This document shows positions 1-64,000 of a DNA stretch of 64,000 nt, in pieces. The translations under genes and the position numbers were made by a program. Under the pieces are notes generated by a model, which made no database searches, was not told the origin of the DNA, and worked only from the letters and a program-made list of their open reading frames with translations. The number at the start of each line of letters is the position of its first letter. Position 1 is the first letter of the stretch. The stretch spans positions 965,994 through 1,029,993 of the forward strand of contig OY970365.1 in assembly GCA_963718595.1 (NCBI GenBank), given 5' to 3'. The stretch is from an uncultured Thermoleophilia bacterium. Lineage in GTDB: Bacteria; Actinomycetota; Thermoleophilia; Solirubrobacterales; 70-9.

Positions 1-110
1 GCGGTGACGTTGGCGTGCTGCCCGCCCGGCCCCGAGGAGCGGCTGGTCCGCAGCTCGATCTCGGCCAGCGGAATCGCCAGATGCTCGTTGATCCGCAGCT
101 CGTCGGCCAT
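1..110 (-). CDS. arfB: ArfB/YaeJ-type peptidyl-tRNA hydrolase (ribosome rescue), N-terminal part only; the gene runs off the left edge
   Basis: Own minus-strand translation from ATG (cat 108-110): MADELRINEHLAIPLAEIELRTSRSSGPGGQHANVT... The GGQ motif lies ~30 aa from the N-terminus, as in ArfB. Absent from the ORF track because no stop lies in the window. Confidence 0.75.
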   Translation of the reverse strand, partial: MADELRINEHLAIPLAEIELRTSRSSGPGGQHANVT

Positions 111-141
111 CGGCCCAAGCTACCCGGCCAGCCCGCCGTCG

Positions 142-498
142 CTACCCGGCCAGCTCCGGGATGTGGGCCTCGAGGTGGGAGGCAATCGTCTGCCGCACCC
201 AGCGCTGGGTCTCGGCGTCGGCCATCCGGTAGCGGCCGAGCAGCAGCTTCTGGTCGTCGAGCGGCAGGCCGGCGATCTCCCAGCTCACCGCAAGGCGCTC
301 GAACAGCACCTCGGAGCGGCGCAGCCAGGCGTCCTCCAGCGAGGCGGCGGCGCTGGTCGGTGGCTCACCGATCTTCGCGATCGTGCCGGGGCTGAGCGAC
401 TGCCGCAGAGCAAGGACGTTGCCCTCCGGGTCGGTGTACTCGACGGTCGCGACCTTCTCGCGCGTGCGCCTCTTGTTTTTGTTCTTGCGCTTCGCCAT
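142..498 (-). CDS. hypothetical protein (118 aa, Lys/Arg-rich N-terminus)
   Basis: Track ORF 142..774 trimmed to the internal ATG (cat 496-498): MAKRKNKNKRRTREKVATVEYTDPEGNVLAL... Composition is normal after this Met. Upstream of it the frame is Arg/Ser/Pro-rich and overlaps the divergent arginase-family gene. No family recognised. Confidence 0.5.
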   Translation of the reverse strand: MAKRKNKNKRRTREKVATVEYTDPEGNVLALRQSLSPGTIAKIGEPPTSAAASLEDAWLRRSEVLFERLAVSWEIAGLPLDDQKLLLGRYRMADAETQRWVRQTIASHLEAHIPELAG

Positions 499-541
499 CG
501 CGCCGAGTTTGACACCAGCGGTCCTGGTTAGAGTCAGAGGA

Positions 542-1423
542 GTGGAGCCGTTTACCGTCATCGGCGTCCCGATCGACTCGGTCGGTCGCGGCGGCGGCGC
601 GGAGCTGGGACCGCTGGCGCTGCGCCAGCTCGGCCTGATCGAGGCCCTGGACGCTCGCGACGAGGGTGACCTCGCGTTGCGGATCCACGGCGAGGAGCGC
701 GATCCCGCCACCGGGATCCTCGCCAGCGACGAGGTGCTCGCCGCCACGACGGCGATCCGTGCGCGCGTCGCCAAGCTGGTCAGCCTCCGGCGCCGGCCCT
801 TGCTCCTCGGCGGCTGTTGCGCCCCGCTGCCCGGGGCGCTGGCCGGTGCCCGCGACGCGCTCGGCCCGATCGGCCTCGTCCACTTCGACGGCCACGCCGA
901 CCTCTACGACGGCGAGACCTCGACCAGCGGCGAGGCGGCCGACATGCCGGCCGCGGTCGCGCTCGGCCTCGGGCCCGAGGCCTGGGTACAGGTCGCCGGC
1001 GGCGCCTCCGTCGGCCCCCAGCACCTGGCCCTGGTCGGCTACCGCGACCGCGAGGAGTCGATCGCGGACGGGATGCGCCAGCCGGAGACGCTCGCCCCGG
1101 CACCGATCCTGCGACCCCTCGACGTCCTCCGCGCCGCCGGACCCGGCGCCGTCGCCACCGAGCTAAGCGGCCGCCTCGGCAGCGCCATCCCCTTCTGGCT
1201 GCACGTCGACGTCGACGTCCTCGACCCCGGCATCTTTCCGGCCACCGACTACCTGATGCCCGGCGGCGCCAACTGGGAGGAGGTCGCCGAAGTACTCGCA
1301 CCGCTCTTCGCCTCCCCCGCCCTGATCGGCGCCTCGATCGGTTGCTACAACCCGGAGAAGGACCCGGGCGGCAAATGCGGCGAGCAGCTGGTCGAGGTTC
1401 TGGGCGCTGCTGCGCCGGGCTAG
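542..1423 (+). CDS. arginase/agmatinase/formiminoglutamase-family ureohydrolase
   Basis: Track ORF 383..1423 trimmed to in-frame GTG 542 (VEPFTVIGVPIDS...). Ureohydrolase metal-binding blocks VHFDGHADLYD and LHVDVDVLDPG are present. Confidence 0.8.
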   Translation: MEPFTVIGVPIDSVGRGGGAELGPLALRQLGLIEALDARDEGDLALRIHGEERDPATGILASDEVLAATTAIRARVAKLVSLRRRPLLLGGCCAPLPGALAGARDALGPIGLVHFDGHADLYDGETSTSGEAADMPAAVALGLGPEAWVQVAGGASVGPQHLALVGYRDREESIADGMRQPETLAPAPILRPLDVLRAAGPGAVATELSGRLGSAIPFWLHVDVDVLDPGIFPATDYLMPGGANWEEVAEVLAPLFASPALIGASIGCYNPEKDPGGKCGEQLVEVLGAAAPG

Positions 1424-1432
1424 ATCTGAATG

Positions 1433-2119
1433 CTTCGGGGGGGTTGGTGAGAGGGGTTGGGGGTCTCTCGTGCTCGCTGGATTTTTCGCCCGGACTCTCG
1501 GATAGCTCTAAGACACGGACAAGCGAAAAATTAACGCCGCTGTGCGCGAGAGACCCCCAACCCCTCCCCTCAGAGCACCTCGAAGATTCCGCTAGCTCCC
1601 AGGGTTCGATCGTTTGCAGTTTGGATCGCTCAAGGGTTCGCTCGTTTGCTCTTGAGATCGCTCCAGGGTTCGCTCGTCTGCCGGGAGAGATCGAGCCCGC
1701 TCCCAGCTGGTGAGTTGCCGGTTAGTTCCGCATAGCGGTAACAACCGGCAACTCGTGAAGGAGGTTTTTGGATGAACCTTGGGGCGGATTGGGCCCTCGG
1801 CTTTCTCTTGAGAGGAGATTGCGTCCCTTGGTCGTCTATCTAGAGAGATTCCGTCCCTTGGCGTCTCTTTGCAGAGATGCCGGACCCTGGGCGTCCCTGT
1901 CTAGGGATCACGGACCCTGGTCCGTTCGTCAGCTTCGAGATGGTCCCGGTTCGCGAGGGACGGTGGGGGTGTCCTCCGTACGAGCGGCGTTAATTTTTCG
2001 CTCGTCCGTTCTCGAGAGCTTGCTGTTGTTCGGGGCGAAAAATCCAGCGAGGGAGGAGGACACCCCCACCGTCCCTCCCGGCCCGAGGGCCGGGGAGAAG
2101 TGCAGCGGCCCGAGGTTGG
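1433..2119 (+). repeat. ~690-bp non-coding composite palindromic repeat, copy 1
   Basis: Near-identical over long stretches to 42340-43055 in the same orientation. Internal parts: hairpin 1451-1566, three forward CCAGGGTTCG-type units (1599, 1631, 1663), central hairpin 1712-1754, four reverse units (ending 1831, 1861, 1890, 1920), hairpin 1955-2077. Confidence 0.9.
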
Positions 2120-2152
2120 GGGGATGCGGCGGCCCGAGGTGCGCTCGCTACC

Positions 2153-2428
2153 TCAAAGCGCCTCGATCTTCGCCGCCAGCTCGAAGTCCGACGCCGTCAG
2201 GCCGCCCTCGGAGTGACTCGACAGCGAGACGGTCACCTCGTCCCAGGAGATCTCGAGATCGGGATGGTGGTTCATCTCCTCGGCCGGCGCGACCAGCTTG
2301 TCGACGAAGGCGACCGAGCCGACGAAGTCGCCGCAGGCGAACTCTTTGACGATCGCCTCGCCCGCGCGGCTCCAGCCGGGCAGGTCGGCGAGCTTGGACT
2401 CGATCTCCGCGTCGCTGAGCAGTGCCAT
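2153..2428 (-). CDS. pterin-4-alpha-carbinolamine dehydratase (PCD/DCoH family)
   Basis: 91-aa ORF MALLSDAEIESKLADLPGWSRAGEAIVKEF...EEMNHHPDLEISWDEVTVSLSSH. Size and the NHHPD/W..V block are typical of PCD. Confidence 0.9.
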   Translation of the reverse strand: MALLSDAEIESKLADLPGWSRAGEAIVKEFACGDFVGSVAFVDKLVAPAEEMNHHPDLEISWDEVTVSLSSHSEGGLTASDFELAAKIEAL

Positions 2429-2451
2429 CGCCGTATGCTCCCAGGCCAGGG

Positions 2452-3249
2452 ATGAGGGCGCAATCTGGAGATTCGAGGCCGGTTCTCTGGCAGCTCGTGA
2501 TCTCGCACTACAGCGAGAAGGTTCGCTGGGCGCTCGAGTACAAGGGCGTCGACCACATCCGCCGCTCGCCCTTCCCGGGAATGCACATCCCGATCGCGCT
2601 CTGGCTCAGCGGCGGCGAGAGCTTCACCTTCCCGCTCCTCCAGCTCGACGGCCGCACGATCGCCGACTCGACCGCGGCGATCGCGGCCCTGGAGGAGCTG
2701 GCGCCCGAGCCGGCCCTCTACCCCGCCGATCCCGAGCTGCGGCGCCGCGCCCTCGCGCTCGAGGACTACTTCGACGAGGAGCTCGGCCCCCACGCCCGGC
2801 TGCTGCCGTTCCACGAGCTGCTCGGCGACCCGGAGCTGTTCGGCGAGCTGGCAGCGCAGGCGATCCCGGGTCCGCTCGGCAACGCCAAGCGAACGATCAG
2901 CTTCTACGCCCGCAACTACACCCGCCTGCGCTTCGGGACCGGCAGCGAGGAGGCCGCCATGCGGGCGCGGGCCGGGATCGTCGGCGCGATGGAACGGCTC
3001 GAGGAGGAGTTGGAGGCGAGCGGAGGCGAGTATCTGGTCGGCGGGAGCTTCAGCGTCGCCGACCTCACCGCCGCCTCGCTCTTCTATCCCGTGGTCGGGC
3101 CCGAGGGCGGCCCGTTGCCCGTTGACCAGCCGCTCCCCGCCGGGCTCGAAGAGTTCCGCTCAGAACTCCGCCACCGCCCCGGCTTCGCCTGGGTCGAGCA
3201 GACCTTTCTTCGCCACCGCGGCCCGCGGCCGACGGGCACCGCTGTCTAG
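2452..3249 (+). CDS. glutathione S-transferase family protein
   Basis: Track ORF 2422..3249. ATG 2452 is preferred because it avoids overlap with the divergent PCD start. Thioredoxin-like N-domain (LWQLVISHYSEKVRWALEYKGV...PLLQLDGRTIADS) and helical C-domain (GGSFSVADLTAASLFYP). Confidence 0.8.
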   Translation: MRAQSGDSRPVLWQLVISHYSEKVRWALEYKGVDHIRRSPFPGMHIPIALWLSGGESFTFPLLQLDGRTIADSTAAIAALEELAPEPALYPADPELRRRALALEDYFDEELGPHARLLPFHELLGDPELFGELAAQAIPGPLGNAKRTISFYARNYTRLRFGTGSEEAAMRARAGIVGAMERLEEELEASGGEYLVGGSFSVADLTAASLFYPVVGPEGGPLPVDQPLPAGLEEFRSELRHRPGFAWVEQTFLRHRGPRPTGTAV

Positions 3250-4284
3250 CTACGGGGTCATCACGATCTTCAACGCTTCTCGGGCGTCGTACATCGCATA
3301 GGCCTCGGGGGCCTGGTCGAGCGTCATGTGGTGGCTGACCAGCGGCGCCGGGTCGAGCTTGCCGGTCTCCAGCAGGTCGAGGACGTGGTCGACGTGGGCG
3401 ATCACGTTGGCGACGCCGAAGCGCAGCGAGAGGCCCTTCAGCCAGGCCAGGCCCAGGGGGATCTCGACCCGCCCCGCGTAGGCGCCGATCCCGGAGACGG
3501 TGCCGACGTCGCGGCAGAGGCTGACCGCCAGCGCCAGCGGCTCCGGAGCGCCGACCGCGTCGACGGCGACGTCGACGCCGGCGCCGCCGGTACCCGCACG
3601 GACTTCCTTCTTCACGTCCTGCTCGGTCAGGTGCAGCGGCGTCGCCCCGAAGGAGGCGGCCATCGCCAGCCGCTCCTCGACGGTGTCGACGGCGAAGACG
3701 CGGACGGCGCCGGCGGCGAGCGCGCACTGGACCGCACAGAGCCCGACCGGCCCGAGGCCGAGCACGGCAACCGTGTCGCCGGACTTCATCTCGCCGTAGG
3801 AGATCGCGTGGAAGGCGGTGCCCATCACGTCGCCGGCGAAGAGGGCGACGTCGGAGCTGACCGAGTCGGGGACCCGGCGCAGGGTCAAGTTGGCGCGGGG
3901 CACCAGCAGCCGCTCGGCCTGGGCGCCCTGGAGGTTGCCGAGGTTGGTGCCGTGGCCGAAGGTCTGGCCGTTGGTGCAGCGGTGGTAGTCGCCGCGCAGA
4001 CAGGGCGTGCAGGTGGCGCAGGCGGTGTGGAAGCAGCCGACCACGCGGTCGCCGACGGCGACCCGGTTGACGCCGTCCCCGACCGCGAGCACCGTGCCGA
4101 CGAACTCATGGCCGATCGTGAATCCCGGCTCGACCGGGAATCGACCGTGGTAGATGTGGAGGTCCGAGCCGCAGACGGCGCTGGTCTCGACCGCGACGAT
4201 CGCATCGTCGCCGGCGGCCAGCTCCGGCTCCGGTCGCTCCTCGACGCTGACCTGCTCGGGCCCCTGGAAGGTGACGGCGCGCAT
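3250..4284 (-). CDS. zinc-dependent alcohol/formaldehyde dehydrogenase (MDR family)
   Basis: 344 aa. Catalytic-zinc block SAVCGSDLHIYHG...GHEFVG, structural-zinc Cys cluster CATCTPCLRGDYHRC, Rossmann motif VLGLGPVG. Confidence 0.9.
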   Translation of the reverse strand: MRAVTFQGPEQVSVEERPEPELAAGDDAIVAVETSAVCGSDLHIYHGRFPVEPGFTIGHEFVGTVLAVGDGVNRVAVGDRVVGCFHTACATCTPCLRGDYHRCTNGQTFGHGTNLGNLQGAQAERLLVPRANLTLRRVPDSVSSDVALFAGDVMGTAFHAISYGEMKSGDTVAVLGLGPVGLCAVQCALAAGAVRVFAVDTVEERLAMAASFGATPLHLTEQDVKKEVRAGTGGAGVDVAVDAVGAPEPLALAVSLCRDVGTVSGIGAYAGRVEIPLGLAWLKGLSLRFGVANVIAHVDHVLDLLETGKLDPAPLVSHHMTLDQAPEAYAMYDAREALKIVMTP

Positions 4285-4317
4285 GGGCGCAACCGTATCG
4301 CTCCGGGCGCGGTTGCT

Positions 4318-5721
4318 CTAGACGCTGACGCCGGCGACTTGGAAGCGGCTCTGACCGTCGCCGTCGGGGCTGGCGGTCTCGGCGATCCGCGATTCCAGCG
4401 CCAGCTCCTTCTCGAAGTCCGCCGCCTCGCCGTGCTGGAAGGAGACGTCTTTGCCCTCGAGCAGCTCGATGAAGACCTCGACGAAGCGGGCGTCGAGCTG
4501 TTTGCCGGCAACCCGCCGCAGCTCGACGATCGCGTCGTAGCTCGACATCGGCGTCCGGTAGGAGTCGCGGGCAGTCATCACGTCGTAGGTGTCGGCGACG
4601 GAGATGATCCGCGAGAGCTCCGGAATGTCGTCCCCGGCGAGACCGCGCGGATAGCCTTTGCCGTCGATCCGCTCGTGGTGGGCGAGGATGATCTCCGCCA
4701 CCGGGCCATAGCCGTCGAGCGAGGAGACGACGCGGGCGCCCTGCTGGGGGTGGCGCTTGATCAGCATCCAGTCCTCGTCGGTGAGCGGCACGTTGGCCTT
4801 GAGGATGCGGTCGGGAAGGATGAACTTGCCGATGTCGTGCAGCAGCGCGGCAATGTGGACGAGCTCCTCCTCGCGGCGCGAGAAGCCGGCGCGCTGGGCG
4901 ATCGCTCTCGAATAACGGGCGACGGCGGCGGAGTGGCGCGCGGTCATCTGGTCGCGCAGATCGAGGGTGCGCAGCATCGCGCTCAACATCCCGACCTGGA
5001 AGCTGGCCAGCTGCTTGGAGCGCAGCTCCAGTTCCTCGGCCCGCTGCTGAGAGAGCAGCAGCTGACCGAGCAGGTACTGGAAGGTGATCAAGACGACACC
5101 GAAGAGGGCGATCGCCGCGATTCCGATCACGTGGTAGATGAAGGCGACGGCGATCGCCATCATCGCGCTGGCGAACTCGGAGGGCAGGACCGGCGGCAGC
5201 ACCTTCAGCTTCTCGCTGAAGCGGACCCGCTCCAGGTAGGCGCCATAGCCGGCGGTCATCGCGAAGTTGATCGCGAGCACGATCTGGAACAGCGCGAAGA
5301 CGAGCACGTAGAAGATCGGCTCGCCGGCGTCGATCCCGGCTCGCTCGGTCACCTCCATGAAGCCGAGGCCGCCGATCAGCGGGAAGGCGGCGTAGGTGAC
5401 CAGGTTGTTGAGCAGGTCGTGCGGGGCGTCGCGCCAGCGCAGCCACCCGATCGTGATCGTCATCACCCCCAGCAGCGCCGCCGGGGTGCCGCCGAGGAAG
5501 ACCATCGCCAGGACCAGGGCGAGGAAGCTGCCGGAGATCTTGATCTGGGCGTTGGTGGTAATCGCCGTCAGGTCACTGAAGGCGGCGAAGGCAAAGAGGA
5601 CCAGCAGCAGGCCGAAGTTCCAGTTGCCCTGCGGCGCCTCGACGATGGCGACGCCGACGACGACGACCAGCGCCACCGCCTGAAGGGCGATTACTCTCGG
5701 GGTGGGGCGATCGGCGGGCAT
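4318..5721 (-). CDS. membrane-anchored HD-GYP domain protein (probable c-di-GMP phosphodiesterase)
   Basis: 467 aa. About 7 hydrophobic segments at the N-terminus, then HSAAVARY...LLHDIGK...HHERIDGKGYP (HD and GYP signatures). Confidence 0.85.
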   Translation of the reverse strand: MPADRPTPRVIALQAVALVVVVGVAIVEAPQGNWNFGLLLVLFAFAAFSDLTAITTNAQIKISGSFLALVLAMVFLGGTPAALLGVMTITIGWLRWRDAPHDLLNNLVTYAAFPLIGGLGFMEVTERAGIDAGEPIFYVLVFALFQIVLAINFAMTAGYGAYLERVRFSEKLKVLPPVLPSEFASAMMAIAVAFIYHVIGIAAIALFGVVLITFQYLLGQLLLSQQRAEELELRSKQLASFQVGMLSAMLRTLDLRDQMTARHSAAVARYSRAIAQRAGFSRREEELVHIAALLHDIGKFILPDRILKANVPLTDEDWMLIKRHPQQGARVVSSLDGYGPVAEIILAHHERIDGKGYPRGLAGDDIPELSRIISVADTYDVMTARDSYRTPMSSYDAIVELRRVAGKQLDARFVEVFIELLEGKDVSFQHGEAADFEKELALESRIAETASPDGDGQSRFQVAGVSV

Positions 5722-6115
5722 GTCTTGGCTATCGGCAAATAGGTCGAGAAACCGGATTGGCTCCGGATTCCCCGACCAGCGAGCGTTCCCTGCGTTTGGC
5801 AGAAATCGCTCGCTAAATGGACTGGTAAGAAGACGTTAGCGCCGACATGTACTCCGAATGGCAACAAATCGGCAGATATTCCAGGGGGAAAGCGATCTTG
5901 CAGAGCCCCCACAGACCCCAGAACGCGCGAAAGGCGCCCTTGCGGACGCCCTTCGAAACTGCCTGGCGAAGCTTTTGAAGCTTCGCTCTTCAAGTCAAAT
6001 TAGCGACGGAAACCCATTTTGCCTGCTCCCTTCGTATGGATTTGAAGCCCTTAGACCTGTGCGTGGTCCTTCGAAACTCATGCATTTCCTGGGTGGATTT
6101 GTAGCACAACTTTCC

Positions 6116-6155
6116 GGAATCTTGTGCATCTGCAGGAAATCTTGTGCAGATATCG
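6116..6155 (+). promoter_or_regulatory. direct repeat GGAA(A)TCTTGTGCA x2 just upstream of the MFS gene (possible operator/promoter element)
   Basis: Sequence ggaatcttgtgcatctgcaggaaatcttgtgcagatatc ends 21 nt before the ATG at 6176. It lies in an unusually AT-rich 454-bp divergent intergenic region. Confidence 0.3.
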
Positions 6156-6175
6156 ATTAGGACATAGAGCCAGCC

Positions 6176-7483
6176 ATGCCTAATTCAGGACTCAGCGCGC
6201 CCCTGCGCAGACCCCTTTTTCGGCGCCTGGCCGCGACTTACGCGATCAACGAGCTCGGCGATTGGATGGGTCTGATCGCGCTCTCGGTGCTGGTCTACGA
6301 CGAAACCGGGAGCGCGCTGGCGACGGCGGCCCTGTTCATCGGGACGGGATTCCTGCCGGCGATCCTGGCCCCGATCCTGGTCGCCCGGGTCGAGATCCCC
6401 TCCCCCCGCTACGCGCTGCCGGTCCTCTACTGCGCCGAGGCGGCGGTCTTCGGCGGCCTCGCCCTGCTGGCGCTGAACTTCTCGCTGGCCGGCGTCATCG
6501 TCCTCGCCGCGATCGACGGCGCCCTGATGCTCGCCGCCCGCTCGCTCACCCGGGCCGTCGCCGCCTCCCTGCTCGAGCCCTCCGGCGAGCTGCGCGCCGG
6601 CAACGCGATCCTCAACGTCGCCTTCACCGGCGGCGCCGCGCTCGGGCCCGCCTTCGCCGGCCTGATCGTCGCCGGCTTCGGGGTGCCGACCGCGCTGCTG
6701 CTCGACGCGCTCTCCTTCTATGCGATCGCCTGGATCCTCTTCACCGCCGGCGAGATGCCGCGGGCCGAGCCCGAGCCGGGCCACCTGCGCGAGCGCGTGC
6801 GGGCGGGGATTGCCTACATCCGCGAAAAGCGCACCCTGCGCAACCTGCTGCTCGCGCAGGGAGCTGCCTTCGTCTTCTTCGCGGCGGTGATCCCGGTCGA
6901 GGTGATCTACGCCAAGGAGACGCTCGGCGCCGGCGACGCCGGCTACGGCCTGATGCTGGCGGCCTGGGGGGCCGGGATGGTGATCGGCAGCGTCGTCTTC
7001 GCCGCCGTGCGCAAAGCCTCGCTCGCCCTGCTGCTCCTCTTCAGCACGCTCGCGGTCGGCGCCGGCTACCTCGGGCTGGCCGTCGCGCCGACCCTGGCGC
7101 TGGCCTGTGTCGCCTCCGTGCTCGGCGGCACCGGCAACGGCGTCCAGTGGGTGACCGCGGTCAGCGCCGTCCAGGAGCTGACGGTTCCGGGCATGCAGGC
7201 GCGGGTGATGAGCGTGCTGGAGTCGATCGGTGCGGCGACCCCCGGCGTCGGCTTCGCGCTCGGCGGCTTGATCGCCGCCCTGGTCAGCCCCCGAGCCGCG
7301 TTCCTGGTTGCCGGGCTGGGGGTATTCGCGATCGTCCTTCTGGCAGTCCCGGCCCTTGGTCGCAACTGGTCCACACCAGTTGAGACGATTGATTCACATC
7401 AGCTTGACGGGGGTAACGACGTTGTGCTGGAGTTGATTCCAGGAGGCTCGCCAATCCAGAGAGACCGGGAGGTCCAGCTGTGA
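6176..7483 (+). CDS. MFS transporter
   Basis: 435 aa, about 12 hydrophobic helices. N-terminus LFRRLAATYAINELGDWMGLIALSVLVY is typical of the MFS_3/EntS-like group. Confidence 0.85.
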   Translation: MPNSGLSAPLRRPLFRRLAATYAINELGDWMGLIALSVLVYDETGSALATAALFIGTGFLPAILAPILVARVEIPSPRYALPVLYCAEAAVFGGLALLALNFSLAGVIVLAAIDGALMLAARSLTRAVAASLLEPSGELRAGNAILNVAFTGGAALGPAFAGLIVAGFGVPTALLLDALSFYAIAWILFTAGEMPRAEPEPGHLRERVRAGIAYIREKRTLRNLLLAQGAAFVFFAAVIPVEVIYAKETLGAGDAGYGLMLAAWGAGMVIGSVVFAAVRKASLALLLLFSTLAVGAGYLGLAVAPTLALACVASVLGGTGNGVQWVTAVSAVQELTVPGMQARVMSVLESIGAATPGVGFALGGLIAALVSPRAAFLVAGLGVFAIVLLAVPALGRNWSTPVETIDSHQLDGGNDVVLELIPGGSPIQRDREVQL

Positions 7484-9141
7484 AGAAGCTCTTCGTCCTT
7501 TTTGCAGTGCTGGGAACTGCATTGTTCGCATCGCTTGGATTGGTGGCTTGCGGGGGTGGAGACGACAGCAGCGGCAGCAGCGGTGGGAGTGGCAACGGTG
7601 AATCCGGTGGCACCCTGAATGCGACCTACGCGTCCTTCCCCGATTACATGGACCCGGCCCTCTCCTACACGGCGGAAGGCTGGTCGGCGATGGCCGAGGT
7701 CTACACCCCGCTGCTGACCTATAAGCACGCCAACGGCGAGGAAGGCTCTGAAGTGATCCCGGGGCTGGCCAAAGAACTGCCGAAAATCAGCAACGGCGGC
7801 AAGACCTACACGCTCGTACTCCGCCCCGGCCTCAAATACTCCGACGGCAGCGCCGTCAAAGCCTCCGACTTCCCGTTCTCGGTCGAACGGATGATCAAAC
7901 TCAACTCCGGCGGCTCGCCCTTCTACCTGAAGATCGTCGGCGCGGCAGACTACGCCGAAGGCAAGGCGAAAAGCATCTCCGGGATCGAAGCCGACGACAA
8001 AACCGGCCAGATCACGATCGACATCGAAAACCCGAGCGGAACCCTCACCAACGAGCTCGGCCTGATGTTCGTGGCGTTGCTGCCACAGGACACGCCGATC
8101 GAAGACCAGTCGGCCAACCCGCCCCCCGGCACCGGGCCCTACATGATCACCAAATCGCAGCCGGGCAAAGGCTGGGAATACGAGCGCAATCCGCAGTGGG
8201 CGAAAGTCAACGGACCGGCGATGCCGGAACTGCCGGCCGGCAGCGTCGACTCCGCCAAGGTGACGGTGATCCGCAACCCGCAGTCGCAGGTCGACGACAT
8301 CGAACAGGGCACCTACGACTGGATGCAGAACCCGCCGCCGTCCTCGCGCTACGCGGAAGTCAAAGACAAATTCGAAGGCACCCAGTTCCGCGTCGAGCCG
8401 ACGATCAGCACCTACTACTTCTGGTTCAACAACGAGTCGCCCACCTTCAAAGACGTGAAGGTCCGCCAGGCGGTCAACTATGCGATCAACTCGGCGGCGC
8501 TGGAACGGATCTACGCCGGCCAGATCGTCGGCACCCACCAGATCCTGCCGCCGGGAATGCCGGGCTACGAACAGTTCGACCTCTACCCGTACGACCTGGC
8601 CAAAGCCAAAGCGATGATCAAAGAAGCGAACCCGTCGGACATGGACATCACCGTCTGGACCGACACCGAATCGCCGAACAACGAAGCGGGCGAATACCTC
8701 AACGACGTCCTCCAGCAGCTCGGCTTCAACACGAAGCTGAAAATCCTCAACGCCGACAACTACTTCACGGTGATCGGCAACGCGACGACGCCGAACCTCG
8801 ACGCCGGCTGGTCGGACTGGTTCCAGGACTACCCGCACCCGAACGACTTCTTCCAGCCTCTCCTGGCCGGGGAAAGCATCCTGCCGACCAACAACGGCAA
8901 CTTCGCCAAGATCGACGACCCGGCGCTGAACAAAAAAATCACCGACCTCGGTGAAGAACAGCTTGGACCCGATCAGGAAGAGGCCTACAAAGAACTCGAC
9001 AAGGAGTACATGGAACAGGCGCCATGGGCCCCCTACGGCACCCGCACCCTGTCGACCTTCGTCTCCGACGCGATCGACCTCGACAAGGTCATCTTCAACC
9101 CGACGTTCGGGCACTACCTGTCCAGCTTCGAATTCAAGTAA
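7480..9141 (+). CDS. ABC transporter substrate-binding lipoprotein, peptide/nickel (family 5) type
   Basis: 553 aa. Lipoprotein signal LGLVACGGGDD. Family-5 SBP-like sequence throughout. GTG start overlaps the MFS stop by 4 nt. Confidence 0.9.
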   Translation: MKKLFVLFAVLGTALFASLGLVACGGGDDSSGSSGGSGNGESGGTLNATYASFPDYMDPALSYTAEGWSAMAEVYTPLLTYKHANGEEGSEVIPGLAKELPKISNGGKTYTLVLRPGLKYSDGSAVKASDFPFSVERMIKLNSGGSPFYLKIVGAADYAEGKAKSISGIEADDKTGQITIDIENPSGTLTNELGLMFVALLPQDTPIEDQSANPPPGTGPYMITKSQPGKGWEYERNPQWAKVNGPAMPELPAGSVDSAKVTVIRNPQSQVDDIEQGTYDWMQNPPPSSRYAEVKDKFEGTQFRVEPTISTYYFWFNNESPTFKDVKVRQAVNYAINSAALERIYAGQIVGTHQILPPGMPGYEQFDLYPYDLAKAKAMIKEANPSDMDITVWTDTESPNNEAGEYLNDVLQQLGFNTKLKILNADNYFTVIGNATTPNLDAGWSDWFQDYPHPNDFFQPLLAGESILPTNNGNFAKIDDPALNKKITDLGEEQLGPDQEEAYKELDKEYMEQAPWAPYGTRTLSTFVSDAIDLDKVIFNPTFGHYLSSFEFK

Positions 9142-9167
9142 GGGGCGCGGGCGCAGAAGGAAGGCTC

Positions 9168-10253
9168 GTGTCGACCGACCCCCAGCCCGCGGTGGTCCCC
9201 GCCGGAGTTCCCGGCGGGGACTCCGGCTCGGGGCGCGGGTCCGCCGACCGGGGGCCGTGGGCGCTCGCCCTGCGGCGCTTCCTCCGCAACCGCGTCGCCG
9301 TCGCCTTCCTCGGCGTCTTCATCCTGATCGTCCTCTTCGTGCTGGCGGCGCCGCTGTGGGCCGACAACGTCGCCCACACCGGCCCGAACAAACAGCACAC
9401 GCTGGAAAAGATCACCGTCGACGGTGAGAAGAAGGACGTCGTCAGCGTCGAAGGCAAGCCGATCGGGCCGCAGTGGTTCGGCGCCGACGGCAAGTTCTTC
9501 CTCGGCGCCGACAGCCGCCTCGGCCGCGACGAGATGGTGCGGCTGATGTACGGCGGCCGCACCTCGCTACTGGTCGGGTTCGGCTCGGCGATCATCACCA
9601 CCACCCTGGCGATCATCCTCGGGTTGCTCGCCGGCTACTTCCGGGGCTGGGTCGACACCGTGATCGCCCGCAGCCTCGACGTGCTCTGGTCGCTGCCGGT
9701 ACTGCTGATCGGGATCACGACCGGGGTGGCGTTATCGCTCGGCGGCCTCAAGCTGGGGCCATTGGTGATCCCCGGCGGCTCGCTCTGGATCCCGATCTTC
9801 ATCATCAGCGTCTTCACCGTGCCGTACATCGCGCGGCCGATCCGCGGCGAAGTGCTCGCCCTCAGCGAAAAAGAGTTCGTCGAAGCGGCGATCGCCCAGG
9901 GCGCCAGCCCGCTGCGGGTGATGTTCAGCGAGATCCTCCCCAACCTCGCCTCGACGGTGATCGTCTTCTTCACCCTGACGATCGCCAACAACATGCTGTT
10001 CGAGGCGGCGCTCTCATTCCTCGGCGCCGGCGTTCAGCCGCCCAACTCCTCCTGGGGGACGATGATCACCGTCGGGGTCGACCTGCTCAACACGCAGCCG
10101 CTGCTGGCGATCATCCCCGGCTTCATGATCATGCTGACGGTGCTCTCGCTGAACATCATCGGCGACGGTCTCCGCGACGCGCTCGACCCGCGCTCGAAGG
10201 TGCGGCTCGAGGCTCACACCGGAATGGTCGAGCCGAAGGGGGCCTCCGTCTAG
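9168..10253 (+). CDS. ABC transporter permease (OppC/DppC-like)
   Basis: Track ORF 9024..10253 trimmed to GTG 9168, which is preceded by gaaggaagg. EAA-type loop SEKEFVEAAIAQGASPLRVMFSEILPNL. Confidence 0.85.
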   Translation: MSTDPQPAVVPAGVPGGDSGSGRGSADRGPWALALRRFLRNRVAVAFLGVFILIVLFVLAAPLWADNVAHTGPNKQHTLEKITVDGEKKDVVSVEGKPIGPQWFGADGKFFLGADSRLGRDEMVRLMYGGRTSLLVGFGSAIITTTLAIILGLLAGYFRGWVDTVIARSLDVLWSLPVLLIGITTGVALSLGGLKLGPLVIPGGSLWIPIFIISVFTVPYIARPIRGEVLALSEKEFVEAAIAQGASPLRVMFSEILPNLASTVIVFFTLTIANNMLFEAALSFLGAGVQPPNSSWGTMITVGVDLLNTQPLLAIIPGFMIMLTVLSLNIIGDGLRDALDPRSKVRLEAHTGMVEPKGASV

Positions 10254-11215
10254 TGGCCCGCTTCATCGTCAGGCGCCTGGTCGGGATGGTCGCGGTTCTC
10301 TTCGCGGTCTCGATCCTGGTCTTCATCATCACCACCGTCCTCCCCGAGTCCAACCCGGCCCAGCAGCTGGCCGGCAAGAACGCGACGCCCGGCCTGGTCA
10401 AGAACATCGAAGAGGAATGGGGCTTCGACGAATCGCTGCCCAAGCAGTACCTGAACATGATGGAGAAGGTCTTCACCGGCGACCTCACCTCGTACAAACC
10501 GCGGATCAACGTCCAGGAACAGATCGTCGAACGGATCCCGGCGACGCTCTCGCTCAGCATCGGAGCCGCGATCATCTGGCTCTTCTTCGGCCTGCTGCTC
10601 GGCTACTACTCGGCGATCCGGGCCGGCGGCTGGCTCGACCGCGGGCTGACCGTGGTGGCGATCGCCGGCATCTCGATCCCGGTCTTCCTGATCGCGCCGG
10701 TGCTCCTCTACTTCCTCACCTACAAGCTGGAAATCTTTCCCAACGCCCAGTACGTGCCGCTGACCGATGACCCGTGGGAATGGGTCAAGCACCTGATCCT
10801 GCCCTGGTTCACGCTGGCGATCCTCTCGATCGGGTTCTACAGCCGCGTCCTGCGCTCGAACATGCTCGACGTGATGAACGAGGACTACGTGCGCACGGCG
10901 CGGGCCAAGGGGCTGAGCGAGCGACAGGTGATGACCAAGCACGTGCTGCGCAACTCGCTGATCCCGATCGTCACCCTCTTCGGGCTCGACTTCGGCGCCA
11001 CCATCGCCGGCACCGCGATCATCACCGAAGTTCTCTTCTCACTCGACGGGATCGGCAACTACGCGGCGGAAGCAGCGTTCAAGACCGAACTGCCGCCGAT
11101 CATCGGCGTCGCCCTCTACGGCGCCTTCTTCGTCGTCTTCATCAACACCCTGGTGGACATCTTCTACGCCTACCTCGACCCCCGCGTGCGGCTCGGGGAG
11201 ACCGCCAGCGCATGA
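10253..11215 (+). CDS. ABC transporter permease (OppB/DppB-like)
   Basis: In-frame GTG 10253 overlaps the preceding TAG. VARFIVRRLVGMVAVLF...YVRTARAKGLSERQVMTKHVLRNSLIPIVT. Confidence 0.9.
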   Translation: MARFIVRRLVGMVAVLFAVSILVFIITTVLPESNPAQQLAGKNATPGLVKNIEEEWGFDESLPKQYLNMMEKVFTGDLTSYKPRINVQEQIVERIPATLSLSIGAAIIWLFFGLLLGYYSAIRAGGWLDRGLTVVAIAGISIPVFLIAPVLLYFLTYKLEIFPNAQYVPLTDDPWEWVKHLILPWFTLAILSIGFYSRVLRSNMLDVMNEDYVRTARAKGLSERQVMTKHVLRNSLIPIVTLFGLDFGATIAGTAIITEVLFSLDGIGNYAAEAAFKTELPPIIGVALYGAFFVVFINTLVDIFYAYLDPRVRLGETASA

Positions 11216-12252
11216 GCCCGGCGCCGCTGCTCAGCGTCGAGCACCTGCGGGTCGGATTCGCCACCGAAGGCGGGCTGGTGCAGGCGGTCGACGACGTCAG
11301 CTTCGAGGTCAGCCCGGGCGAAGTGCTGGCGATCGTCGGCGAGTCGGGCTCGGGCAAGAGCGTTACCGCGCAGACGATCATGGGCCTAACCCGGTCCAAG
11401 AACGCCCGCATCGAGGGGACGGCGAAGTTCGAGGGCGAGGACCTGGTCGAAGTCTCCGACGCGACCCTGCGGCGGCTGCGCGGCGATCGCGTGGCGATGG
11501 TCTTTCAGGATCCGATGACCTCGTTCAACCCGGTCTACCGGCTCGGCGCCCAGATCGGCGAGGCGATCCGCGCCCATCGCGGCGACGTCTCCAAACAGGA
11601 GGCGCGGGCGCGGGCGGTCGAGCTCTTCGAAGCGGTCGGGATCCCCGACGCTGCGAGCCGGGTCGACGACTACCCGCATGAGTTCTCCGGCGGCATGCGC
11701 CAGCGGGCGATGATCGCGATGGCGCTGGCGCTCGAACCGGACCTGCTGATCGCCGACGAGCCAACCACCGCGCTCGACGTCACGATCCAGGCGCAGATCC
11801 TCGAGCTGCTGCGCGAGCTCAACCGCAAACGCAACCTGGCGACGATCCTGATCACTCACGACCTCGGCGTCGTCGCCGAAATCGCCGACCGGGTGCTGGT
11901 CATGTACGCGGGGCGGGTCGTGGAGCAGGGCACGCTGGACGAGATCTTCTTCGATCCCCAGCACCCCTACACCTGGGGCCTGCTCGGGTCGCTGACCCGG
12001 CTCGACAAACCGCGGCCGCAGCGGCTGCCGCAGATCAGCGGTGCGCCGCCGTCGCTGCTGGCGCTGCCCGAGGGCTGCTCCTTCCGGCCGCGCTGCCCGC
12101 ACGAGTTCGGCGCCTGCGCGGTGCTGCCGCCGCTGGAGGCGCGTCTGCCCGAGCAGGCCGGCCACTGCGACCGCTGCTGGCTCAGCCCCGAGGAGAAGAA
12201 GGGCAAGCGCCAGGTCGCCGGCCAGATCGGTCTGGAGGCTCCGTCGGCATGA
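11212..12252 (+). CDS. ABC transporter ATP-binding protein (OppD/DppD-like)
   Basis: ATG 11212 overlaps the previous stop (ATGA). Walker A GESGSGKS, signature FSGGMRQR, Walker [13 protein letters not shown]. Confidence 0.9.
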
Positions 12253-13085
12253 GCGGCCAGCCACTGCTGGAGGTCACCGACCTCGTCAAGCACTTCCCGA
12301 TCAAGCGCGGCATCCTGATCGACCGCGAAGTCGACCAGGTGCGAGCGGTCGACGGGATCAGCTTCAGGGTCGAGGCCGGGCAGACGCTGGGCCTGGTGGG
12401 AGAGTCCGGCAGCGGCAAGTCGACCGCCTGCCGCACCGTTCTCAACCTGGTCGCGCCGACCTCGGGCTCGGTCAAGTTCGAAGGCGAGGAGATCGCTGGG
12501 CTCGGGCGCCGGCAGATGCGGCCGCTGCGGCGGCAGATGCAGATGATCTTCCAGGACCCCTACGCCTCGCTGAACCCGCGCAAACGGATCGGGCAGATCG
12601 TCGGCGATCCGCTCAAGCGCCAGGACGTCGCCTCCGGCAGCGACCTCAAACGGCGGGTACAGGAGCTGCTCGACCGGGTCGGGCTCTCGCCCGAGCATTA
12701 CAACCGCTTCCCGCACGAGTTCTCCGGCGGCCAGCGGCAGCGGATCGGGATCGCGCGGGCGCTGGCGCTGGCGCCGAAGCTGATCTTCGCCGACGAGCCC
12801 GTCTCCGCCCTCGACGTCTCGATCCAGGCGCAGATCGTCAACCTGCTCGACGACCTCCAGGACGAGTTCGGGCTCACCTACGTCTTCGTCGCCCATGACA
12901 TCGGCGTCGTCCGCCACATCTCCGACCGGATCGCGGTCATGCACAACGGCAGGATCGTCGAGGAGGGCACGGCAGACCAGGTCTGCGAGCACCCCAGCGA
13001 TCCCTACACGAAGAAACTGCTGGCGGCGGTACCGGTGCCCGACCCCCGCGTGAGCCGGGCCCGGCGCGAAGGCGCCGCCACCTGA
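12249..13085 (+). CDS. ABC transporter ATP-binding protein (OppF/DppF-like)
   Basis: 278 aa. [29 protein letters not shown]. 4-nt overlap with the upstream ATPase gene. Confidence 0.9.
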   Translation: MSGQPLLEVTDLVKHFPIKRGILIDREVDQVRAVDGISFRVEAGQTLGLVGESGSGKSTACRTVLNLVAPTSGSVKFEGEEIAGLGRRQMRPLRRQMQMIFQDPYASLNPRKRIGQIVGDPLKRQDVASGSDLKRRVQELLDRVGLSPEHYNRFPHEFSGGQRQRIGIARALALAPKLIFADEPVSALDVSIQAQIVNLLDDLQDEFGLTYVFVAHDIGVVRHISDRIAVMHNGRIVEEGTADQVCEHPSDPYTKKLLAAVPVPDPRVSRARREGAAT

Positions 13086-13088
13086 CTC

Positions 13089-13135
13089 CCGAGTTGCCGG
13101 TTATTTTCGGATAGCGAGAAGAACCGGCAACTCGG
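13089..13135. terminator. 14-bp-stem hairpin CCGAGTTGCCGGTT-N19-AACCGGCAACTCGG, a solo copy of the central hairpin of the 0.7-kb repeat
   Basis: Lies 4 nt after the stop of the last ABC gene. The same arms occur at 1712-1754 and 42618-42660. Confidence 0.6.
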
Positions 13136-13156
13136 CGTCGAGGTTAGGCTGGGGTC

Positions 13157-14107
13157 ATGGGCCTGCCGCTCGCACCCCCGATCAAGCCACAGCTGGCGGC
13201 GACCCGCAAAGAGCTGCCGGTCGGCGAGGAGTGGGCCTATGAGCCCAAGCTCGACGGCTTCCGCGCGATCGTCTTCGTCGACGGCGCCGAGACCTACATC
13301 CAGTCGCGCGGGGGCAAAGAACTGGCCCGCTACTTCCCGGAGCTGAGCTTCGCCCCGGGGCACTGGGTGCTCGACGGCGAGCTGGTGATTCGCGACGCCG
13401 AGGGCAACGTCGAATTCGACTCGCTGCAGGAACGGATCCACCCGGCGCAGTCGCGGATCGAGCGGCTGGCGGCGGAGATTCCGGCCGTCTTCGTCGGCTT
13501 CGACCTGCTGGCCGAGGGCGACGAGGCCCTGCTGGAGACGCCGCTGTCGGAGCGGCGGGCACGGCTGGAGCGGATCGCCGCCGAGGCCGGGATCGAGCTG
13601 ACGCCGCTGACCGCCGACGCCGACCAAGCCGAGGCCTGGCTGCGCAGCATCGAGGGCGTGATGGCCAAGCAGCTCGACGCCCCCTACCTGCCCGGTAAAC
13701 GCAAAGGCTTCGCCAAGGTCAAGCGCGAGCGCACGATCGACTGCGTGGTGATGGGCTGGCGCCCCGGCAAAGAGGAGGGCACCGTCGGCTCGCTGATCCT
13801 CGGCCTCTATGACTGCGAGGACCTGCGCAGCGTCGGCCACATCTCCGGCTTCAGCGCCGCCACCAAACGCAGCATGCGGGCGATGCTGGCACCCCTGGAG
13901 ACGGGCGAGAGCGGCAGCGCCGAGCCCAGCCGCTGGACCGGCGGCCGCGACCTCGAGTGGGTCGCGCTGCGGCCGGAGCTGGTGATCGAGGTCGGCTACG
14001 ACCACGCCGCCTCGGGACGGATTCGGCACGGGGCGCGGTTCCGCTCATTCAGGGAAGACAAAGAGCCCAGGGAGTGTCTGTTCGAGCAGTTGGACGAAGG
14101 GGACTAG
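13157..14107 (+). CDS. ATP-dependent DNA ligase (small, LigC-like)
   Basis: 316 aa. Adenylation motif I EPKLDGFR, followed by nucleotidyltransferase and OB-fold-like regions (EGVMAKQLDAPYLPGKR...KVK). Confidence 0.85.
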   Translation: MGLPLAPPIKPQLAATRKELPVGEEWAYEPKLDGFRAIVFVDGAETYIQSRGGKELARYFPELSFAPGHWVLDGELVIRDAEGNVEFDSLQERIHPAQSRIERLAAEIPAVFVGFDLLAEGDEALLETPLSERRARLERIAAEAGIELTPLTADADQAEAWLRSIEGVMAKQLDAPYLPGKRKGFAKVKRERTIDCVVMGWRPGKEEGTVGSLILGLYDCEDLRSVGHISGFSAATKRSMRAMLAPLETGESGSAEPSRWTGGRDLEWVALRPELVIEVGYDHAASGRIRHGARFRSFREDKEPRECLFEQLDEGD

Positions 14108-15192
14108 AAGAGAGGGCGCTGGGCCGGCGGGTCCTGCCTCGGGGGGAGGCGCCTGCGGGCGAAGGGTTCGTTCTCGGCACCTCCCCCCGAGTCACCCCCC
14201 GGCACACCGTCTCTTCCAGACGAGGTTCCTGCTGGCGCATCGGAGCGGTCGACTAGGGCTCGCTTGAGGCGGGCGCGGCCCCAGGGGCGGAGGGCGCGGG
14301 TGGCGTGTTTTCGCTGGGCCGGGAGCATGTAGGCTCGGCCGCCGTAAAGGGCCTCGTAGCGGGGCAGCAGGTCGGGGCGTTTCTCCTCCAGCCAGGCGAA
14401 AAAGACGTCCTTGACCTCGTCGCGGAGGTGGAGAGCGACGCCGCCGAGGAAGGTCGCGCCGGCCTTGCGGGCGCGTTCGACGATCGGGCGCACCTGGTCG
14501 GGGTCGTCGTTGATGCCCGGCATCAGCGGCGCGATCAGGACGCCGGAGTCGATCCCCCGCCGCCGCAGCTCTTCCACCGCGTCGAGCCGCGCCGCCGGGC
14601 TCGGCGTGTGCGGCTCGGTCGCCCGCCAGGCGTCCTCGTCGAGGGTCGGGACCGAGAGGTTGACCGAGATCGGCAGCGTCCTCGCCATCCGCTCGTAGAT
14701 CTCGATGTCCCGCATCGCCAGCGGCGACTTGGTCAGGACCGAGACCGGCGTCCGCGCCGCCTCCAGTGCCTCGAGGATCTCCGGCATCATCCGGTAGCGG
14801 CTCTCGACCCACTGGTAGGGATCGGTGTTCGTCCCCAGCGCCACCAGCTCCCTCTCCCAAGTCGGCCGCGCCAGCTCCGCCCGCAACAGCTCCGGCACGT
14901 TCACCTTGACCACGATCTCGCGCTCGAAGTCGCGGCCGGCGTCCATGTCCAGGTAGGTGTGGGTGCGGCGGGCAAAGCAATATTTGCAGGCATGGCTGCA
15001 GCCCCTGTAAGGGTTGATCGTCCAGCTGAATCCGTAGCGGCCGCCGGGTACGTGGTTGAGCGCGGAGCGGGAGCGGACCTCGTGGAAGTTGATCCCCATC
15101 GCCTCCGGCGCGTCGAAGGTGCGGACGACCGCGCCGTCGCCGACGCCCGGCAGCCGCAGGTCGTTCTCGACTCTCTGTTCGTCCCACCTCAT
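14104..15192 (-). CDS. radical SAM protein, Rv2578c/SplB-like (COG1533 'DNA repair photolyase' group)
   Basis: Track ORF 14104..15429 trimmed to ATG (cat 15190-15192), MRWDEQRVEND... An alternative ATG lies at 15210. CxxxCxxC cluster motif CSHACKYC. Confidence 0.85.
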   Translation of the reverse strand: MRWDEQRVENDLRLPGVGDGAVVRTFDAPEAMGINFHEVRSRSALNHVPGGRYGFSWTINPYRGCSHACKYCFARRTHTYLDMDAGRDFEREIVVKVNVPELLRAELARPTWERELVALGTNTDPYQWVESRYRMMPEILEALEAARTPVSVLTKSPLAMRDIEIYERMARTLPISVNLSVPTLDEDAWRATEPHTPSPAARLDAVEELRRRGIDSGVLIAPLMPGINDDPDQVRPIVERARKAGATFLGGVALHLRDEVKDVFFAWLEEKRPDLLPRYEALYGGRAYMLPAQRKHATRALRPWGRARLKRALVDRSDAPAGTSSGRDGVPGGDSGGGAENEPFARRRLPPRQDPPAQRPLF

Positions 15193-15193
15193 A

Positions 15194-15207
15194 CGAACAT
15201 ACGTTCG
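15194..15207. promoter_or_regulatory. putative LexA (SOS) box CGAAC-ATAC-GTTCG
   Basis: Perfect match to the Gram-positive/actinobacterial Cheo-box core GAAC-N4-GTTC. Sits immediately upstream of, or at, the start of the radical-SAM gene. Confidence 0.55.
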
Positions 15208-15277
15208 CATGATGCTCGGACGGCGCGGCGCGCATCGACCACCCTGAGGCGTGGTCAAGGCCGGAAGCGCGGAGCGT

Positions 15278-15766
15278 CTAGAGGCTGGAGCCGGTCTCGT
15301 CGCGCTTGTAGGCGCTGAGCTGCTCGAGGGCTTTGGCGCGCGCCTTCTTGCGCAGCGGCGGCAGCAGGGCGACAAGGTGGCCGCTGGGGCCGAGCGCCTG
15401 CTTGGCCCAGCTGTGGAAGTCGAACTCATCGACGTGGTCGACGATCAACCCGGCCGCGTCGAAGCGGAAGCTGGCTCGGACATCGTTGACGACCGGGCGA
15501 CCGGTGGAGAAGGTGTAGCGGGCGATCCAGTGGGCGCTGCCGGTCTGCTCCCCCGCCTCGTCCTCTTGCAGCTCGATCTTCAGGTCTTTGGCGCGGCCGG
15601 TCAGCATCCGCCACATGGCGCCGACGTCCTCACCCTCGAGATCGCCGAAGGCGGGGTCGCGGAAATGGGCGTCGGGGGCGTAGCAGGCGGTCATCGCGCT
15701 GCCGTTGCATTTGGCGAAGGCGGCGTAGAGCCGCTCGATTGTCGCCTTGTTCTCTGCCGCGCCCAT
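15278..15766 (-). CDS. SnoaL-like / NTF2-fold protein
   Basis: 162 aa. N-terminus NKATIERLYAAFAKCNGSAMTACYAPDAHFRDPAFG is typical of SnoaL-like domains. Confidence 0.7.
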   Translation of the reverse strand: MGAAENKATIERLYAAFAKCNGSAMTACYAPDAHFRDPAFGDLEGEDVGAMWRMLTGRAKDLKIELQEDEAGEQTGSAHWIARYTFSTGRPVVNDVRASFRFDAAGLIVDHVDEFDFHSWAKQALGPSGHLVALLPPLRKKARAKALEQLSAYKRDETGSSL

Positions 15767-15830
15767 GCGAACACCTTACGGGGGGACCGCAACCGAGGCA
15801 AACTGGACGAGCCTGGTCGGGTGTCCTCGC

Positions 15831-16982
15831 CTAGGCGCCGGGCACGGGAGCGCCCGCGGTCTGCTCCTCGAAGTGCTTGCTGAGCATCGTCACCTGGCCC
15901 TGGTAATTGGAGCCGAGGCCGCTGCCGTAGAGGCGCTCGGCCGGCGCCTCCATCCACTCCAGCGCGAGCTTGCAGACCGGCTGGCGGTGCTCGACCATGA
16001 AGGAGACGTCGCGGGCGCGGACCTCCAGTGCGGCGCGGCTGCCGGGACGGCCGCCCGCCGGGTCGTAGCCGAAGCCGGGGTCGAAGAAGCCGGCATAGTG
16101 GGTGCGCAGCTCACCGGCAGTCGGGTCGTAGGCCATCATCTCGGCGGCGATCTGCGGCGGGATGCTGACCCCCTCCTCGGAGAGCAGCAAATAGAAGATC
16201 TCCGGCTCGAGCACTATGCGTCCGCCCGGCTCGGGGTAGACCGGGTCCCAGTAGTCGCTCCAGCGGTAGGCGCGGATCTTCGAGAGGTCGACCGGGAGGC
16301 TGTTCTTCTTCGCCCGGTAGCCGACGGTGCGGTCGGCGGGACCGGAGAGGTCGAGGCTGAGGAAGAGACCGTCGGCCAGCGCCAGCTCGTGCTGAGCGAC
16401 GGGGTCGGCGCCCAGGTAGACGAGTGGTGTCTCGCCCTGCAGATCGCGGATCTGGGCGTCGCCGAGGCGGACGTCGCCGCGGGCCAGGCGAAGCTGGTTG
16501 AGCGAGAGCCCGGTCTTGACCTGGATCGCGAAGGAGCGCGGGACGACCTCCAGATAGAGCTTGCCGCGGTAGCCGGCGCGGACGTCGTCGAAGCGGTGGT
16601 GGCGGTCGGTGATAACCCGGGTGAACACGTCGAGGCGGCCGGTCGAGCTCTTCGGATTGGCCTTGGCGCGGACGTCGTCGGGGAGCGCCAGCTCCTCGAT
16701 CAGGGGCACCAGGTAAGGTCGGTCGCGCTCCAAGACGGCGCCGTCACGGAGGTCGATCCGCTGGAAGGCGAGGTCCTCCATCTTCTCCTCGACGGTCGAG
16801 TCGACGTCCGGGAGGAAGGAGCAGCGCAGGGCCCAGGCGACGTCGCCCAGCCGCAGGTCGATGCTGGCCGGCTGGATCGCCTCCGGCCGGATCCGGTAAT
16901 CGCCGGAGCTGACCCACTCACTCTCGATCGCCGCGGCGAGCGCCTGTGAGGGGAACACACCAGCGCTTTGCGCCTCGGTCAT
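15831..16982 (-). CDS. 2'-deoxycytidine 5'-triphosphate deaminase, long (~380 aa) DCD-family form
   Basis: 383 aa. QPASIDLRLGDVAW... and two dUTPase-like halves. Recognised from memory of the long DCD family, not from a search. Confidence 0.7.
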   Translation of the reverse strand: MTEAQSAGVFPSQALAAAIESEWVSSGDYRIRPEAIQPASIDLRLGDVAWALRCSFLPDVDSTVEEKMEDLAFQRIDLRDGAVLERDRPYLVPLIEELALPDDVRAKANPKSSTGRLDVFTRVITDRHHRFDDVRAGYRGKLYLEVVPRSFAIQVKTGLSLNQLRLARGDVRLGDAQIRDLQGETPLVYLGADPVAQHELALADGLFLSLDLSGPADRTVGYRAKKNSLPVDLSKIRAYRWSDYWDPVYPEPGGRIVLEPEIFYLLLSEEGVSIPPQIAAEMMAYDPTAGELRTHYAGFFDPGFGYDPAGGRPGSRAALEVRARDVSFMVEHRQPVCKLALEWMEAPAERLYGSGLGSNYQGQVTMLSKHFEEQTAGAPVPGA

Positions 16983-17644
16983 CCAGCAGAGATTATTCGC
17001 CGCGCCTCGGCCGTGCCGAGGTAGGGCGTCAAAGCGAATTCGAGCACCGCCGGGGTGAGCTCGTCGAGGCGCTCGATCTCGCCGGCGAGGATGCGCCGGC
17101 CGAGCAGCGAAGCGATGCCGCCGACGACCGCCTCGTCGGTCGCCAACGGCACCTCGCCGCCGGCGGGCGCCGGCGGGGCGCCCTCGCGCAGATAGGGGAC
17201 GAAGCTCTCGACCGCGGCCTGGTAGCGGTCGTAGACGCCGCGGCCGGCCCGCAGGCCCTCGACCAGGGTGATCCCGGCCAATGGCGGGTCGTTGGCCAGA
17301 AGCTCGATCATCGAAGCGATCCCGGCGCGCACCCGCGGCGGCCAGTCGGCGGTGTCGTGGGCAGCGCAGGCGGCGAGGACGCGCTCACGGATCCGCTCGA
17401 CCGCCGACTCGTAGGCGGCGTAGAAGCACTCGTCCTTGGTCTCGAAGTGCTTGTAAAAGTCACTCTTGGACACGGCCGCCCGCTGACCGATCAAGGAAAC
17501 AGTGGTTTTCTGGTAGCCGACTTCGTAGAGAACTTCGGTGAGTCCGTTGATCAGTCTTTCCCGCTGGTTCTGAGCGACGAATTCAGGGGAAAGGCCGTGG
17601 CGTCCTCGAGGTAGTCGCTCCATCTCGGGGGTGAAGTCTGCCAC
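16979..17644 (-). CDS. TetR family transcriptional regulator
   Basis: 221 aa. HTH region RERLINGLTEVLYEVGYQKTTVSLIGQRAAVSKSDFYKHFETKDECF. Its stop overlaps the dCTP deaminase start by 4 nt. Confidence 0.85.
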   Translation of the reverse strand: MADFTPEMERLPRGRHGLSPEFVAQNQRERLINGLTEVLYEVGYQKTTVSLIGQRAAVSKSDFYKHFETKDECFYAAYESAVERIRERVLAACAAHDTADWPPRVRAGIASMIELLANDPPLAGITLVEGLRAGRGVYDRYQAAVESFVPYLREGAPPAPAGGEVPLATDEAVVGGIASLLGRRILAGEIERLDELTPAVLEFALTPYLGTAEARRIISAG

Positions 17645-17672
17645 CGTACTGTTACTTTCGCGGCGCGGTTAC

Positions 17673-18278
17673 CTACTTCGGTTCGGTTACACCGCAGTAC
17701 GGTGATAGTACGAAACGCGAGAGCTCCGGCAGTAACTCGGCTGTCTCCGCTGGTCCCCCGGCGCGGATGCGCTGATGGAGGATCCAGGCGACGCCGCCGA
17801 CCAGCGACTCCTCGATCGTCGCCGGCAGCCGCTCGCGCGACGGCGCGTTGGTCTTCAGCAATCGCACGAATGCGTCGAGAGCGGCCTCATAGCTGGCCGC
17901 TGCCGTCGGAGTGGCGGCAAGCGCCTCGACCAGGCACATGCGCGCGGCGGCCGGTTGCTCGGCAACGAAGTCCAGTAGTGCCGCCAGCCCGGATTCGATC
18001 CGCTGCCGCCAGCTGCCACCGGCTTGCTCACAGGCTGCTTCGACCGCCGCCAGCGCCTCTTCGAAATAGAAGGCGAAGGCGCAGAGGAAGAGGTCCTCCT
18101 TGCCGCCGAAGTTGTCGTAGAGCGTTTTGCGGGCGACCCCCGCCCGGCTGACGATGGCGGCGATCTTGGTCGCCTCGTAGCCCTGCTCAGCGCTGAGTTC
18201 AGCGATCGCATGAACCATGCGACGCTGCTTTTGGACTGCGATGGGATCTCGTGGAAGCTCGGGCCGAGGCGGCTTCAT
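17673..18278 (-). CDS. TetR family transcriptional regulator
   Basis: 201 aa. RRMVHAIAELSAEQGYEATKIAAIVSRAGVARKTLYDNFGGKEDLF. Confidence 0.85.
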   Translation of the reverse strand: MKPPRPELPRDPIAVQKQRRMVHAIAELSAEQGYEATKIAAIVSRAGVARKTLYDNFGGKEDLFLCAFAFYFEEALAAVEAACEQAGGSWRQRIESGLAALLDFVAEQPAAARMCLVEALAATPTAAASYEAALDAFVRLLKTNAPSRERLPATIEESLVGGVAWILHQRIRAGGPAETAELLPELSRFVLSPYCGVTEPK

Positions 18279-18413
18279 CTTGGCCTCCCGGGGTCGGCCG
18301 GGAGCATGGGGACAGGAGTAAACGCGGTACCCCGATCGACGCCCGGCCCAACATCCCTTCTGGTACCTTGGCGAAACTTTGGAAGTCCTTTTTAGGAACC
18401 AGGAAGTTTCTAG

Positions 18414-19172
18414 GTGCCCTTCGATCGCATCCAGTTGAGCCAGGAGATCGTCGTGGCGGCCATCGGCGACGACTGGCCCTCAGATCAAGTCGCGGCCGCG
18501 ATCGAACTGCTTGCCAACCGCGAGGGCAGGTTCCCCACCGGCGTCCGCAAACTTCCTCCCGATCTCGTCAAGGCCGTGCAGCGCGAGCGCCTGGTGGGGG
18601 CGATGCTGATGGCCGCCTCCGAACTCGGCTACCGGGAAGCGCACGTGCAGGACGTGATCGACCGCGCCGGCGTCTCCAGGCCAACCTTCTACGAGCACTT
18701 CTCCAACAAAGAGGTCTGCTTCCTTGCCGCCTTCGACATCAGCGCGGCGCGTCTTCGGAACAAGGTCGACTCCGCAGCGCAGCGAGGCGGCGACAGCTGG
18801 CGCGATCGCCTCCGCTTCAGCCTCGCAGCGCTGATCGAGTTCGCGAGCGCCGAGCCGGCGACGGCGAGGACGCTGATCGTCGAGGCCCGTGCGGCCAGCT
18901 CCGAGGTGGTGCTGCGCCGCGTGCAGCTGCTCGAGCACTTCGCCCAGTGCCTCGACGTCGAAGTCCGAAAACGGCTCCCCGCCAACGCCGAATGCTCCGC
19001 GGTGACCGCCTCCGGGGTCGTCGGCGGCGTCGAAGCGCTGCTCTACTCGCGGCTGTGCCGGGGGGAATACGACAAGCTCGAGGAGCTGCTGCCATCGCTG
19101 ATGTACTTCGCCGTCCTCCCTTACGAGGGGCACGAGGCGGCCAACGAGGAGCTCGCCCTCGAGGCAGGTTGA
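18414..19172 (+). CDS. TetR family transcriptional regulator
   Basis: 252 aa, GTG start. RERLVGAMLMAASELGYREAHVQDVIDRAGVSRPTFYEHFSNKEVCF. Confidence 0.85.
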   Translation: MPFDRIQLSQEIVVAAIGDDWPSDQVAAAIELLANREGRFPTGVRKLPPDLVKAVQRERLVGAMLMAASELGYREAHVQDVIDRAGVSRPTFYEHFSNKEVCFLAAFDISAARLRNKVDSAAQRGGDSWRDRLRFSLAALIEFASAEPATARTLIVEARAASSEVVLRRVQLLEHFAQCLDVEVRKRLPANAECSAVTASGVVGGVEALLYSRLCRGEYDKLEELLPSLMYFAVLPYEGHEAANEELALEAG

Positions 19173-19196
19173 GCGGCTGCGGCTAGAGTCCGGCCG

Positions 19197-19610
19197 ATGA
19201 GGTCGCCGCAGGCCGCCCGGGCGGCGCTGGTTTTCCTGCTGGTCGCCGCCCTGTCGATCGGGCTGACCGCAACCATCGTCCCCCACACCTTCTACGCCGA
19301 CTTCCCGTTTCTCGCCAGCTGGGTCGAGCTGCTGCCGCCCTACAACGAGCACCTGGTGACCGACGTCGGTGGCCTCTACCTCGGCTTCTCGGTTCTCCTC
19401 GCCTGGGCGGCCGTCACCCTCGACCGCACCCTGGTCCAGGCCGTCTCCGTTGCCTGGCTGCTCAGCGCCGGCATCCACCTGCTCTTCCACGCCGGCCACC
19501 TCGACAACTTCTCCACCGGCGACGCGATCGCCGAGATCGCCAGCCTGGCGCTGCTGTTGGTTCCGCCGCCCGTCGCCGTCTGGGCGACCTCGCCGCGCGC
19601 CTCTGCCTAG
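19197..19610 (+). CDS. hypothetical membrane protein (about 4 TM)
   Basis: 137 aa with hydrophobic segments and normal composition. No family recognised. Confidence 0.55.
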   Translation: MRSPQAARAALVFLLVAALSIGLTATIVPHTFYADFPFLASWVELLPPYNEHLVTDVGGLYLGFSVLLAWAAVTLDRTLVQAVSVAWLLSAGIHLLFHAGHLDNFSTGDAIAEIASLALLLVPPPVAVWATSPRASA

Positions 19611-19624
19611 AATCGAGCTGTCCC

Positions 19625-19711
19625 GGAGGGGTGCCGGAGCGGTTGAACGGGGCAGTCTCGAAAACTGTTGGCGTCGCAAGGCGCTCGTGGGTTCGAATCC
19701 CACCCCCTCCG
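19625..19711 (+). tRNA. tRNA-Ser (anticodon CGA)
   Basis: Hand-folded cloverleaf. Acceptor GGAGGGG/CCCCTCC, anticodon stem gcagt/actgt with loop cuCGAaa, long variable arm, T-arm gtgggTTCGAAtcccac. No encoded CCA. Confidence 0.9.
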
Positions 19712-19726
19712 TTCAGCAGCAGAGGC

Positions 19727-22510
19727 TCAGCGTTTCTTCGGGACCAGCTTCGCGGCGACCTGGCCGCGGCTGGTCTCGCCGCCGGGCACCTTGCCGACGA
19801 GAGCGACCACGGCCTTGATCTGGCCGAGCTTGGCGAGCTTGCCCAGGCCAGCCTTGGAAAGCCTGCCGGCGAGGCCCGCCGTCTTGCCGGGGGCGACCTC
19901 GAGGGTCGAGCCGCCCAGCTTCAGCTTCGCTTTGCCTTTGCCTTTCGGCTTCGGGAGGCTGGCGCTGACGGCGACGTCGACTGAGCAGGACTGGGCGCTG
20001 GCGGCCGGGCAGCTGAGCGCAGCGGCCTTGATCGTGAAGGCGCCGCTCTTGGCGACCTTGACGGTGCCGGCGTTGGCAAGCAGCTTCAGCGTCATCCGCA
20101 GCGACGGTGGCGGCGGTGGGGGCGGCGGCGAAGACGGGCTCGGGCACTGGAGGCGGATGTCGAGATTGGTGACCGGTGGCGGGATCGTCATCACCGCGGT
20201 CTCGACTTGGCCCTGGCCGGGCTGGCCGGGGGCATGGCAACCGGCCTTGACCACCTGGACCTTGTAGAAGCCGGCGATCACGTCCCAGCCAAAGTGCCCA
20301 CTGGCTTCGCTGCTGTCGGGGTTGCGCCGGTTCATCGGCGACATCACGGCGGATCCGTCGGGGACGACGGTGAAGGGACCGGCGCTGAGATCCGAGCGCA
20401 GCAGGGTCACGGTCGCGCCGGGCAGCGGGGCGCCGTCAACGGTGCGGACGAAGCCGCTGGGGTCGATGTAGATCGGGAAGATCGGTTCTTCGTCTTCTTC
20501 GGTTTCTTCGTCTTCTTCGGTTTCTTCTTCTTCCTGTTCTTCGTCTTCTTCTTCTTCTTCGTCTTCTTCTTCTTCGGGCGGGGTTTCTTCTTCTTCTTCG
20601 GGTTCTTCGTCTTCTTCCTGTTCTTCTTCTTCGTCTTCTTCTTCCTCGTCTTCTTCTTCTTCCTGTTCTTCCTCTTCTTTTTCTTTTTGCACCGGGTCGC
20701 GCGGCGGCGGAGCGAGGATCCGCATCCGCGCGGCGCCGTGGTTGGGGAACAGCGGAACCACCGAGAAGACGAAGATGCACTTACCCGGAGTGGCGCTGGC
20801 TTCGGGGGCGCCGTTGGGCGGGATCCGCAGGGTCTGGCCGTTGGCGAATTCGATCCGCGCTTCGGCTTCGGCGTTGCAGTTGGCCTGATGGCGGACCGCG
20901 AACGGTTCCTGCCAGTGCACTATCGGGACCCCTTCGCCAGTCGTTCCCTTGGCGCCGGCACCGGTGAATTTGGTCGTCGGGGGCGGTGGTTTTGGCAGCG
21001 GCAGGACGACGTCCTGGTTGGTCTTCTCGGTTTCGGCCTTGGTACGGCTGATCGTTTCGCGGGTTTTCGAGGCCGCGTTGGAGCCGGCCGGCGGGAAGGC
21101 GGTGACGCGATAGTCGCCGGCGACGGGGACCTGGAGTTTGTAGAAGCCGCTGCCGTCGGTCGTGGTCGCGCGGCAGGGGCTGCCTTTGAGCTTGCAGACC
21201 TGGACCGGGGCGCCTTTGGCCGCTTTCGCGGCTTCGGCTTTGCCTTCGTAGACGTGGCCGCTGATCGAGCCGGCGACGCTGCTGAGGGCAACGTCGGTTT
21301 CGCCGTTGGAAGAGGTCGCGGTCACCCTCACCACCAGCGCCTTGCCGAGGTCGGCCGCGGCGGCGGTGTAGGAGGTGCCGGTCGCACCGGGGATCGCGGT
21401 GCAGGTCTCGCCGTCTGGCTCGCAGCGCAGCCACTGGAAGTCGAAGGCGCCGGTGGCGTTGTCCCAGCTACCGGGGTTGGCCGTGAAGGCTTCGCCTTGG
21501 CGCGGGTTGCCGGCGCCGGCCGAGGCCATCGGCGCGCCGACGTTGATCGGTGGCGAGGCGGCTTTGCAGCCGTCGGGCAACCGGGTCGCTGAGCGTTCGG
21601 CGACCGGCCACGAGGTCGCGTCGTAGAAGCAGAGGTACTCGACCTCGGTCACCGGCAGCACCCAGTTGGTGAGAGCGGGTCGATCGAGCGAGACGCCCGA
21701 GTTATTGGAGCCCGAGAAGCCGTCGCTGTCGGTGACCACACTGGCGGGGTTGGCGGCGATGCTGGCGGGGTCGCGAAGAATCAGCAGGCCGGCGTTCGTG
21801 CCCGAAGAGTTGAGCGCCACCCAGGTGTCGTTCCAGTCGGTCTGGACCGCGAGGCTGGTGCCCAGCGTGTTGAGGCCACTGCTGTCCGCCTTGGGGAAGA
21901 CGACCTGGTTGTAGGTGCCGCCCGGCAGCCGCGGCACGTAGGCGCGCATCCCCTGCGCCAAGACGGCGGAGTGGGTCTGGTTCGCGGCGAAGGTCCAGCG
22001 GCGCTCGACCCGGACCGTATTGGCTGCCGCTCCGCCGTCGAAGAACGAGTAGCGGGTGCGTACCGGGACGGGAGGCGAGTCACCGGAGCACGCTTGCGGC
22101 GTGATCGAGTTGATCTCGACGCTGCGCTCTCCCCGTGGCCCCCAGGTCCCGCGACTGCCGGCAACCACCGGTCCGGGGCTCTGACCGTCGGCGTTGCCGT
22201 AAGACTGGCCCCAGAACTCGCTGGAGGGGTCCCCGCAGCCGCCGCCGCCCTGACTGGCGACGTTCGGGCCGAAGGCGAGGCTCGCTTCGCGCCGCCATTC
22301 GACCGTGTCCACCCGCTCGATGTTGGCTGCGGAGTCGCCGAAGTTCCATTTGTAGTTCGGCGTCGTGACCAGGTCGGGGCCGTCGTCGATCACGATCGCG
22401 GCCCCGGCACGGGGGGCGAAGGCGAGCGCGGCGAGGAGCGCGAGGGCGCCGATCAAGAGCCAGCCGCGGCATCCGCGCAATGAAATATCGGCGTGTAGCG
22501 GACGGGACAT
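19727..22510 (-). CDS. large secreted protein with CarboxypepD_reg-like beta-sandwich domains, a long poly-Glu/Asp tract, a poly-Pro linker and a Lys-rich C-terminus
   Basis: 927 aa. Signal-like N-terminus GWLLIGALALLAALAFAPRAGAA. SISGHVYEG...TTDGSGFYKLQVPVAGDYRVTAFP and GAPLPGATVTLL...GFYKVQVVKAGC resemble carboxypeptidase-regulatory domains. Also an acidic tract and PPPPPPPP. Confidence 0.8.
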   Translation of the reverse strand: MSRPLHADISLRGCRGWLLIGALALLAALAFAPRAGAAIVIDDGPDLVTTPNYKWNFGDSAANIERVDTVEWRREASLAFGPNVASQGGGGCGDPSSEFWGQSYGNADGQSPGPVVAGSRGTWGPRGERSVEINSITPQACSGDSPPVPVRTRYSFFDGGAAANTVRVERRWTFAANQTHSAVLAQGMRAYVPRLPGGTYNQVVFPKADSSGLNTLGTSLAVQTDWNDTWVALNSSGTNAGLLILRDPASIAANPASVVTDSDGFSGSNNSGVSLDRPALTNWVLPVTEVEYLCFYDATSWPVAERSATRLPDGCKAASPPINVGAPMASAGAGNPRQGEAFTANPGSWDNATGAFDFQWLRCEPDGETCTAIPGATGTSYTAAAADLGKALVVRVTATSSNGETDVALSSVAGSISGHVYEGKAEAAKAAKGAPVQVCKLKGSPCRATTTDGSGFYKLQVPVAGDYRVTAFPPAGSNAASKTRETISRTKAETEKTNQDVVLPLPKPPPPTTKFTGAGAKGTTGEGVPIVHWQEPFAVRHQANCNAEAEARIEFANGQTLRIPPNGAPEASATPGKCIFVFSVVPLFPNHGAARMRILAPPPRDPVQKEKEEEEQEEEEDEEEEDEEEEQEEDEEPEEEEETPPEEEEDEEEEEDEEQEEEETEEDEETEEDEEPIFPIYIDPSGFVRTVDGAPLPGATVTLLRSDLSAGPFTVVPDGSAVMSPMNRRNPDSSEASGHFGWDVIAGFYKVQVVKAGCHAPGQPGQGQVETAVMTIPPPVTNLDIRLQCPSPSSPPPPPPPPSLRMTLKLLANAGTVKVAKSGAFTIKAAALSCPAASAQSCSVDVAVSASLPKPKGKGKAKLKLGGSTLEVAPGKTAGLAGRLSKAGLGKLAKLGQIKAVVALVGKVPGGETSRGQVAAKLVPKKR
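20485..20690 (-). repeat. low-complexity (GAA/GAG/GAC)n tract encoding ~70 consecutive Glu/Asp-dominated residues
   Basis: Plus strand reads ttcttcgtcttcttcggtttcttc... Translation: QKEKEEEEQEEEEDEEEEDEEEEQEEDEEPEEEEETPPEEEEDEEEEEDEEQEEEETEEDEETEEDEEP. Confidence 0.9.
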
Positions 22511-22690
22511 CGCGCGAACCTACCACCGGATCTCGACTCTGGCGATGAAACCCGCCGATCAGTTCGGGTGCAATCCGGCGAGCAGACCGAGATCGGGAGG
22601 TTTTTCGACTGCCGGCGATCCACGAGCTGCACGGCTGAGAGGGACGAGCTTCTGCTCGCTCTTGGTTCTCTAGGCTTTGTCCAGCACCCC

Positions 22691-22780
22691 GGAGAGGTGT
22701 CCGAGTGGCTTAAGGAGCGCGATTGGAAATCGCGTGGGCGGGGTTAACCCGCCTCGAGGGTTCGAATCCCTCCCTCTCCG
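22691..22780 (+). tRNA. tRNA-Ser (anticodon GGA)
   Basis: Hand-folded. Acceptor GGAGAGG/CCTCTCC, anticodon stem cgcga/tcgcg with loop ttGGAaa, long variable arm, T-arm gagggTTCGAAtccctc. Confidence 0.9.
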
Positions 22781-22792
22781 CTGCGGTTACGG

Positions 22793-23263
22793 TCAGGCGC
22801 GCCGGGCGGCGAAGAAGGCGCGCAGGAGGTCGGCGCACTCCGCTTCGCGAACGCCGGCGATGACTTCGGGGCGGTGGTTGAGGGCCGGCTCCGCCAACAC
22901 GTCGAGGACGGAGCCGGCAGCGCCTGCCTTGGGGTCGGCGGTGGCGATGACGACGGTGGGTATGCGGGCGAGGACGATCGCGCCGGCGCACATCGCGCAG
23001 GGCTCGAGGGTGACGTAGAGGGTCGTGCCCGGGAGGCGCCAGCCGCCGAGCGCCTCGGCGGCGGCGCGGATCGCGAGGACCTCGGCGTGGGCGGTGGGGT
23101 CGCGACGCAGCTCGCGCTCGTTGCCGGCGGCGGCGAGGAGCGCGCCGTCGCCGAAGATCGCGGCGCCGATCGGGACGTCGCCGTGGGACTCGGCCAAGCG
23201 CGCCTGCTCGATCGCCAGCCCCATCGCCCGCTCGTGGACGGCCATTTCGTCGACCTCGCTCAT
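22793..23263 (-). CDS. tadA: tRNA-specific adenosine deaminase
   Basis: 156 aa. Deaminase zinc motifs HAEVLAI and TLEPCAMCAGA. Confidence 0.9.
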   Translation of the reverse strand: MSEVDEMAVHERAMGLAIEQARLAESHGDVPIGAAIFGDGALLAAAGNERELRRDPTAHAEVLAIRAAAEALGGWRLPGTTLYVTLEPCAMCAGAIVLARIPTVVIATADPKAGAAGSVLDVLAEPALNHRPEVIAGVREAECADLLRAFFAARRA

Positions 23264-23362
23264 CGATCCGGGAGTATGTCTCCCTACAACTTCGCCGGAG
23301 CCGCGGTGTTAGCCAAGTGAGGCTCGCCCGGTAGCCATATTTCGGCGAGCACCGGCCTTCAT

Positions 23363-24712
23363 ATGAAACGACATCGCCGCATAGCCGCCATCGTGGCCTC
23401 CCTGACGCTGCTTTTGGCCGCTGCCCCCGCGCAGGCGGAGATCGGCCTGGAGCCGGCGCGCGGCTTCGTGCCACGGCAGGTCGTGGTCAAGTTCGAGGGC
23501 GAGCGTTCGGCGCGGACGCTGGAGCTCCCGCGCGACGCCGACGTCCAGGAAACGACCGCGAGGCTGCGCGACAGGGCAGCCGTCGAGTACGCCGCCCCCA
23601 ACTTCATCGCCACCGCCTCGGCGGTCTCCCCCGCTCCCTTCACGATCCCCAATGACACCGGCGGCATCGACGGCGCCGCCGAAGCCAGCAGCTTCGGCGA
23701 CTGGACGCTGAAACAGTGGAACTTCCTGCCTTGGGAAGAAGCCCCGGGCTTGCGGATACCTGCCTCTCCAGGCGGGATCGACGCGATCGGCGCCTGGCAG
23801 AACCTGGCGGCGGCCGGCCGTCCCGGTGGCAAGGGAATCACGGTCGCCGTGCTCGACACCGGGGTCGCCTACCGCGAACAGGGCAGCACCTTCCTGCGCA
23901 GCCCCGACTTCGGCCCGGGGCAGTTCGTCAAAGGGTTCGACTTCGTCGATAACGACCGCCTGCCGCTGGACGAGAACGGGCACGGTACCCACGTCGCCGG
24001 CACGATCGCCGAGAAGACCGACAACGAGGTTGGACTGACCGGGATCGCCTTCAACGCGCGGCTGATGCCGATCCGCGTCCTCGACTCACAGGGACGCGGC
24101 GATGCCGCCGGAATCGCCAAGGGAATCCGCTTCGCGATCGCCCAGCAGGCGCAGGTGATCAACTTGAGCTTCAACTTCGGCTGTGGCAAGAAGGTGCCGG
24201 GGGTCGACGAAGCGCTGCGCGAGGCCTACGCGAAAGGGATCGTCGTCATCGCCTCCGCCGGCAACCTCGGCGCCGAGACCTGCGTCTCACCGCCGGCCAC
24301 CGGGCCGCGAGTGATCGCGGTCGGCGGCAGCACCGAGGGCGGCTGTCTCGGCGAGTACTCGCTGGCCGGAGCGGAGATCGACGTGCTGGCGCCGGGTGGC
24401 GGCATCCCGATCGCCGGCTGTCCCTCGATCTCGGCACGGCCGATCTACCAGGTGACGCTGCGGCCCGGGACCACCAACCTCTTCGGGATCCCCGTCACCT
24501 ACGTCGGCACCTCGATGGCGGCCGCGCACGTCTCCGGGGTTACCGCCTTGGTCCTCGCCAGCGGCGTCGTCAAGTCCGGTCTGAAGCCGAAAGGCCGGGT
24601 CGACACCGTCACCCGCCGCCTGCGCAAGACCGCCCGCAGCCTCGGCCTGGAACGGACCCAACAGGGCGCCGGCCTGATCGACGCGGCCGCCGCTACGGAA
24701 TCAACGCGGTGA
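23363..24712 (+). CDS. secreted subtilisin-like serine protease (peptidase S8)
   Basis: 449 aa with a signal peptide. Catalytic triad blocks VAVLDTGV, HGTHVAGT, GTSMAAAHVSG. Confidence 0.9.
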   Translation: MKRHRRIAAIVASLTLLLAAAPAQAEIGLEPARGFVPRQVVVKFEGERSARTLELPRDADVQETTARLRDRAAVEYAAPNFIATASAVSPAPFTIPNDTGGIDGAAEASSFGDWTLKQWNFLPWEEAPGLRIPASPGGIDAIGAWQNLAAAGRPGGKGITVAVLDTGVAYREQGSTFLRSPDFGPGQFVKGFDFVDNDRLPLDENGHGTHVAGTIAEKTDNEVGLTGIAFNARLMPIRVLDSQGRGDAAGIAKGIRFAIAQQAQVINLSFNFGCGKKVPGVDEALREAYAKGIVVIASAGNLGAETCVSPPATGPRVIAVGGSTEGGCLGEYSLAGAEIDVLAPGGGIPIAGCPSISARPIYQVTLRPGTTNLFGIPVTYVGTSMAAAHVSGVTALVLASGVVKSGLKPKGRVDTVTRRLRKTARSLGLERTQQGAGLIDAAAATESTR

Positions 24713-24722
24713 TCCGGGCGAC

Positions 24723-24798
24723 CTGACCAAGCAGGTCAAGGACGAGTGAGGGAGTGTGCTCCGCACATGACCGAGCGAGGACGCCGAGATGCGCCGGT
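24723..24798 (+). repeat. 76-bp intergenic repeat, copy 1
   Basis: ctgaccaagcaggtcaaggacgagtgagggagtgtgctccgcacatgaccgagcgaggacgccgagatgcgccggt. Differs from 28714-28789 at about 4 positions. Confidence 0.85.
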
Positions 24799-24807
24799 GC
24801 CGTGTCC

Positions 24808-25251
24808 TCAGCTGGTGCGGACGATGATCACTGAACACGGAGCATGGTGCGAGACGTTGTTCGGCACGCTGCCCATCAGGTAGCGGCGAGCGCCGGTCAT
24901 CCCCTTGTTGCCGACCACGATCAGATCGGCCTTGACCTGTTCGGCGACGTTGAGGATGGCGTCGGCGGGGTCGGCCTCGATCGGGTGGGTCTGGACCTCG
25001 ATCCCCGCTTTGCGCGCCTCGGCAGCGGCAGCCTCGAGAACGAGGTTGACGTCCTCGCGCGGGCCGATCTCGTGCTGGACGTCGGGCGGAGCCGCGCTCT
25101 GCTCGCCTTTGACGCGGCGCTCGGGCACGGGCGCATAGGCGCTGACGATGTTGAGCTGGGCCCCGAGGGCCTTCGCCAAGTCGACTGACTGGCGGACTGC
25201 CTCCCCGGCGGTCTCAGAGCCGTCGGTTCCAACCACGATTCGAGTGAACAC
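24808..25251 (-). CDS. universal stress protein (UspA family)
   Basis: 147 aa. MFTRIVVGTDGSETA...VVGNKGMTGARRYLMGSVPNNVSHHAPCSVIIV. Confidence 0.9.
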   Translation of the reverse strand: MFTRIVVGTDGSETAGEAVRQSVDLAKALGAQLNIVSAYAPVPERRVKGEQSAAPPDVQHEIGPREDVNLVLEAAAAEARKAGIEVQTHPIEADPADAILNVAEQVKADLIVVGNKGMTGARRYLMGSVPNNVSHHAPCSVIIVRTS

Positions 25252-25325
25252 GCCGCCTCCCTCTGCTCGGTCGCTGAACGCCGTTGATACTAAACGGGAT
25301 CGCCCGAGCGGGTGCGAGCGCCCGC

Positions 25326-25472
25326 TCAGCGCCGGTATTCCGCCGGCAGGCCGCGAAAGCCATCACCGAGGATTTCGGTCGGGGTGGTGCTGAGGCGGAC
25401 GATCGCGATCGCCATCGAGGCAACGAGGCAGACCACGAGCACGAGCATCCCCGCTTTCCAGATCCAGGGCAC
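25326..25472 (-). CDS. possible 48-aa single-pass membrane peptide
   Basis: Own translation (below the track size cutoff): VPWIWKAGMLVLVVCLVASMAIAIVRLSTTPTEILGDGFRGLPAEYRR. Only an ORF plus a hydrophobic helix; no other support. Confidence 0.25.
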   Translation of the reverse strand: MPWIWKAGMLVLVVCLVASMAIAIVRLSTTPTEILGDGFRGLPAEYRR

Positions 25473-25543
25473 GGCCGAACCCTAGAGGCTTCCCGGGGGC
25501 CGGTCGGCTCCCGGGCACCTTTGCCTCGGGCTATGGTGGGGCC

Positions 25544-26260
25544 ATGGGGCTGGAGCGTGTCGCCAACGGGGTCTGGTTGCTGCGCGGGGACTTCCGCGGG
25601 GCGATGAACATCTATTTCATCGAGGACGGCGACGGCGTCGTCCAGTTCGACGCCGGCACCAAGGCGATGCGCAAGCGGGCGCGGGCCGCGGCCGCCGAGC
25701 TCGGCGGCGTCAAGCAGTTGGTGCTGGGCCACGCTCACGCCGACCACCGCGGCACGGCTCCTTTTATGGGCGCGCCGATCCTCTGTCACCCCGACGAGGT
25801 CGCCGACGCCGAAAGCGACTCCTGCATGGCCCCGTACTGGCACCTCTCGGAGCTGCCCGTAAAGCCGATCCGGTGGCTCTACGAACGGGTGCTGCTGCCG
25901 CGCTGGGATGGCGGCGCCGTGAAGATCGACGGCACGGTCTCCGAGGGCGAGGAGGTCGCCGGTTTCGAGGTCCTGCACATGCCTGGGCACGCGCCGGGGC
26001 TGATCGCACTCTGGCGCGAGCGCGACCGGGTGGCGCTGGTCAGCGACGTCGCCTACCAGGTCGATTCCGCCCACCTCAAACCGCTGCCGCACGGCGAGGC
26101 CAGCGTCCCGCACCCCGCTTGGGCCTGGGATCACCCGAAGGCGCGCGAGTCGGTGCGGCGACTGGCGGCACTGGAGCCCGAAGTGGTCGCAACCGGGCAC
26201 GAGCAGCCGCTGCGCGGCCCCGGTCTGCGCGAGGTGCTCGAGCGGGCTGCCGAGAAGTAG
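25544..26260 (+). CDS. MBL-fold metallo-hydrolase
   Basis: 238 aa with the HxHxDH motif (GHAHADHRG). Confidence 0.85.
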   Translation: MGLERVANGVWLLRGDFRGAMNIYFIEDGDGVVQFDAGTKAMRKRARAAAAELGGVKQLVLGHAHADHRGTAPFMGAPILCHPDEVADAESDSCMAPYWHLSELPVKPIRWLYERVLLPRWDGGAVKIDGTVSEGEEVAGFEVLHMPGHAPGLIALWRERDRVALVSDVAYQVDSAHLKPLPHGEASVPHPAWAWDHPKARESVRRLAALEPEVVATGHEQPLRGPGLREVLERAAEK

Positions 26261-26323
26261 CGACGCCCGCGGCGCCCTGGAGGGTGGCATCGCGCGCCCG
26301 CCTGCCATAAGTTGCCTGCCCTG

Positions 26324-28696
26324 ATGATCGGGACCTATGCCTCGGCGGCGCTGATCTGTGGCGCCTCGCTGCTGGTCGGCCGCGCGCTGCTGACGCTGGC
26401 CGGCCGGCGTGCTTGGTCGTGGCTGGAGCCGGGAGTCGGGTTCGGCGCGATCATCACCGTCAGCGGCTTGCTGGCGCGGGCGCCCGGGCACGGCACCGGC
26501 GCCAGCCTCGGCCTCCTCGCGCTGGTCGCGGTCGCGGCGGCCATCGTCTTCCGCGAGCGCGGCTACGAGGTCGCGGGCGTGCTGCGGGCCGGCGCACCGG
26601 TTGCGATCGCGATCGCTCTCCTGCTGGCGATTCCGTTCGCGGTCAGCGGCCACTGGGGGCTGCTCGGCGTCGGCTTCAACAACGACCTCGGGCTCCACCT
26701 CGCCTGGGCGGAGTGGCTGCGCAGCGGCTTCGGCCCGACGCCGGAGCCGGGCTACCCGCTCGGTCCGCACGGGCTGGCGGTGGCGACCGCGGTGGTTCCG
26801 GGAATCAACCTCGCGCAGGCCTTCATCGGCGAGATCGTCGCGATCGGCGTCCTCACCGGGTTGACCGCGATCGGCGCCCTCGGCGAGATGCGACCGGCGC
26901 GGCGGGCTCTGGCGGCGGTGCTGGTGGCGGTGCCCTACCTGGCCGCCTCCTACTTCGCCCAGGCGGCCTTCAAGGAGACCGCCGAGGCGCTCTTCGTGCT
27001 CAGCACCGTCGTCTTCCTCCTGGCGCCGGGGTCGTTGCCGACGGGGTTCCGGCGGCGACTGCGCTTCGCGCTGCCGGTACTGGCGCTGCTCGGCGGCATC
27101 TTCTTCTCCTACAGCTTCGCCGGCGTCGCCTGGCCGGTCGCGATCGCCGCCCTCTGGAGCCTGACCCTGCCGGCGGTGCGACGGGCGCTGCGGCCGAAGG
27201 CGCTGCTGCGCTTCCTGCTGCGACCGCTGACGCTGCTGGCGCTGATCGTCCTGGCCGGGCTCGCGGTCCTGGCCCTGGTCGGCCCCTTCGGCTTCGCCGG
27301 CGCCTTCAACAAGGTCGCCGGCAGCAACACCTACGGCCCGGTCTCGCCGATCGAGACGCTCGGCGTCTGGTGGAGCTCCAACTATCGCCTCGACGCGGTC
27401 GGCAGCGCCATGCTGCCGGGCTTGGCCGGGGCGATCGCGGTGGCGGCGCTACTGGTCGGCGTTGCCTGGTGGGTGCAGCGGCGCGAAGTGACGGTCCCGA
27501 TCGCGCTCGGCGGCGCCGCCGTCCTCTACCTGGTTTCGCTGCCCTTCAGCGGCGACTACTCGCAGGCCAAGGCCCTGATGATCGCCGCCCCGCTGGCAAT
27601 GCTGGTCGCCGCCAAACCGCTGATCTGGGAGTTCCCCCGCCTCGCCCGCCGACGGGCCGATAACGGGCCTATATCTCCCGTTATCGGCCCGTCGGCGGGG
27701 GTTTTGCGGGTTGGGTGGGCGCTGCTTGGCATCGCCTTCGTCGGCGGATCGATCTATTCGAGCCTGCTGGTGCTGCGGGACGCGCCGGTGGCGCCGCCGG
27801 GGCACGGGTCGGAGCTGCAGGCGTTCCTGCCGATCGTGCGCGGCGAGCCGGTGCTCTACGCGGGTCAGGACCGCTACGCCGCCTACGAGCTGCTCGGCGC
27901 CGACACCCACGTGCCGCTGGTCGAGTTTCCCGACGAGGCGGTCTCGCCCAACCCGGAGAAGCCGTTCGACACCGGCGACGCCTACAGCCCGATCGACTTC
28001 GACTCGTTCTCGACCGGCACCCTCAACGCCTTCCCCTATGTGGTCACCAGCCGCGCCGCCTGGAACAGCGAGGCGCCGCCGAACTTCAAGCGCGTCGCCG
28101 CCACCCCCTCCTACGTCCTCTGGGAACGCGACGGCGACACCCCCGAGGACCGCCAGGTCCTGCTCGAGGGAACCGCCGCTGGCGCCTACGCCGGCTGCGA
28201 CTCGCCCGAGATCCGCATCCTGCTCGCCAACCCCGGGCACGCGACGCTCTTCCCCGACGCCGTGGTCGGCGGCAAAGCCGACTGGGACGCCGGCTCGATC
28301 CTCAGCCCCGGCAGCGAGACCTCGCAGACCCTGGACCTGCCCGCCGGGACCTGGAACCTCTCCCTCCAGTACTTCTCCCCCCTCGCCCTCACCCTCTCCG
28401 CCCCCGGCTTCCAAGAGCCCCTCCACGCCGCCCTCGACGGCCAACGCCCGAACACGATCAGCCTCGGCAACAACGGCCAGTTCTGGCCCGCGGGCCGCTA
28501 CGAGAGCGACGGCGGCAGCACCCGCTTCACGCTCTCAGTAGCCGACGCCACCACGATCCAAGACCTCACCGGCTACAGCGGCAAGGCCTACATCGGCGAA
28601 CTGGTCGCCGTCCCAGCCAAGCCTCACCGGACCGTGCCCCTATCCCAGGCCTGCAACTCCTGGATCGACTCTTACGAATCCGACGCGGCACCGTAG
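26324..28696 (+). CDS. large polytopic membrane protein with a C-terminal extracytoplasmic domain (GT-C-like glycosyltransferase candidate)
   Basis: Track ORF from TTG 26312; ATG 26324 is more likely. More than 12 hydrophobic helices in the first ~470 aa, then a ~300-aa soluble region. The family call is an inference from architecture only. Confidence 0.7.
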   Translation: MIGTYASAALICGASLLVGRALLTLAGRRAWSWLEPGVGFGAIITVSGLLARAPGHGTGASLGLLALVAVAAAIVFRERGYEVAGVLRAGAPVAIAIALLLAIPFAVSGHWGLLGVGFNNDLGLHLAWAEWLRSGFGPTPEPGYPLGPHGLAVATAVVPGINLAQAFIGEIVAIGVLTGLTAIGALGEMRPARRALAAVLVAVPYLAASYFAQAAFKETAEALFVLSTVVFLLAPGSLPTGFRRRLRFALPVLALLGGIFFSYSFAGVAWPVAIAALWSLTLPAVRRALRPKALLRFLLRPLTLLALIVLAGLAVLALVGPFGFAGAFNKVAGSNTYGPVSPIETLGVWWSSNYRLDAVGSAMLPGLAGAIAVAALLVGVAWWVQRREVTVPIALGGAAVLYLVSLPFSGDYSQAKALMIAAPLAMLVAAKPLIWEFPRLARRRADNGPISPVIGPSAGVLRVGWALLGIAFVGGSIYSSLLVLRDAPVAPPGHGSELQAFLPIVRGEPVLYAGQDRYAAYELLGADTHVPLVEFPDEAVSPNPEKPFDTGDAYSPIDFDSFSTGTLNAFPYVVTSRAAWNSEAPPNFKRVAATPSYVLWERDGDTPEDRQVLLEGTAAGAYAGCDSPEIRILLANPGHATLFPDAVVGGKADWDAGSILSPGSETSQTLDLPAGTWNLSLQYFSPLALTLSAPGFQEPLHAALDGQRPNTISLGNNGQFWPAGRYESDGGSTRFTLSVADATTIQDLTGYSGKAYIGELVAVPAKPHRTVPLSQACNSWIDSYESDAAP
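27649..27695. repeat. 47-nt palindromic element (subtype I) inside the membrane-protein CDS
   Basis: ccgacgggccgataacggg-cctatatct-cccgttatcggcccgtcgg: perfect 19-bp arms with an AT-rich loop. Translated in frame as RRADNGPISPVIGPS. Confidence 0.85.
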
Positions 28697-28713
28697 CGCG
28701 TCAAAAAAGTCGG

Positions 28714-28789
28714 CTGACCAAGCAGGTCAAGGACGACCGAGGGAGTGTGCTCCGCACATGACCGAGGGAGGACGCCGAGATGCGCCGGT
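28714..28789 (+). repeat. 76-bp intergenic repeat, copy 2
   Basis: ctgaccaagcaggtcaaggacgaccgagggagtgtgctccgcacatgaccgagggaggacgccgagatgcgccggt. Its last base is the first base of the desaturase stop codon. Confidence 0.85.
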
Positions 28790-29715
28790 CAGACGGCTTT
28801 CGCTTCGAGTCTCTCAGGGCTAACCCGGACGACGTCCCAAACCAGGTGCACCTTCTCCAGGCCATCGATGACGAGAGCCGAGATGTCCACCTGGTACCAG
28901 CGCAGCCCGTGCGTCGCCGAGGTCGGGAAGGCGTGGTGGCTGTTGTGGAAAGCCTCGCCCAGAGTCGGGATCGCGATCAGGGCGAGGTTGCGGGATTGGT
29001 CGGTGGTCTCGAACTCGCGCTTGCCGAAGACGTGGCAGAGCGAGTTGATGCTGTAGGTGAAGTGGTGGAGGACGAAGACGCGGACGAGGCCGCCCCAGAG
29101 CAGGCCGGTGAGGCCGGCGAAGAGGGTGCCGCCAATCGCCCAGCCGAGGAAGAAGGGGATCAGCAGGCCGAGGATCGCCCAGTAGATGAAGGTGCGGTCG
29201 ACCCAGGAGATGACCGGGTCTTTGAGCAGGTCCGGCGCGAAGCGCTCCTTGTTGCCCCGCTGAGTGTGGATGAAGAGCCAGCCCATGTGGGCGTGGAAGA
29301 GGCCGCGCATCGCCCCCGACCAGCCGTGGCCGTGGTCGACGTGGGGGCTGTGCGGATCGCCCTCCTGGTCGGAGAAGGCGTGGTGCTTGCGGTGGTCGGC
29401 GACCCAGGAGATGATCGGGCCCTCGATCGCGGCGGAGCCGAGGATCGCCAACAGCCCGCGCATCCAGTTCGAGGTCTTGAACGAGCGGTGGGTGAAGAGG
29501 CGGTGGAAGCCGACCGTGATCCCGAGCCCGGTCAGGAAGTACATCCCGAGGAAGAGGAAGACGTCGCTCCAGTGCAGGGCGCTGCCCCAGACCTGCCAGC
29601 CGGCGAAGCCGATCGCGAGGAACGGGATCAGCGTCACCAGGCCGGTGATGATCCGGTCGCGGGTCTCATTCTCGACCGGCTGAATATCTGAGGGAAGCGG
29701 CGCAGCGGTAGCCAT
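28789..29715 (-). CDS. membrane acyl-CoA/acyl-lipid fatty acid desaturase (DesA3-like)
   Basis: 308 aa. Three His boxes HRLFTH, HRKHH, HNSHH. Confidence 0.9.
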   Translation of the reverse strand: MATAAPLPSDIQPVENETRDRIITGLVTLIPFLAIGFAGWQVWGSALHWSDVFLFLGMYFLTGLGITVGFHRLFTHRSFKTSNWMRGLLAILGSAAIEGPIISWVADHRKHHAFSDQEGDPHSPHVDHGHGWSGAMRGLFHAHMGWLFIHTQRGNKERFAPDLLKDPVISWVDRTFIYWAILGLLIPFFLGWAIGGTLFAGLTGLLWGGLVRVFVLHHFTYSINSLCHVFGKREFETTDQSRNLALIAIPTLGEAFHNSHHAFPTSATHGLRWYQVDISALVIDGLEKVHLVWDVVRVSPERLEAKAV

Positions 29716-29790
29716 GGTCCGATCATACGCGTCGTACCAGAAGGGCGCCCTAATTTCGCCGGCACCGACGCGGCGCTAAGGTGCGCGGCG

Positions 29791-31005
29791 GTGCCGTTCG
29801 CAAATCCCGCCAGCCTGCGCCGAGAGATCGAGGCCCGCCTGCCCGACCGCCCCTTCGTGGTCGAGTTCTGGGACGGCTCGAAGCTGGCCTCGACGACCGG
29901 CGACGGGCCCACCTTCAGCGTCCGCTCACCCCGCGCCGCCGCCCACGTTCTGCGCGCGCCCGGTCAGCTCGGCCTCGGCCGCGCCTACGTCAGCGGCGAG
30001 CTCGAGGTCGACGACATCGACGCCGTGATCGAGCTGCTCGACGGCTGGCAGCCGCCGGCGCTCGACGGCGCCGACAAGCGGGCGCTGCTGCTCGGCGCGG
30101 TCCGCGCCGCCGGCCTGACCCCACCGCCGTCGCGCCCCGACGCCGAGCTGCGCCCCAGCGGCCGCCGCCACTCCAAGGAGCGCGACGCCCGCGCCGTGCG
30201 CCACCACTACGACGTCTCCAACGAGTTCTTCGAGCTCTTCCTCGGCGAGACGATGGTCTACAGCTGCGCGATCTGGAACAAAGGCGCGACGACGCTGAAG
30301 GAGGCCCAGGAAGAGAAGCTGGAGACGGTCGCCCGCAAGCTCGAGCTGAAGGAGGGCGACCGCGTCCTCGACGTCGGCTGCGGGTGGGGTGGCTTTCCAC
30401 TCTGGGCCGCGACCAAGCACGGCGCCAACGTCGTCGGCATCACTCTCTCCCCGCCCCAGGCCGAAAAGGCGCGCCGGCGGGCCGAGGAGGCGGGCGTCGG
30501 CGACCGCGTCGACATCCGCGTCATGGACTACCGCGACATCGCCACCAGCGGCGAGAAGTTCGACGCGATCGCCAGCATCGGCATGGTCGAGCACGTCGGC
30601 GCCTCGCAGATCGAGGTCTACGCCGAGACCCTCGCCTCCGTGCTCGAACCCGGCGGGCGCCTGCTCAACCACGGCATCACCCGCCTGCGCCATACCGACG
30701 GCGAGGCCGGCGCCTTCTCCGAGCGCTACGTCTTCCCCGACGCCGCGCCGCTGCACCTCTCGCGCAATCTGCTGGCGCTGGAACGAGCCGGCTTCGTCAC
30801 CCACCACGTCGAGGACTACGCGCCCGACTACGCCGAGACCCTGCGCCACTGGTACACCAACCTCGACGACAACATCGAGGAGGCGACGCGGCTGGCCGGC
30901 GAGGAACGGATCCGCGTCTGGCGCCTCTACCTGCGCGCCGCGAGGAACGGGTTCCTCTCGGGCTTCACCAACATCTACCAAGCCCGCTGCTCTAAGTCCG
31001 CCTGA
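29791..31005 (+). CDS. cfa: cyclopropane-fatty-acyl-phospholipid synthase family methyltransferase
   Basis: 404 aa. HYDVSNEFFELFLGETMVYSCAIW and SAM motif VLDVGCGWGG. Confidence 0.9.
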   Translation: MPFANPASLRREIEARLPDRPFVVEFWDGSKLASTTGDGPTFSVRSPRAAAHVLRAPGQLGLGRAYVSGELEVDDIDAVIELLDGWQPPALDGADKRALLLGAVRAAGLTPPPSRPDAELRPSGRRHSKERDARAVRHHYDVSNEFFELFLGETMVYSCAIWNKGATTLKEAQEEKLETVARKLELKEGDRVLDVGCGWGGFPLWAATKHGANVVGITLSPPQAEKARRRAEEAGVGDRVDIRVMDYRDIATSGEKFDAIASIGMVEHVGASQIEVYAETLASVLEPGGRLLNHGITRLRHTDGEAGAFSERYVFPDAAPLHLSRNLLALERAGFVTHHVEDYAPDYAETLRHWYTNLDDNIEEATRLAGEERIRVWRLYLRAARNGFLSGFTNIYQARCSKSA

Positions 31006-31023
31006 CCGGCGCGTCAGCCGAAC

Positions 31024-31689
31024 TTAGAGGGGGAAGCCTGAGGTGACGTCCTCGATCGCCCAGTCGGCGCCGGCCTGACGCTGTTCCTCGACTGAGTAGG
31101 CGCCGGTGGCGACGCCGACGACGCGAATGCCGGCGCCGTGGCAGGCGCTGACATCGCGCGGAGTGTCGCCGACGCCGATCGTGGCATCGAGCTCGAGCGG
31201 GGAGCCGGCGACCTCTCCCCCGCGCTCGATCCCCCTGCGGGTCAGCTCGGTGCGATCGCGGGCGTCGGAGCCGTAGCCGCCGAAGCTGAAGAAGCGGTTG
31301 AGGCCGGCGCGGGCGAGCTTGATGTGGGCGGCGGCTTCGATGTTGCCGGTGACGATCCCCAGCAGCACGCCCTGCTCGGTCAGCCGCGGCAGGATCTGCT
31401 CGATCCCCGGCATCAGCTCGTAGCCGTCGGACTCGGCGACGGCCGCCTCGAGCTGGCCGAGATAGGCCGCGATCGCCTGCCCCCGCTCGACCTCGCTGCC
31501 GTCGCGACCGACCACCTCGCGGAAGATGATCTCGACGATTTCCGGGTCGGTCATCCCCGCCCGCGTATGTTCGGAGACGTTGGCGTCGACACCGTGCAGC
31601 TCACGGAAGGCGCGCTGCCAGGCCACCGCGCCGGCCCCGCCGGTCACCAGCAGGGTGCCGTCGATGTCGAAGAGAACCGCCTTGATCAC
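31024..31689 (-). CDS. HAD-superfamily hydrolase (phosphoglycolate phosphatase-like)
   Basis: 221 aa. Motif I LFDIDGTL, motif IV GVGDTPRD. Confidence 0.85.
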   Translation of the reverse strand: MIKAVLFDIDGTLLVTGGAGAVAWQRAFRELHGVDANVSEHTRAGMTDPEIVEIIFREVVGRDGSEVERGQAIAAYLGQLEAAVAESDGYELMPGIEQILPRLTEQGVLLGIVTGNIEAAAHIKLARAGLNRFFSFGGYGSDARDRTELTRRGIERGGEVAGSPLELDATIGVGDTPRDVSACHGAGIRVVGVATGAYSVEEQRQAGADWAIEDVTSGFPL

Positions 31690-31698
31690 CGGGCGAAC

Positions 31699-33159
31699 CT
31701 AGCGGGCGGCGATGTGCTGTGAGAAGAGGCCGATCTTGCGCGGTGCGCGAGTGGCCCGTGCCTTCGCCTTGCGCGGCTTGCCGGTGCCGCTGAGTGCGGC
31801 GGTGTAGGCGCCGCCCTCGCCGTCGACGCGAAGGATCGCTTCCTTGGCGCCGAAGCTGGTCGGCGTGAAGCGGACCCGGACCAGGCACTTGCCACCGCGG
31901 CCAAGTGCGACGCCGGTGCATTCGTCTCCGGTGACCTGGAACTGGCCGAGGTTGGCGCCGACGATCGAGACCGAGCCCATCTCGACCATGGTCTCGCCAT
32001 CGTTGCGAACGACGAAGGTCTGGGCAGAGCTGCGGGTGCCGTTGGCGACGGCGCCGAAATCGAAGGCCCCGGGCGCCATCGTCACCGCGGGCGCCATGCC
32101 CTCGCCTTCGAGGAAGACCATCGTGCCGGCGTCCCCGTCGCCGAAGAGGGCAAAGCGCGCGCGCTTGGGGCCGGAGTCCTGCGGGGCGAAGCGGACATGG
32201 GCGGTGCAGCTGCTGCCGGGCATCAGTTCGCTGGCGGTGCAGTTCTCGTCGAGCAGGCGGAAGCTGCCGGAGTCGCCACCGGCGACCACGGCGATGAAGA
32301 AGGCGGCCGGGAGGTTGCCCGAGTTGGCGATCTTGATCGTGCGCACAGAGCTCTGCGAGCCGACCGTGATGGCTCCGAAGTCAAATGGGTTGCGCAGCGC
32401 CGCCACGACCGGGCCGCCGCCTTCGCCGCTCACCGTGGCGGTGAAGACGGAGCCGTTGACGACCGCGCGCACCTGCGCCGTGTAGGTGAGGAGGTCGTGC
32501 GGGTTGAAGTTGACCTGGACGTAGCAGGAGTCAGCGGGGTTGAGCAGGCCGCCCCAACAGTTGCTGTTGCCGGTCCAGAAGACGCTGGTGTCGCCCTGGA
32601 TTTCGAGGTTGTTGATCTGCGCCGGCGCGGCGCCGGTGTTGGTCAGCTGCAGGTAGGTCGAGGCCGTGTCGCGGTTGATCCGCTGCACACCGAAGTCGTA
32701 GCTGCCAGGGCTGAAGGCGAACTGCGGTTCAACCGCTTTGCCGGAGACCGGGAAGGATTCGGCGCTGCGTCCGCCCTGGAAGGTGACGACCATCGTCGTT
32801 TCCTTGAGGCCGGCGCTGGAAGGCTTCAGACCGACCTGGAAGCCGCACTTCTGCCCTTCGGCGAGGTAGCCGCAGCTGGAGCCGTTGGCGAAGAACTCGC
32901 CCACTTCGGCGCCTTCGAGCGTGACCTTGTCGATGTTGGCGTCTTCACCGGGGTTGGTGATCTCGACTTCGATCGCGGCGCCGTTGTACCCGGTCGTCGT
33001 GGTCGGGACCACGATCGGCGCAGGGCTCACCGTCAGCGGTGAGCCGGCGCCTTCCATGGGCGCTGCTAGGGCGCGCGCGGGGATCAGCGCGGCGGCGGTG
33101 AGAAGGAGGACGAGGATCGCGGAGGCGAGCAGCTTCGGCTCGGCTAGAGGCTTGTTCAT
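31699..33159 (-). CDS. secreted protein with repeated choice-of-anchor-D / ASH-like beta-sandwich domains
   Basis: 486 aa with a signal peptide. About four repeats of the pattern FDFG...V...N.G......I.G.....F......C.......C.V.V.F.P. Confidence 0.7.
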   Translation of the reverse strand: MNKPLAEPKLLASAILVLLLTAAALIPARALAAPMEGAGSPLTVSPAPIVVPTTTTGYNGAAIEVEITNPGEDANIDKVTLEGAEVGEFFANGSSCGYLAEGQKCGFQVGLKPSSAGLKETTMVVTFQGGRSAESFPVSGKAVEPQFAFSPGSYDFGVQRINRDTASTYLQLTNTGAAPAQINNLEIQGDTSVFWTGNSNCWGGLLNPADSCYVQVNFNPHDLLTYTAQVRAVVNGSVFTATVSGEGGGPVVAALRNPFDFGAITVGSQSSVRTIKIANSGNLPAAFFIAVVAGGDSGSFRLLDENCTASELMPGSSCTAHVRFAPQDSGPKRARFALFGDGDAGTMVFLEGEGMAPAVTMAPGAFDFGAVANGTRSSAQTFVVRNDGETMVEMGSVSIVGANLGQFQVTGDECTGVALGRGGKCLVRVRFTPTSFGAKEAILRVDGEGGAYTAALSGTGKPRKAKARATRAPRKIGLFSQHIAAR

Positions 33160-33242
33160 GCCGCGTCATCGACCCGGCAGGCGCCCACTTGAGCAGTGGA
33201 TCCGAAAAATCTCGACTTTTCGGTAGATCCGCGCCTGCTGCG

Positions 33243-34283
33243 CTAGTGCTCGAGCAGGTCCCGCTGGCTGAGCACGTAGAGCAAACCGAGCGCCGGCAGC
33301 ACCAGCAGCGCCGCGATCACGAAGACAACGAAGACCACGTCGAGGGTCGAGTCGGGCGCCGCTGCCTGGTCGATCCGCAGGCTGGTCGGCAGCAGGTACG
33401 GAAACTGCGCCACCGCCCAGCCCCAAATCACCGCGACCACGGCCCCCGCCGCCAACGGCCGCAAAAACACCCCGCCGACGGGCCGATTTGTCGCCTCACC
33501 GTTGACTTTTCGGCCCATCGACGAGAGGAGGAGGGCGATGGCGCCGAGGCCGCAGATGGCGCTGAGGATGACGAGGGGCAGGGCTTGGTCGGTGAGGCGG
33601 TCGAAGAGGTAGCGGGCTTCGGCGTGGAGCTCGACCAGGCCGAAGGCGGCGGCGGCCCCGGCGACGGCGCCGGCACCCAGCGCCCGCCGCGCAAAGTAGC
33701 GCTCGAGGTCGGCCTCGCCGGCGCGGCGGGCGTCGCCGACCAGGAAGACCGCGGAGAGGTAGGCGCCGGTGGCGACGAACATCGCCCCGATCAACAGCGG
33801 CAGCGGCGCCAGCCAGCTCGAGAAGGCGTCGCCGGTGCCGTCTGCGGGGACGTTGCCGCTGGCGATCGCGCCGACCACGGTGCCCATGAAGAACGGGGTC
33901 AGGACCGAGGAGAGGGCGAAGAGGGCGCCGAAGCTGCGCTGGCCGGTCAGCGTCGCCACCGTTTTGCGGAAGGCGAAGCCGGCGCCGCGCAGGACGATCC
34001 CCAGCGCCGCCAGCGCGATCGGCACGTAGAGGATGCTGAAGATGGCGCTGAAGGCGGGCGGGAAGGCGGTCCAGAGAACGACGAGGATGAAGATCAACCA
34101 GACGTGGTTGGCCTCCCAGACGGGGGTCAGCGAGCGCTGGATCAGCGCCCGCGGTTTCGCCCCCCTCTCGTCGCCGCCGGCGATGAGATCCCAGAAGCCG
34201 CCGCCGAAGTCGGCGCCGCCGAAGAGCGCGTAGAAGGTCGCCCCAACCCAGAGGATCGCCGCGGCGGCGTCGGCCTTGCTCAC
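33243..34283 (-). CDS. cydB: cytochrome bd ubiquinol oxidase subunit II
   Basis: Last 346 codons of track ORF 33243..36740, from GTG (cac 34281-34283) overlapping the cydA stop (GTGA). ILWVGATFYALFGGADFGGGFWDL... is typical of CydB. Confidence 0.9.
   Translation of the reverse strand: MSKADAAAAILWVGATFYALFGGADFGGGFWDLIAGGDERGAKPRALIQRSLTPVWEANHVWLIFILVVLWTAFPPAFSAIFSILYVPIALAALGIVLRGAGFAFRKTVATLTGQRSFGALFALSSVLTPFFMGTVVGAIASGNVPADGTGDAFSSWLAPLPLLIGAMFVATGAYLSAVFLVGDARRAGEADLERYFARRALGAGAVAGAAAAFGLVELHAEARYLFDRLTDQALPLVILSAICGLGAIALLLSSMGRKVNGEATNRPVGGVFLRPLAAGAVVAVIWGWAVAQFPYLLPTSLRIDQAAAPDSTLDVVFVVFVIAALLVLPALGLLYVLSQRDLLEH
33475..33520. repeat. palindromic element (subtype II) inside cydB
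   Basis: ccgacgggccgatttgtcgcctcaccgttgacttttcggcccatcg. Translated on the minus strand as SMGRKVNGEATNRPVG. Confidence 0.8.
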
Positions 34284-35665
34284 GGGGCCGCCTCCTCGGG
34301 CGGCGCGTACGGCGTGCCCTCGGGTTCGGCCAGGCCTTCGCGCCAGCGCCGAGACATCCCACGCAGGACCAGGACCGCGGTCGTCCCCAGGGCGGTGTAG
34401 ACGAGCAGGATCAGGCCGAAGGCGAACCAGATCCCGCTCGCCTCGGTGACCGCTTCCTCGGTCCGCATGTAGCCCTGCACGATCCATGGCTGCCGCCCTA
34501 CCTCGGTAACGATCCAGCCGCACCACAGGGCCAGGATCGCGCCGATGCCGGAGACCGCGACCGCCCGCAGGAACCAGGGCGTATGCGGGATGTCCCGCCG
34601 TTTCCACCAGACCCAGGCCAGCCACACGGCCAGCCCCATCAGCGCCGTCCCGACCCCGACCATGAGGTCGAAGGAGAGGTGCAGCAGCGTGTTCGCCGGC
34701 GGCTGTTCGTCCTCGGGGATGTCGTTCAGGCCGGTGACCACGGTGTCGGCGCTCCACCCGACCAGGAACGAGTCGAGGTCGGGGATCGGGATCCCGAACT
34801 TGACCCCGTCGGAGGTGCAGAAGCCGCCGACCCACTCGGTCTGGTTGGGGCCGGTCTCCTGGATGCACTCCATCGCCGCGAACTTGGCCGGCTGGTGGTC
34901 GGCGACTTCGCGGGCGGCGGTGTCGCCGACGAAGAGCTGGATCGGGGTTGCGATGCAGGCGATCGTCAGCGGGATCAGCAGACCCAGCCGGTGCAGGCGG
35001 TCGCGGCGGCCCTTCAGCATCCCCACCGCGTAGATCGAGGCGACGAGGAAGCCGGTGACCATGTAGGCGGCGAGGATCATGTGCGGGACCTCGTAGCCGA
35101 AAGCCGGGTTGAAGAGGACCTTGAGCGGCTCGGTGTCGATCACCTCGCCGGCGCCGTTGAGGGTGAAGCCCTGCGGCTGGTTCATCCAGGCGTTGGCGGC
35201 GACCACCGAGGCGGCGCCGCCGATGCCGGTGATCACCATCGGCACCCCGGACCAGAAGTGAGCCCAGCCGCCGAGCCGCCTCCAGCCGTAGATATAGATC
35301 GCGAGGAAGATCGCCTCGAGAAAGAAGAAGATGCCCTCGATCGCGAAGGCGATCCCGAAGACGGAGCCGAAGCGGTCCATGAACTCGGGCCAGAGCAGGC
35401 CGAACTCGAAACTGAGCACGGTGCCGGTGACGGCGCCGACCGCGAAGGTGACCGCCATCGCCTTCGACCAGCGCCGGGCCAGCTCCATGGCGTCGTCGTC
35501 GCCGCGCTTGAGGCCGAGGTAGTTGGCGAGCAGGATCGTCGCCGGCAGCGCCACCCCCAGACAGGAGAGGACGATGTGAAAGGCGAGCGTGAACGCCATC
35601 AGCTCGCGGGCGGCGAGCAGATTCGACTCCGACGCCGCCAGGGGGAGCGCGTCGAAGGGGATCAT
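34280..35665 (-). CDS. cydA: cytochrome bd ubiquinol oxidase subunit I
   Basis: 461 aa. FHIVLSCLGVALP..., WSKAMAVTFAVGAVTGTVLSFEFGLLWP, FAIEGIFFFLEAIFLAIYIYGW. Confidence 0.95.
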   Translation of the reverse strand: MIPFDALPLAASESNLLAARELMAFTLAFHIVLSCLGVALPATILLANYLGLKRGDDDAMELARRWSKAMAVTFAVGAVTGTVLSFEFGLLWPEFMDRFGSVFGIAFAIEGIFFFLEAIFLAIYIYGWRRLGGWAHFWSGVPMVITGIGGAASVVAANAWMNQPQGFTLNGAGEVIDTEPLKVLFNPAFGYEVPHMILAAYMVTGFLVASIYAVGMLKGRRDRLHRLGLLIPLTIACIATPIQLFVGDTAAREVADHQPAKFAAMECIQETGPNQTEWVGGFCTSDGVKFGIPIPDLDSFLVGWSADTVVTGLNDIPEDEQPPANTLLHLSFDLMVGVGTALMGLAVWLAWVWWKRRDIPHTPWFLRAVAVSGIGAILALWCGWIVTEVGRQPWIVQGYMRTEEAVTEASGIWFAFGLILLVYTALGTTAVLVLRGMSRRWREGLAEPEGTPYAPPEEAAP

Positions 35666-35674
35666 GCGCCGAGC

Positions 35675-37312
35675 CTACTCGCCGCGGCGGGCGTTGCGGT
35701 AGTGCCGGATCAGCGCGTTGGTGGAGCTGTCGTGGGCGAGCTTCGGCTCGGCGTCGGCCTCGAGCTCGGGGATGATCGCGACGGCCAGCACCTTGCCCAG
35801 CTCGACGCCCCACTGGTCGAAGGAATCGATCCCCCAGATCGCGCCCTGGGTGAAGACGCTGTGCTCGTAGAGAGCGACCAGGCTGCCGAGGGTCTCCGGG
35901 GTGAGGCGCTCGGCGAGGATCGTGTTCGAGGGCCGGTTGCCCTCCATCACCCGGTGCGGCACGACCGCCTCCGGCGTCCCCTCCGCCCGCACCTGCTCGG
36001 CCGTTTTGCCGAAGGCGAGCGCCTCGCCCTGGGCGAAGACGTTGGACATCAGCAGGTCGTGGTGGCGCCCGAGCGGATTCAGCGAGTGGGCGAAGCCGAT
36101 GAAGTCGCAGGGGATCAGCTTCGTGCCCTGGTGGATCAGCTGGTAGAAGCTGTGCTGGCCGTTGGTCCCCGGCTCGCCCCAGTAGATGGCGCCGGTCTCG
36201 TAGTCGACGTGGGTGCCGTCGAGGGTGACGTGCTTGCCGTTGGACTCCATCGTCAGCTGCTGCAGGTAGGCGGGGAAGCGGTGCAGGTACTGGTCGTAGG
36301 GGAAGACACCGCTGGTTTGGGCACCGAAGAAGTCGCCGTACCAGACCGAGAGCAGTCCCATCAGCATCGGCAGGTTGGAGCCGGTCGGAGCCGTCTGAAA
36401 GTGCTCGTCGACGGCGTGGAAGCCGGCCAGCATCTCGGCGAACTGGGCCGGGCCGATCGCCAGCATCGTCGAGAGCCCTACGCCTGAGTCCATCGAGTAG
36501 CGGCCCCCCACCCAATTCCAAAAGCCGAACATGTTGTCGGTGTCGATCCCGAACTCGGCTACGCCCTCGGCGTTGGTGGAGACGGCGACGAAGTGCTTGG
36601 CGACCGCGGCCTCGTCGCCGCCGAGCCCGGCCAGAAGCCAGTCGCGAGCCGACTTGGCGTTGGTCATCGTCTCCAGCGTCGTGAACGTCTTCGAGCAGAT
36701 CACGAACAGGGTCTGCTCGGGATCGAGATCGCGCGTGCACTCGGCGAAGTCGGTGCCGTCGACGTTGGAGACGAAGCGGAAGCTCAGCTCGCGGCGGCTG
36801 TAATGGCGCAAAGCCTCGTAGGCCATCACCGGGCCGAGGTCGGAGCCGCCGATGCCGACGTTGACGACGTTGCGGATCGGCTTACCCGTATGCCCGACCC
36901 ACTCACCGGAGCGCACCCGCTCGGCGAAGGCGCCCATGCGGTCGAGCGTCTCGTGCACCTGCTTGACGACGTCGACGCCGTCGACCACCAGCGAGCGGTT
37001 GCGCGGCATCCGCAGCGCCACGTGCAGCACGGCGCGGTCCTCGGAGACGTTGATGTGGTCGCCGCGGAACATCGCTTCGCGACGCTCGGCGACGCCGCGT
37101 TCGCGGGCCAGCTCGCCGAGCAACAGCAGCGTCTCGTCGGTGATCCGGTTCTTCGAGAAGTCGAGGCGCAGACCGGCGGCGTCGGCGACCAGGCGCTCGC
37201 CGCGCTCGGCGTCGGCGGCGAACAAATCACGAAGATGCGTGCCGCTGACGTCCTCGTAGTGAGCCTGCAGCGCCGCCCAGGCGGGCAGCTCCCGCAGCGG
37301 CGCCCCGGTCAC
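35675..37312 (-). CDS. pgi: glucose-6-phosphate isomerase
   Basis: 545 aa. [29 protein letters not shown] start overlaps the tal stop. Confidence 0.95.
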
Positions 37313-38408
37313 CCGGTTACGACGCCGCGCTTGGAGGCGATCGAGCCGAGCAGCTCTTCCCAGGACTTGACGAAGCTCGCCTTGCCCTCCTCCTGGAGGC
37401 GGGCCGCGAGGGCGGCGACGTCGATGCCGGCGTCGGCGAACTCCTGCAGGACCGCCTCGGCGTTGCCGCCGTCCTTGGGGAGGAGGTCGCCGACCTCACC
37501 GTGCTGGGAGAAGGCGACCAGGGTCGGCTCGGGCATCGTGTTGACCGTGAACGGCGAGGCCAGCTCTTCCACGTACATCGTGTCGGAGGCGTCGGGGTCC
37601 TTGGTCCCGGTCGAGGCCCAGAGCAGGCGCTGGGCCCGAGCGCCCTCGTTGAGCAGGCGCTGCCAGCGGTCAGACTCGAGCAGCTCGTGGTAGGCGCGGA
37701 AGGCGCGGCCGCCGATCGCGACCCCGAGCCGGTTCTTCAGCTCGGCCGGCACCGTCTCGGCGATCGCGACGTCCCAGCGGCTGATGAAGAGCGAGGCAAC
37801 CGAGCCGACGTTGGGATCGAGCCCGGCCTCGATCCGCCGTTCGACCCCCTTCATGTATGCGTCGGCGGCGCCGAGGTAGTGCTTGTCGTCGAACAGCAGG
37901 GTGACGTTGACGGGGACGCCGGCGAAGATCGTCTCCTCGATCGCCACCTGCCCGGCCTCGGTTCCTGGGATCTTGATGAAGAGGTTGTCGCGCTCGGCCT
38001 TGGCGTGCAGCGCCGCCGCCTGCGCGATCGTCGCCTCGGCGTCGTCGGCCAGCAGCGGCGAGACCTCCAGCGAGGCCCAGCCGTCGACGCGGTCGGTGCG
38101 CTCGTGGATCGGGGCGAAGAGGTTGGTGGCGTCGCGCAGGTCGGCGATCGCCAGCTCGAAGAAGATCTTCTCGTCGGCGTTGGCGCCGACGCGGTCGCTG
38201 TCGTCATCGGTGCCGCCGAGCTCGGAGATCTGCTCGTCGTAGGCGTCGCCGGCGCCGATCGCCTTGTCGAAGATCGTCGGGTTCGAGGTCAGCCCGGTGA
38301 CCGAGAGCTCGTCGATGTAGCCCTGTAGGACGCCCTCGGCGAGCATCGGCCGGGTGATGTTGTCGAGCCAGAGGCTCTGGCCCAGTTCGTGCAGTCGCTC
38401 GGTTGCCT

Positions 38409-38412
<4 letters not shown>
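37309..38412 (-). CDS. tal: transaldolase (long actinobacterial type)
   Basis: In-frame ATG (cat 38410-38412) within track ORF 37309..39435. [21 protein letters not shown]...[10 protein letters not shown]. Confidence 0.95.
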
Positions 38413-40472
<2,060 letters not shown>

Positions 40473-40503
40473 GCGGCCTCCGATCCTAGATGAAGGGCGG
40501 TTG

Positions 40504-42306
<1,803 letters not shown>

Positions 42307-42339
42307 GGGGGCGGTTATACCGGGGCGGGGGCGGCTTTG

Positions 42340-43055
42340 TTCGAGGGGGTTTGGTGAGAGGGGTTGGGGGTCTCTCGTGCTCGCTGGATTTTTCGCCCGG
42401 ACTCCCGGATAGCTCTCAAGAGCGGACAAGCGAAAAATTAACGCCGCTGTGCGCGAGAGACCCCCAACCCCTCCCCTCAGACCTCCCGAAGAGATCCGCT
42501 AGCTCCCAGGGTTCGCTCGTTTGCAGTTTGGATCGCTCCAGGGTTCGGTCCTCTGCACTTTTGGCTGGCTCCAGGGTTCGATCGTCTGCCGGGAGAGATC
42601 GAGCCGCTTCAGCTCGTGAGTTGCCGGTTAGTTCCGCATAGCGAGAACAACCGGCAACTCGTGAAGGAGGTTTTGGATGAGCCTTGGGCGGATTGGGCTC
42701 TCGGCCTTCCTCTTGAGAGAGAGATTGCGTCCCTTGTCGTCTATCTAGAGAGATTCCGTCCCTTGTCATCTCTTTGCAGAGATGCCGGACCCTGGTCGTC
42801 CCTCTCTAGGGATCCCGAACCCTGGGCGTCCCTGTCTAGAGATGTCGAACCTCGTTCGTCAGCTTCGAGATGGTCCCGGTTCGCGAGGGACGGTGGGGGT
42901 GTCCTCCGTACGAGCGGCGTCCTCATTTTTGCGCTGCAGCGGTATCTCGGACGGTGGGAGCACTCCCCAGCAAAAATCCCAGCGAAGGTAGGAGGACACC
43001 CCCACCGTCCCTCCCGGCCCGAGGGCCGGGGAGGAGCGCAGCGGCCCGAGGTTGG
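42340..43055 (+). repeat. ~715-bp non-coding composite palindromic repeat, copy 2
   Basis: Same order of modules as 1433-2119: hairpin 42358-42473, forward units at 42506/42538/42571, central hairpin 42618-42660, five reverse units (ending 42736, 42765, 42795, 42825, about 42853), hairpin 42885-43013. Confidence 0.9.
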
Positions 43056-43062
43056 CGAGACC

Positions 43063-43932
43063 CTAGCTCTCTTTGCCCCGCTGGCGCAAAAACCGCTGGA
43101 ACTCACGAGCGATCGTGTCGGCGGAGGGCAGATCCTCGCCCTCAGCGGTCAGGAGGTCGACCTGTTCGGCCTCGATCCGCGCGACCAGCTCCTCGATCTC
43201 GGGATTGGCGGCGACGGCGCGGCCGATCTGCTCCTCGTAGTCGAGCGTTTCCTCCTCCAGATCCGATGCCTCGATGGCGATGCCGGTCAGGCCCTCGAGC
43301 CGGCGCAGCAGCGCCAGCGCCGCCTTCGGGTTGGGGACCGCGGCGACGTAGTGGGGGACGGCTGCCCAGAGCGAGGCGGAGTCGATTCCGGCTTGGCGGC
43401 AGAGGTCGTGGACGACGCCGGTGATCCCGGTCGGGCCCTCGTAATTCGAGCGCTCGAGCTCGAGCTCGTCGACCAGGGACTGGCTCGAGGCGAGACCGCT
43501 GATCGGCACCGGCAGGGTGTGGGAGACCTCGGCGATCAACGCCCCGAGGGTGATCACCATCTCCACGTCGAGGGCATCGGCGGCGGTCGCGATCGTCTCC
43601 GAGAAGGTGCGCCAGCGCAGGTTCGGCTCGGTCCCGTCGAGCAGGATCAGGTCGCGGTCGGCGGTCGGGACGCGGGCGGCGAAGAGGTTGTTCTCCGGCC
43701 AATCGATGCGGCGGGTGTGGCCTTCCTCGAGGGTGATCGTCGGCCGCGTCGACTGGAAGTCGAAGAACTCCTCGGGGTCCACTTTCGCGATCAGCTCGGC
43801 GTCGAGCGAGGCCGCAATCGCCCCCAGCGCGGTCGAGGCCGAGGCCGCGGCGTCGTTCCAGCCGCGAAATGCACAGACCAGCACGGGGGAACGCAGGTGA
43901 GGTAGGTCGCCTTCCCACTTCAGTGATTCCAC
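43063..43932 (-). CDS. PAC2 (proteasome assembly chaperone 2-like) family protein
   Basis: In-frame GTG (cac 43930-43932). LVCAFRGWNDAAASASTA...LLDGTEPNLRW...NYEGPTGITGV is typical of actinobacterial PAC2 proteins. Confidence 0.8.
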   Translation of the reverse strand: MESLKWEGDLPHLRSPVLVCAFRGWNDAAASASTALGAIAASLDAELIAKVDPEEFFDFQSTRPTITLEEGHTRRIDWPENNLFAARVPTADRDLILLDGTEPNLRWRTFSETIATAADALDVEMVITLGALIAEVSHTLPVPISGLASSQSLVDELELERSNYEGPTGITGVVHDLCRQAGIDSASLWAAVPHYVAAVPNPKAALALLRRLEGLTGIAIEASDLEEETLDYEEQIGRAVAANPEIEELVARIEAEQVDLLTAEGEDLPSADTIAREFQRFLRQRGKES

Positions 43933-44333
43933 GCTCTGAGCGTAGACGATGCGGTTGGCCCGCCTATGGGGCCTGAGCGGGCTCGGCGCACTAGCTGCGC
44001 CGCCATGAAAAGCGCCAGCGCCGCGAAGGAGAGCTGCAGCGCTCGTTCGGGGAGCTCGTTGGAGAGGGCCACCCCGGCCAGCACTCCGAGCGGCGAGAGC
44101 ACGCCGATGATCAGCGCCTCGCGCAGGTTGACGTTGCCATAGCCCTTCTGGCGGATCGCGCCAACCAGGGCGACGAGCACGATCATCAACAGCGAGGTCG
44201 ACTCCGCCTCGACCTGGCCGAGGCCGATGAAGATCGTCAGCGCCGGCACGAAGAGGACGCCGCCGCCGACCCCGACGAGGCCGCCGGCGCAACCGCCGGC
44301 GATGCAGATCAGGACCGCCAGGACCTCGTTCAC
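43920..44333 (-). CDS. TauE/SafE (TSUP) family membrane protein, C-terminal-half-like
   Basis: 137 aa, 4 TM. GGCAGGLVGVGGGVLFVPAL motif. GTG start overlaps the upstream half-gene stop (GTGA). Confidence 0.7.
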   Translation of the reverse strand: MNEVLAVLICIAGGCAGGLVGVGGGVLFVPALTIFIGLGQVEAESTSLLMIVLVALVGAIRQKGYGNVNLREALIIGVLSPLGVLAGVALSNELPERALQLSFAALALFMAAQLVRRARSGPIGGPTASSTLRAWNH

Positions 44334-44716
44334 TTGAGGATCAGCTCGATAGCGATACCGACCAGCAGCAGCGCGAACAGGTAGGAGACCGCCTTCTGGG
44401 GGATGCGCTGCTGGATCGCGGTGCCGAGGACGACGCCGAGCACGGCCGGGATCGTCAGCAGCAGACCGGTGGCGACGTGGACGTTGCCGTAGAGGCCGCC
44501 CTGGAGGATGGCGCCGAGCAGCCCGATCAGGACGATCGCGGCGAGGCTGGTGCCGGTCGCCAACCGCTCCCCGTAGGCGAACCAGAAGATCAGCAGGGGC
44601 ACGATCACGGTGCCGCCGCCGACCCCGAAGAGGCCGCTGAAGAGGCCGGCGACGGTGCCGATCGCCGCCAGCTTCAGCAGGTCATCGCGGCTCAAGGCGC
44701 CGGTTGCGGTCGACAT
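44330..44716 (-). CDS. TauE/SafE (TSUP) family membrane protein, N-terminal-half-like
   Basis: 128 aa, 4 TM. GLFSGLFGVGGGTVIVPLL motif. Confidence 0.7.
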   Translation of the reverse strand: MSTATGALSRDDLLKLAAIGTVAGLFSGLFGVGGGTVIVPLLIFWFAYGERLATGTSLAAIVLIGLLGAILQGGLYGNVHVATGLLLTIPAVLGVVLGTAIQQRIPQKAVSYLFALLLVGIAIELILK

Positions 44717-45550
44717 GTGGCGATACTAGTTGCCGTGTCTCTCGAATCTGAGCAGGGTGCCGGGGCCTGGACCGCGCTCCTGGAGCCACTTCGAGCCCAC
44801 CCGGAGCAGGCGGCGATCCTGACCGACGTCGACGGGACCCTGGCGCCGATCGTCGAGCGGGCCGAGGACGCGGCGATCCTTCCCGCTGCCCGCGAGATCC
44901 TGCTCGCGCTCAGTCAGCGCTACGGCTTGGTCGGGTGCGTCTCCGGCCGCCAGGCGACAGACGCGCGCCAGCTGGTCGGGCTCGACAGCCTCGCCTACGC
45001 CGGCAACCACGGACTCGAGCTGCTGCTGCCCGGCGATACCGAGCCGCGGCCCGACCCCTCGCTGGCGGGGCGCGAGCGACAGGCGGCCGAGTTCATGGCC
45101 GGGATCGACGGGCGGCTGACCGGGTCGGGGCTGCGAAGCGAGGACAAGGGACCGATCCAGGCGCTGCACTGGCGCGGCGCCGAGGACGAGGCGGCGGCCG
45201 AGAGCCGCGCCCACGAGATTGCGAACGAGGGCGGCAAGGCCGGCCTGGAACCGCGCTGGGGGCGCAAAGTGCTGGAGCTGCGCCCGGTCGGCGGCGGCGG
45301 CAAGGACGCCGCGGTCGCCTCGCTGCTGGCGGGCGAGGGACTCGACCGCGCTGTCTATGCCGGCGACGACCGCACCGACCTCGACGCCTTCCGCCGGCTG
45401 CAGGAGCTGCGCGAGGAGGGCGAGCTGTCAGCGGCAGTACGGGTCGGCGTGCTCTCGCCGGAGGCGCCGGCCGAGATCGGCGAAGAGTCGGACCTGACCG
45501 TCGGCAGCCCCGAGGGCTGGCTGCGGATCCTCGAGTGGCTGGCGGCCTGA
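44717..45550 (+). CDS. otsB: trehalose-6-phosphate phosphatase
   Basis: HAD motifs LTDVDGTLAPI and YAGDDRTDLDAF. Start uncertain (GTG 44717 or 44735); it abuts the divergent TauE start. Confidence 0.85.
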   Translation: MAILVAVSLESEQGAGAWTALLEPLRAHPEQAAILTDVDGTLAPIVERAEDAAILPAAREILLALSQRYGLVGCVSGRQATDARQLVGLDSLAYAGNHGLELLLPGDTEPRPDPSLAGRERQAAEFMAGIDGRLTGSGLRSEDKGPIQALHWRGAEDEAAAESRAHEIANEGGKAGLEPRWGRKVLELRPVGGGGKDAAVASLLAGEGLDRAVYAGDDRTDLDAFRRLQELREEGELSAAVRVGVLSPEAPAEIGEESDLTVGSPEGWLRILEWLAA

Positions 45551-45554
45551 TCCC

Positions 45555-46073
45555 GTGCCCTACACCGACCTCCTGCGCTTGACCGTCTTCGTCACCGGCG
45601 CCGAGGCGACCGCGCTCGGCGCGATCACCGCGATCGGGGCCAGCCGCGAGGGCGACGACACGACCGTGCTCGTCGCCGCCGCCTGGTGGCTGATCGCGCT
45701 GGGGATCGGCTTCTGGCTCGGGCGGCCGGCGCGCGCCGCCGCGGATATGCGCGACCCCCTCGCCCGCGCCAAGACCGCTACCTCGCTGCCGTCGGAGACG
45801 CCGACCCGGATCGCGATCGGGCGCCTCTGGCCGATCGTCCTCACCGCCTTCATCGCCGGCGGTCTCGGCCTCTTCTTCCCCGGCGTCGCCGTGATCGGCG
45901 CCGGCTACGCCCTGATCGTCTCGCTCGCCTGGCATACCCGCGAGGGGGCGGTGCTGGCAATCGAGCAGCGCGACGGCGTCAAGTTCTACGTCGTCCCCAC
46001 CAATGCGCTGCGACCGGTCGAGCTGGTGCGGACCCCGGGCTTGCGCAGCGTCCCGCACGGCTCGGCCTACTGA
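45555..46073 (+). CDS. hypothetical membrane protein
   Basis: 172 aa, about 4 hydrophobic segments, GTG start 5 nt after the otsB stop. No family recognised. Confidence 0.55.
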   Translation: MPYTDLLRLTVFVTGAEATALGAITAIGASREGDDTTVLVAAAWWLIALGIGFWLGRPARAAADMRDPLARAKTATSLPSETPTRIAIGRLWPIVLTAFIAGGLGLFFPGVAVIGAGYALIVSLAWHTREGAVLAIEQRDGVKFYVVPTNALRPVELVRTPGLRSVPHGSAY

Positions 46074-46075
46074 CG

Positions 46076-46117
46076 CTTCCGAGTTTGGGGCCCCCATAGG
46101 GACACCAAACTCGGAAG
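46076..46117. terminator. bidirectional terminator-like hairpin CTTCCGAGTTTGG-N16-CCAAACTCGGAAG
   Basis: 13-bp perfect stem between convergent genes (45555..46073 + and polX -). Arms begin CCGAGTT and the loop carries CATAG, as in the 13089/1712/42618 hairpins. Confidence 0.65.
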
Positions 46118-46120
46118 GGC

Positions 46121-47851
46121 TCAGAGCAACGCCTTGAATTTGGTCCAGGCGACGGTGTTCGCGACGTCGGCCTTGGTCAGCCAGGCGCGGCGGGCGGTGG
46201 CGACGGCGTAGGCCATGTTGGCGAGGGTGTCGACGCCGTGGGCGTCGGTATTGAGGACGATCTTGGCGCCGGCGTCGACCGCGAGGCGGGCGTGGCGGTC
46301 GGAGAGGTCGCGACGGTTGGGGTTGCCGTTGATCTCGATCATCGTCCCGGTCCTCGCCGCCGCCTCGGCGACCGCCTCGACATCGATCCCGTAGGGCTCG
46401 CGGCGGCCGATCAGGCGGCCGGTGAGATGACCGATGCAGTCGACGTCGGGATTCTCGATCGCGGCGAGGACGCGGGCGGTCATCTCCTCGGCGGAGATCG
46501 AGAAGGACGTGTGGACGCTGGCGACGACCCAGTCGAGGGCGGCGACGAGGTCGTCGGGGTAGTCGAGGCTGCCGTCGAGGCCGATGTTGATCTCCGACCC
46601 GGCGAGCAGTCGGAAACGCCTTCCCCCGTGCCCGGTGCCCTTGTTCCAGGCCTTGATCTCCTCGATCCGCTCCCACAGGCGCTCGTCGGTGACGTGGTCG
46701 CCGAAGCCGTGGCTGGCCGAGTGATCGGTGATCGCCAGATAGGAGTAGCCGCGCTCCTGCGCCGCCGCCGCCATCTCCTCGAGCGTGTTGCGGCCATCGG
46801 AGAGGGTCGTGTGCGAGTGCAGGTCCCCCTTGATGTCGCCGAGCTCGATCAGCTTTGGCAGCTTGCCCTCGCGCGCCGCCTTCAGCTCACCGCGGCCCTC
46901 GCGCAGCTCCGGCTCGATGTAGGCGTAGCCGAGACGCTCGTAGACGCCCTGCTCGCTGTCGCAGAGGGTGACGTCGCCGCTCTCGGTCTCGGTGATCCCG
47001 TGCTCGGAGACCGAGAGGCCGCGGGAGACCGCCTCTTCGCGTAGCTGCACGTTGTGGTCCTTGGAGCCGGTGAAGTGCTGGAGCAGGTTGCCGAAGGCCG
47101 CCGGCGGCACGATCCGCAGGTCGACCGAGATCCCGTTGTGGGTCTGGGCGCGAACGCCGTTGGGGCCGGGGGTGCCGGCAGCAGCGATCAGCGGGTGCTC
47201 CACGAAGAACTCCGAGAGCGCCGCCGGCTCGTCGGCAGTGGCGATCAGGTCGATGTCCTTGCAGGTCTCGGCCCAGCGTCGGGCCGAGCCGGCGACCTCG
47301 ACCCGGTTGGCGGCGGGGTGCTCGCGCAGCGCGCTCGCCAGTTCCTCGGCGATCGGACGCACCATCGAGAGCAGCACCCGTCCGGTTCCCTCGCCGGGCT
47401 CGCCGAGCCGCTCCAGCGCCGCCAGCACGTTCTGCTCGGCCTTCGGCCCGAGGCCCTTGACCTCGCGGATCTTCTCCGCCTCCGCCGCCGCCTTGAGGTC
47501 GTCGAGCGTGCTGACTTCGAGCTCTTCGAACAGCAGCCGCGCGGTCTTCGCCCCCACACCCGGCACCCGCGTCACTTCGATCAGGGTCGGCGGGAACTTC
47601 GCCTTCAGCTTCACCGCGGCCGGAATCTCCCCCGTCGCCAGCAGCGCGTCGATCTTTTCGGCCAGCGTCTTGCCGACCCCGGGAACCTCCGTCGCCCGCC
47701 CTTTGGCGGCCAGCTCGGCGACCGAGATGGGGCTTTCGCGGATCGCCTTGGCGGCGGTCGAGTAAGCGAGCACGCGGTATTTGACCGCCCCGTCGAGCTC
47801 GTAGAGGACGCCCAGTTCCTCGAGCGCCGCGGCAATCTCTGCATTGGTCAC
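46121..47851 (-). CDS. polX: family X DNA polymerase with a C-terminal PHP domain
   Basis: 576 aa. HhH motifs VPGVGKTLAEKI and VPGVGAKTARLL; PHP motifs GDLHSHTTLSDG and ITDHS. Confidence 0.9.
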   Translation of the reverse strand: MTNAEIAAALEELGVLYELDGAVKYRVLAYSTAAKAIRESPISVAELAAKGRATEVPGVGKTLAEKIDALLATGEIPAAVKLKAKFPPTLIEVTRVPGVGAKTARLLFEELEVSTLDDLKAAAEAEKIREVKGLGPKAEQNVLAALERLGEPGEGTGRVLLSMVRPIAEELASALREHPAANRVEVAGSARRWAETCKDIDLIATADEPAALSEFFVEHPLIAAAGTPGPNGVRAQTHNGISVDLRIVPPAAFGNLLQHFTGSKDHNVQLREEAVSRGLSVSEHGITETESGDVTLCDSEQGVYERLGYAYIEPELREGRGELKAAREGKLPKLIELGDIKGDLHSHTTLSDGRNTLEEMAAAAQERGYSYLAITDHSASHGFGDHVTDERLWERIEEIKAWNKGTGHGGRRFRLLAGSEINIGLDGSLDYPDDLVAALDWVVASVHTSFSISAEEMTARVLAAIENPDVDCIGHLTGRLIGRREPYGIDVEAVAEAAARTGTMIEINGNPNRRDLSDRHARLAVDAGAKIVLNTDAHGVDTLANMAYAVATARRAWLTKADVANTVAWTKFKALL

Positions 47852-47948
47852 GCAGACAACCTAACCTGAGTTGAATCGGCCTTCGGGAAGGTCGCTATAC
47901 TTTCTGAAGTATTGAGCCAAGAACCTCGACTCGGGAGAGGGAAATCCA

Positions 47949-48275
47949 GTGACCGGAAAACTTACCGACGTATCCGACGCAACTTTCAAAGCCGACGTCC
48001 TCGACGCCGAGGGCCCCGTGCTCGTTGACTTCTGGGCCCCCTGGTGCGGCCCCTGCCGCGTCGTCCATCCGGTCCTCGAGGAGATCGACGGCGAGCGTGA
48101 CGATCTCACGATCCTCTCGATCAACGTCGACGAGAACCAGCAGACGGCGGAACAGTACGGCGTCCTCTCGATCCCGACGATGATCCTCTTCAAGCAGGGC
48201 GAGATCGCCAAGAAAGTCGTCGGCGCGATGCCCAAGCGTCGCCTCGAGGCGGAGCTGGAGCCGGCGCTCGCTTAG
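47949..48275 (+). CDS. trxA: thioredoxin
   Basis: 108 aa with the WAPWCGPCR active site. Confidence 0.95.
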   Translation: MTGKLTDVSDATFKADVLDAEGPVLVDFWAPWCGPCRVVHPVLEEIDGERDDLTILSINVDENQQTAEQYGVLSIPTMILFKQGEIAKKVVGAMPKRRLEAELEPALA

Positions 48276-48299
48276 GCGGCGCCGCTCCCTCCATTCGCG

Positions 48300-48476
48300 A
48301 TGCCGTTCGTAGAGGTCCACTGGTACGAGGGCCGCTCCGACGACCAGAAGGCCGAGATCGCCAAGCGGATCGAAGCTGCCCTGGGCGACGTCGCCGGCGT
48401 GCCCCCGGACCACTGCTGGGTGAAGTTCTCGGACTCGAAGAAAGCCGACTTCATTATTGGGGAAGCCGAGGACTGA
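48300..48476 (+). CDS. 4-oxalocrotonate tautomerase family protein (58 aa)
   Basis: Own translation (below the track cutoff): MPFVEVHWYEGRSDDQKAEIAKRIEAALGDVAGVPPDHCWVKFSDSKKADFIIGEAED. Catalytic Pro at position 2 and a beta-alpha-beta pattern typical of 4-OT. Confidence 0.75.
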   Translation: MPFVEVHWYEGRSDDQKAEIAKRIEAALGDVAGVPPDHCWVKFSDSKKADFIIGEAED

Positions 48477-48487
48477 GGGTCAGGGAC

Positions 48488-48631
48488 GGAGGGGTGGTGG
48501 TGGCCTCTCCGGGAATTTGTCGTGCCCCCTGAAGGGGGCTACTCCCTCATGTCGAGCCCGCCTATGGCGGGCAGAAATAAGGAAAGGGCCCTTACGGGCG
48601 ACATTCCCGGAGAGGCCACCACCACCCCTCC
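48488..48631. repeat. 144-nt hairpin with a perfect 29-bp G-rich/C-rich stem enclosing three mini-hairpins
   Basis: Arms ggaggggtggtggtggcctctccgggaat / attcccggagaggccaccaccacccctcc. Interior contains gccccc-tgaa-gggggc, gcccgcc-tat-ggcgggc, gccc-ttac-gggc. Confidence 0.85.
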
Positions 48632-48776
48632 CACGCCAGCGCTCAGTCATGGCGCCCTGCTGCTCGTCGGTCAGATAACGCGGGACGAACGGATGCTGTT
48701 GATCTGGCGGAACCAAACCTCCACCCGCACCTGCTATCCGCCTACGGGCTAGGGCTGAAGTAGCTGTCCGGTTTGT

Positions 48777-48904
48777 GGCGGTGTCGGGGGTGGGTGCGTT
48801 CAGCCTCCACAACTCGTTGCATATATCCGGCGCCGCCAGGCGCCGTCTAGGTTGCACCGGCTCTGCCGGTGCTAGGCGCAAACGCACCCACCCCCGACAC
48901 CGCC
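48777..48904. repeat. 128-nt hairpin with a perfect 24-bp G-rich/C-rich stem enclosing two mini-hairpins
   Basis: Arms ggcggtgtcgggggtgggtgcgtt / aacgcacccacccccgacaccgcc. Interior contains ggcgcc-gcca-ggcgcc and gcaccggc-tct-gccggtgc. Abuts the acyltransferase stop codon. Confidence 0.85.
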
Positions 48905-50959
48905 TCAGAACAGATCCGCTTCCTTCAGCCCTTCCCCGATCCAAGGACTCAAGGTGCGGGCGAAGGTCGCCGTGAGGTGCGACTTGTCGCGGTAGACGAG
49001 GGCGTTGCCGATCACGGCGCGGCAGAGGTCGCTGGGGCAGATCTCGTCGTTGATGTCGATCAGATGGGCAAAGGGGCTGGCTTTGGCGGCGCGGACGTCG
49101 TATTCCTTGTTCCAGTCGCGGACCCGCTTGAAGGCGCACTTGTCGAGGTTGTGGAGGTCTTCGGAGACGCAGCTGGGAACGTCGCTGGCGGAGGCGGGGG
49201 TGTCGCGAATGACCGCTACCTGCAGGCCTGCGCGGTCGATTCGGTCGAGGGTCTTGCGATAACCCGCTTCGAGCGCGTCGGCGCCTTCTTCGCCGCTCAG
49301 TTCGTTGCCCGCTTCGTCGAACGGCGTGTAGGCGGTGTCACCGCTCATCACGACCATCGCCCGCGATCCGCTCCCTTCGATCCGCTTCAGCGTCTCCTCG
49401 CGCCAGGCGTCGCACTGGGAGTACTCGCGGTCTTCGATCATGCTGCGGATCTTCACCTCGCCCGGCGTGCATTCGGCCTTGGTCAGGACGATCAGGCGCC
49501 ATCTGTTCTCGTGCGCCAGTTTCTCCAGCGGCGCGAAGTACTGCATCGCGTGCGAGTCGCCGAACAGGATCAGCGTCTTCGTCCCATCCGGATCGCCGTA
49601 GAGGCAGCGGTTGGAGTTGGTGCCGGCGATCCCGACCAGGCAGCCGTCGTAGAAAGCCTGCGAGCGATCCTCGCGGGCGCGCAACGGGTTCGGGCGCAGG
49701 GCGACGGCGCTGTCCTGGGGCTCGACCTGTTGATCGAGCGCGGCCGCGCCCTGGACCTCGGACAGCGGCGCCGTCTCGAGCGACGGCTGCAGGTCTTCGA
49801 GCAGGAGGACGCCGCCGAGCGAGAGCGCCATGCAGGCGGCCCCGAGCGCGAAGGCCCGACGCGGCATCCGCACCAACGCCTTGGCGCGGCGGAACGGTTC
49901 CTCGATCGCCCAGTGGGTGATCGCCGTGGGGATCCAGGAAAAGGCGACGACGGCGATTCCCTCGGCGACCGAGAGCGGTCCCCAGAGGGCGGCGGCGAAC
50001 ATCAGCAGCGGCCAGTGCCAGAGGTACCACGAGTAGGAGATGCCGCCGATGTAGCGAGCCGGGCGGGTCGAGAGCAGACCGCTCGCAGTCGCCTGGTTGC
50101 CGCTGCTCTGCAGCGAGGCGCCGACGAGGATCAGGGCGGCGGCGCCGAGGGTCGGGACCAGGGCGGCGACGCCGGGGAAGGGGGTGGTTGCGTCGAAGGC
50201 GAGGATCGCGTAGGCGATCGCCGCCACTCCAGCCCAGCCGAGCCCGATCGCCAGCCGGCGCGGCAGCGTCACGGCCCCCAGCAGCGCCAGCAGGCCCCCG
50301 AGCGCCAGCTCCCAGGCGCGGCCGAAGGTCGAGAAGTAGGCGGCGTGGGGCTGGGCGTCGGTGTAGTAGATGCCGAAGGCGAGCGAGCCGAGGAAGATCA
50401 GGCCGAGGGTCGCCCAGAGCACCGGTCGGACCGAGCGGCCACGGCGGCGGAAATGCCAGGTCACGGCCAGGATCAGGGTCGGCCAGACGAGATAGAACTG
50501 CTCCTCGATCGCCAGCGACCAGAGGTGCAGGACCGGGCTCGGTTCGATGTCCTGAGCGAAGTAGTCGACCGACTGCGCGGCGAAGTGCCAGTTGGCGACG
50601 TAGAAGACCGAACTGACGATGTCGCCGGAAATTTCGGCAACCCGCAGCGGCGAGAGGATGATCAGGCTGAGGATCGCGACGGTGACCAGAAGGGTGGCCG
50701 AGAGCGGCAGCAGGCGTTTGATCCGGCGCGCGTAGAAGCCGGGGATCGAGATCGTGTTGGAGCGCCCCAACTCGTTCAACAGCAGGCGGGTGATCAGGAA
50801 GCCGGAGATGACGAAGAAGACGTCGACGCCGACGTAGCCGCCGGCCGCGAAGGGGATGCCGGCATGGGCGAGCAGGACCGCGACGATCGCGATCGCGCGC
50901 ATCCCTTCGATGTCCGGCCGAAAACCGGTACTCGTCTTCTCTTGTCTGGCAGAAGGCAT
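48905..50959 (-). CDS. acyltransferase family 3 membrane protein with a C-terminal SGNH-like domain (OafA/OatA-like O-acyltransferase)
   Basis: 684 aa. FRPDIEGMRAIAIVAVLLAHAG...VDVFFVISGFLIT, about 10 TM, then a soluble domain with LFGDSHA. Confidence 0.85.
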   Translation of the reverse strand: MPSARQEKTSTGFRPDIEGMRAIAIVAVLLAHAGIPFAAGGYVGVDVFFVISGFLITRLLLNELGRSNTISIPGFYARRIKRLLPLSATLLVTVAILSLIILSPLRVAEISGDIVSSVFYVANWHFAAQSVDYFAQDIEPSPVLHLWSLAIEEQFYLVWPTLILAVTWHFRRRGRSVRPVLWATLGLIFLGSLAFGIYYTDAQPHAAYFSTFGRAWELALGGLLALLGAVTLPRRLAIGLGWAGVAAIAYAILAFDATTPFPGVAALVPTLGAAALILVGASLQSSGNQATASGLLSTRPARYIGGISYSWYLWHWPLLMFAAALWGPLSVAEGIAVVAFSWIPTAITHWAIEEPFRRAKALVRMPRRAFALGAACMALSLGGVLLLEDLQPSLETAPLSEVQGAAALDQQVEPQDSAVALRPNPLRAREDRSQAFYDGCLVGIAGTNSNRCLYGDPDGTKTLILFGDSHAMQYFAPLEKLAHENRWRLIVLTKAECTPGEVKIRSMIEDREYSQCDAWREETLKRIEGSGSRAMVVMSGDTAYTPFDEAGNELSGEEGADALEAGYRKTLDRIDRAGLQVAVIRDTPASASDVPSCVSEDLHNLDKCAFKRVRDWNKEYDVRAAKASPFAHLIDINDEICPSDLCRAVIGNALVYRDKSHLTATFARTLSPWIGEGLKEADLF

Positions 50960-50985
50960 GGGGGGAGAGGAATGGTAGGGCGCTT

Positions 50986-51837
50986 CTAGTCCGGGATGGT
51001 GCCCTGCGCCTGGCCTTCGGCTATGTCAGCCAGCCAGATCAGGGCGCTTTGCAGCACTTCCGGCTGCGAGCGCTCGGCGTGGTGGCCACCGAGCACCTCC
51101 CACAGATAGACCTTCAGGAACTTGTTCGCGAACTGCTCGCTCTGGGAGATCGGAACGACCTGGTCGTCGATCCCGTGCACGATCAGCAGCGGCTGCCGCT
51201 CGGCCCGGCGCAGCGGCGAGAGCCGGTAGCGGGCGGGCAGGTTGAGCGCTACCCGTTCGTAGTACCTGGGGCCGTACTGCCCCAGCGGCCATTCCCAGCT
51301 GACCAGGTTGGAGACCGGCGCCTTGGCGACGGCGGCGCCGACCAGACCGTCGCCGGAGAGCAGCGCCGCCAGGGTGCCGCCGGCCGAGGAGCCGTAGGCG
51401 TAGACCATCGTCCTGCCGCCGAGCTTCAGGCGCAGCCGCTTGGCTTCCGCCCGCACCGCCAGCACCGCCGCCGGCATGTCGCCCAACGGGTAGGTCGTGT
51501 AATGGGGGATGAAGCCCGCTTTGAGTGCGGCTTCGCGCGTGGTCGCTTCGAATTCGTCGTCGTCGAAGAGGAAGGAGCCGCCGTGCAGCAGGATCAGGTG
51601 CGGCTTTGGGCCGGCCTGGTGGCCAGCGCCGAGCTGCGGCTCCGGGTAGGCGTCGAATTTCGACTTCGCCGGTTTCGCCGGCGCGGCGGCGGGCGCCGCG
51701 GGCGCGGTGAGGAGGGCGAGCAGCAGGGCGGCGAGCAGCGCCAGCGCAGCGCCGCCGCGATGGGTGGACCGGGAAGAGCCGATACCGCCGAAACCCGGGC
51801 GGCGGCCGGTAGTCGCGGAGCGGCTGCGGGCGTTCAA
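50986..51837 (-). CDS. secreted alpha/beta hydrolase (esterase/peptidase S9-like)
   Basis: 283 aa. Signal/Tat-like N-terminus, LILLHGGSF, nucleophile elbow GSSAGG, LLIVHGIDDQVVP. Start overlaps the ileS stop by 4 nt. Confidence 0.8.
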   Translation of the reverse strand: MNARSRSATTGRRPGFGGIGSSRSTHRGGAALALLAALLLALLTAPAAPAAAPAKPAKSKFDAYPEPQLGAGHQAGPKPHLILLHGGSFLFDDDEFEATTREAALKAGFIPHYTTYPLGDMPAAVLAVRAEAKRLRLKLGGRTMVYAYGSSAGGTLAALLSGDGLVGAAVAKAPVSNLVSWEWPLGQYGPRYYERVALNLPARYRLSPLRRAERQPLLIVHGIDDQVVPISQSEQFANKFLKVYLWEVLGGHHAERSQPEVLQSALIWLADIAEGQAQGTIPD

Positions 51838-54800
51838 TTCCGCGCTACCGCGATCGTCAGTTCCATCCCGTCGATGCTGACCGTGGCGCCGTCGCCGGCG
51901 TCGAAGGAAACGGCGCTCGCCAGCACCTCCCCGACCAGGTAGGCCTGGTGCTCACGGGCGGCGTCCAGCAGCGCCTCCTCGCCGCCGAGCCCGAGCTCGA
52001 TCCGGTCGGTGATCTCCAACCCCGCCTCTTTACGCGCGATCTGGACCGCGTGGACGATCTCGCGGGCGAGCCCCTCGCGGCGCAGCTCCTCGTCGAGCTC
52101 GAGCGCCAGGGCAACCGCGTGCCCGGCCTCGGCCTCGACCTCGTAGCCCTCGAGCGGCTGCAGGGCGAGGCTGATGTCGTCGGGGGCAAGGGTGTGATCG
52201 GAGCCGTCGATCGAGATCCCGATCTCGCCGCCATCGGCAAGGACCGAAGCCACATGAGCGGCATCGAGCGCCGCCACCGCGGCGGCAACCTGCGGCATCG
52301 ACTTGCCGAAGCGCGGCCCGAGGGTGCGGTAGTTCGGCTTCGCCGTATAGCTCACCAGCTCGCCTTGATCACTGACGAAGTCGAGCTCTTTGACGTTGAG
52401 CTCCGCCAGGATGATCTCTGCCCGGGCCTCGATCGCGGTGCGCTCGCTCTCGTTGGCGACGATCACGGCGCGGCGCAGCGGCTGGCGCACCTTCGCCTTC
52501 GCCTGCGCACGGGCGGCGCGGCCGAGCTCGACCGTGAGCCGGACCGCCTCCATCCCGGCCTCCAGCTCGGGGTCGGCAAGGGCGGGGTCGACGACGGGGA
52601 AGTCGCGCAGGTGGACCGAGTCCTCGGCACCGCCGGAGCCGCCGGCGAGATTGAGATGGACCTCATCGGCGAGGAACGGCGTGAACGGGGCCAGCATCGC
52701 CACCGTCTCCAGCAGGCAGTGGCGCAGGGTCGCGAAGGCGGCCCGGTCGCCTTCCCAGAAGCGCCGCCGCGAGAGCCGCACGTACCAGTTGGAGAGCTCC
52801 TCGACGTACTCGGAGATCGCCTTGCCGGCGGTGGTGCAGTCGAAGTCGTCCATCCGCTCGCGCACGGTCGCGACCGTCGCCTGCAGCCGCGACAGCGCCC
52901 AGCGATCGAGGTCGTTCTCCGAATCGCGTGGTTCCTTACCGGCCTCAGGGGCCGAAAAGGAACCACGAGTGGGGAAGTCGTCGGGGCCGAGGCCCTCGGC
53001 GTTCGCGTAGAGGACCCAGAAGGAATAGGTGTTCCAGAGCGTCAGCATGAACTGGCGCACCGACTCGCCGACGGTGTCGACCGAGAAGCGGTAGCCGGCC
53101 CAGGGCTGCTGGGTCGCCAGGTAGTACCAGCGGAAGGCGTCGGCGCCGTGGGTCGCAAGCACGTCCCAGGGATCGACGACGTTGCCGCGGCTCTTCGACA
53201 TCTTCTGGCCCTCGGGGTCGAGGATCAGGCCGAGGCAGACGCAGTTGCGGAAGCTCGACTCGCCGAACAGCAGCGTCGACTCGGCCAGCAGCGTGTAGAA
53301 CCAGCCGCGGGTCTGGTCCTGGGCCTCGCAGATGTAGTCGGCGGGGAAGCGTTCGGCGAACAGCTCCTGGTTCTCGAACGGGTAGTGGAACTGGGCGAAC
53401 GGCATCGCGCCGCTGTCGTACCAGGTGTCGATCACCGAGTCGACGCGGTGCATCTCGCCGCCGCACTTGCCGCAGGGCCAGGTCACCTCGTCGATATAAG
53501 GACGGTGGAGGTCGTCGGGGGTGGCGGCGCCGGAGCGCTGGCCGAGCTCCTCGACCGAGCCGATGCACTCGACCTCGCCGCACTCGCGGTCGGCGCAGCG
53601 CCAGACCGGCAGCGGCGTCCCCCAGTAGCGGTCGCGCGAGAGCGCCCAGTCGACGTTGTTCTCCAGCCATTTGCCGAAGCGGCCGTGCTTGACGTGCTCG
53701 GGGTGCCAGCCGATCGTCTCGTTGTTGGCCAGCAGCTCCGCCTTCGCCTCGGAGGTGCGGACGTACCAGCTCGAGGTCGCGTAGTAGAGCAGCGGCGTGC
53801 CGCAGCGCCAGCAGTGCGGGTAGGAGTGCTCGTAGATCTGCTCGCGGAAGAGCAGGCCGCGGCGCTCGAGGTCGGCGATCAGCTCCCGCGTCAGCTCCGG
53901 ATCCTTGACGAAGCGGCCCTCGAAGCCGACGACGCGGCGGTCGAAGGTGCCGTCGGGAGCAACCGGGTTGTAGAGCGTCTCGCGCCGGGTCGGGTCGAAG
54001 ATTCCATTCGCCGCGGCCACCGCGTAGTCGTCCTCGCCGAAGGCGGGCGCGATGTGGACGAGCCCGGTGCCGTCCTCGGTAGTGACGAAGTCGCCAGCGA
54101 GAACGCTAAACACCGGCCGATGGGCCGATTTGTCAACCATGGGTTGACTTTTCGGCCCATCGGCAGCGGGGCCGCCGTCGCCGAGCTCGAAGACCGGGCC
54201 CTCGTAGCGGCGGCCGACCAAGTCGGCGCCGGGCAGGCGGTCGATCACCTCGGCTCCCTCCCCCAGCACCTTCTCGACCAGCGGCTCGGCCAGGACCAGG
54301 GTCTCGTCGCCGGACCGCACGCGCGCGTAGGTGACCTTGGGTGCGACCGCGACGGCGACGTTGCCGGGCAGGGTCCACGGGGTGGTCGTCCAGACCAGCA
54401 GCGACTCGCCCTCGGCGCCGAGCAGCGGGAAGCGCACATATATGGACGGGTCCTCGACGTCTTTGTAGCCCTGCGCGACCTCGTGCGAGGAGAGCGGCGT
54501 GCCGTCGCGCGGGCAGTAAGGCACGACCTTGTGGCCCTCGTAGAGGCGGCCGCCGTCGAAGAGCTTCTTCAGCGACCACCAGACCGACTCGATGTAGTCG
54601 TCCTCGAGCGTGACATAGGGGTGGTCGAGATCGATCCAGTAGCCGATCCGCTCGGTCAGCTTGTTCCAGTCCTCGACGTACTCGAAGACCGACTCGCGGC
54701 AGCGCTGGTTGAACTCGGCGATCCCGAACTCCTCGATCTCGTCCTTGGAGGAGATCCCCAGCTGTTTTTCGACCTCGAGCTCGACCGGCAGCCCGTGGCA

Positions 54801-55064
54801 GTCCCAGCCCGCCTTGCGCGGCACCCGGTAGCCGCACATCGTGCGGTAGCGCGGGTAGATGTCCTTGAAGACGCGGGCGAGGACGTGATGGGAACCGGGG
54901 CGGCCGTTGGCGGTGGGCGGGCCCTCGTAGAAGGACCAGACCTCGGCGCCCTCTCGGTTGGCGAGCGAGCGCTCGAAGACTTCGCCCTCGCGCCAGCGCT
55001 CGAGCACGCGCTGCTCGAGGTCGGGGAAGGACTGCTTGGGATCGACGGGTGTGAATCCAGGCAC
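51834..55064 (-). CDS. ileS: isoleucine--tRNA ligase (type 2)
   Basis: 1076 aa. PPTANGRPGSHHV (HIGH region), KMSKSRGN, TTEDGTGLVHIAPAFGEDD editing-domain block. Confidence 0.97.
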   Translation of the reverse strand: MPGFTPVDPKQSFPDLEQRVLERWREGEVFERSLANREGAEVWSFYEGPPTANGRPGSHHVLARVFKDIYPRYRTMCGYRVPRKAGWDCHGLPVELEVEKQLGISSKDEIEEFGIAEFNQRCRESVFEYVEDWNKLTERIGYWIDLDHPYVTLEDDYIESVWWSLKKLFDGGRLYEGHKVVPYCPRDGTPLSSHEVAQGYKDVEDPSIYVRFPLLGAEGESLLVWTTTPWTLPGNVAVAVAPKVTYARVRSGDETLVLAEPLVEKVLGEGAEVIDRLPGADLVGRRYEGPVFELGDGGPAADGPKSQPMVDKSAHRPVFSVLAGDFVTTEDGTGLVHIAPAFGEDDYAVAAANGIFDPTRRETLYNPVAPDGTFDRRVVGFEGRFVKDPELTRELIADLERRGLLFREQIYEHSYPHCWRCGTPLLYYATSSWYVRTSEAKAELLANNETIGWHPEHVKHGRFGKWLENNVDWALSRDRYWGTPLPVWRCADRECGEVECIGSVEELGQRSGAATPDDLHRPYIDEVTWPCGKCGGEMHRVDSVIDTWYDSGAMPFAQFHYPFENQELFAERFPADYICEAQDQTRGWFYTLLAESTLLFGESSFRNCVCLGLILDPEGQKMSKSRGNVVDPWDVLATHGADAFRWYYLATQQPWAGYRFSVDTVGESVRQFMLTLWNTYSFWVLYANAEGLGPDDFPTRGSFSAPEAGKEPRDSENDLDRWALSRLQATVATVRERMDDFDCTTAGKAISEYVEELSNWYVRLSRRRFWEGDRAAFATLRHCLLETVAMLAPFTPFLADEVHLNLAGGSGGAEDSVHLRDFPVVDPALADPELEAGMEAVRLTVELGRAARAQAKAKVRQPLRRAVIVANESERTAIEARAEIILAELNVKELDFVSDQGELVSYTAKPNYRTLGPRFGKSMPQVAAAVAALDAAHVASVLADGGEIGISIDGSDHTLAPDDISLALQPLEGYEVEAEAGHAVALALELDEELRREGLAREIVHAVQIARKEAGLEITDRIELGLGGEEALLDAAREHQAYLVGEVLASAVSFDAGDGATVSIDGMELTIAVARN
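54117..54163. repeat. 47-nt palindromic element (subtype II) inside ileS
   Basis: ccgatgggccgatttgtcaaccatgggttgacttttcggcccatcgg. Translated on the minus strand as ADGPKSQPMVDKSAHRP. Confidence 0.85.
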
Positions 55065-55108
55065 GAGGCTGCGGATTCTAGGAGCGGGCGCTCAGCGGCA
55101 GCGGGTCC

Positions 55109-55555
55109 TCACCAGACGAGGATGAAGTCGCCCGGTTCTTTGGGATTGGCGTAGACCGGCAGGACCAGGCCCTCGCGCATCTGGTTGGCGCTGAAGACGG
55201 GCATCACTTCGCGGCGCGTGAACTCGGTGCGGCCGACGCCGGGAATGTCGACGTCGAGCTTCAGCTTTATCAGCGGCATCTCGTTCACGGTCGTGTGCGA
55301 GTTGCCGACGCCGACGATCGTCGCGGTGCCCTTGATCCCGTTGCGGAAGATCCAGTCCTGGTGGGCGGCCTTGCGCTCGGTGTGGCGGGAGTAGAGGCCG
55401 AGCCCGACGGCGACGAGGACGAAGATGCCGCCGGTCGAGGCGATGATCAGCGAGGTCTCGAGGTCGGCGCCGAACAGCGCCGGGCCGACGCACAAGGCCA
55501 GGCCCAGTAGCCCGAAGAGGGCGATCAGAAAGTAGCCGGTGCGGTTGATCTGCAT
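55109..55555 (-). CDS. hypothetical membrane protein (2 N-terminal TM plus a beta-rich domain; DUF3592-like by architecture)
   Basis: 148 aa. MQINRTGYFLIALFGLLGLALCV...; 2-nt gap to the upstream ORF. Confidence 0.6.
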   Translation of the reverse strand: MQINRTGYFLIALFGLLGLALCVGPALFGADLETSLIIASTGGIFVLVAVGLGLYSRHTERKAAHQDWIFRNGIKGTATIVGVGNSHTTVNEMPLIKLKLDVDIPGVGRTEFTRREVMPVFSANQMREGLVLPVYANPKEPGDFILVW

Positions 55556-55557
55556 CG

Positions 55558-56154
55558 CTACTCCCCGCTCTCCCGGGCGATCCGCTCGGCGACCTGGACG
55601 GTCGCCTCACAGAGCGCGGCGAGTCCGTCGCTGCCGGGGTCGTCCTCCTCGACGCTGCCGAGCAGGGTGCCATAGGCGAGCTCGAAGGAGAAGTCGGCGG
55701 GGGGCTTGGAGGCGAGGTAGTCGACCAGCGCCGGCGAGAACAGCTGCCGCATCCAGTTCGGGTCCTGGAAGGGGCCGGTGCTGATCGTGTAGCGCTCGTT
55801 CAGCTTCGTGCTCTCGGTCCAGAGCTTGGAGTGGCGGGCCCCGAAGCCGTAGAACTCGTCATCGCGGGTGCTGCGGCCCTGGCGGATGCAGAACAGGCGC
55901 GGCGCGAAGGGGGTCGAGCCGGGGACCTCGACCAGGGCGACGTTGAAGCGGAAGGTCTTGTTGCGTTTGTAGGCGAGGTGGCCGACGATCCCCTCGACCT
56001 CGCCGGCGAGCCGGCCGCGGGCGGCGGGCCCGAGCTGGCCACCGACGGTGGACTCGACCAGGAGCGGCGTCAGCTGCCCGACGCCCACTGCCGGCACCAG
56101 CTCCAGGCCGCGCGCGGCGGCGAAGGCAGCGTAGGTCGAGTCCGGGCCGGCCAC
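55558..56154 (-). CDS. hypothetical protein
   Basis: 198 aa, normal composition, no recognisable motif. Confidence 0.55.
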   Translation of the reverse strand: MAGPDSTYAAFAAARGLELVPAVGVGQLTPLLVESTVGGQLGPAARGRLAGEVEGIVGHLAYKRNKTFRFNVALVEVPGSTPFAPRLFCIRQGRSTRDDEFYGFGARHSKLWTESTKLNERYTISTGPFQDPNWMRQLFSPALVDYLASKPPADFSFELAYGTLLGSVEEDDPGSDGLAALCEATVQVAERIARESGE

Positions 56155-56278
56155 GGCGGCAGCCTATTCGGCGGGCGGGACCCACCTCCACTGTGCTTTG
56201 TGTGCGCCAGGCGAACAAAAGGCACCGGGGAGCGATCTCGACATCGATCGGTGGCGAGATCTCGAATAGGGTTGCGCC

Positions 56279-57154
56279 ATGCCTACCTACGATCTCAACG
56301 GAAAAGTGGCTCTGGTCACCGGCGCCGCGCGCGGCATCGGCTACGAGACGGCGCGCCAGCTGCACACGCGCGGCGCCTCGGTGGCTGTGCTCGACCTCGA
56401 CCTGACCGCCGCCTCCGAGGCGGCGGAGCGGATCGGGCCGCGGGCCTTCGGGATCGGCGCCGACGTAACCGACCACGGGGCCATGCAGGCCGCCGTCGCC
56501 GAAGTGGTCGAGCGCTTCGGCGGCCTCGACGTGGCGATGGCCAACGCCGGCATCGCCCAGTCCCAGGTGGCAACCGTGCGCGGGATCAGCACCGAGGAGT
56601 GGGAGCGCGTCTTCGAGGTCGATCTGCTCGGCGTCTGGCGCACCGTGCGCGCGGTCCTGCCCCAGATCGTCGAGCGCCAGGGCCACATCGTCGTCGTCGG
56701 CTCCGTCTACTCCTTCGCCAACGGCGTCTTCAACAGCCCCTACGCGGTCGCCAAGGCCGGGGTCGAGGCGCTCGGCCGCTCGCTGCGGGCGGAGCTGGTG
56801 CCGCTCGGCGCCAGCGCCAGCGTCGCCTACTTCGGCTGGGTCGACACCAAGCTCGTCCAGGACGGTTTCGCCCGCCCCCACTCCGAGCGCGTGCTCGCCA
56901 ACTCACCCGACTGGCTGATGAAGCGGATCCAACCCGACGAGGCGGGCGCCGCCGTCGTCCGTGGCATCGAAGAACGCGCTCCCCGCATCTTCGCCCCCAA
57001 GTGGTGGCGCTACGTCTCCGCCTTCCGCGGCCTGATCAACCCGCTGCTCGACCGCCGCTTCGACAGCGACAAGGAGATGATCGCGACCGTGCGTGAGATC
57101 GAGGCCGCCACCGACGAGCAGGGCGCAGCCGCGGTCTCAGCCGTTACGCGTTAG
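56279..57154 (+). CDS. short-chain dehydrogenase/reductase (SDR)
   Basis: 291 aa. TGAARGIG and YAVAKAG motifs. Confidence 0.9.
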   Translation: MPTYDLNGKVALVTGAARGIGYETARQLHTRGASVAVLDLDLTAASEAAERIGPRAFGIGADVTDHGAMQAAVAEVVERFGGLDVAMANAGIAQSQVATVRGISTEEWERVFEVDLLGVWRTVRAVLPQIVERQGHIVVVGSVYSFANGVFNSPYAVAKAGVEALGRSLRAELVPLGASASVAYFGWVDTKLVQDGFARPHSERVLANSPDWLMKRIQPDEAGAAVVRGIEERAPRIFAPKWWRYVSAFRGLINPLLDRRFDSDKEMIATVREIEAATDEQGAAAVSAVTR

Positions 57155-60007
57155 CTGCTCGAGCAGGATCAGGACGGATTCGTAGGGCTCGCCGGTGGCG
57201 CGCTCGAGGCCGATCTCGCAGGTGCGGTTACTGGAGAGGCGGGCGTCGAAGTGGCGGCCCTCGAGCTCTTCGGCCTGGGGGCGGGTGGCGGCCTCGGTCA
57301 GCTCCGGGTGAGAGATGCCGCGGTCGCCGGCGAAGCCGCAGCAGGTGGCCGAGGGAGCGATGTAGACCTCGTCGGCGAGGGTGTCGGCGAGGACGCGGAT
57401 CTTCGGGGTCAGGCCCATGCGACGGGTGGCGCAGGTCGGGTGGACGGTGGCCGAGCCGGTCCGCTCGGCGACCTCGAGCCAGGGCAGCAGGCGGTCGTGC
57501 GCCCAGGCGACAGAGTCGAGGATCTCCAGCTTCCCGAGCCGCTCGGCGTTCTCCTCGCTGAGCACCCCGGCGCCGGGCTCGGCGACCGCGTTGGTGCAGG
57601 AGGCGGCGTCGACCACGATCGGCAGCGCTCCCTCGCCGCTCCACTCCCAGAGCCGCTCGACCATCTCGTTGGCCTTGAAGCGGTGGGCATCGGCGAACCC
57701 TTTGGAGCTCCAGGGCAGCCCGCAGCAGCTGCCGACCACGTCGGGTGGGATCCAGACCGGCTTCCCGGCCCGCGCGGACACTTCCACCAGCGCCTCGACA
57801 ACCCACCGCCGACGGGCCGATTTGGGGCCTATATCTCCTCTTTTCGGCCCGTCGGCCGCGGTGCCGAAGATGCGGTTGGTGCAGGAGGGGACGTAGACGG
57901 CGGTGGCCCCGGTGTGGATCGTCACCGGCAGCTTGCTCGAGGCGGCGCCCGGCAGCGCTCGTCCGCGCTTGGTCCGGCGGGCGATCGGACCGCCGACCCG
58001 CAGGCCCAGCCGTGAGGCGCCCTCGACCATGCCCCAGCGCTGCGCTTTGCGCAGCGCCGAGCGCTCCTCGCGCTCGGAGTGCTCGCGGTGGCGCAGGTCC
58101 TTGACCAGGGCGCCGGTGTCGATCCCGACCGGGCAGGCGATCTGGCAGGAGCCGTCGGCGGCGCAGGTTGCCAGCGCCTCGTACTCGAATTCCTTCTCCA
58201 GGGCCAGCCGCACCGGGGAGTCCTCGGGCTGGCGGGCGATCTCCCGCCGCAGCACGATCCGCTGCCGCGGCGTCGTCGTCAGGTCGCGGCTGGGGCAGAC
58301 CGGCTCGCAGAATCCGCACTCCACGCAGGAGGTCGCCGACTCCTCGATCGGCGGCGTCGTTTTCAGGTTGCGCAGGTGCGCGTCGGGGTCGCGGTTGAGG
58401 ACGACGCCCGGGGAGAGCACCCCGTCGGGATCGGCCAGCCGCTTGATCCGCCACATCAGCTCGGTCGCCCGCTCGCCCCACTCTCGCTCCACATAAGGGG
58501 CCATGTTGATCCCGGTCCCGTGCTCGGCCTTGAGCGAGCCGTCGTACTTGCCGACGATCAGCTCGACCAGCTTGCCCATGAAGGCCTCGTAGCGGTCGAG
58601 GTCCTCCTGTTTGGCGAAGTCCGGGGTCAGCATGAAATGGAGGTTGCCGGCGGAGGCGTGGCCGGCGACGCCGGCCAGGAACCCGTGCTCCCCCAGCAAC
58701 GCCTGCAGGTCGCGGGCGCCCTCGGCGATCCGCTCCGGCGGCACGCAGACGTCCTCGACGATCAGCGCCGTCCCGGCCAGTCGCAGTTTGCCGATCAGCC
58801 CGTGCAGGCCCTCGCGCACGCGCCAGCTCAGCTCGATCTCCTCGAGCTCGCGGGAGAAGGCGATCGGGCGGATCGTCTCGTGCGAGGAGAGCAGCGCTTC
58901 GGCGCCGGCCACGTACCCGGCCAGCCCGGCCTCCTCCTCGGCACCGAACTCGACCAGCAGCACCGCCGACTCGGGCGGCAGCTCTTTCCACTCCTGCGGC
59001 GCCCCGACCATGTTCCAGGCGGCGGTGATCAGGGCCGGCGCGACCATCAGCTCGACCGCGGTGGCGCCGGACTCGACCAGGTCGGGGACGGTCGCGATCG
59101 CGGCGTCGATGCTGGGGAAGTGAACCCAGGCGGTGGTGGTCACGGCCGGCAGCGGCACGGTCTCGAAGACCGCCTCGGCGACGAAGCCGAGCGTGCCCTC
59201 CGAGCCGACCAGGAGGCGGCGGAAGATCTCCAGCGGCTCGTCGGCATCGAGGAAGGCGCAAAGGCGGTAGCCGGTCGTGTTCTTGATCGCGAACTTGCGG
59301 CGGATCCGCTCGCTGAGCTCGGCATCGGCGCGAATCTCGTCGCGGATCGCTTCCAGGCCGGCGGCAAGCTCCGGCTCGGCGGCGGCGAACTGCTCGCCCG
59401 CGCCGGGGGCGGAGCTGTCGATCGTCGTCCCCGAGGGGAGGACGAAGGTGAGCGCGCGCACGGTCGAGTAGGAGTCCCTGGTGACGCCGCAGCGCATCCC
59501 GCCCGAGTTGTTGGCGATCACGCCGCCGACGGTGGCGACGTCGGTCGAGGCCGGGTCGGGGCCGAGCTTGCGACCGTGTGGGGCGAGCACGCGGTTGACG
59601 TGGCCGAGGATCGTGCCCGGCTTGACCCGGGCACGGGCGCCGTCCTCCTCGACCGCGACGCCGCCGAAGTGGCGGCGCACGTCGACGAGGATGCCGTCGC
59701 TCTGGCCCTGGCCGTTGAGGCTGGTGCCGCCGGCGCGGAAGGTGACCGGGATCCCCTGCTCGCGGCCGAAGGCGAGCACCTTGGCGACGTCGCCGGCGTC
59801 GTGCGCCATCACCACCGCGCGCGGGAAGAGCCGGTAGGGGCTGGCGTCGGAGGCGTACTTGACCAGGTCGCCGGGGCTGGTCAGCACCCGGTCGGCGCCG
59901 AGCAGCCCCTCCAGTTCGCCGCGCAACGGCTGCGCGACCCCGGCCGCGAGCTCGTCCGGAGCGCGGTCGACGGCGGGCGCCGGAACGGTTGCGACGCCCT
60001 CCGTCAC
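57137..60007 (-). CDS. FAD-binding oxidase fused to a 4Fe-4S dicluster and CCG domains (GlcD-GlcF / D-lactate dehydrogenase-like)
   Basis: Track ORF trimmed to GTG (cac 60005-60007). FAD PCMH domain (FRAGGTSLNGQ), CVECGFCEPVCPS and CAADGSCQIACPVG clusters, CCG motifs SCCGLPW and TCCGFAG. Confidence 0.85.
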   Translation of the reverse strand: MTEGVATVPAPAVDRAPDELAAGVAQPLRGELEGLLGADRVLTSPGDLVKYASDASPYRLFPRAVVMAHDAGDVAKVLAFGREQGIPVTFRAGGTSLNGQGQSDGILVDVRRHFGGVAVEEDGARARVKPGTILGHVNRVLAPHGRKLGPDPASTDVATVGGVIANNSGGMRCGVTRDSYSTVRALTFVLPSGTTIDSSAPGAGEQFAAAEPELAAGLEAIRDEIRADAELSERIRRKFAIKNTTGYRLCAFLDADEPLEIFRRLLVGSEGTLGFVAEAVFETVPLPAVTTTAWVHFPSIDAAIATVPDLVESGATAVELMVAPALITAAWNMVGAPQEWKELPPESAVLLVEFGAEEEAGLAGYVAGAEALLSSHETIRPIAFSRELEEIELSWRVREGLHGLIGKLRLAGTALIVEDVCVPPERIAEGARDLQALLGEHGFLAGVAGHASAGNLHFMLTPDFAKQEDLDRYEAFMGKLVELIVGKYDGSLKAEHGTGINMAPYVEREWGERATELMWRIKRLADPDGVLSPGVVLNRDPDAHLRNLKTTPPIEESATSCVECGFCEPVCPSRDLTTTPRQRIVLRREIARQPEDSPVRLALEKEFEYEALATCAADGSCQIACPVGIDTGALVKDLRHREHSEREERSALRKAQRWGMVEGASRLGLRVGGPIARRTKRGRALPGAASSKLPVTIHTGATAVYVPSCTNRIFGTAADGPKRGDIGPKSARRRWVVEALVEVSARAGKPVWIPPDVVGSCCGLPWSSKGFADAHRFKANEMVERLWEWSGEGALPIVVDAASCTNAVAEPGAGVLSEENAERLGKLEILDSVAWAHDRLLPWLEVAERTGSATVHPTCATRRMGLTPKIRVLADTLADEVYIAPSATCCGFAGDRGISHPELTEAATRPQAEELEGRHFDARLSSNRTCEIGLERATGEPYESVLILLEQLTRNG
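57809..57855. repeat. 47-nt palindromic element (subtype I) inside the FAD/Fe-S oxidase CDS
   Basis: ccgacgggccgatttggggcctatatctcctcttttcggcccgtcgg. Translated on the minus strand as ADGPKRGDIGPKSARR. Confidence 0.85.
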
Positions 60008-60056
60008 TTGTCCCCCATGGGCGGGGGGCAAGACACGGATCGCCGCAGGCGGGTCA

Positions 60057-61655
60057 TCAGAAGAGCGACATGCCGGTCTCGACCGGCACTTCGACCAGCT
60101 CGGGCTTCGAGGAGGCGAGCGCGGTCTGCAGGGCGGCGCTGACTTCGTCGCGGTCGCGGGCGCGGTGGGCGCTGACGCCGTAGCCCTCGGCGACCGCGGC
60201 GACGTCGAGCGCCGGCAGGTCGAGGCCGGGCGCACCGGTCACCTGCTCGACTTCGGCGAACCACTTGAGGATCGCGTACTCGGAGTTGCGCAGGACCAGG
60301 AAGGTGACCGGGGCGTTGTAGGCGACGGCGCTCCAGAATGCGGTGATCGCGTACTGGGCCGAGCCCTCGCCGAGCACGCAGACGACCGGGCGGTCGGGTT
60401 GGGCGAGTTGGACGCCGACCGAGGCGGCGAGGCCGAAGCCGAGGCCGCCGCCGGCAGCGAAGTAGTAGCTGCCCGGCCGCGAGAGCCGCAGCTGGTTGCG
60501 CAGGGCGAGCGTGCTGGAGGGGGACTCGAGGACGACGATCGCGTCCTCGGGCAGGACCTCGCGCAGGGCGCTGTGGACGGTCGAGGCGTTGAGCGGGTCG
60601 GTGGCCGGGATTTCGCCCGGGCCCGGGTTCGGCTCCGGCGCCGTGCGGGTCGACTCGGGAACGGCGGCCAGCAGCGCCCCCAGGGTCAGCGCCACGTCGG
60701 CGACGATCGCGTCGCCCATCGGCGCCCTCACCGCCTCGTCCGGGTCGCTGGTGATCGCGACCAGCTTCGCCCCCTCCGGCAGCAGCGGCCCCGGGATGTA
60801 CGGGTAGTACGGGAAGACGGAGCTGCCGACGACGAGGATCAGGTCGTGGCCCTCCAGCGTCTGCCCGGCCGGGCCGATCGCCGGCGGCAGCACGCCGCGG
60901 TAGTTCGGGTGGCCCTCGGGAAAGCCGAGGCGGTGGCCGCCGGTCGCGGGCGAGGCCCAGACCGGCAGGCGCTGGCGCTCGGCGAGGCCGACGGCCAGAT
61001 CCCAGGCGCCGCTGGTGTCGATGTCGGGGCCGGCGACGAGGACCGGGTTGGCGGCGGCGTCGAGCGCCGCGGCGAGGGCGCGAACCGCCTCCGGGTCGGC
61101 GCCGGCCCGGCCGCTCACCTTGCGCTCGATCGCGGCGCGGGCGTCGGCCTCGTCGACCTCGGCGTCCCAGTCGTCCATCGGAATCGAGACGAAGACGGGG
61201 CCCCGCGGCGGCAGCCCGGCGAGATGGGCGCCGTGGGCAAGGGCCAGCGGCACGTCCTGGGCGCGCGGCGGCTCGAAGGACCACTTGACCAGCGGGTGCG
61301 GCATCCGCGTCGCGTCGCGGTTGGTCAGGTTCGCCTGCAGAGTGACCTGGGCCCGCGCCTGCTGGCCGGCGGTGATCAGCAACGGCGAGTGGTTGGCCTG
61401 GGCGTTGAAGATCGCGCCCATCGCGTTGCCGACCCCCGGCGCCGTGTGCAGGTTGACGACGGTGGTCCTGCCCGAGGCCTGGGCGAATCCGTCGGCCATC
61501 CCGACCACGACCGCCTCCTGCAGGCCGAGCACGTAGTTGAAGTCGGCCGGGTAGTCGGCCAGCATCGGCAGCTCGGTCGAGCCCGGGTTGCCGAAGATCG
61601 TCGTCATCCCGTGGGCGCGGAAGAGGTCGAACGTTGCGTCTCTGACTGTAAGCAT
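60057..61655 (-). CDS. thiamine-diphosphate-dependent decarboxylase (benzoylformate decarboxylase-like)
   Basis: Internal ATG (cat 61653-61655). MLTVRDATFDLFRAHGMTTIFGNPGSTELP...NLHTAPGVGNAMG...; C-terminal ThDP motif GEGSAQY...N. Confidence 0.9.
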   Translation of the reverse strand: MLTVRDATFDLFRAHGMTTIFGNPGSTELPMLADYPADFNYVLGLQEAVVVGMADGFAQASGRTTVVNLHTAPGVGNAMGAIFNAQANHSPLLITAGQQARAQVTLQANLTNRDATRMPHPLVKWSFEPPRAQDVPLALAHGAHLAGLPPRGPVFVSIPMDDWDAEVDEADARAAIERKVSGRAGADPEAVRALAAALDAAANPVLVAGPDIDTSGAWDLAVGLAERQRLPVWASPATGGHRLGFPEGHPNYRGVLPPAIGPAGQTLEGHDLILVVGSSVFPYYPYIPGPLLPEGAKLVAITSDPDEAVRAPMGDAIVADVALTLGALLAAVPESTRTAPEPNPGPGEIPATDPLNASTVHSALREVLPEDAIVVLESPSSTLALRNQLRLSRPGSYYFAAGGGLGFGLAASVGVQLAQPDRPVVCVLGEGSAQYAITAFWSAVAYNAPVTFLVLRNSEYAILKWFAEVEQVTGAPGLDLPALDVAAVAEGYGVSAHRARDRDEVSAALQTALASSKPELVEVPVETGMSLF

Positions 61656-61743
61656 CGGCACAAGCCTATCCGCAGCGGGAGAACGACTGAGCATTGCCTC
61701 GCCCCCAATTCAAGGCCGCGCGATCGGTGTCGATAGCGAGAGG

Positions 61744-62427
61744 GTGATTCGCTACGTAGCCATCATCTGCGCCGCCGCTCTGTGCCTGGCCGCGGGCGCC
61801 GCCGGCACCGCCGCGGCGGAACCGCCGCCGAGCGAAACCAGCCTCGTCTACGGCCCCAGCTCGATCGTCCCGATCCCGACCTCGATCCCGCACGAAGCGG
61901 GCGACATGGTCGACAAGCGAATCGTCCCCGACCTGCGCTGGATCGCCCAGCGGTACCCGATCTACGTCACCGACGGCTACTCCGGGCCGCTGCCCGACGG
62001 CGGCTGGTCGGGTTGCCACGGCTGCCACGTCGTCGGCTCCGACCACTACAACGGGCTGGCGGTCGACATCGTGCCGCTCGTTCCCAGCTCCAGCTGCGAC
62101 GCCAGATGGACCGCGATCACCCGCCTCGCTCTCTGGGCCGAGCCGAAACAGAACCGGCCGGTGCTCCCCTTCCGCTGGGTCGGCTACAACGGCGACGTCG
62201 CCCACGGCTGCGGCCACCACCTCCACCTCTCCTGGAACCACGCCACGGCGCGCCGCTACGCGCTTGCCGAATGGGTCGAAGTCTTTCCCGCCTCCGGGCT
62301 CGAAAACGTCAAACAGACCCGGACCAAGAAGCGGGTCCCGAAGACTCCGAAGGCGCCCGCCGGCCCCAGCGGCGGCATCTCCCAGGCAGCCACAGGCGGC
62401 CTCTCACCTCGCGGCACCGGCGACTGA
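61744..62427 (+). CDS. secreted LAS-superfamily zinc metallopeptidase (peptidase M15-like)
   Basis: GTG 61744 within track ORF 61588..62427. Signal peptide, SDHYNGLAVDI (SxHxxGxAxD) and GHHLHLSW (HxH) metal-ligand motifs. Confidence 0.65.
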   Translation: MIRYVAIICAAALCLAAGAAGTAAAEPPPSETSLVYGPSSIVPIPTSIPHEAGDMVDKRIVPDLRWIAQRYPIYVTDGYSGPLPDGGWSGCHGCHVVGSDHYNGLAVDIVPLVPSSSCDARWTAITRLALWAEPKQNRPVLPFRWVGYNGDVAHGCGHHLHLSWNHATARRYALAEWVEVFPASGLENVKQTRTKKRVPKTPKAPAGPSGGISQAATGGLSPRGTGD

Positions 62428-62467
62428 GCCCTACGCGCGATTACCTCAAAGGCTGTAGAAATAGTCG

Positions 62468-63601
62468 GTGCCCGACCAGCCAATACGGAAGAGAGCCGCT
62501 TCGGCACCAGACGTGCGTGAACAGGTAGAGCGACCGCCGATCCTGCCACGCAGTGTCTCGATCGGCATCTACGTAGTTGCAGCGGTGGCGACGGTGTGCG
62601 CACTGGCCGTGAACATCGCGAGCCCCAGTGGCTGGAAGGTGGACGGGTTCACCCTCGCGCTTCTCGGGCTGCTGATCCTAATTCCCATCGCCGAGCGGGT
62701 GCGGAAAGTGAAGGTGACGAAATTCGCCGAAATCGACGTCGGCGAGAAGGTCATCGAGGAAATCGAGAAGGTCGGAGCGCTGGTCGAGGACGAGCTGGTT
62801 GCACGCGAGGATCGGGCCGAAGCAGAGGAAGCCGAGGACGCCATCGACGAGACCGAACAAGACCTGCGGACGGTCGAGCGCCACCGTGCGAACCCGAGGA
62901 CGATCAGGCAAATCGTGTGGGTCGACGACAACCCCGACGGCAACCGGATAGAGATCGCCGTGCTCAGACGGCGCTTCAAGGTCGAGACGGCGCGATCGAC
63001 GGCGGCGGGCCTGGCGGCGATCGGCGATCCCGACGAGACGGCGGTGATCAGCGACGCCGTGAGAGGCGAAGCCGGCGAGAGCAACCTCCGGGCGGGGCTC
63101 GATCTGATCGAAGCGCTTCAGGATCGCCACCCCCAGGTCCCGGTTTACGTTTACTGCGGTCAGGAGACCGCCGAAAAGTACGCACAGCCGCTGAAGGACG
63201 GCGGCGCCAAGGTCGTCACCGCTTCATTCGACGAGCTCAGCCGCGTGATTCGCGCCGACGCGCGAGCCAGCTTCGAAGCAGAGGTGGGCGCGCTGCTGGA
63301 GGCGGTGGGGGCAGTCTCCGAACAGGAGGCCGGCATCGATTTTCTCCTCGACCTGCCCGGCGTGCGGGTCGCGGTCGAGGCAAAGGACTACCGGCGAACC
63401 CCCAAGGCCGCGGCCCTCGACCGGACCATGGACTTGCTCGCGGAGACGATCCGCCTGGACAAGGCGGAGGCCGGACTAGTCGTCGTCCCCAAGGACGTCT
63501 TTGACCCCGCCCAGCGTGAGCGAGCGAAGGCGCGGGGAGTGCGATTGGTCGCGGTGGGTGAGCTCCTCCAGGAGCTGAAGGCGCTCAGCCGCCCCGACTG
63601 A
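62468..63601 (+). CDS. membrane-anchored protein: 2 TM + acidic coiled-coil + receiver (CheY)-like domain + Mrr-type PD-(D/E)xK nuclease-like domain
   Basis: 377 aa. TM segments IGIYVVAAVATVCALAV and FTLALLGLLILIPIA. REC-like IVWVDDNPDGN...AVISD...VYVYCG...GAKVV. C-terminus SFEAEVGALLEAVG...GIDFLL...VAVEAKDYRR...AGLVVV...VRLVAVGELL matches the Mrr_cat pattern (FE..V..LL, G.D, E.K). Confidence 0.7.
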   Translation: MPDQPIRKRAASAPDVREQVERPPILPRSVSIGIYVVAAVATVCALAVNIASPSGWKVDGFTLALLGLLILIPIAERVRKVKVTKFAEIDVGEKVIEEIEKVGALVEDELVAREDRAEAEEAEDAIDETEQDLRTVERHRANPRTIRQIVWVDDNPDGNRIEIAVLRRRFKVETARSTAAGLAAIGDPDETAVISDAVRGEAGESNLRAGLDLIEALQDRHPQVPVYVYCGQETAEKYAQPLKDGGAKVVTASFDELSRVIRADARASFEAEVGALLEAVGAVSEQEAGIDFLLDLPGVRVAVEAKDYRRTPKAAALDRTMDLLAETIRLDKAEAGLVVVPKDVFDPAQRERAKARGVRLVAVGELLQELKALSRPD

Positions 63602-63630
63602 TCGAACGAACCCGCCATAGGATTGGCGGA

Positions 63631-64000
63631 ATGGATGCACGGCAACTGATTGCGCTCGCCTGCGCTGCGGCAGCAGTGGCGCTCGCCGGATGCGGCGGCG
63701 GGCGCGACGACGATGCGCAGACGCCGGTCGCCTGCCTGGAAGGCTCGGGGGCGTACGTGCGGGCGCTGGCGAGCGCACCCGGCAAGGTGCTGGTCGGCGA
63801 GACCCCGATCGGCTCCTGTCTGACCGAGAACCAGAGCGGCGGTGAGCTGGCCACGGTCGGGGAAGCGATGATCGACGCCGCCACCGAACTGAACGCCGAG
63901 GCCCGTGAAGACCCTGGCGCCCAGGCGACGTTGGAGCTCGGCTACCTGGTCGGCGCCGCGAAGCGCGGCGCCGAGGAGACCGAAGGCATCCACACCGACC
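63631..64000 (+). CDS. hypothetical lipoprotein, N-terminal part (runs off the right edge)
   Basis: Own translation: MDARQLIALACAAAAVALAGCGGGRDDDAQTPVACLEGSGAYVRAL... with an LAGC lipobox. No stop before the window end. Confidence 0.5.
   Translation, partial: MDARQLIALACAAAAVALAGCGGGRDDDAQTPVACLEGSGAYVRALASAPGKVLVGETPIGSCLTENQSGGELATVGEAMIDAATELNAEAREDPGAQATLELGYLVGAAKRGAEETEGIHTD

Follow-up and report, generated by a model that had tools for sequence, protein, structure and literature searches.

What are the two long hairpins that separate a tautomerase-family gene from an acyltransferase gene in the genome of an uncultured Thermoleophilia bacterium, and why do they sit there? We addressed this question starting from a window of 64,000 nt of contig OY970365.1 (assembly GCA_963718595.1). 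A sequence-only reading of this window had described two perfect inverted repeats, here called A and B, and had suggested that they might be MITE-like elements, structured RNAs, or sites able to switch between hairpin and G-quadruplex. As for the description, it is exact. The closing stems, 29 bp in A and 24 bp in B, lie precisely where they had been placed, and A holds the three small hairpins with loops TGAA, TAT, and TTAC. The features of the locus are as follows, in window coordinates.

47949-48275, + strand: thioredoxin gene (Pfam PF00085, E = 3.7e-29), upstream of module A and in the same direction.
48300-48476, + strand: tautomerase-family gene, 58 aa (Pfam PF01361, E = 1.1e-7), with its stop codon at 48474-48476.
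48488-48631, + strand: hairpin module A, family A, forward, closed by a perfect 29-bp stem, with a conserved core that forms a four-way junction.
48488-48516, + strand: 5' arm of A, whose outer 21 nt are copy-specific and whose inner GGGAAT is the conserved junction-proximal part (family form GGG[C]GAAT).
48524-48539, + strand: core hairpin 1 of A, GCCCCC-TGAA-GGGGGC.
48556-48572, + strand: core hairpin 2 of A, GCCCGCC-TAT-GGCGGGC, the most conserved block of family A.
48588-48599, + strand: core hairpin 3 of A, GCCC-TTAC-GGGC, seen in folds.
48603-48631, + strand: 3' arm of A, exact complement of 48488-48516.
48632-48776, no strand: spacer between modules A and B, whose first ~20 nt (CACGCCAGCGCTCAGTC) match the family-A 3' tail, the rest being copy-specific.
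48777-48904, - strand: hairpin module B, family B, forward on the - strand, with a perfect 24-bp closing stem and a core unlike that of A.
48905-50959, - strand: acyltransferase-3 + SGNH gene, 684 aa (Pfam PF01757, PF19040), converging on the hairpin pair.

The whole gap between the convergent tautomerase and acyltransferase genes is occupied by hairpins A and B. Module A begins 11 nt past the tautomerase stop codon and has an interior of 86 nt. Its stem has an imperfect outer extension, in which 48471-48516 pairs with 48603-48648, that covers this stop codon. The arms of hairpin B (48777-48800 and 48881-48904) close an interior of 80 nt, in which the two small hairpins that had been claimed are clear (48828-48845 and 48854-48872) and are joined by a weak third, and stem B adjoins the acyltransferase stop codon (48905-48907). 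The base composition agrees with the earlier description as well. The 5' arms of A and B are G-rich (52-62% G), and the interiors have a lower GC content than the arms, somewhat lower in A and B (0.63-0.66 vs 0.69-0.75) and similarly in four other hairpins (0.51-0.59 vs 0.70-0.74).

Both hairpins are exceptionally stable. The RNA fold energies are -114.1 kcal/mol for A and -97.4 kcal/mol for B, each with z = -10.3 and with none of 200 dinucleotide shuffles folding as well, and with DNA parameters both strands of A and B fold equally well (z = -10.8 to -13.5). That these structures exceed an intrinsic terminator in complexity, as had been argued, is evidenced by the absence of any hairpin-plus-U-tract terminator pattern on either strand of 48200-49100. 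The window stems are followed by CCACGCC... on the A side and by the gene stop codon on the B side, with no U-tract. A promoter scan of the hairpin region found no sigma-70-like site in or beside the modules. When the window was searched against Rfam at gathering threshold, two tRNAs were returned and the hairpins had no match; a relaxed search gave only generic microRNA-precursor hairpins for them, on both strands, at 41-48 bits against a threshold of 168.

The source genome, a single 2.86-Mb contig with 69% GC that is 92.6% complete, contains many hairpins of this design. A genome-wide scan shows that perfect stems of 20 bp or more enclose an interior of 55-115 nt in 85 cases, of 31-54 nt in none, and of 116-200 nt in one. 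Since we estimate that a 20-bp perfect inverted repeat at the same spacing and GC content is expected by chance ~0.002 times per genome, the design that the sequence-only reading had recognized is far beyond chance. Clustering of the interiors yields the two hairpin types of a 0.7-kb repeat (45 and 8 copies), family A (19 copies with a perfect stem, 20 when one imperfect copy is included), a third family of 16 modules that are mostly single, and smaller groups. BLAST detects no identity between hairpins A and B, nor between either of them and the 0.7-kb repeat hairpins, but A is not unique, because 19 other family-A copies in the genome are 75-86% identical to it. Hairpin B has one decayed relative in the genome, at 1373046-1373146.

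The modules, which are 128-154 nt long, normally come in pairs. At every family-A locus found elsewhere in the genome (10/10), a forward and a reverse module stand head to head with ~150 nt of spacer between them. The 0.7-kb repeat hairpins have a head-to-head layout too, and the B-family loci in related genomes are mostly inverted pairs arranged like the A pairs. The window locus is a hybrid pair, with A forward and B reverse. A tail of ~20 nt after the 3' arm is conserved in each A module and reads CCACGAA.CGTCCC..CAG in an alignment of the 10 A pair loci and the window A+B locus. As for the spacer of the window pair (48632-48776), its only BLAST match is to itself.

The family extends to related genomes. 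A motif search with the core hairpin 2 block of family A as the query returned ~55 public loci, essentially all of them in metagenome-assembled genomes of uncultured soil Solirubrobacterales/Thermoleophilia. We also built a covariance model from an alignment of 20 family-A copies (alignment A1), with which module A scores 150.7 bits. Of 40 further genomes belonging to this GTDB genus, 35 are hit by the model, the number of hits ranging from 0 to ~30 per genome, and of 120 genomes from 48 other genera of the order none is; both genome sets are samples, and the absence applies to the genomes searched. Relatives of B are present in four other genomes of the genus, as pairs in G014, G008, and G018 and as a single copy in G006, with perfect 23-25-bp stems, each of a different sequence, around a common core. 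Copies and genomes being related, counts across them overstate independence. Together, these findings show that A and B are one module each of two families within a genus-restricted superfamily of modular intergenic repeats.

Alignment A1 shows what is conserved in these modules and what is not. The junction is invariant (GAAT/ATTC, TCG, and CGCCTATGGCG), as are columns 28-31 in the 5' arm, while columns 2-27 vary yet stay paired. Overall, 98.3% of the cells are paired, compared to 74.7% in column shuffles and 39-51% with slid partners, and the covariation score is 0.61 vs 0.16 in the control. Double changes are found at 25 of the 30 outer-stem pairs and a one-sided (G-U) change at none of the 30. 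All four Watson-Crick pair types are used at most outer-stem positions, and G-U pairs are absent among ~600 stem cells. The small helices of the core covary as well. Helix 2 of the alignment, which is core hairpin 1, has double changes at four of its seven pairs (GC/AU, UA/CG, and CG/AU/GC), and helix 3, which is core hairpin 2, is 100% paired, with covariation at pair 76/88 (CG in 15 copies, UA in 3, and GC in 2). Core hairpin 3 was left unscored because its length differs among copies. For family B, whose outer stems are out of register in the MAFFT alignment, per-copy perfect stems were used instead. A G-rich 5' arm and a C-rich 3' arm are universal in the class.

The few mismatches can be compared in 94 copies from many genomes, which contain 8 G.T and 22 A.C mismatches in 2684 stem bp. 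This ratio is opposite to what selection on a forward-strand RNA would predict, but with small numbers and related copies it is not decisive. A T.C mismatch recurs at one position near the junction in 25 of the 94 stems.

The pairing, being restricted to Watson-Crick pairs and symmetric between strands, points away from a constraint on a single RNA and toward one on the DNA, or on the transcripts of both strands. As for the earlier suggestion that the hairpins are structured RNAs, the fold is strongly supported by covariation, but strictly Watson-Crick pairing, the equal folding of both strands, and the lack of an Rfam match are better accommodated by a constraint acting at the DNA level or on two strands than by a one-strand RNA gene. 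The best reading is one of modules that are maintained at the DNA level and that probably also serve as hairpins at mRNA 3' ends.

Stem evolution was followed in 13 orthologous modules of the source genome and G014, with 28 stem positions each and flanks 85-97% identical. Compensated double changes occupy 38 positions, 22 of them of the transition type and 16 of the transversion type, for which there is no route via a G-U intermediate. By our estimate, less than one compensated position is expected under independent neutral change at ~7% divergence. Single-arm changes number 16 in the 13 stems, of which 7 are in one hairpin with a decayed arm and 9 in the 12 intact stems. For one variant stem, with five compensated changes, no paralogous donor was found in G014, G016, or the source genome. 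We infer from these comparisons that the arms would be kept complementary either by DNA-level arm-to-arm copying, of the quasi-palindrome template-switch kind, or by selection of great efficiency. Some stem differences may also come from lineages outside the sample, through the import of whole alleles. The persistence of the T.C mismatch implies that any homogenization of the arms is not blind, and it counts against arm homogenization in that a blind process should erase it.

The modules are gained and lost between sister species. At the window locus, G014 has one unrelated hairpin with a 25-bp stem, next to a flanking acyltransferase gene that is 93% identical. A different hairpin is present in G005 and two further ones in G017, with G001 lacking any. 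The nearest paralogue of window A is no more than 86% identical to it, which makes a recent jump within the genome a less likely source of the difference from G014 than replacement or allele import through recombination in the flanks. Elsewhere, turnover was assessed by searching the joined flanks of ten A pairs against five sister genomes. Five A-pair loci are empty in G016, some of them also in G017, G008, or G005, and one further A-pair locus, at genome position 593506, is empty in G014, with eight A-pair loci common to the source genome and G014. By parsimony, this pattern favors several independent gains in the lineage leading to the source genome and G014. The inserted unit is the hairpin pair, with sequence reaching beyond the stems.

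One locus, at genome position 2047479-2047921, may show a target duplication. The converging genes overlap in G016, which has the empty site. In the source genome a diverged, TCAGTCGGCCT-like stretch of ~11-13 nt occurs on either side of the element, so that neither gene loses its end. This is the one clear case resembling a target duplication, the other empty sites being too diverged to tell.

A candidate enzyme was sought as well. A six-frame search of the source genome for PF01797, to which control genomes respond, gave no match to a Y1/RAYT transposase. None of the 12 DUF559 ORFs in the genome is flanked by modules. No coding element was found between modules, the 690-nt centre of a pair in G008 being without an ORF of coding-like GC3. 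The idea that the core had entered a terminator hairpin already present at the site was rejected on two grounds: empty orthologous sites carry unrelated small hairpins or none, and, where the module type differs between sister genomes, the stem differs too.

The reading that we favor, and consider on balance the probable one, is that these are mobile, structure-conserved intergenic repeat modules, lineage-specific relatives of the REP/BIME-type repeats. Each module is a hairpin of ~110-150 nt whose core, a four-way junction made from three small hairpins and invariant junction bases (GAAT/ATTC), is closed by a 20-31-bp stem that is copy-specific and perfectly complementary, followed by a short conserved 3' tail. 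The modules would be spread or exchanged as DNA units by a structure-specific activity, probably acting on a folded single strand or a cruciform, and, alternatively or in addition, could be exchanged by recombination through the flanking genes. What keeps their arms matched would be intrastrand template switching, arm-to-arm conversion in the hairpin, or a similar event at the DNA level, and not slow compensation in the RNA. Once transcribed in the 3' UTR, the hairpin might stop read-through between converging genes, and further roles there could be to block 3' exonucleases or to offer RNase III a long double-stranded RNA stem. Several observations stand against this best explanation, among them that no transposase or partner enzyme was found in the genome and that a convincing target-site duplication is seen at one locus only.

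Placement relative to genes bears both on this reading and on the first of the alternatives. Using gene calls from a crude caller (long ORFs with high third-position GC), 55 of the 96 hairpins of the class were found in convergent gaps, of which the genome has 358, and 33 in tandem gaps, of which it has 995. Two lie in divergent gaps (282 in the genome), and six overlap a called ORF. The distance from a hairpin to the nearest stop codon is mostly 0-30 nt. This proximity is partly trivial, because empty gaps in relatives measure only 0-70 nt, while the avoidance of divergent (promoter) gaps is informative. As for orientation, single modules of the third family are co-oriented with the gene that they follow in 8 of 10 informative cases. 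Head-to-head pairs placed after stop codons have the consequence that, in convergent gaps, each module points like the gene preceding it.

These features would be expected if the modules were primarily RNA elements of mRNA 3' ends, that is, lineage-specific, factor-dependent or bidirectional terminators, 3'-exonuclease barriers, or RNase III sites, with their spread being secondary. We regard this as possible but distinctly the less probable account. It explains why modules directly follow stop codons, are nearly absent from divergent gaps, and are co-oriented with the gene that they follow, and it suits a fold that is extremely stable and conserved down to the small core hairpins. There is no canonical terminator in the region, so another 3'-end signal may be needed, and the TRIT elements of M. 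tuberculosis offer a precedent (PMC3152330). Moreover, if both strands are read between converging genes, only Watson-Crick pairs would keep both RNAs folded. Restriction to such pairs could therefore also stem from transcription of both strands and a need for each RNA to fold, so that selection at the RNA level is a possible cause. However, at the same sites sister species make do with 0-70 nt between the genes, or with converging genes that overlap, which argues that the elements are not needed there. The 33 copies in tandem gaps are also a difficulty, since the second module of any pair there runs antisense to the gene beyond it. Nor does this account readily fit zero G-U pairs and the lack of a U-tract, compensated transversions within a short divergence time, or a copy number ranging from 0 to ~30 among species of one genus.

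A more specific proposal goes further than the mobile, structure-conserved repeats that we favor. The modules might be substrates of a structure-specific DNA system that recognizes the four-way-junction core on a folded single strand or a cruciform, moves or copies pairs to gene ends, and re-templates one arm of the closing stem from the other. We offer this tentatively, as an unlikely possibility. If true, the modules would be a non-autonomous mobile element of a new kind, working without RAYT or a known transposase, in which the stem "address" is free and the core "handle" fixed, and stems could diversify freely yet remain perfect.

As for the MITE-like nature that had been suggested, one part of it holds. 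The modules are repeated units, present or absent at the same site in sister species, and the ~11-13-nt flanking duplication at one locus, together with a length and inverted-arm layout resembling Correia or bcr1-type elements, would suit a classical MITE, in which a related insertion sequence supplies the transposase and the long arms are the terminal inverted repeats that it binds. Nevertheless, we consider a classical MITE improbable. The arms, with all four base-pair types at most stem positions, vary more than any other part and are no constant repeats for a transposase to recognize, conservation lying in the interior. What is inserted is as a rule two hairpins in inverted orientation, their spacer, and sequence past the stems, and no coding element lies between modules, even where the centre spans 690 nt. 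Finally, the small internal hairpins covary, which recognition of double-stranded terminal repeats does not require.

It is more doubtful still that every hairpin is an independent gene for a stable non-coding RNA with a function of its own. Covariation is strong and the fold, with its several helices, is compact, which would be in keeping with such genes, but there is no promoter-like site in or beside the modules, Rfam gives no match above the gathering threshold, both strands fold equally with zero G-U pairs, and dozens of diverged copies per genome are gained and lost locus by locus. The hairpin/G-quadruplex regulatory switch proposed for the G-rich arms is hardly credible, because, although the 5' arms have a mean of 51% G and a weak two-tetrad motif is possible in 79 of 96, four runs of at least three G occur in neither A nor B and in 17 of the 96 class arms, the competitor is a perfect 24-29-bp GC-rich duplex, and the stem sequence is free to vary provided that pairing holds.

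Mobile, structure-conserved repeat modules of this kind matter in several ways. They fill a sizeable share of gene-end spacers in widespread uncultured soil actinobacteria and are absent from Rfam; our literature search for such repeats in Solirubrobacterales found nothing. They provide a natural example in which sequence can change freely without loss of a long perfect helix or of a small core at the junction, and the compensated transversions between sister species make the upkeep of palindromes, by selection or by templated correction, directly testable. They also have practical consequences, since modules can be mistaken for small RNAs, terminators, or MITEs during annotation and contigs of relatives break at them during assembly. 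Finally, they bear on how transcripts end in genomes without canonical terminators.

Among known systems, integron attC sites are similar in that structure prevails over sequence and a folded single strand is recognized through key unpaired bases, of which the T.C mismatch near the junction is reminiscent. In contrast to the modules described here, attC sites have the reverse layout, with constant outer boxes around a variable centre, and they flank gene cassettes beside an integrase, nothing similar being seen here. Correia elements of Neisseria, bcr1 of the Bacillus cereus group, and ERIC/IRU of enterobacteria are hairpin-forming repeats of 100-160 bp, in which long inverted arms close an interior and which are co-transcribed with neighboring genes; in the case of Correia, the long double-stranded RNA stem is cut by RNase III. 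They have conserved terminal inverted repeats and defined target duplications. The modules share with them a similar length and long inverted arms, but differ from them in having arms specific to each copy and an apparent target duplication at a single site.

The mycobacterial TRIT ("Tuberculosis Rho-independent terminator") motif was reported by Gardner et al. (2011, PMC3152330), in Mycobacterium only. Its 147 copies in M. tuberculosis lie at stop codons and are palindromic and for the most part bidirectional, and the authors proposed a structure-binding factor for it. Like our modules, TRITs are actinobacterial, repeated, palindromic, bidirectional, and associated with stop codons in genomes poor in canonical terminators. 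A TRIT is, however, one short hairpin whose stem sequence is strongly conserved, and its published description sets it apart from the variable stems, four-way-junction core, and spaced pairs found here.

The REP/BIME/REPIN repeats of Proteobacteria (Bertels and Rainey 2011, PMC3116915) resemble the modules in several respects. They are high-copy extragenic palindromic repeats, mostly at gene 3' ends, and they lie outside genes, as do the 88 of 96 hairpins in convergent or tandem gaps. Their replicating unit is a spacer-separated inverted doublet, to which the paired arrangement at 10/10 family-A loci corresponds. They form hairpins in single-stranded DNA or mRNA, with compensatory changes being common, and they build mosaics of module types, as in the A+B hybrid, with copy numbers that differ among related genomes. 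There are also differences. A REP unit is an imperfect palindrome of 20-40 nt with a conserved sequence, whereas the modules are 110-150 nt with a multi-helix core; here the interior is conserved and the stem variable, the genome has no RAYT/Y1, and the host belongs to an actinobacterial genus. Together, these comparisons place the elements closest to REP/BIME/REPIN in their behavior and closest to mycobacterial TRIT in their position.

The stems of the A family (modules of the family to which hairpin A of the window belongs) tolerate a non-Watson-Crick pair at a single position, the fifth pair from the inner end, where a T.C mismatch (CCG-T-GAAT opposite ATTC-C-CGG) recurs. Of 94 copies, 25 have this mismatch, and they come from several genomes. 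Examples are the following:

G000:C1:175238-175382, A-family copy with the T.C mismatch at the fifth pair from the inner end
G000:C1:2621748-2621892, A-family copy with the same mismatch

At one orthologous locus of the sister genome G014 (L100, G014:C35:78080-78740), the reverse module carries seven changed positions in one arm, the other arm being unchanged. This module is a hairpin in decay and demonstrates that upkeep of the stems is not universal.

In another sister genome, G016, two converging genes overlap by ~13 nt (L077, G016:C1:498009-498860). Between the same two genes in the genome under study lies an element pair (G000:C1:2047479-2047921), and because the stretch that overlaps in G016 is present on both sides of it, both reading frames keep their ends.

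A third hairpin family, with 16 copies in the G000 genome, consists predominantly of single modules, which have the same direction as the preceding gene in eight of ten informative cases. Its interiors start with TCCGCTTAACTTTTTTG, and its stems are copy-specific, 19-28 bp long and often have CCCGGTAGGGGT at the end. Copies outside the window include the following:

G000:C1 483072, 585895, 644347, 858465, 929417 and 1358296, third-family copies
G000:C1 1514279, 1592459, 1803384, 2097909, 2181708 and 2189496, further third-family copies

The same genome-wide inverted-repeat scan returned a separate family of ~49-nt palindromes, GCCGACGGGCCGATTTCGGG, with loops of 9-13 nt:

window 27645-27699, one such palindrome, with ~25 other sites genome-wide

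The large hairpin modules show no association with the 12 DUF559-domain ORFs (~280-420 aa each) of the 2.86-Mb G000 genome, for which examples of places are given here:

G000:C1 75950-76150, 190759-190962 and 2650946-2651230, three of the 12 places with DUF559-domain ORFs

Eleven nucleotides beyond one such ORF lies a short-loop hairpin of yet another family, with a 21-bp stem whose arms end in ATCCCACACC.

As for the 0.7-kb repeat, a variable tandem array of ~22-25-nt units containing GCGGCCCGAGGT lies past its second hairpin, on the same side in ~20 other copies as in those of the window:

window 2078-2140 and 43014-43060, tandem arrays beside the 0.7-kb repeat

Just before the opposite end is a conserved ~30-nt block, GGCGGATTTCGTTCGAGGGGGTTTGGTGA, preceded in several copies by TTAGCGGCTGAC, which has stop codons in two frames.

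One G016 site that is devoid of the A-type pair (L081, G016:C1:709543-710474, about 300-345) contains a small hairpin, GAGGTCGCGGTTAGCCCCGCATAGCGGGGTCAACTGCGACCTC. Its loop region, GCATAGCG, has a match at window 1712-1754, in the hairpin at the centre of the 0.7-kb repeat, but the stems of the two differ. The small hairpin is a case, on a smaller scale, of the same principle of a conserved centre with a free stem.

Follow-up and report, generated by a model that had tools for sequence, protein, structure and literature searches.

The palindrome inside the isoleucyl-tRNA synthetase gene (ileS) of an uncultured Solirubrobacterales bacterium (Thermoleophilia) is very probably one copy of a spreading, genus-restricted hairpin family that lies in frame in its host gene and is tolerated there as selfish DNA. 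A small hairpin-forming repeat of ~53 nt would have spread through the Solirubrobacterales genome and one copy would have landed in frame in ileS, where it is presumably translated as a Gly/Pro/Ser/Lys-rich loop of 16-17 residues, placed in a surface-exposed beta-hairpin turn of the CP1 editing domain. Such a loop would leave the fold as well as the editing and catalytic motifs undisturbed, and would thereby persist as tolerated selfish DNA. The analysis started from a window of 64,000 nt and was extended to the source genome (G000; 69% GC) and its relatives; all close ileS relatives come from soil metagenome-assembled genomes.

The host protein is a type-2 isoleucyl-tRNA synthetase, with the motifs and the IleRS2 fold of this enzyme. 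Its best solved relative is the Priestia megaterium IleRS2 (PDB 8c8w, E = 7e-289), the Thermus thermophilus IleRS is also among the best PDB matches, and the TIGR00392 model scores 890 bits against a cut-off of 621 bits. The predicted structure superposes on IleRS2 structures with TMt values of 0.84-0.87, and the protein has kept every column that does not vary among 49 orthologues, TTTPWT, GTGxVH and KMSKS among them. The whole 2.86-Mb genome holds no other TIGR00392 match above the cut-off, and the ileS of the window is therefore the working copy. Since the genome has no other ileS, we take the insert to be tolerated, as confidently as we hold the explanation as a whole, with the segment presumably translated and the enzyme presumably active.

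The initial annotation had described a palindrome at 54117-54163 in ileS. Its presence and location stand, with the small correction that the recurring unit is 53 nt long and often carries a tail (Table 1). The element has outer arms CGGCCGATGGGCCGA / TCGGCCCATCGGCAG with A/T bulges, an inner stem GTCAAC/GTTGAC and a loop of 5 nt, and is matched by the family profile at genome positions 1020107-1020159 (nhmmer, E = 3.4e-11). Read as a nested inverted repeat, its arms (54116-54138 and 54142-54164, 23 nt each) are 87% complementary; the window has a single occurrence of the pattern CCGATGGGCCGA-N23-TCGGCCCATCGG, where shuffles predict 0. The predicted RNA fold reaches -46.7 kcal/mol (z = -5.7 against shuffled sequences), and GC content falls to 0.54 at the palindrome within a region of ~0.72. 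The short tail on one side may also be part of the element: it lies beside about half of the copies of the family and goes with the filled alleles in other genes, while the flank consensus of the copies includes GGGGTTT and the tail motif is moderately conserved.

The element belongs to a dispersed family, here called family 1, of which a profile search with nhmmer finds 61 copies in the source genome with a unit of ~53 nt. A strict pattern recovers 14 copies in the genome and 0 in a reversed control; a looser search of the outer stem by regular expression was abandoned in favour of the profile, as it gave more than 1000 chance matches in this GC-rich genome. The unit consists of conserved outer arms (CCGCCGAYGGGCCGA / TCGGCCCRTCGGCGG), A/T bulges and a variable inner stem, which comes in two main types and has a TATA-like loop. 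Between 26 and 28 of the 61 copies are intragenic and in frame, as judged by spanning ORFs with a GC3 of ~0.9 on either side, and 28 lie wholly within high-GC3 ORFs. At least 18 of the in-frame copies are in recognisable genes, with family models that extend across the insertion site or flank it: IleS, PheT, PriA, PabAB, DnaE2 (two copies), PurQ, HolB, BioD, Dxs, FolC, CydB, an FAD-oxidase/Fe-S protein, a GT87 glycosyltransferase, a UvrD-like helicase, an E2 acyltransferase, PgeF and KdpC. Three copies in ORFs of the window besides that in ileS are listed in Table 1; no Pfam family matched the membrane protein that hosts the first of them, and the site in the FAD-oxidase/Fe-S protein is also filled in the sister genome (G014). 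The copies encode three classes of peptide, ADGPxSGxxxPKSAHR, TGRFxxxxxxRNRPxG and RRRAxxGPISPEIGPSA, which simply correspond to the three reading frames of the palindrome and thus argue against selection for a particular peptide. An unusual freedom of the element from stop codons was considered and dismissed, since 4-6 of its 6 frames are open, as in random 52-mers of the genome.

Table 1. Positions in the window of ileS, of the inserts that it carries and of three further copies of family 1 in ORFs.
Feature	Position	Strand	Evidence or product
ileS, type-2 isoleucyl-tRNA synthetase, 1076 aa	51834..55064	-	ORF, PDB match, TIGR00392, fold superposition
Family-1 palindromic element in ileS	54114..54166		nhmmer, inverted repeat, RNA fold
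Putative one-sided tail AAACAC (coding strand GTGTTT = Val-Phe)	54108..54113		Filled/empty alleles, flank consensus
Inserted peptide AADGPKSQPMVDKSAHRP, IleS residues 300-317	54114..54167	-	Translation and model
Second in-frame hairpin insert in ileS, family 2, GTGGTTCCTT...AAGGAACCAC	52926..52967	-	Encodes RGSFSAPEAGKEPR, residues 700-713
Family-1 copy in 811-aa membrane-protein ORF, peptide RRRADNGPISPVIGPSAG	27646..27698		GC3 0.94 and 0.90 either side
Family-1 copy in frame in cytochrome bd subunit II, peptide SSMGRKVNGEATNRPVGG	33472..33523		PF02322 spans the site
Family-1 copy in frame in FAD-oxidase/Fe-S/CCG protein, peptide AADGPKRGDIGPKSARRR	57806..57858		Interdomain linker

Within the genus, each genome has between 0 and 105 matches to the outer-stem pattern, the source genome 49 and the sister genome 7, and outside the genus the pattern is at background level. 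Judged from this distribution, family 1 is a genus-restricted palindromic repeat family. A literature search on such repeats in Solirubrobacterales returned nothing relevant. Copies can lie close together: a stretch of ~700 bp around pgeF (G000:C1:2852344-2853046) holds two copies of family 1, one in frame and one at the 5' end of the gene, along with a copy of a second family at 2852674.

That the palindrome in ileS is genuine extra sequence, and not a conserved segment of the gene, emerges from the comparison of the site in 20 relatives from the genus and order and 80 further loci (~90 orthologues). The initial annotation had described this part of IleS as normally short, and an alignment of type-2 enzymes bears this out: all but two of the orthologues have a short turn, of the form ...VFxLxD(GGP/REP)xxF(R/P)V..., and besides the source genome only G008 (public record OY970392.1) carries an element, leaving ~88 of ~90 without. 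The ileS of the sister genome, which is 93% identical, lacks the insert, and in a HMMER alignment of IleS to 8c8w the insert falls in a gap. The extra loop, put at 15-16 residues beforehand, amounts to a net 48 nt (16 aa) relative to orthologues that share the flanking allele and to 51 nt (17 aa) relative to G014, the nearest relative. It is conceivable that an insert in a metagenome-assembled genome arose in assembly or binning. However, the genome is a single contig of 2.86 Mb, the frame is unbroken, the independent assembly OY970392.1 has this insert at this very site and 60 further copies lie elsewhere in the genome, so that the chance of such an artefact is negligible.

The turn that received the insert naturally varies in length across the genus. 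It exists in two allele classes (DREPGGFPV and DGGPAxAFRV, at ileS codons ~285-325 in L005-L104), and the distribution of these classes conflicts with the ileS tree, which indicates, as far as can be read from the alleles, that species of the genus have exchanged parts of ileS by recombination. At exactly the same turn, the ileS of another genome (G015, L016) holds a different, Gly/Ala/Ser-rich insert of 29 residues (RASDGAGNEGGAASPGSSAAGRSAEGAAAP), and five other orthologues have 5-6 extra residues. These inserts and extensions may be decayed elements or independent expansions. Some empty alleles already hold the terminal 8-9 nt of an arm, namely CCGCCGACG in ileS and CGTCGGCG in the UvrD-like helicase gene, which could reflect either a target preference or a deletion scar.

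In the translated protein, AADGPKSQPMVDKSAHRP is followed by VFSVLAGDFVTTEDGTGLVHIAPAFGEDD, exactly as first written down, and lies shortly upstream of the editing-domain block FVTTEDGTGLVH. Within CP1, the editing domain, it sits where a beta-hairpin turns, 13 residues ahead of TTEDGTG, in keeping with the original placement just upstream of this block. Structural modelling, which had been proposed as a way to see whether the insert is a disordered surface loop, gave a compatible picture. In an AlphaFold2 model built from an alignment of 49 sequences (mean pLDDT 89.6, pTM 0.83), the only stretch with a pLDDT below 50 is formed by residues 307-313, the centre of the insert, and mean values are 51 for residues 301-310 and 62 for residues 311-320. 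Residues 289-317 are modelled as coil between strands 286-288 and 318-323, and the second of these strands runs on to the editing motif GTGLVH. Accordingly, although a low pLDDT does not by itself prove disorder, the most plausible reading of the insert is a disordered loop at the protein surface, in the CP1 beta-hairpin turn. Tryptic peptides predicted from the insert-bearing IleS include SQPMVDK and SAHRPVFSVLAGDFVTTEDGTGLVHIAPAFGEDDYAVAAANGIFDPTR.

One might suppose that the loop is an adaptive addition to the editing domain at the protein level, for example a new contact to tRNA or to a partner protein, as its in-frame retention in an essential gene of two species could suggest. However, the loop is predicted to be disordered and has a low-complexity composition, it is absent from the sister species, and the same DNA gives three different peptides in other hosts. 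Moreover, the interior of the peptide differs between the two species that carry it (KSQPMVDK in G000, ISRSWVDI in G008). An adaptive role of the loop is thus very improbable.

The ileS gene carries a second in-frame hairpin insert, from a different family (family 2), which is a sister family with a nested architecture like that of family 1. Its pattern, GGTTCCTT-N(18-20)-AAGGAACC, has 25 exact-stem copies in the source genome. The family-2 insert is patchy among ileS orthologues, and residues 701-710, which belong to it, form the region of second-lowest confidence in the model (mean pLDDT 53). By the sequence of the gene, ileS tolerates two independent hairpin inserts. This bears on the suggestion of the initial annotation that ileS offers a clean test case for tolerated in-frame insertion: tolerance appears to hold, given a sole ileS with its invariant columns kept, but the case is not clean, owing to the variable turn and to the second hairpin at residues 700-713.

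Family 1 appears to turn over between close relatives. When the joined flanks of all 61 copies were used as queries against five relatives, ~27 sites filled in the source genome were found empty in G014 and ~7 were common to both, a pattern that points to recent activity or turnover. Several sites are filled in distant genomes and empty in closer ones. The ileS insert of G008 has junctions that are nucleotide-identical to those in G000, and the filling of this nucleotide-exact site in a non-sister genome speaks against random insertion. In the ileS tree, G000 groups with the insert-free G014 (98/98) and G008 with the insert-free G018 (100/99). This topology requires two changes or more, and the two insert-bearing genes are united in 0 of 200 bootstrap trees. 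The arms of the two ileS copies are identical at 35 of 37 positions and the inner 23 nt at ~61%, compared with a gene-wide third-position identity of 74%.

The conserved arms could reflect a constraint on the hairpin itself. It is possible to imagine that the hairpin is kept in ileS for a function in DNA or RNA, as a translational pause, an mRNA-stability signal or a REP-like protein-binding site. Such a function would fit the excess of arm identity over third-position identity, the equal stability of coding and other copies (median -40.4 and -40.5 kcal/mol, p = 0.79) and the many intergenic copies that abut stop codons. However, ileS does not need the element, since it is absent from the sister ileS and from nearly all other orthologues. 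Copies are also found in genes unrelated to one another, where they use each of the three frames and either orientation, and the Rfam search gave no matching family, only sub-threshold noise. Recent or independent insertion would explain the conserved arms equally well. We therefore regard a retained hairpin function as unlikely and continue to read the ileS copy as tolerated selfish DNA.

How G000 and G008 came to share the site can be explained by independent insertion at a preferred target, by transfer through recombination of a short segment, or by an old insert followed by repeated loss; it should be one of these three. The distribution of the allele classes of the turn against the tree favours some recombination at the site. 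A single old insertion, followed by short-segment homologous recombination and internal deletions rather than by a second insertion, would account for the nucleotide-identical junctions, for the conflict of the DREPGGFPV and DGGPAxAFRV classes with the ileS tree and for the existence of intermediate alleles with 5-6 extra residues. Internal deletions do seem to occur. At the second dnaE2 site (G000:C1:1406532-1406583), the 'empty' alleles of G014 and G016 (L139, L140) keep stubs of both arms (GCCGGTGGGCT… and GGCGATGGGCT-CCCTCGG) and look like in-frame internal deletion scars, so that some empty sites would in fact be scars. On the other hand, a single insertion sits uneasily with a tree that demands more than one change and never unites the insert-bearing genes, and with the fact that each ileS copy has an inner stem typical of the subfamily of its own genome. 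The cydB site of the window points in the same direction: the sister genomes G008 and G018 (L112, L113) hold family-1 copies there with identical outer arms and unrelated inner stems (AAGTTGAG…GTCAAC in G008, CCCACGAC…GTGGG in G018), a difference suggesting that copies were replaced or inserted anew instead of being simply inherited. Taken together, one old insertion is a serious possibility, though one that falls somewhat short of probable. At the purQ site (G000:C1:1175093-1175143), which is filled by family 1 in G000 and G018, G016 (L116) has an unrelated insert of 45 nt (…GGATTGACCCCCGCCGAGGGGGGAAAAGACACC…), and the same surface loops seem to collect different small inserts.

None of the signatures of conventional transposition that were searched for accompanies family 1. 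Aligned alleles reveal no target-site duplication at 10 filled/empty site comparisons, Y1/RAYT transposases (PF01797) are found in 0 of 61 genomes of the genus (with positive controls) and TnpB likewise in 0 of 61. Of the 61 genomes, 26 have IS110 elements; these include only 2 of the 10 that hold at least 30 copies of the repeat, and not the source genome; none of these three transposase families correlates with copy number. The lack of target-site duplications and of a partner among Y1, TnpB and IS110 suggests a non-canonical route, and we infer that movement proceeds by a duplication-free mechanism based on hairpins or recombination. A bolder and rather doubtful proposal is that family 1 consists of hairpin elements that need no transposase and that home to nucleotide-exact sites across species or are copied into them again. 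It draws on the ileS site being filled in two non-sister lineages, on other sites being filled in distant genomes and empty in closer ones, and on orthologous copies, which have identical outer arms that enclose inner stems typical of their own genome. If true, it would imply targeted insertion or gene conversion via the conserved arms, for which there is, to our knowledge, no precedent among the palindromic repeats of bacteria. The recurrence at one ileS site could help to reveal how such elements move, and the ileS with the insert and its 93%-identical sister without it form a natural pair for studying the tolerance of the editing domain to insertion.

Bacterial MITEs, small non-autonomous hairpin repeats (ERIC, Correia, QMITE1 of Coxiella, Nezha), sometimes fuse in frame with host ORFs, and the Rickettsia palindromic elements (RPEs) are the extreme case of such fusions (PMC10969869). 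By analogy, RPEs are the closest counterpart of family 1, which resembles them and is not a member. Both are dispersed hairpin-forming palindromic repeats (here with 61 copies and a fold z of -5.7), both insert frequently and in frame into unrelated housekeeping genes (here 18 by family models and 26-28 by ORF and GC3), and both encode no transposase of their own. RPEs are translated as additional stretches that fit the fold of the host protein, and the placement of the insert on the protein surface in a manner compatible with the fold would be a further likeness, seen here for IleS only and as a predicted coil. However, RPEs are ~100-150 bp long, have a conserved peptide per family and inhabit AT-rich, obligate intracellular alpha-proteobacteria. 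The family-1 unit of ~53 nt has about a third of this length, uses three frames to give three peptide classes where RPEs have one conserved peptide, resides in a free-living soil actinobacterium of 69% GC and has no sequence relationship to RPEs.

Other known repeats are more distant. REP/BIME elements of E. coli and Pseudomonas are also short and imperfectly palindromic, are similar in size to family 1 and reach tens to hundreds of copies, of which many directly follow stop codons; they too show no target-site duplication. Yet REPs are extragenic by definition, have a conserved GTAG head and co-occur with the Y1 (RAYT) transposase, whereas nearly half of the family-1 copies are intragenic (the 28 of 61 within high-GC3 ORFs), their flank consensus (...CGCCGCCGAC / GTCGGCGGGGGGTTT) has no GTAG head and Y1 is missing from all 61 genomes of the genus. 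MITEs share with family 1 the small size, the hairpin and the in-frame host fusions, but they have terminal inverted repeats that match a parent IS and leave target-site duplications, whereas at 10 sites of family 1 no such duplication was seen, and a search limited to Y1, TnpB and IS110 brought up no candidate parent element. Palindromic repeats that lie in frame in essential genes have mostly been seen as peculiar to Rickettsia. The ileS case extends this picture by a modelled example from a gene that is both essential and present once, by a second family and by evidence for recurrence at the same site; two families share one aminoacyl-tRNA synthetase, and the family-1 unit is much shorter than in the Rickettsia case. 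The same behaviour in a free-living, GC-rich actinobacterium suggests that the addition of protein loops by selfish DNA may be a more general route.

Follow-up and report, generated by a model that had tools for sequence, protein, structure and literature searches.

A predicted membrane-anchored protein joining a receiver-like domain to an Mrr-type nuclease domain in a soil actinobacterium

Introduction

What might a restriction-endonuclease (REase) fold do when it is carried in one polypeptide behind a membrane anchor and a CheY-like receiver, and encoded by a gene that the closest same-genus genome lacks? The question arises from a gene at 62468–63601 (stop codon included) of the window, by which we mean the whole stretch of 64,000 nucleotides that was analysed; the gene and domain features described below all lie on its forward strand. 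A first-pass annotation of this DNA had divided the product into a transmembrane (TM) hairpin, an acidic linker, a CheY fold and an Mrr_cat domain with a D...E.K pattern. Each of these four parts was tested and each holds, and every motif that had been quoted is found in the translation.

Results and discussion

Gene model and membrane module

The reading frame at 62468–63601 is uninterrupted and yields a product of 377 residues (ORF list and translation), of which homologues span residues 24–376. Two GTG codons are candidate starts, at 62468 (377 residues) and at 62513 (362 residues), and both retain the first TM helix; the 335-residue version of the gene caller (P0002, start 62594) cuts into that helix and is at odds with the homologues. 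An origin of the 15-residue N-terminal extension from the in-frame palindromic elements of the genome was rejected, no such inverted repeat being present, and a scan for promoters and terminators gave nothing usable. The host of the gene is a soil actinobacterium. The receiver-like motifs fall at residues 150–159 (VWVDDNPDGN), 192–196 (AVISD), 226–231 (VYVYCG) and 246–250 (GAKVV), and those of the nuclease region at 269–281 (FEAEVGALLEAVG), 289–294 (GIDFLL), 301–310 (VAVEAKDYRR), 335–340 (AGLVVV) and 358–367 (VRLVAVGELL).

TM helix 1 (62552–62620, residues ~29–51) was placed by hydropathy, an AF2 helix at 28–50 and its conservation in relatives, and TM helix 2 (62642–62695, residues ~59–76), which follows a short outer loop, by hydropathy and an AF2 helix at 60–75; the N-terminus, which is rich in Arg/Lys, is predicted to lie in the cytoplasm. 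Both helices are conserved among relatives. P73 is invariant in the alignment of 44 sequences, where only three columns are invariant, while W56, V58 and D59 are invariant in three close relatives and D59, L65 and P73 in alignment A3. The invariance of P73, together with the near-invariance of D59 and L65, suggests that the membrane module is more than a mere greasy anchor.

The membrane module is followed (62696–62896; AF2 and composition) by a juxtamembrane β-hairpin (residues 80–90, with modelled strands at 80–83 and 87–90) and an acidic helical or disordered linker (residues 91–143). This linker had been annotated as a probable Glu/Asp-rich coiled coil; its acidity (19 Asp/Glu in 53 residues) and a modelled helix (91–124) agree with that description, but the coiled coil itself is unproven, because the helix has a pLDDT of only ~50–60 and the segment is poorly conserved and Pro/Ser-rich in relatives.

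The receiver-like domain

The receiver-like domain (62897–63253, residues 144–262) was delimited by Pfam, Foldseek and hhalign to CheY. Its score against Pfam Response_reg (PF00072) was 16.9 bits, under the gathering cut-off of 30.2, whereas the same model was matched by 24 of the 44 relatives (best E-value 1e-10) and scored 50–65 bits in proteins of the same subfamily (P0083, P0120, P0134 and P0062). The AF2 model of the region (pLDDT >90) has the (βα)5 CheY fold, and Foldseek against the PDB returned solved REC domains, including PmrA, Spo0F, NtrX, CheY and PhoB among others, at TMt 0.7–0.79 and rmsd 3.2–3.9. In the hhalign alignment D153/D154 (62924–62929) take the positions of CheY D12/D13, and D196 (63053–63055) that of D57. 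These matches and alignments bear out the proposal of a CheY-like fold with a β1 acidic pair and a candidate phospho-acceptor in AVISD.

The acidic pocket is strongly conserved (D153 in 43/44, D154 in 41/44 and D196 in 40/44 sequences), and the family has near-invariant residues of its own at W151, P156, N159, R199, G210 and T251. The position of CheY T87 is occupied by C230 and varies across the aligned family (A/C/T/S/I/Y), while that of K109 is A252, with A/S/T/N/P/D/W elsewhere and never Lys (44 + 20 sequences). A Lys at the K109 position is characteristic of phospho-accepting receivers, in which Lys and Thr couple phosphorylation to output. There is no linked histidine kinase, the neighbours being peptidase-like and lipoprotein genes; the nearest HATPase_c domain in the genome lies ~176 kb away, and no kinase was found near the relatives in any of nine contexts. 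With the switch Thr and Lys absent and the nearest kinase ATPase domain at such a distance, the domain is an atypical orphan receiver. As for the suggestion that the nuclease is under receiver control, the domain has retained its acidic pocket and acceptor Asp, but control by classical phosphotransfer is not established, given the absence of Thr and Lys throughout the aligned family and the lack of a nearby kinase.

The protein could nonetheless be an ordinary orphan response regulator, phosphorylated by a distant histidine kinase or by acetyl phosphate, with a nuclease output for housekeeping (such as DNA uptake, DNA repair or the turnover of DNA in development). Among the 11 HATPase_c genes of the genome there may be kinases without partners, and a distant kinase might conceivably act on the receiver; the retention of D153/D154/D196 and the NCBI name of the relatives, ‘response regulator’, also fit this explanation. 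We regard it as very improbable given the lack of the characteristic Lys throughout the family, the variable Thr position, the absence of a linked kinase from all nine contexts and, as described below, the distribution of the gene.

The commonest relatives are membrane-anchored receivers without a nuclease, and the TM-hairpin–receiver module stands alone in many proteins of ~220 residues. Elsewhere, receivers of the subfamily are joined to a KAP P-loop NTPase (in this genome), to trypsin and FGE-sulfatase domains, to TPR, or to GAF and trypsin domains; such fusion partners are of the conflict type.

The nuclease domain

The remainder of the protein (63254–63598, residues 263–377) is an Mrr_cat/PD-(D/E)xK nuclease domain, as judged by Pfam, a profile match, and AF2 with Foldseek. 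Pfam Mrr_cat (PF04471) matched residues 268–368 at 27.0 bits, above the gathering cut-off of 21 (E=5e-6; profile positions 8–113 of 115), and also matched 16 of the 44 relatives. When the family profile was compared with the PDB it found the Mrr-type nuclease domain of LlaBIII (4xqk, E=1.8e-4), with GvD...vEaK aligned over GVD...IQAK. The AF2 model of the domain (pLDDT 91.9) has the α-β-β-β-α-β core fold, and its best Foldseek matches in the PDB were NucS/EndoMS, AF1548, AspBHI, Ecl18kI, Card1 and EcoO109I (probability ~1.0 and TMq 0.5–0.63, at E-values of only ~1e-3), with Cap4 and Cdn1 also among the matches. Neither Mrr_N nor any other DNA-binding Pfam domain was detected in the protein. 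The last helix of the receiver (α5) and the first of the nuclease (α1) were modelled by AF2 as one continuous helix (254–280), which would couple the two domains physically.

The Mrr-type assignment of the first-pass annotation is thus upheld by an above-threshold Pfam match, the LlaBIII profile match and nuclease folds at the head of the Foldseek results. Its D...E.K residues, checked against LlaBIII and family conservation, correspond to the candidates E270, D291 (63338–63340), E304 (63377–63379) and K306 (63383–63385); the E270...D291...E304-A-K306 set is intact in this copy and is predicted from sequence to be catalytic. The same set is kept by the clade to which the window belongs (the window protein, P0003–P0005, P0008, P0009, P0011, P0012 and L011) at an overall identity of 35–50%, which argues for selection on catalysis. 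Across the 44 aligned sequences D291 is invariant, whereas position 306 is Lys in 19 and Arg in 8, and the catalytic Lys is lost in 17 (~40%), among them the Kribbella/Mycolicibacterium clade, where the motif reads E-V-A/G. With the Lys so often lost and the receiver pocket nearly invariant, the common function of the family may not be DNA cleavage.

The protein may, then, be a non- or weakly catalytic membrane signalling protein whose core is the anchored receiver, with the REase fold used for binding DNA or a ligand, or for oligomerisation, much as in the ‘inactive REase’ domains of NACHT proteins, such that DNA would be tethered or sensed at the membrane and not destroyed. This would suit a family in which the receiver pocket (the DD pair, the acceptor D, R199 and T251) is better conserved than the nuclease triad, in which fewer than half of the members have Lys at 306 and the Kribbella/Mycolicibacterium motif lacks it, in which two relatives weakly match the Pfam models NA-iREase1 and NA-iREase3, and most of whose wider relatives have no nuclease at all. 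We consider it unlikely for the present protein, because this copy and its close clade carry the full E...D...ExK set with an Mrr_cat match above the cut-off, and D291 never varies. The earlier alternative of an inactive nuclease fold therefore suits the large sister clade without the catalytic Lys, but not this copy.

Locus, distribution and relatives

The gene sits between two genus-core genes as a clean indel of one gene. Exactly 62431–63612 is missing from the most closely related genome of the genus (G014, locus L017; blastn of the flanks and junction sequences, the polymorphism having no strand), where the stop codon of the peptidase-like gene lies ~33 bp from the ATG of the lipoprotein gene and identity in the flanks is 92% on one side and 88% on the other. 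Upstream is a secreted peptidase-like gene without a Pfam match (61588–62427 as the listed ORF, its true start being further in, near the signal peptide), and downstream a gene for a 165-residue lipoprotein (63631–64000, extending beyond the window to G000:1030118) that 14 of 15 same-genus genomes carry. The two genes occur side by side at all the same-genus loci inspected, whether or not the nuclease gene lies between them. A functional operon with the neighbours was rejected because the two adjoin each other wherever a same-genus locus lacks the nuclease gene; the flanking genes do not belong to the system, in line with the earlier remark that they offer no system context. The GC3 of the gene is 0.81, against 0.85–0.95 for its neighbours.

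The gene is rare and varies between strains, with a patchy distribution. The full-length gene was not found in the ~740 other actinobacterial genomes searched (36 + 7 of the same genus, ~290 further ones of the order and ~400 of the phylum); it occurred in three metagenomic relatives, two of which have it at this site. Between carriers the protein is 46–47% identical, against 55–66% for the products of the two neighbouring genes; since the neighbours are also fairly diverged, fast evolution of the nuclease gene is only modest. No copy was found in phage and plasmid collections (tblastn), and no PADLOC model matches the protein. The KAP NTPase–receiver protein was considered as an obligatory partner through receiver–receiver pairing and rejected, being present in G002 without the nuclease gene and not found in the incomplete genome of L011, which carries it; co-occurrence of the two has no support. 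A gene that is missing from nearly all same-genus genomes, the closest included, cannot serve a core process, and this weighs further against the housekeeping output of an ordinary response regulator.

The relatives occur singly in variable regions, lacking a conserved partner or kinase, and often lie beside mobile elements (a resolvase at three loci, an integrase with a T4SS coupling protein at one, and IS21 or IS110 at two). A word-based search with the single protein found only two relatives, the others requiring exhaustive and profile searches; in the locus search, one further locus came from the close alignment A1, and alignments A2 and A3 had no stretch conserved enough. The counts of family conservation given here refer to the 44 aligned relatives; full-length members make up some 50 representative clusters. 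The names on record for the relatives are generic ones only: ‘response regulator’, ‘CheY-like chemotaxis protein’ or ‘hypothetical’.

Its accessory distribution would also be expected of an abortive-infection or suicide effector, in which an insult to the membrane or envelope (e.g. phage-induced depolarisation) would activate the nuclease, perhaps after release, so that the cell's own chromosome is degraded and the cell dies before phage release. It is well known that REase effectors under the control of a sensor can destroy DNA non-specifically; Card1, Cdn1 and Cap4 are among the structural matches of the nuclease domain, and the conserved TM hairpin, with its invariant Pro and near-invariant Asp, also fits this reading. 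A permanent tether with a stalk of ~70 residues would, however, restrict reach into the nucleoid, and the protein has no evident protease site or release mechanism; we regard a suicide role as improbable.

A proposed membrane-tethered, switched nuclease

The reading that we favour, tentatively and at somewhat short of an even chance, is that the protein is a membrane-tethered, normally auto-inhibited DNA endonuclease of the Mrr type, acting as a single-gene accessory guard against foreign (phage or conjugative) DNA and switched through its receiver-like domain. The two-TM hairpin, with both ends cytoplasmic, would anchor the protein on the inner side of the membrane, and the juxtamembrane β-hairpin and acidic helical stalk would lead to the atypical receiver, whose last helix would pass directly into the first helix of the nuclease, the bearer of the catalytic Glu. 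The receiver-like domain would be the switch. It might be triggered by a change in the acidic pocket, where D153/D154/D196 would bind a metal or a phosphoryl group and R199 and T251 might stand in for the absent Lys and Thr, or by a change relayed from the conserved membrane module; either could alter receiver dimerisation or packing and so free the nuclease, which would cut DNA near the membrane while the tether holds it off the nucleoid. The analysis establishes the folds of the domains, the complete D-E-K set, the signals of topology, the orphan state of the receiver, the indel and the patchy occurrence, whereas the activity of the nuclease, its auto-inhibition, the kind of signal and a role in defence are inferred.

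A broader proposal, which we put forward as speculative and on balance improbable, is that the TM hairpin, β-hairpin, helix and Lys-less receiver form a kinase-independent one-component membrane sensor, in which the acidic pocket has been re-used, R199/T251 replace Lys/Thr, and a cue from the membrane or envelope is passed to the attached effector. If true, it would represent a previously undescribed receiver wiring and a new single-gene immune sensor-effector. Should the tethered nuclease be active, it would be an independent way to build a “nuclease at the membrane” defence beside the GIY-YIG proteins of the SNIPE type, and the first of its sort to carry a receiver-type switch within one polypeptide, with no kinase; at 1.1 kb, the gene is also a compact candidate for a regulated, membrane-confined DNase. 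The existence of one clade with an intact triad and a sister clade without it, sharing a common receiver pocket, is a natural experiment that could reveal what a Lys-less receiver senses.

Comparison with characterised systems

A close likeness in design is to SNIPE (PD-lambda-1), in which a GIY-YIG nuclease at the membrane cuts phage DNA as it is injected, and whose homologues have one or two TM helices; its tether stops self-cleavage and puts the nuclease at the site of DNA entry, and the protein is auto-inhibited while bound to the membrane (Saxton et al., Nature 2026, PMC13190303). Both are single-gene designs that begin with a membrane anchor, continue with a cytoplasmic domain and end in a nuclease. 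However, SNIPE combines DUF4041 with GIY-YIG, neither of which Pfam found in our protein, where a receiver-like domain precedes an Mrr_cat PD-(D/E)xK nuclease; the two are not homologous, and the likeness is one of predicted design only. Detocs has receiver-gated effectors, with DtcC variants that join a receiver to an REase (Rousset et al. 2023, 10.1101/2023.01.24.525353). As in DtcC, a receiver lies directly upstream of a cell-damaging effector that may have an REase fold, and two-component parts are used for defence (here putatively). Detocs differs in being a three-gene operon with the kinase DtcA and the buffer receiver DtcB, whereas neither a kinase nor a second receiver is linked to the present gene, and in its REase family (PF18742, against PF04471); the present receiver, moreover, is without Lys and Thr and is membrane-anchored.

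In the literature we found neither membrane-anchored response regulators nor receiver–Mrr fusions; nuclease outputs go unmentioned in Galperin's archaeal census, and a viral structure library gave receiver or REase matches only separately. The first-pass annotation did not recognise the architecture from characterised systems, but both design ideas now have characterised analogues, in SNIPE and in the REase variants of Detocs. By analogy, we regard the architecture as a variant of SNIPE- and Detocs-type designs that is a member of neither and is not without precedent.

Other resemblances are confined to parts of the protein. Escherichia coli Mrr, other PF04471 type IV enzymes and the type ISP enzyme LlaBIII (4xqk) belong to the same catalytic family, with D...(E/Q)xK aligned, but our protein lacks the Mrr_N winged helix that reads modified DNA and the helicase and methylase modules, having the TM hairpin and receiver-like domain instead. 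Card1/Can2, Cdn1 and Cap4 (CRISPR type III and CBASS) place a Rossmann-like sensor before a PD-(D/E)xK nuclease and are structural neighbours of the nuclease domain; they differ in that their CARF or SAVED sensors bind cyclic oligonucleotides, in being soluble and in needing a signal-making partner. Atypical phosphorylation-independent receivers have likewise lost part of the canonical quintet, although all three Asp are kept here. Finally, the NACHT-associated inactive REases (PF22722/PF22739) recall the sister clade in its loss of the catalytic Lys, but differ from this copy, in which the triad is intact.

Gene model and membrane module

The reading frame at 62468-63601 (+) is open for 377 codons, and its translation contains every motif quoted in the first-pass annotation. 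The window has a high GC content (0.69); the gene itself is somewhat poorer in GC than its neighbours, with a GC of 0.66 and a GC3 of 0.81, against 0.85–0.95 for GC3 in the latter. Its start is uncertain between GTG 62468 and GTG 62513, both of which retain the first transmembrane helix (TM1). The gene caller's 335-aa product (P0002) was rejected, as its start at 62594 lies within TM1 and conflicts with the conservation of residues 24–42 among homologues. Judged from these homologues, the true start lies upstream of 62594, so the automated annotation masks a two-TM topology.

Hydropathy and the AF2 model place TM helices 1 and 2 at residues ~29–51 and ~59–76, with an 8-residue loop between them. 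Because the N-terminus and the segment after TM2 are Arg/Lys-rich, both ends of the hairpin should be cytoplasmic under the positive-inside rule. Only three columns do not vary in a 44-sequence alignment with a mean identity of 26%, and P73 is among them; a second sequence set shows no variation at D59 or L65. The hairpin is thus probably more than an anchor. A short β-hairpin (residues 80–90) and a linker helix (residues 91–124, low confidence) follow in the AF2 model. The linker had been described as an acidic, probable coiled coil: the acidic composition holds (D/E at 19 of 53 residues), but the coiled coil is unproven because this is the least conserved part of the protein and is Pro/Ser-rich among relatives.

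Nuclease domain

Residues 263–377 form the nuclease domain, identified by Mrr_cat, profile search and AF2/Foldseek. The Pfam Mrr_cat score exceeded the threshold (27.0 versus 21 bits), and a profile of 22 family C-termini matched LlaBIII, a type ISP enzyme, in its Mrr-type nuclease domain (E=1.8e-4), aligning GvD...vEaK over GVD...IQAK, with Hjc, Cas4 and AF1548 as the next matches at weak E-values. When the domain was modelled on its own (AF2, pLDDT 91.9), its best PDB neighbours in Foldseek were NucS/EndoMS, AF1548, AspBHI, Ecl18kI, Card1/Cdn1, EcoO109I and Cap4, all of them PD-(D/E)xK nucleases (probability ~1.0, with modest E-values near 1e-3). The candidate catalytic set E270, D291, E304 and K306 is complete. 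Profile, fold and residues therefore all agree with the PD-(D/E)xK/Mrr_cat match first proposed, and the protein belongs to the Mrr_cat family. In the full AF2 model, a single continuous helix (254–280) comprises α5 of the receiver-like domain and α1 of the nuclease, which bears E270, and on this model it is a plausible route of allosteric control.

Receiver-like domain

The preceding domain (residues 144–262; Foldseek/AF2, hhalign to CheY) was modelled at pLDDT >90 (mean for the full model, 78.8), and the top of the Foldseek PDB search consisted of receiver domains only (TM 0.7–0.79). The CheY-like fold suggested earlier is thus upheld by Foldseek, but two defining receiver features are missing and the window protein does not reach the Pfam Response_reg cut-off (16.9 versus 30.2 bits). 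Response_reg was matched by 24 of the 44 relatives (best E=1e-10), and members of the same receiver subfamily in other architectures score 50–65 bits.

Alignment by hhalign to CheY, and to NtrX, places D153/D154 at CheY D12/D13, D196 at D57, C230 at T87 and A252 at K109. The three Asp of the pocket hardly vary among 44 + 20 family sequences, in which A, C, T, S, I or Y stands at the T87 position and Lys never occurs at the K109 position. Family-specific near-invariant residues are W151, P156, N159, R199 (acceptor + 3), G210 and T251. On these alignments the domain is an atypical receiver, with a predicted metal/phosphoryl pocket retained and the classical switch residues replaced. Lacking the Lys, the Thr and a linked kinase, it is a doubtful substrate for classical phosphotransfer; the first-pass interpretation is accordingly supported as to architecture but not as to control of this kind. 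That the Asp triad, R199 and T251 hardly vary nevertheless argues that the pocket would still bind something.

Relatives and the catalytic Lys

An exhaustive search of 1.84 billion representatives returned 17 matches below 1e-30 and 106 below 1e-10. Counted from match ranges, receiver and nuclease occur together, combined with one or two TM helices, in ~50 of the 150 best matches; most others are proteins of ~220 aa in which the receiver comes with a TM helix and the same β-hairpin and helix but no nuclease. A few carry the receiver subfamily inside large proteins with trypsin and FGE-sulfatase, TPR, or GAF and trypsin domains. Named members come from Kribbella and Mycolicibacterium, labels are "response regulator", "CheY-like chemotaxis protein" or "hypothetical protein", and the ten representative clusters looked up had 1–2 members each.

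D291 is present in 44/44 aligned relatives and E304 in 36/44, while K306 is kept in 19, replaced by Arg in 8 and by other residues in 17. The Kribbella/Mycolicibacterium clade (~400 aa) has E-V-A/G at the E-x-K motif. Loss of the Lys in a sister clade, and the existence of receiver-only relatives, would support a non-catalytic binding role for the nuclease fold, which we consider unlikely for the window protein, whose clade retains the full catalytic set despite 35–50% overall identity.

Receiver-only proteins appear to be the most frequent members of the family. In one actinobacterial family, 9 of 21 sampled genomes gave matches to the membrane-anchored receiver module that lack the nuclease region; these nine all belong to genus g114 (loci L030–L034). 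The one locus read (L031, ~1492-2280 (-)) encodes ~260 aa with a TM helix, a RAFTVRIGGVELSVEDA hairpin, a Pro-rich linker and an LWVDDDP receiver. Outside the window, the source genome encodes a 601-aa protein (G000:C1:713012-714811 (-); locus L015, 1432-3237 (-)) whose N-terminal part is a KAP-type P-loop NTPase (GIEGAWGAGKST...VFVDDLDRC) and whose C-terminal part is a receiver (LWLDDEVERN...SDISR) of the same Lys-less subfamily. This protein is also rare (1/15 other same-genus genomes) and, among a small number of genomes examined, showed no co-occurrence with the nuclease gene.

Locus and distribution

The source genome is a single 2.86-Mb contig. The gene is flanked upstream by a secreted peptidase-like gene and downstream by a lipoprotein gene, all three sharing one orientation. 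The former (61588-62427 (+)) has no Pfam match at E <= 0.01 and carries the motifs H..G.A.D and H.H (SDHYNGLAVDI, GHHLHLSW), as in LAS/VanY-type zinc peptidases. Both flanking genes were found, directly adjacent with no gene between, in every same-genus locus examined, the lipoprotein gene being present in 14/15 genomes. The closest same-genus genome (G014) has flanks 88–92% identical in DNA and lacks exactly 62431-63612, leaving ~33 bp between the stop codon of one flanking gene and the ATG of the other; the junction bears neither a target-site duplication nor a repeat.

The full-length gene was not found in the 36 + 7 same-genus, ~290 further order and ~400 phylum genomes searched, and tblastn with the window protein found no copies in plasmid or phage collections. 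Its carriers are three metagenomic relatives: L001 and L011 have it at the same site, and the L002 contig is too short to place. At L001 and L011 the encoded protein shows 46–47% identity, against 55–66% for the secreted neighbours and 85% for a TPP enzyme. Taken together, the indel, the rarity and the lower identity of same-site carriers point to an old accessory gene that has mostly been lost, or else exchanged by recombination, and whose sequence changes somewhat faster than those of the flanking genes. A housekeeping role as an ordinary orphan response regulator is improbable for a gene missing from nearly the whole genus, and we rank it lowest. The seven more distant relatives examined in context (L006–L008, L010, L027–L029) are solo genes in unrelated neighbourhoods: in three of them a resolvase lies nearby, in one an integrase and a T4SS coupling protein, and in two an IS21 or IS110 element, while no conserved partner or histidine kinase occurs in any; in the source genome the nearest HATPase_c domain is ~176 kb away.

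At L001, an extra gene absent from the source genome (3848-4741 (-)) directly follows the lipoprotein gene, and encodes a protein with a DUF4365 (PD-(D/E)xK-like) domain and, in the C-terminal part of the protein, a retropepsin-like DTGAD motif. This site may act as a small hotspot of gene variation.

Proposed function

The reading we tentatively favour, at somewhat under even odds, is a membrane-tethered, auto-inhibited Mrr-type nuclease that would guard against incoming DNA and be switched on through its own receiver-like domain. We favour it because the triad in this clade is intact and selectively maintained, the receiver-to-nuclease helix is rigid, the membrane module is conserved, the distribution is accessory, single-gene and mobile-element-associated, and the receiver subfamily is elsewhere joined to a KAP NTPase and to trypsin/FGE-sulfatase proteins. 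An abortive-infection role, in which self-DNA would be degraded, seems rather improbable.

Our literature search found no paper on a receiver-Mrr fusion of this kind. SNIPE carries its GIY-YIG nuclease behind a TM anchor and a middle domain, and cuts injected phage DNA while its tether prevents autoimmunity (PMC13190303); the window protein would work like it in its tethered design, but its domains differ, so it is not SNIPE. In Detocs, DtcC couples a receiver to an effector that in some variants is a REase or a TM module (10.1101/2023.01.24.525353). The window protein has a comparable design, but no kinase or buffer gene is linked to it and it is not Detocs. Card1, Can2 and Cap4 likewise combine a sensor domain with a REase. 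The lack of an Mrr_N domain sets the window protein apart from the EcoKMrr type. In the viral structure library, several uncultured siphovirus proteins annotated as restriction endonucleases (A0A8S5URS9, A0A8S5QLE7 and A0A8S5NPB8; 270–330 aa) align across most of the full-length model at very high rmsd, and may represent a phage-borne helical stalk with a REase.
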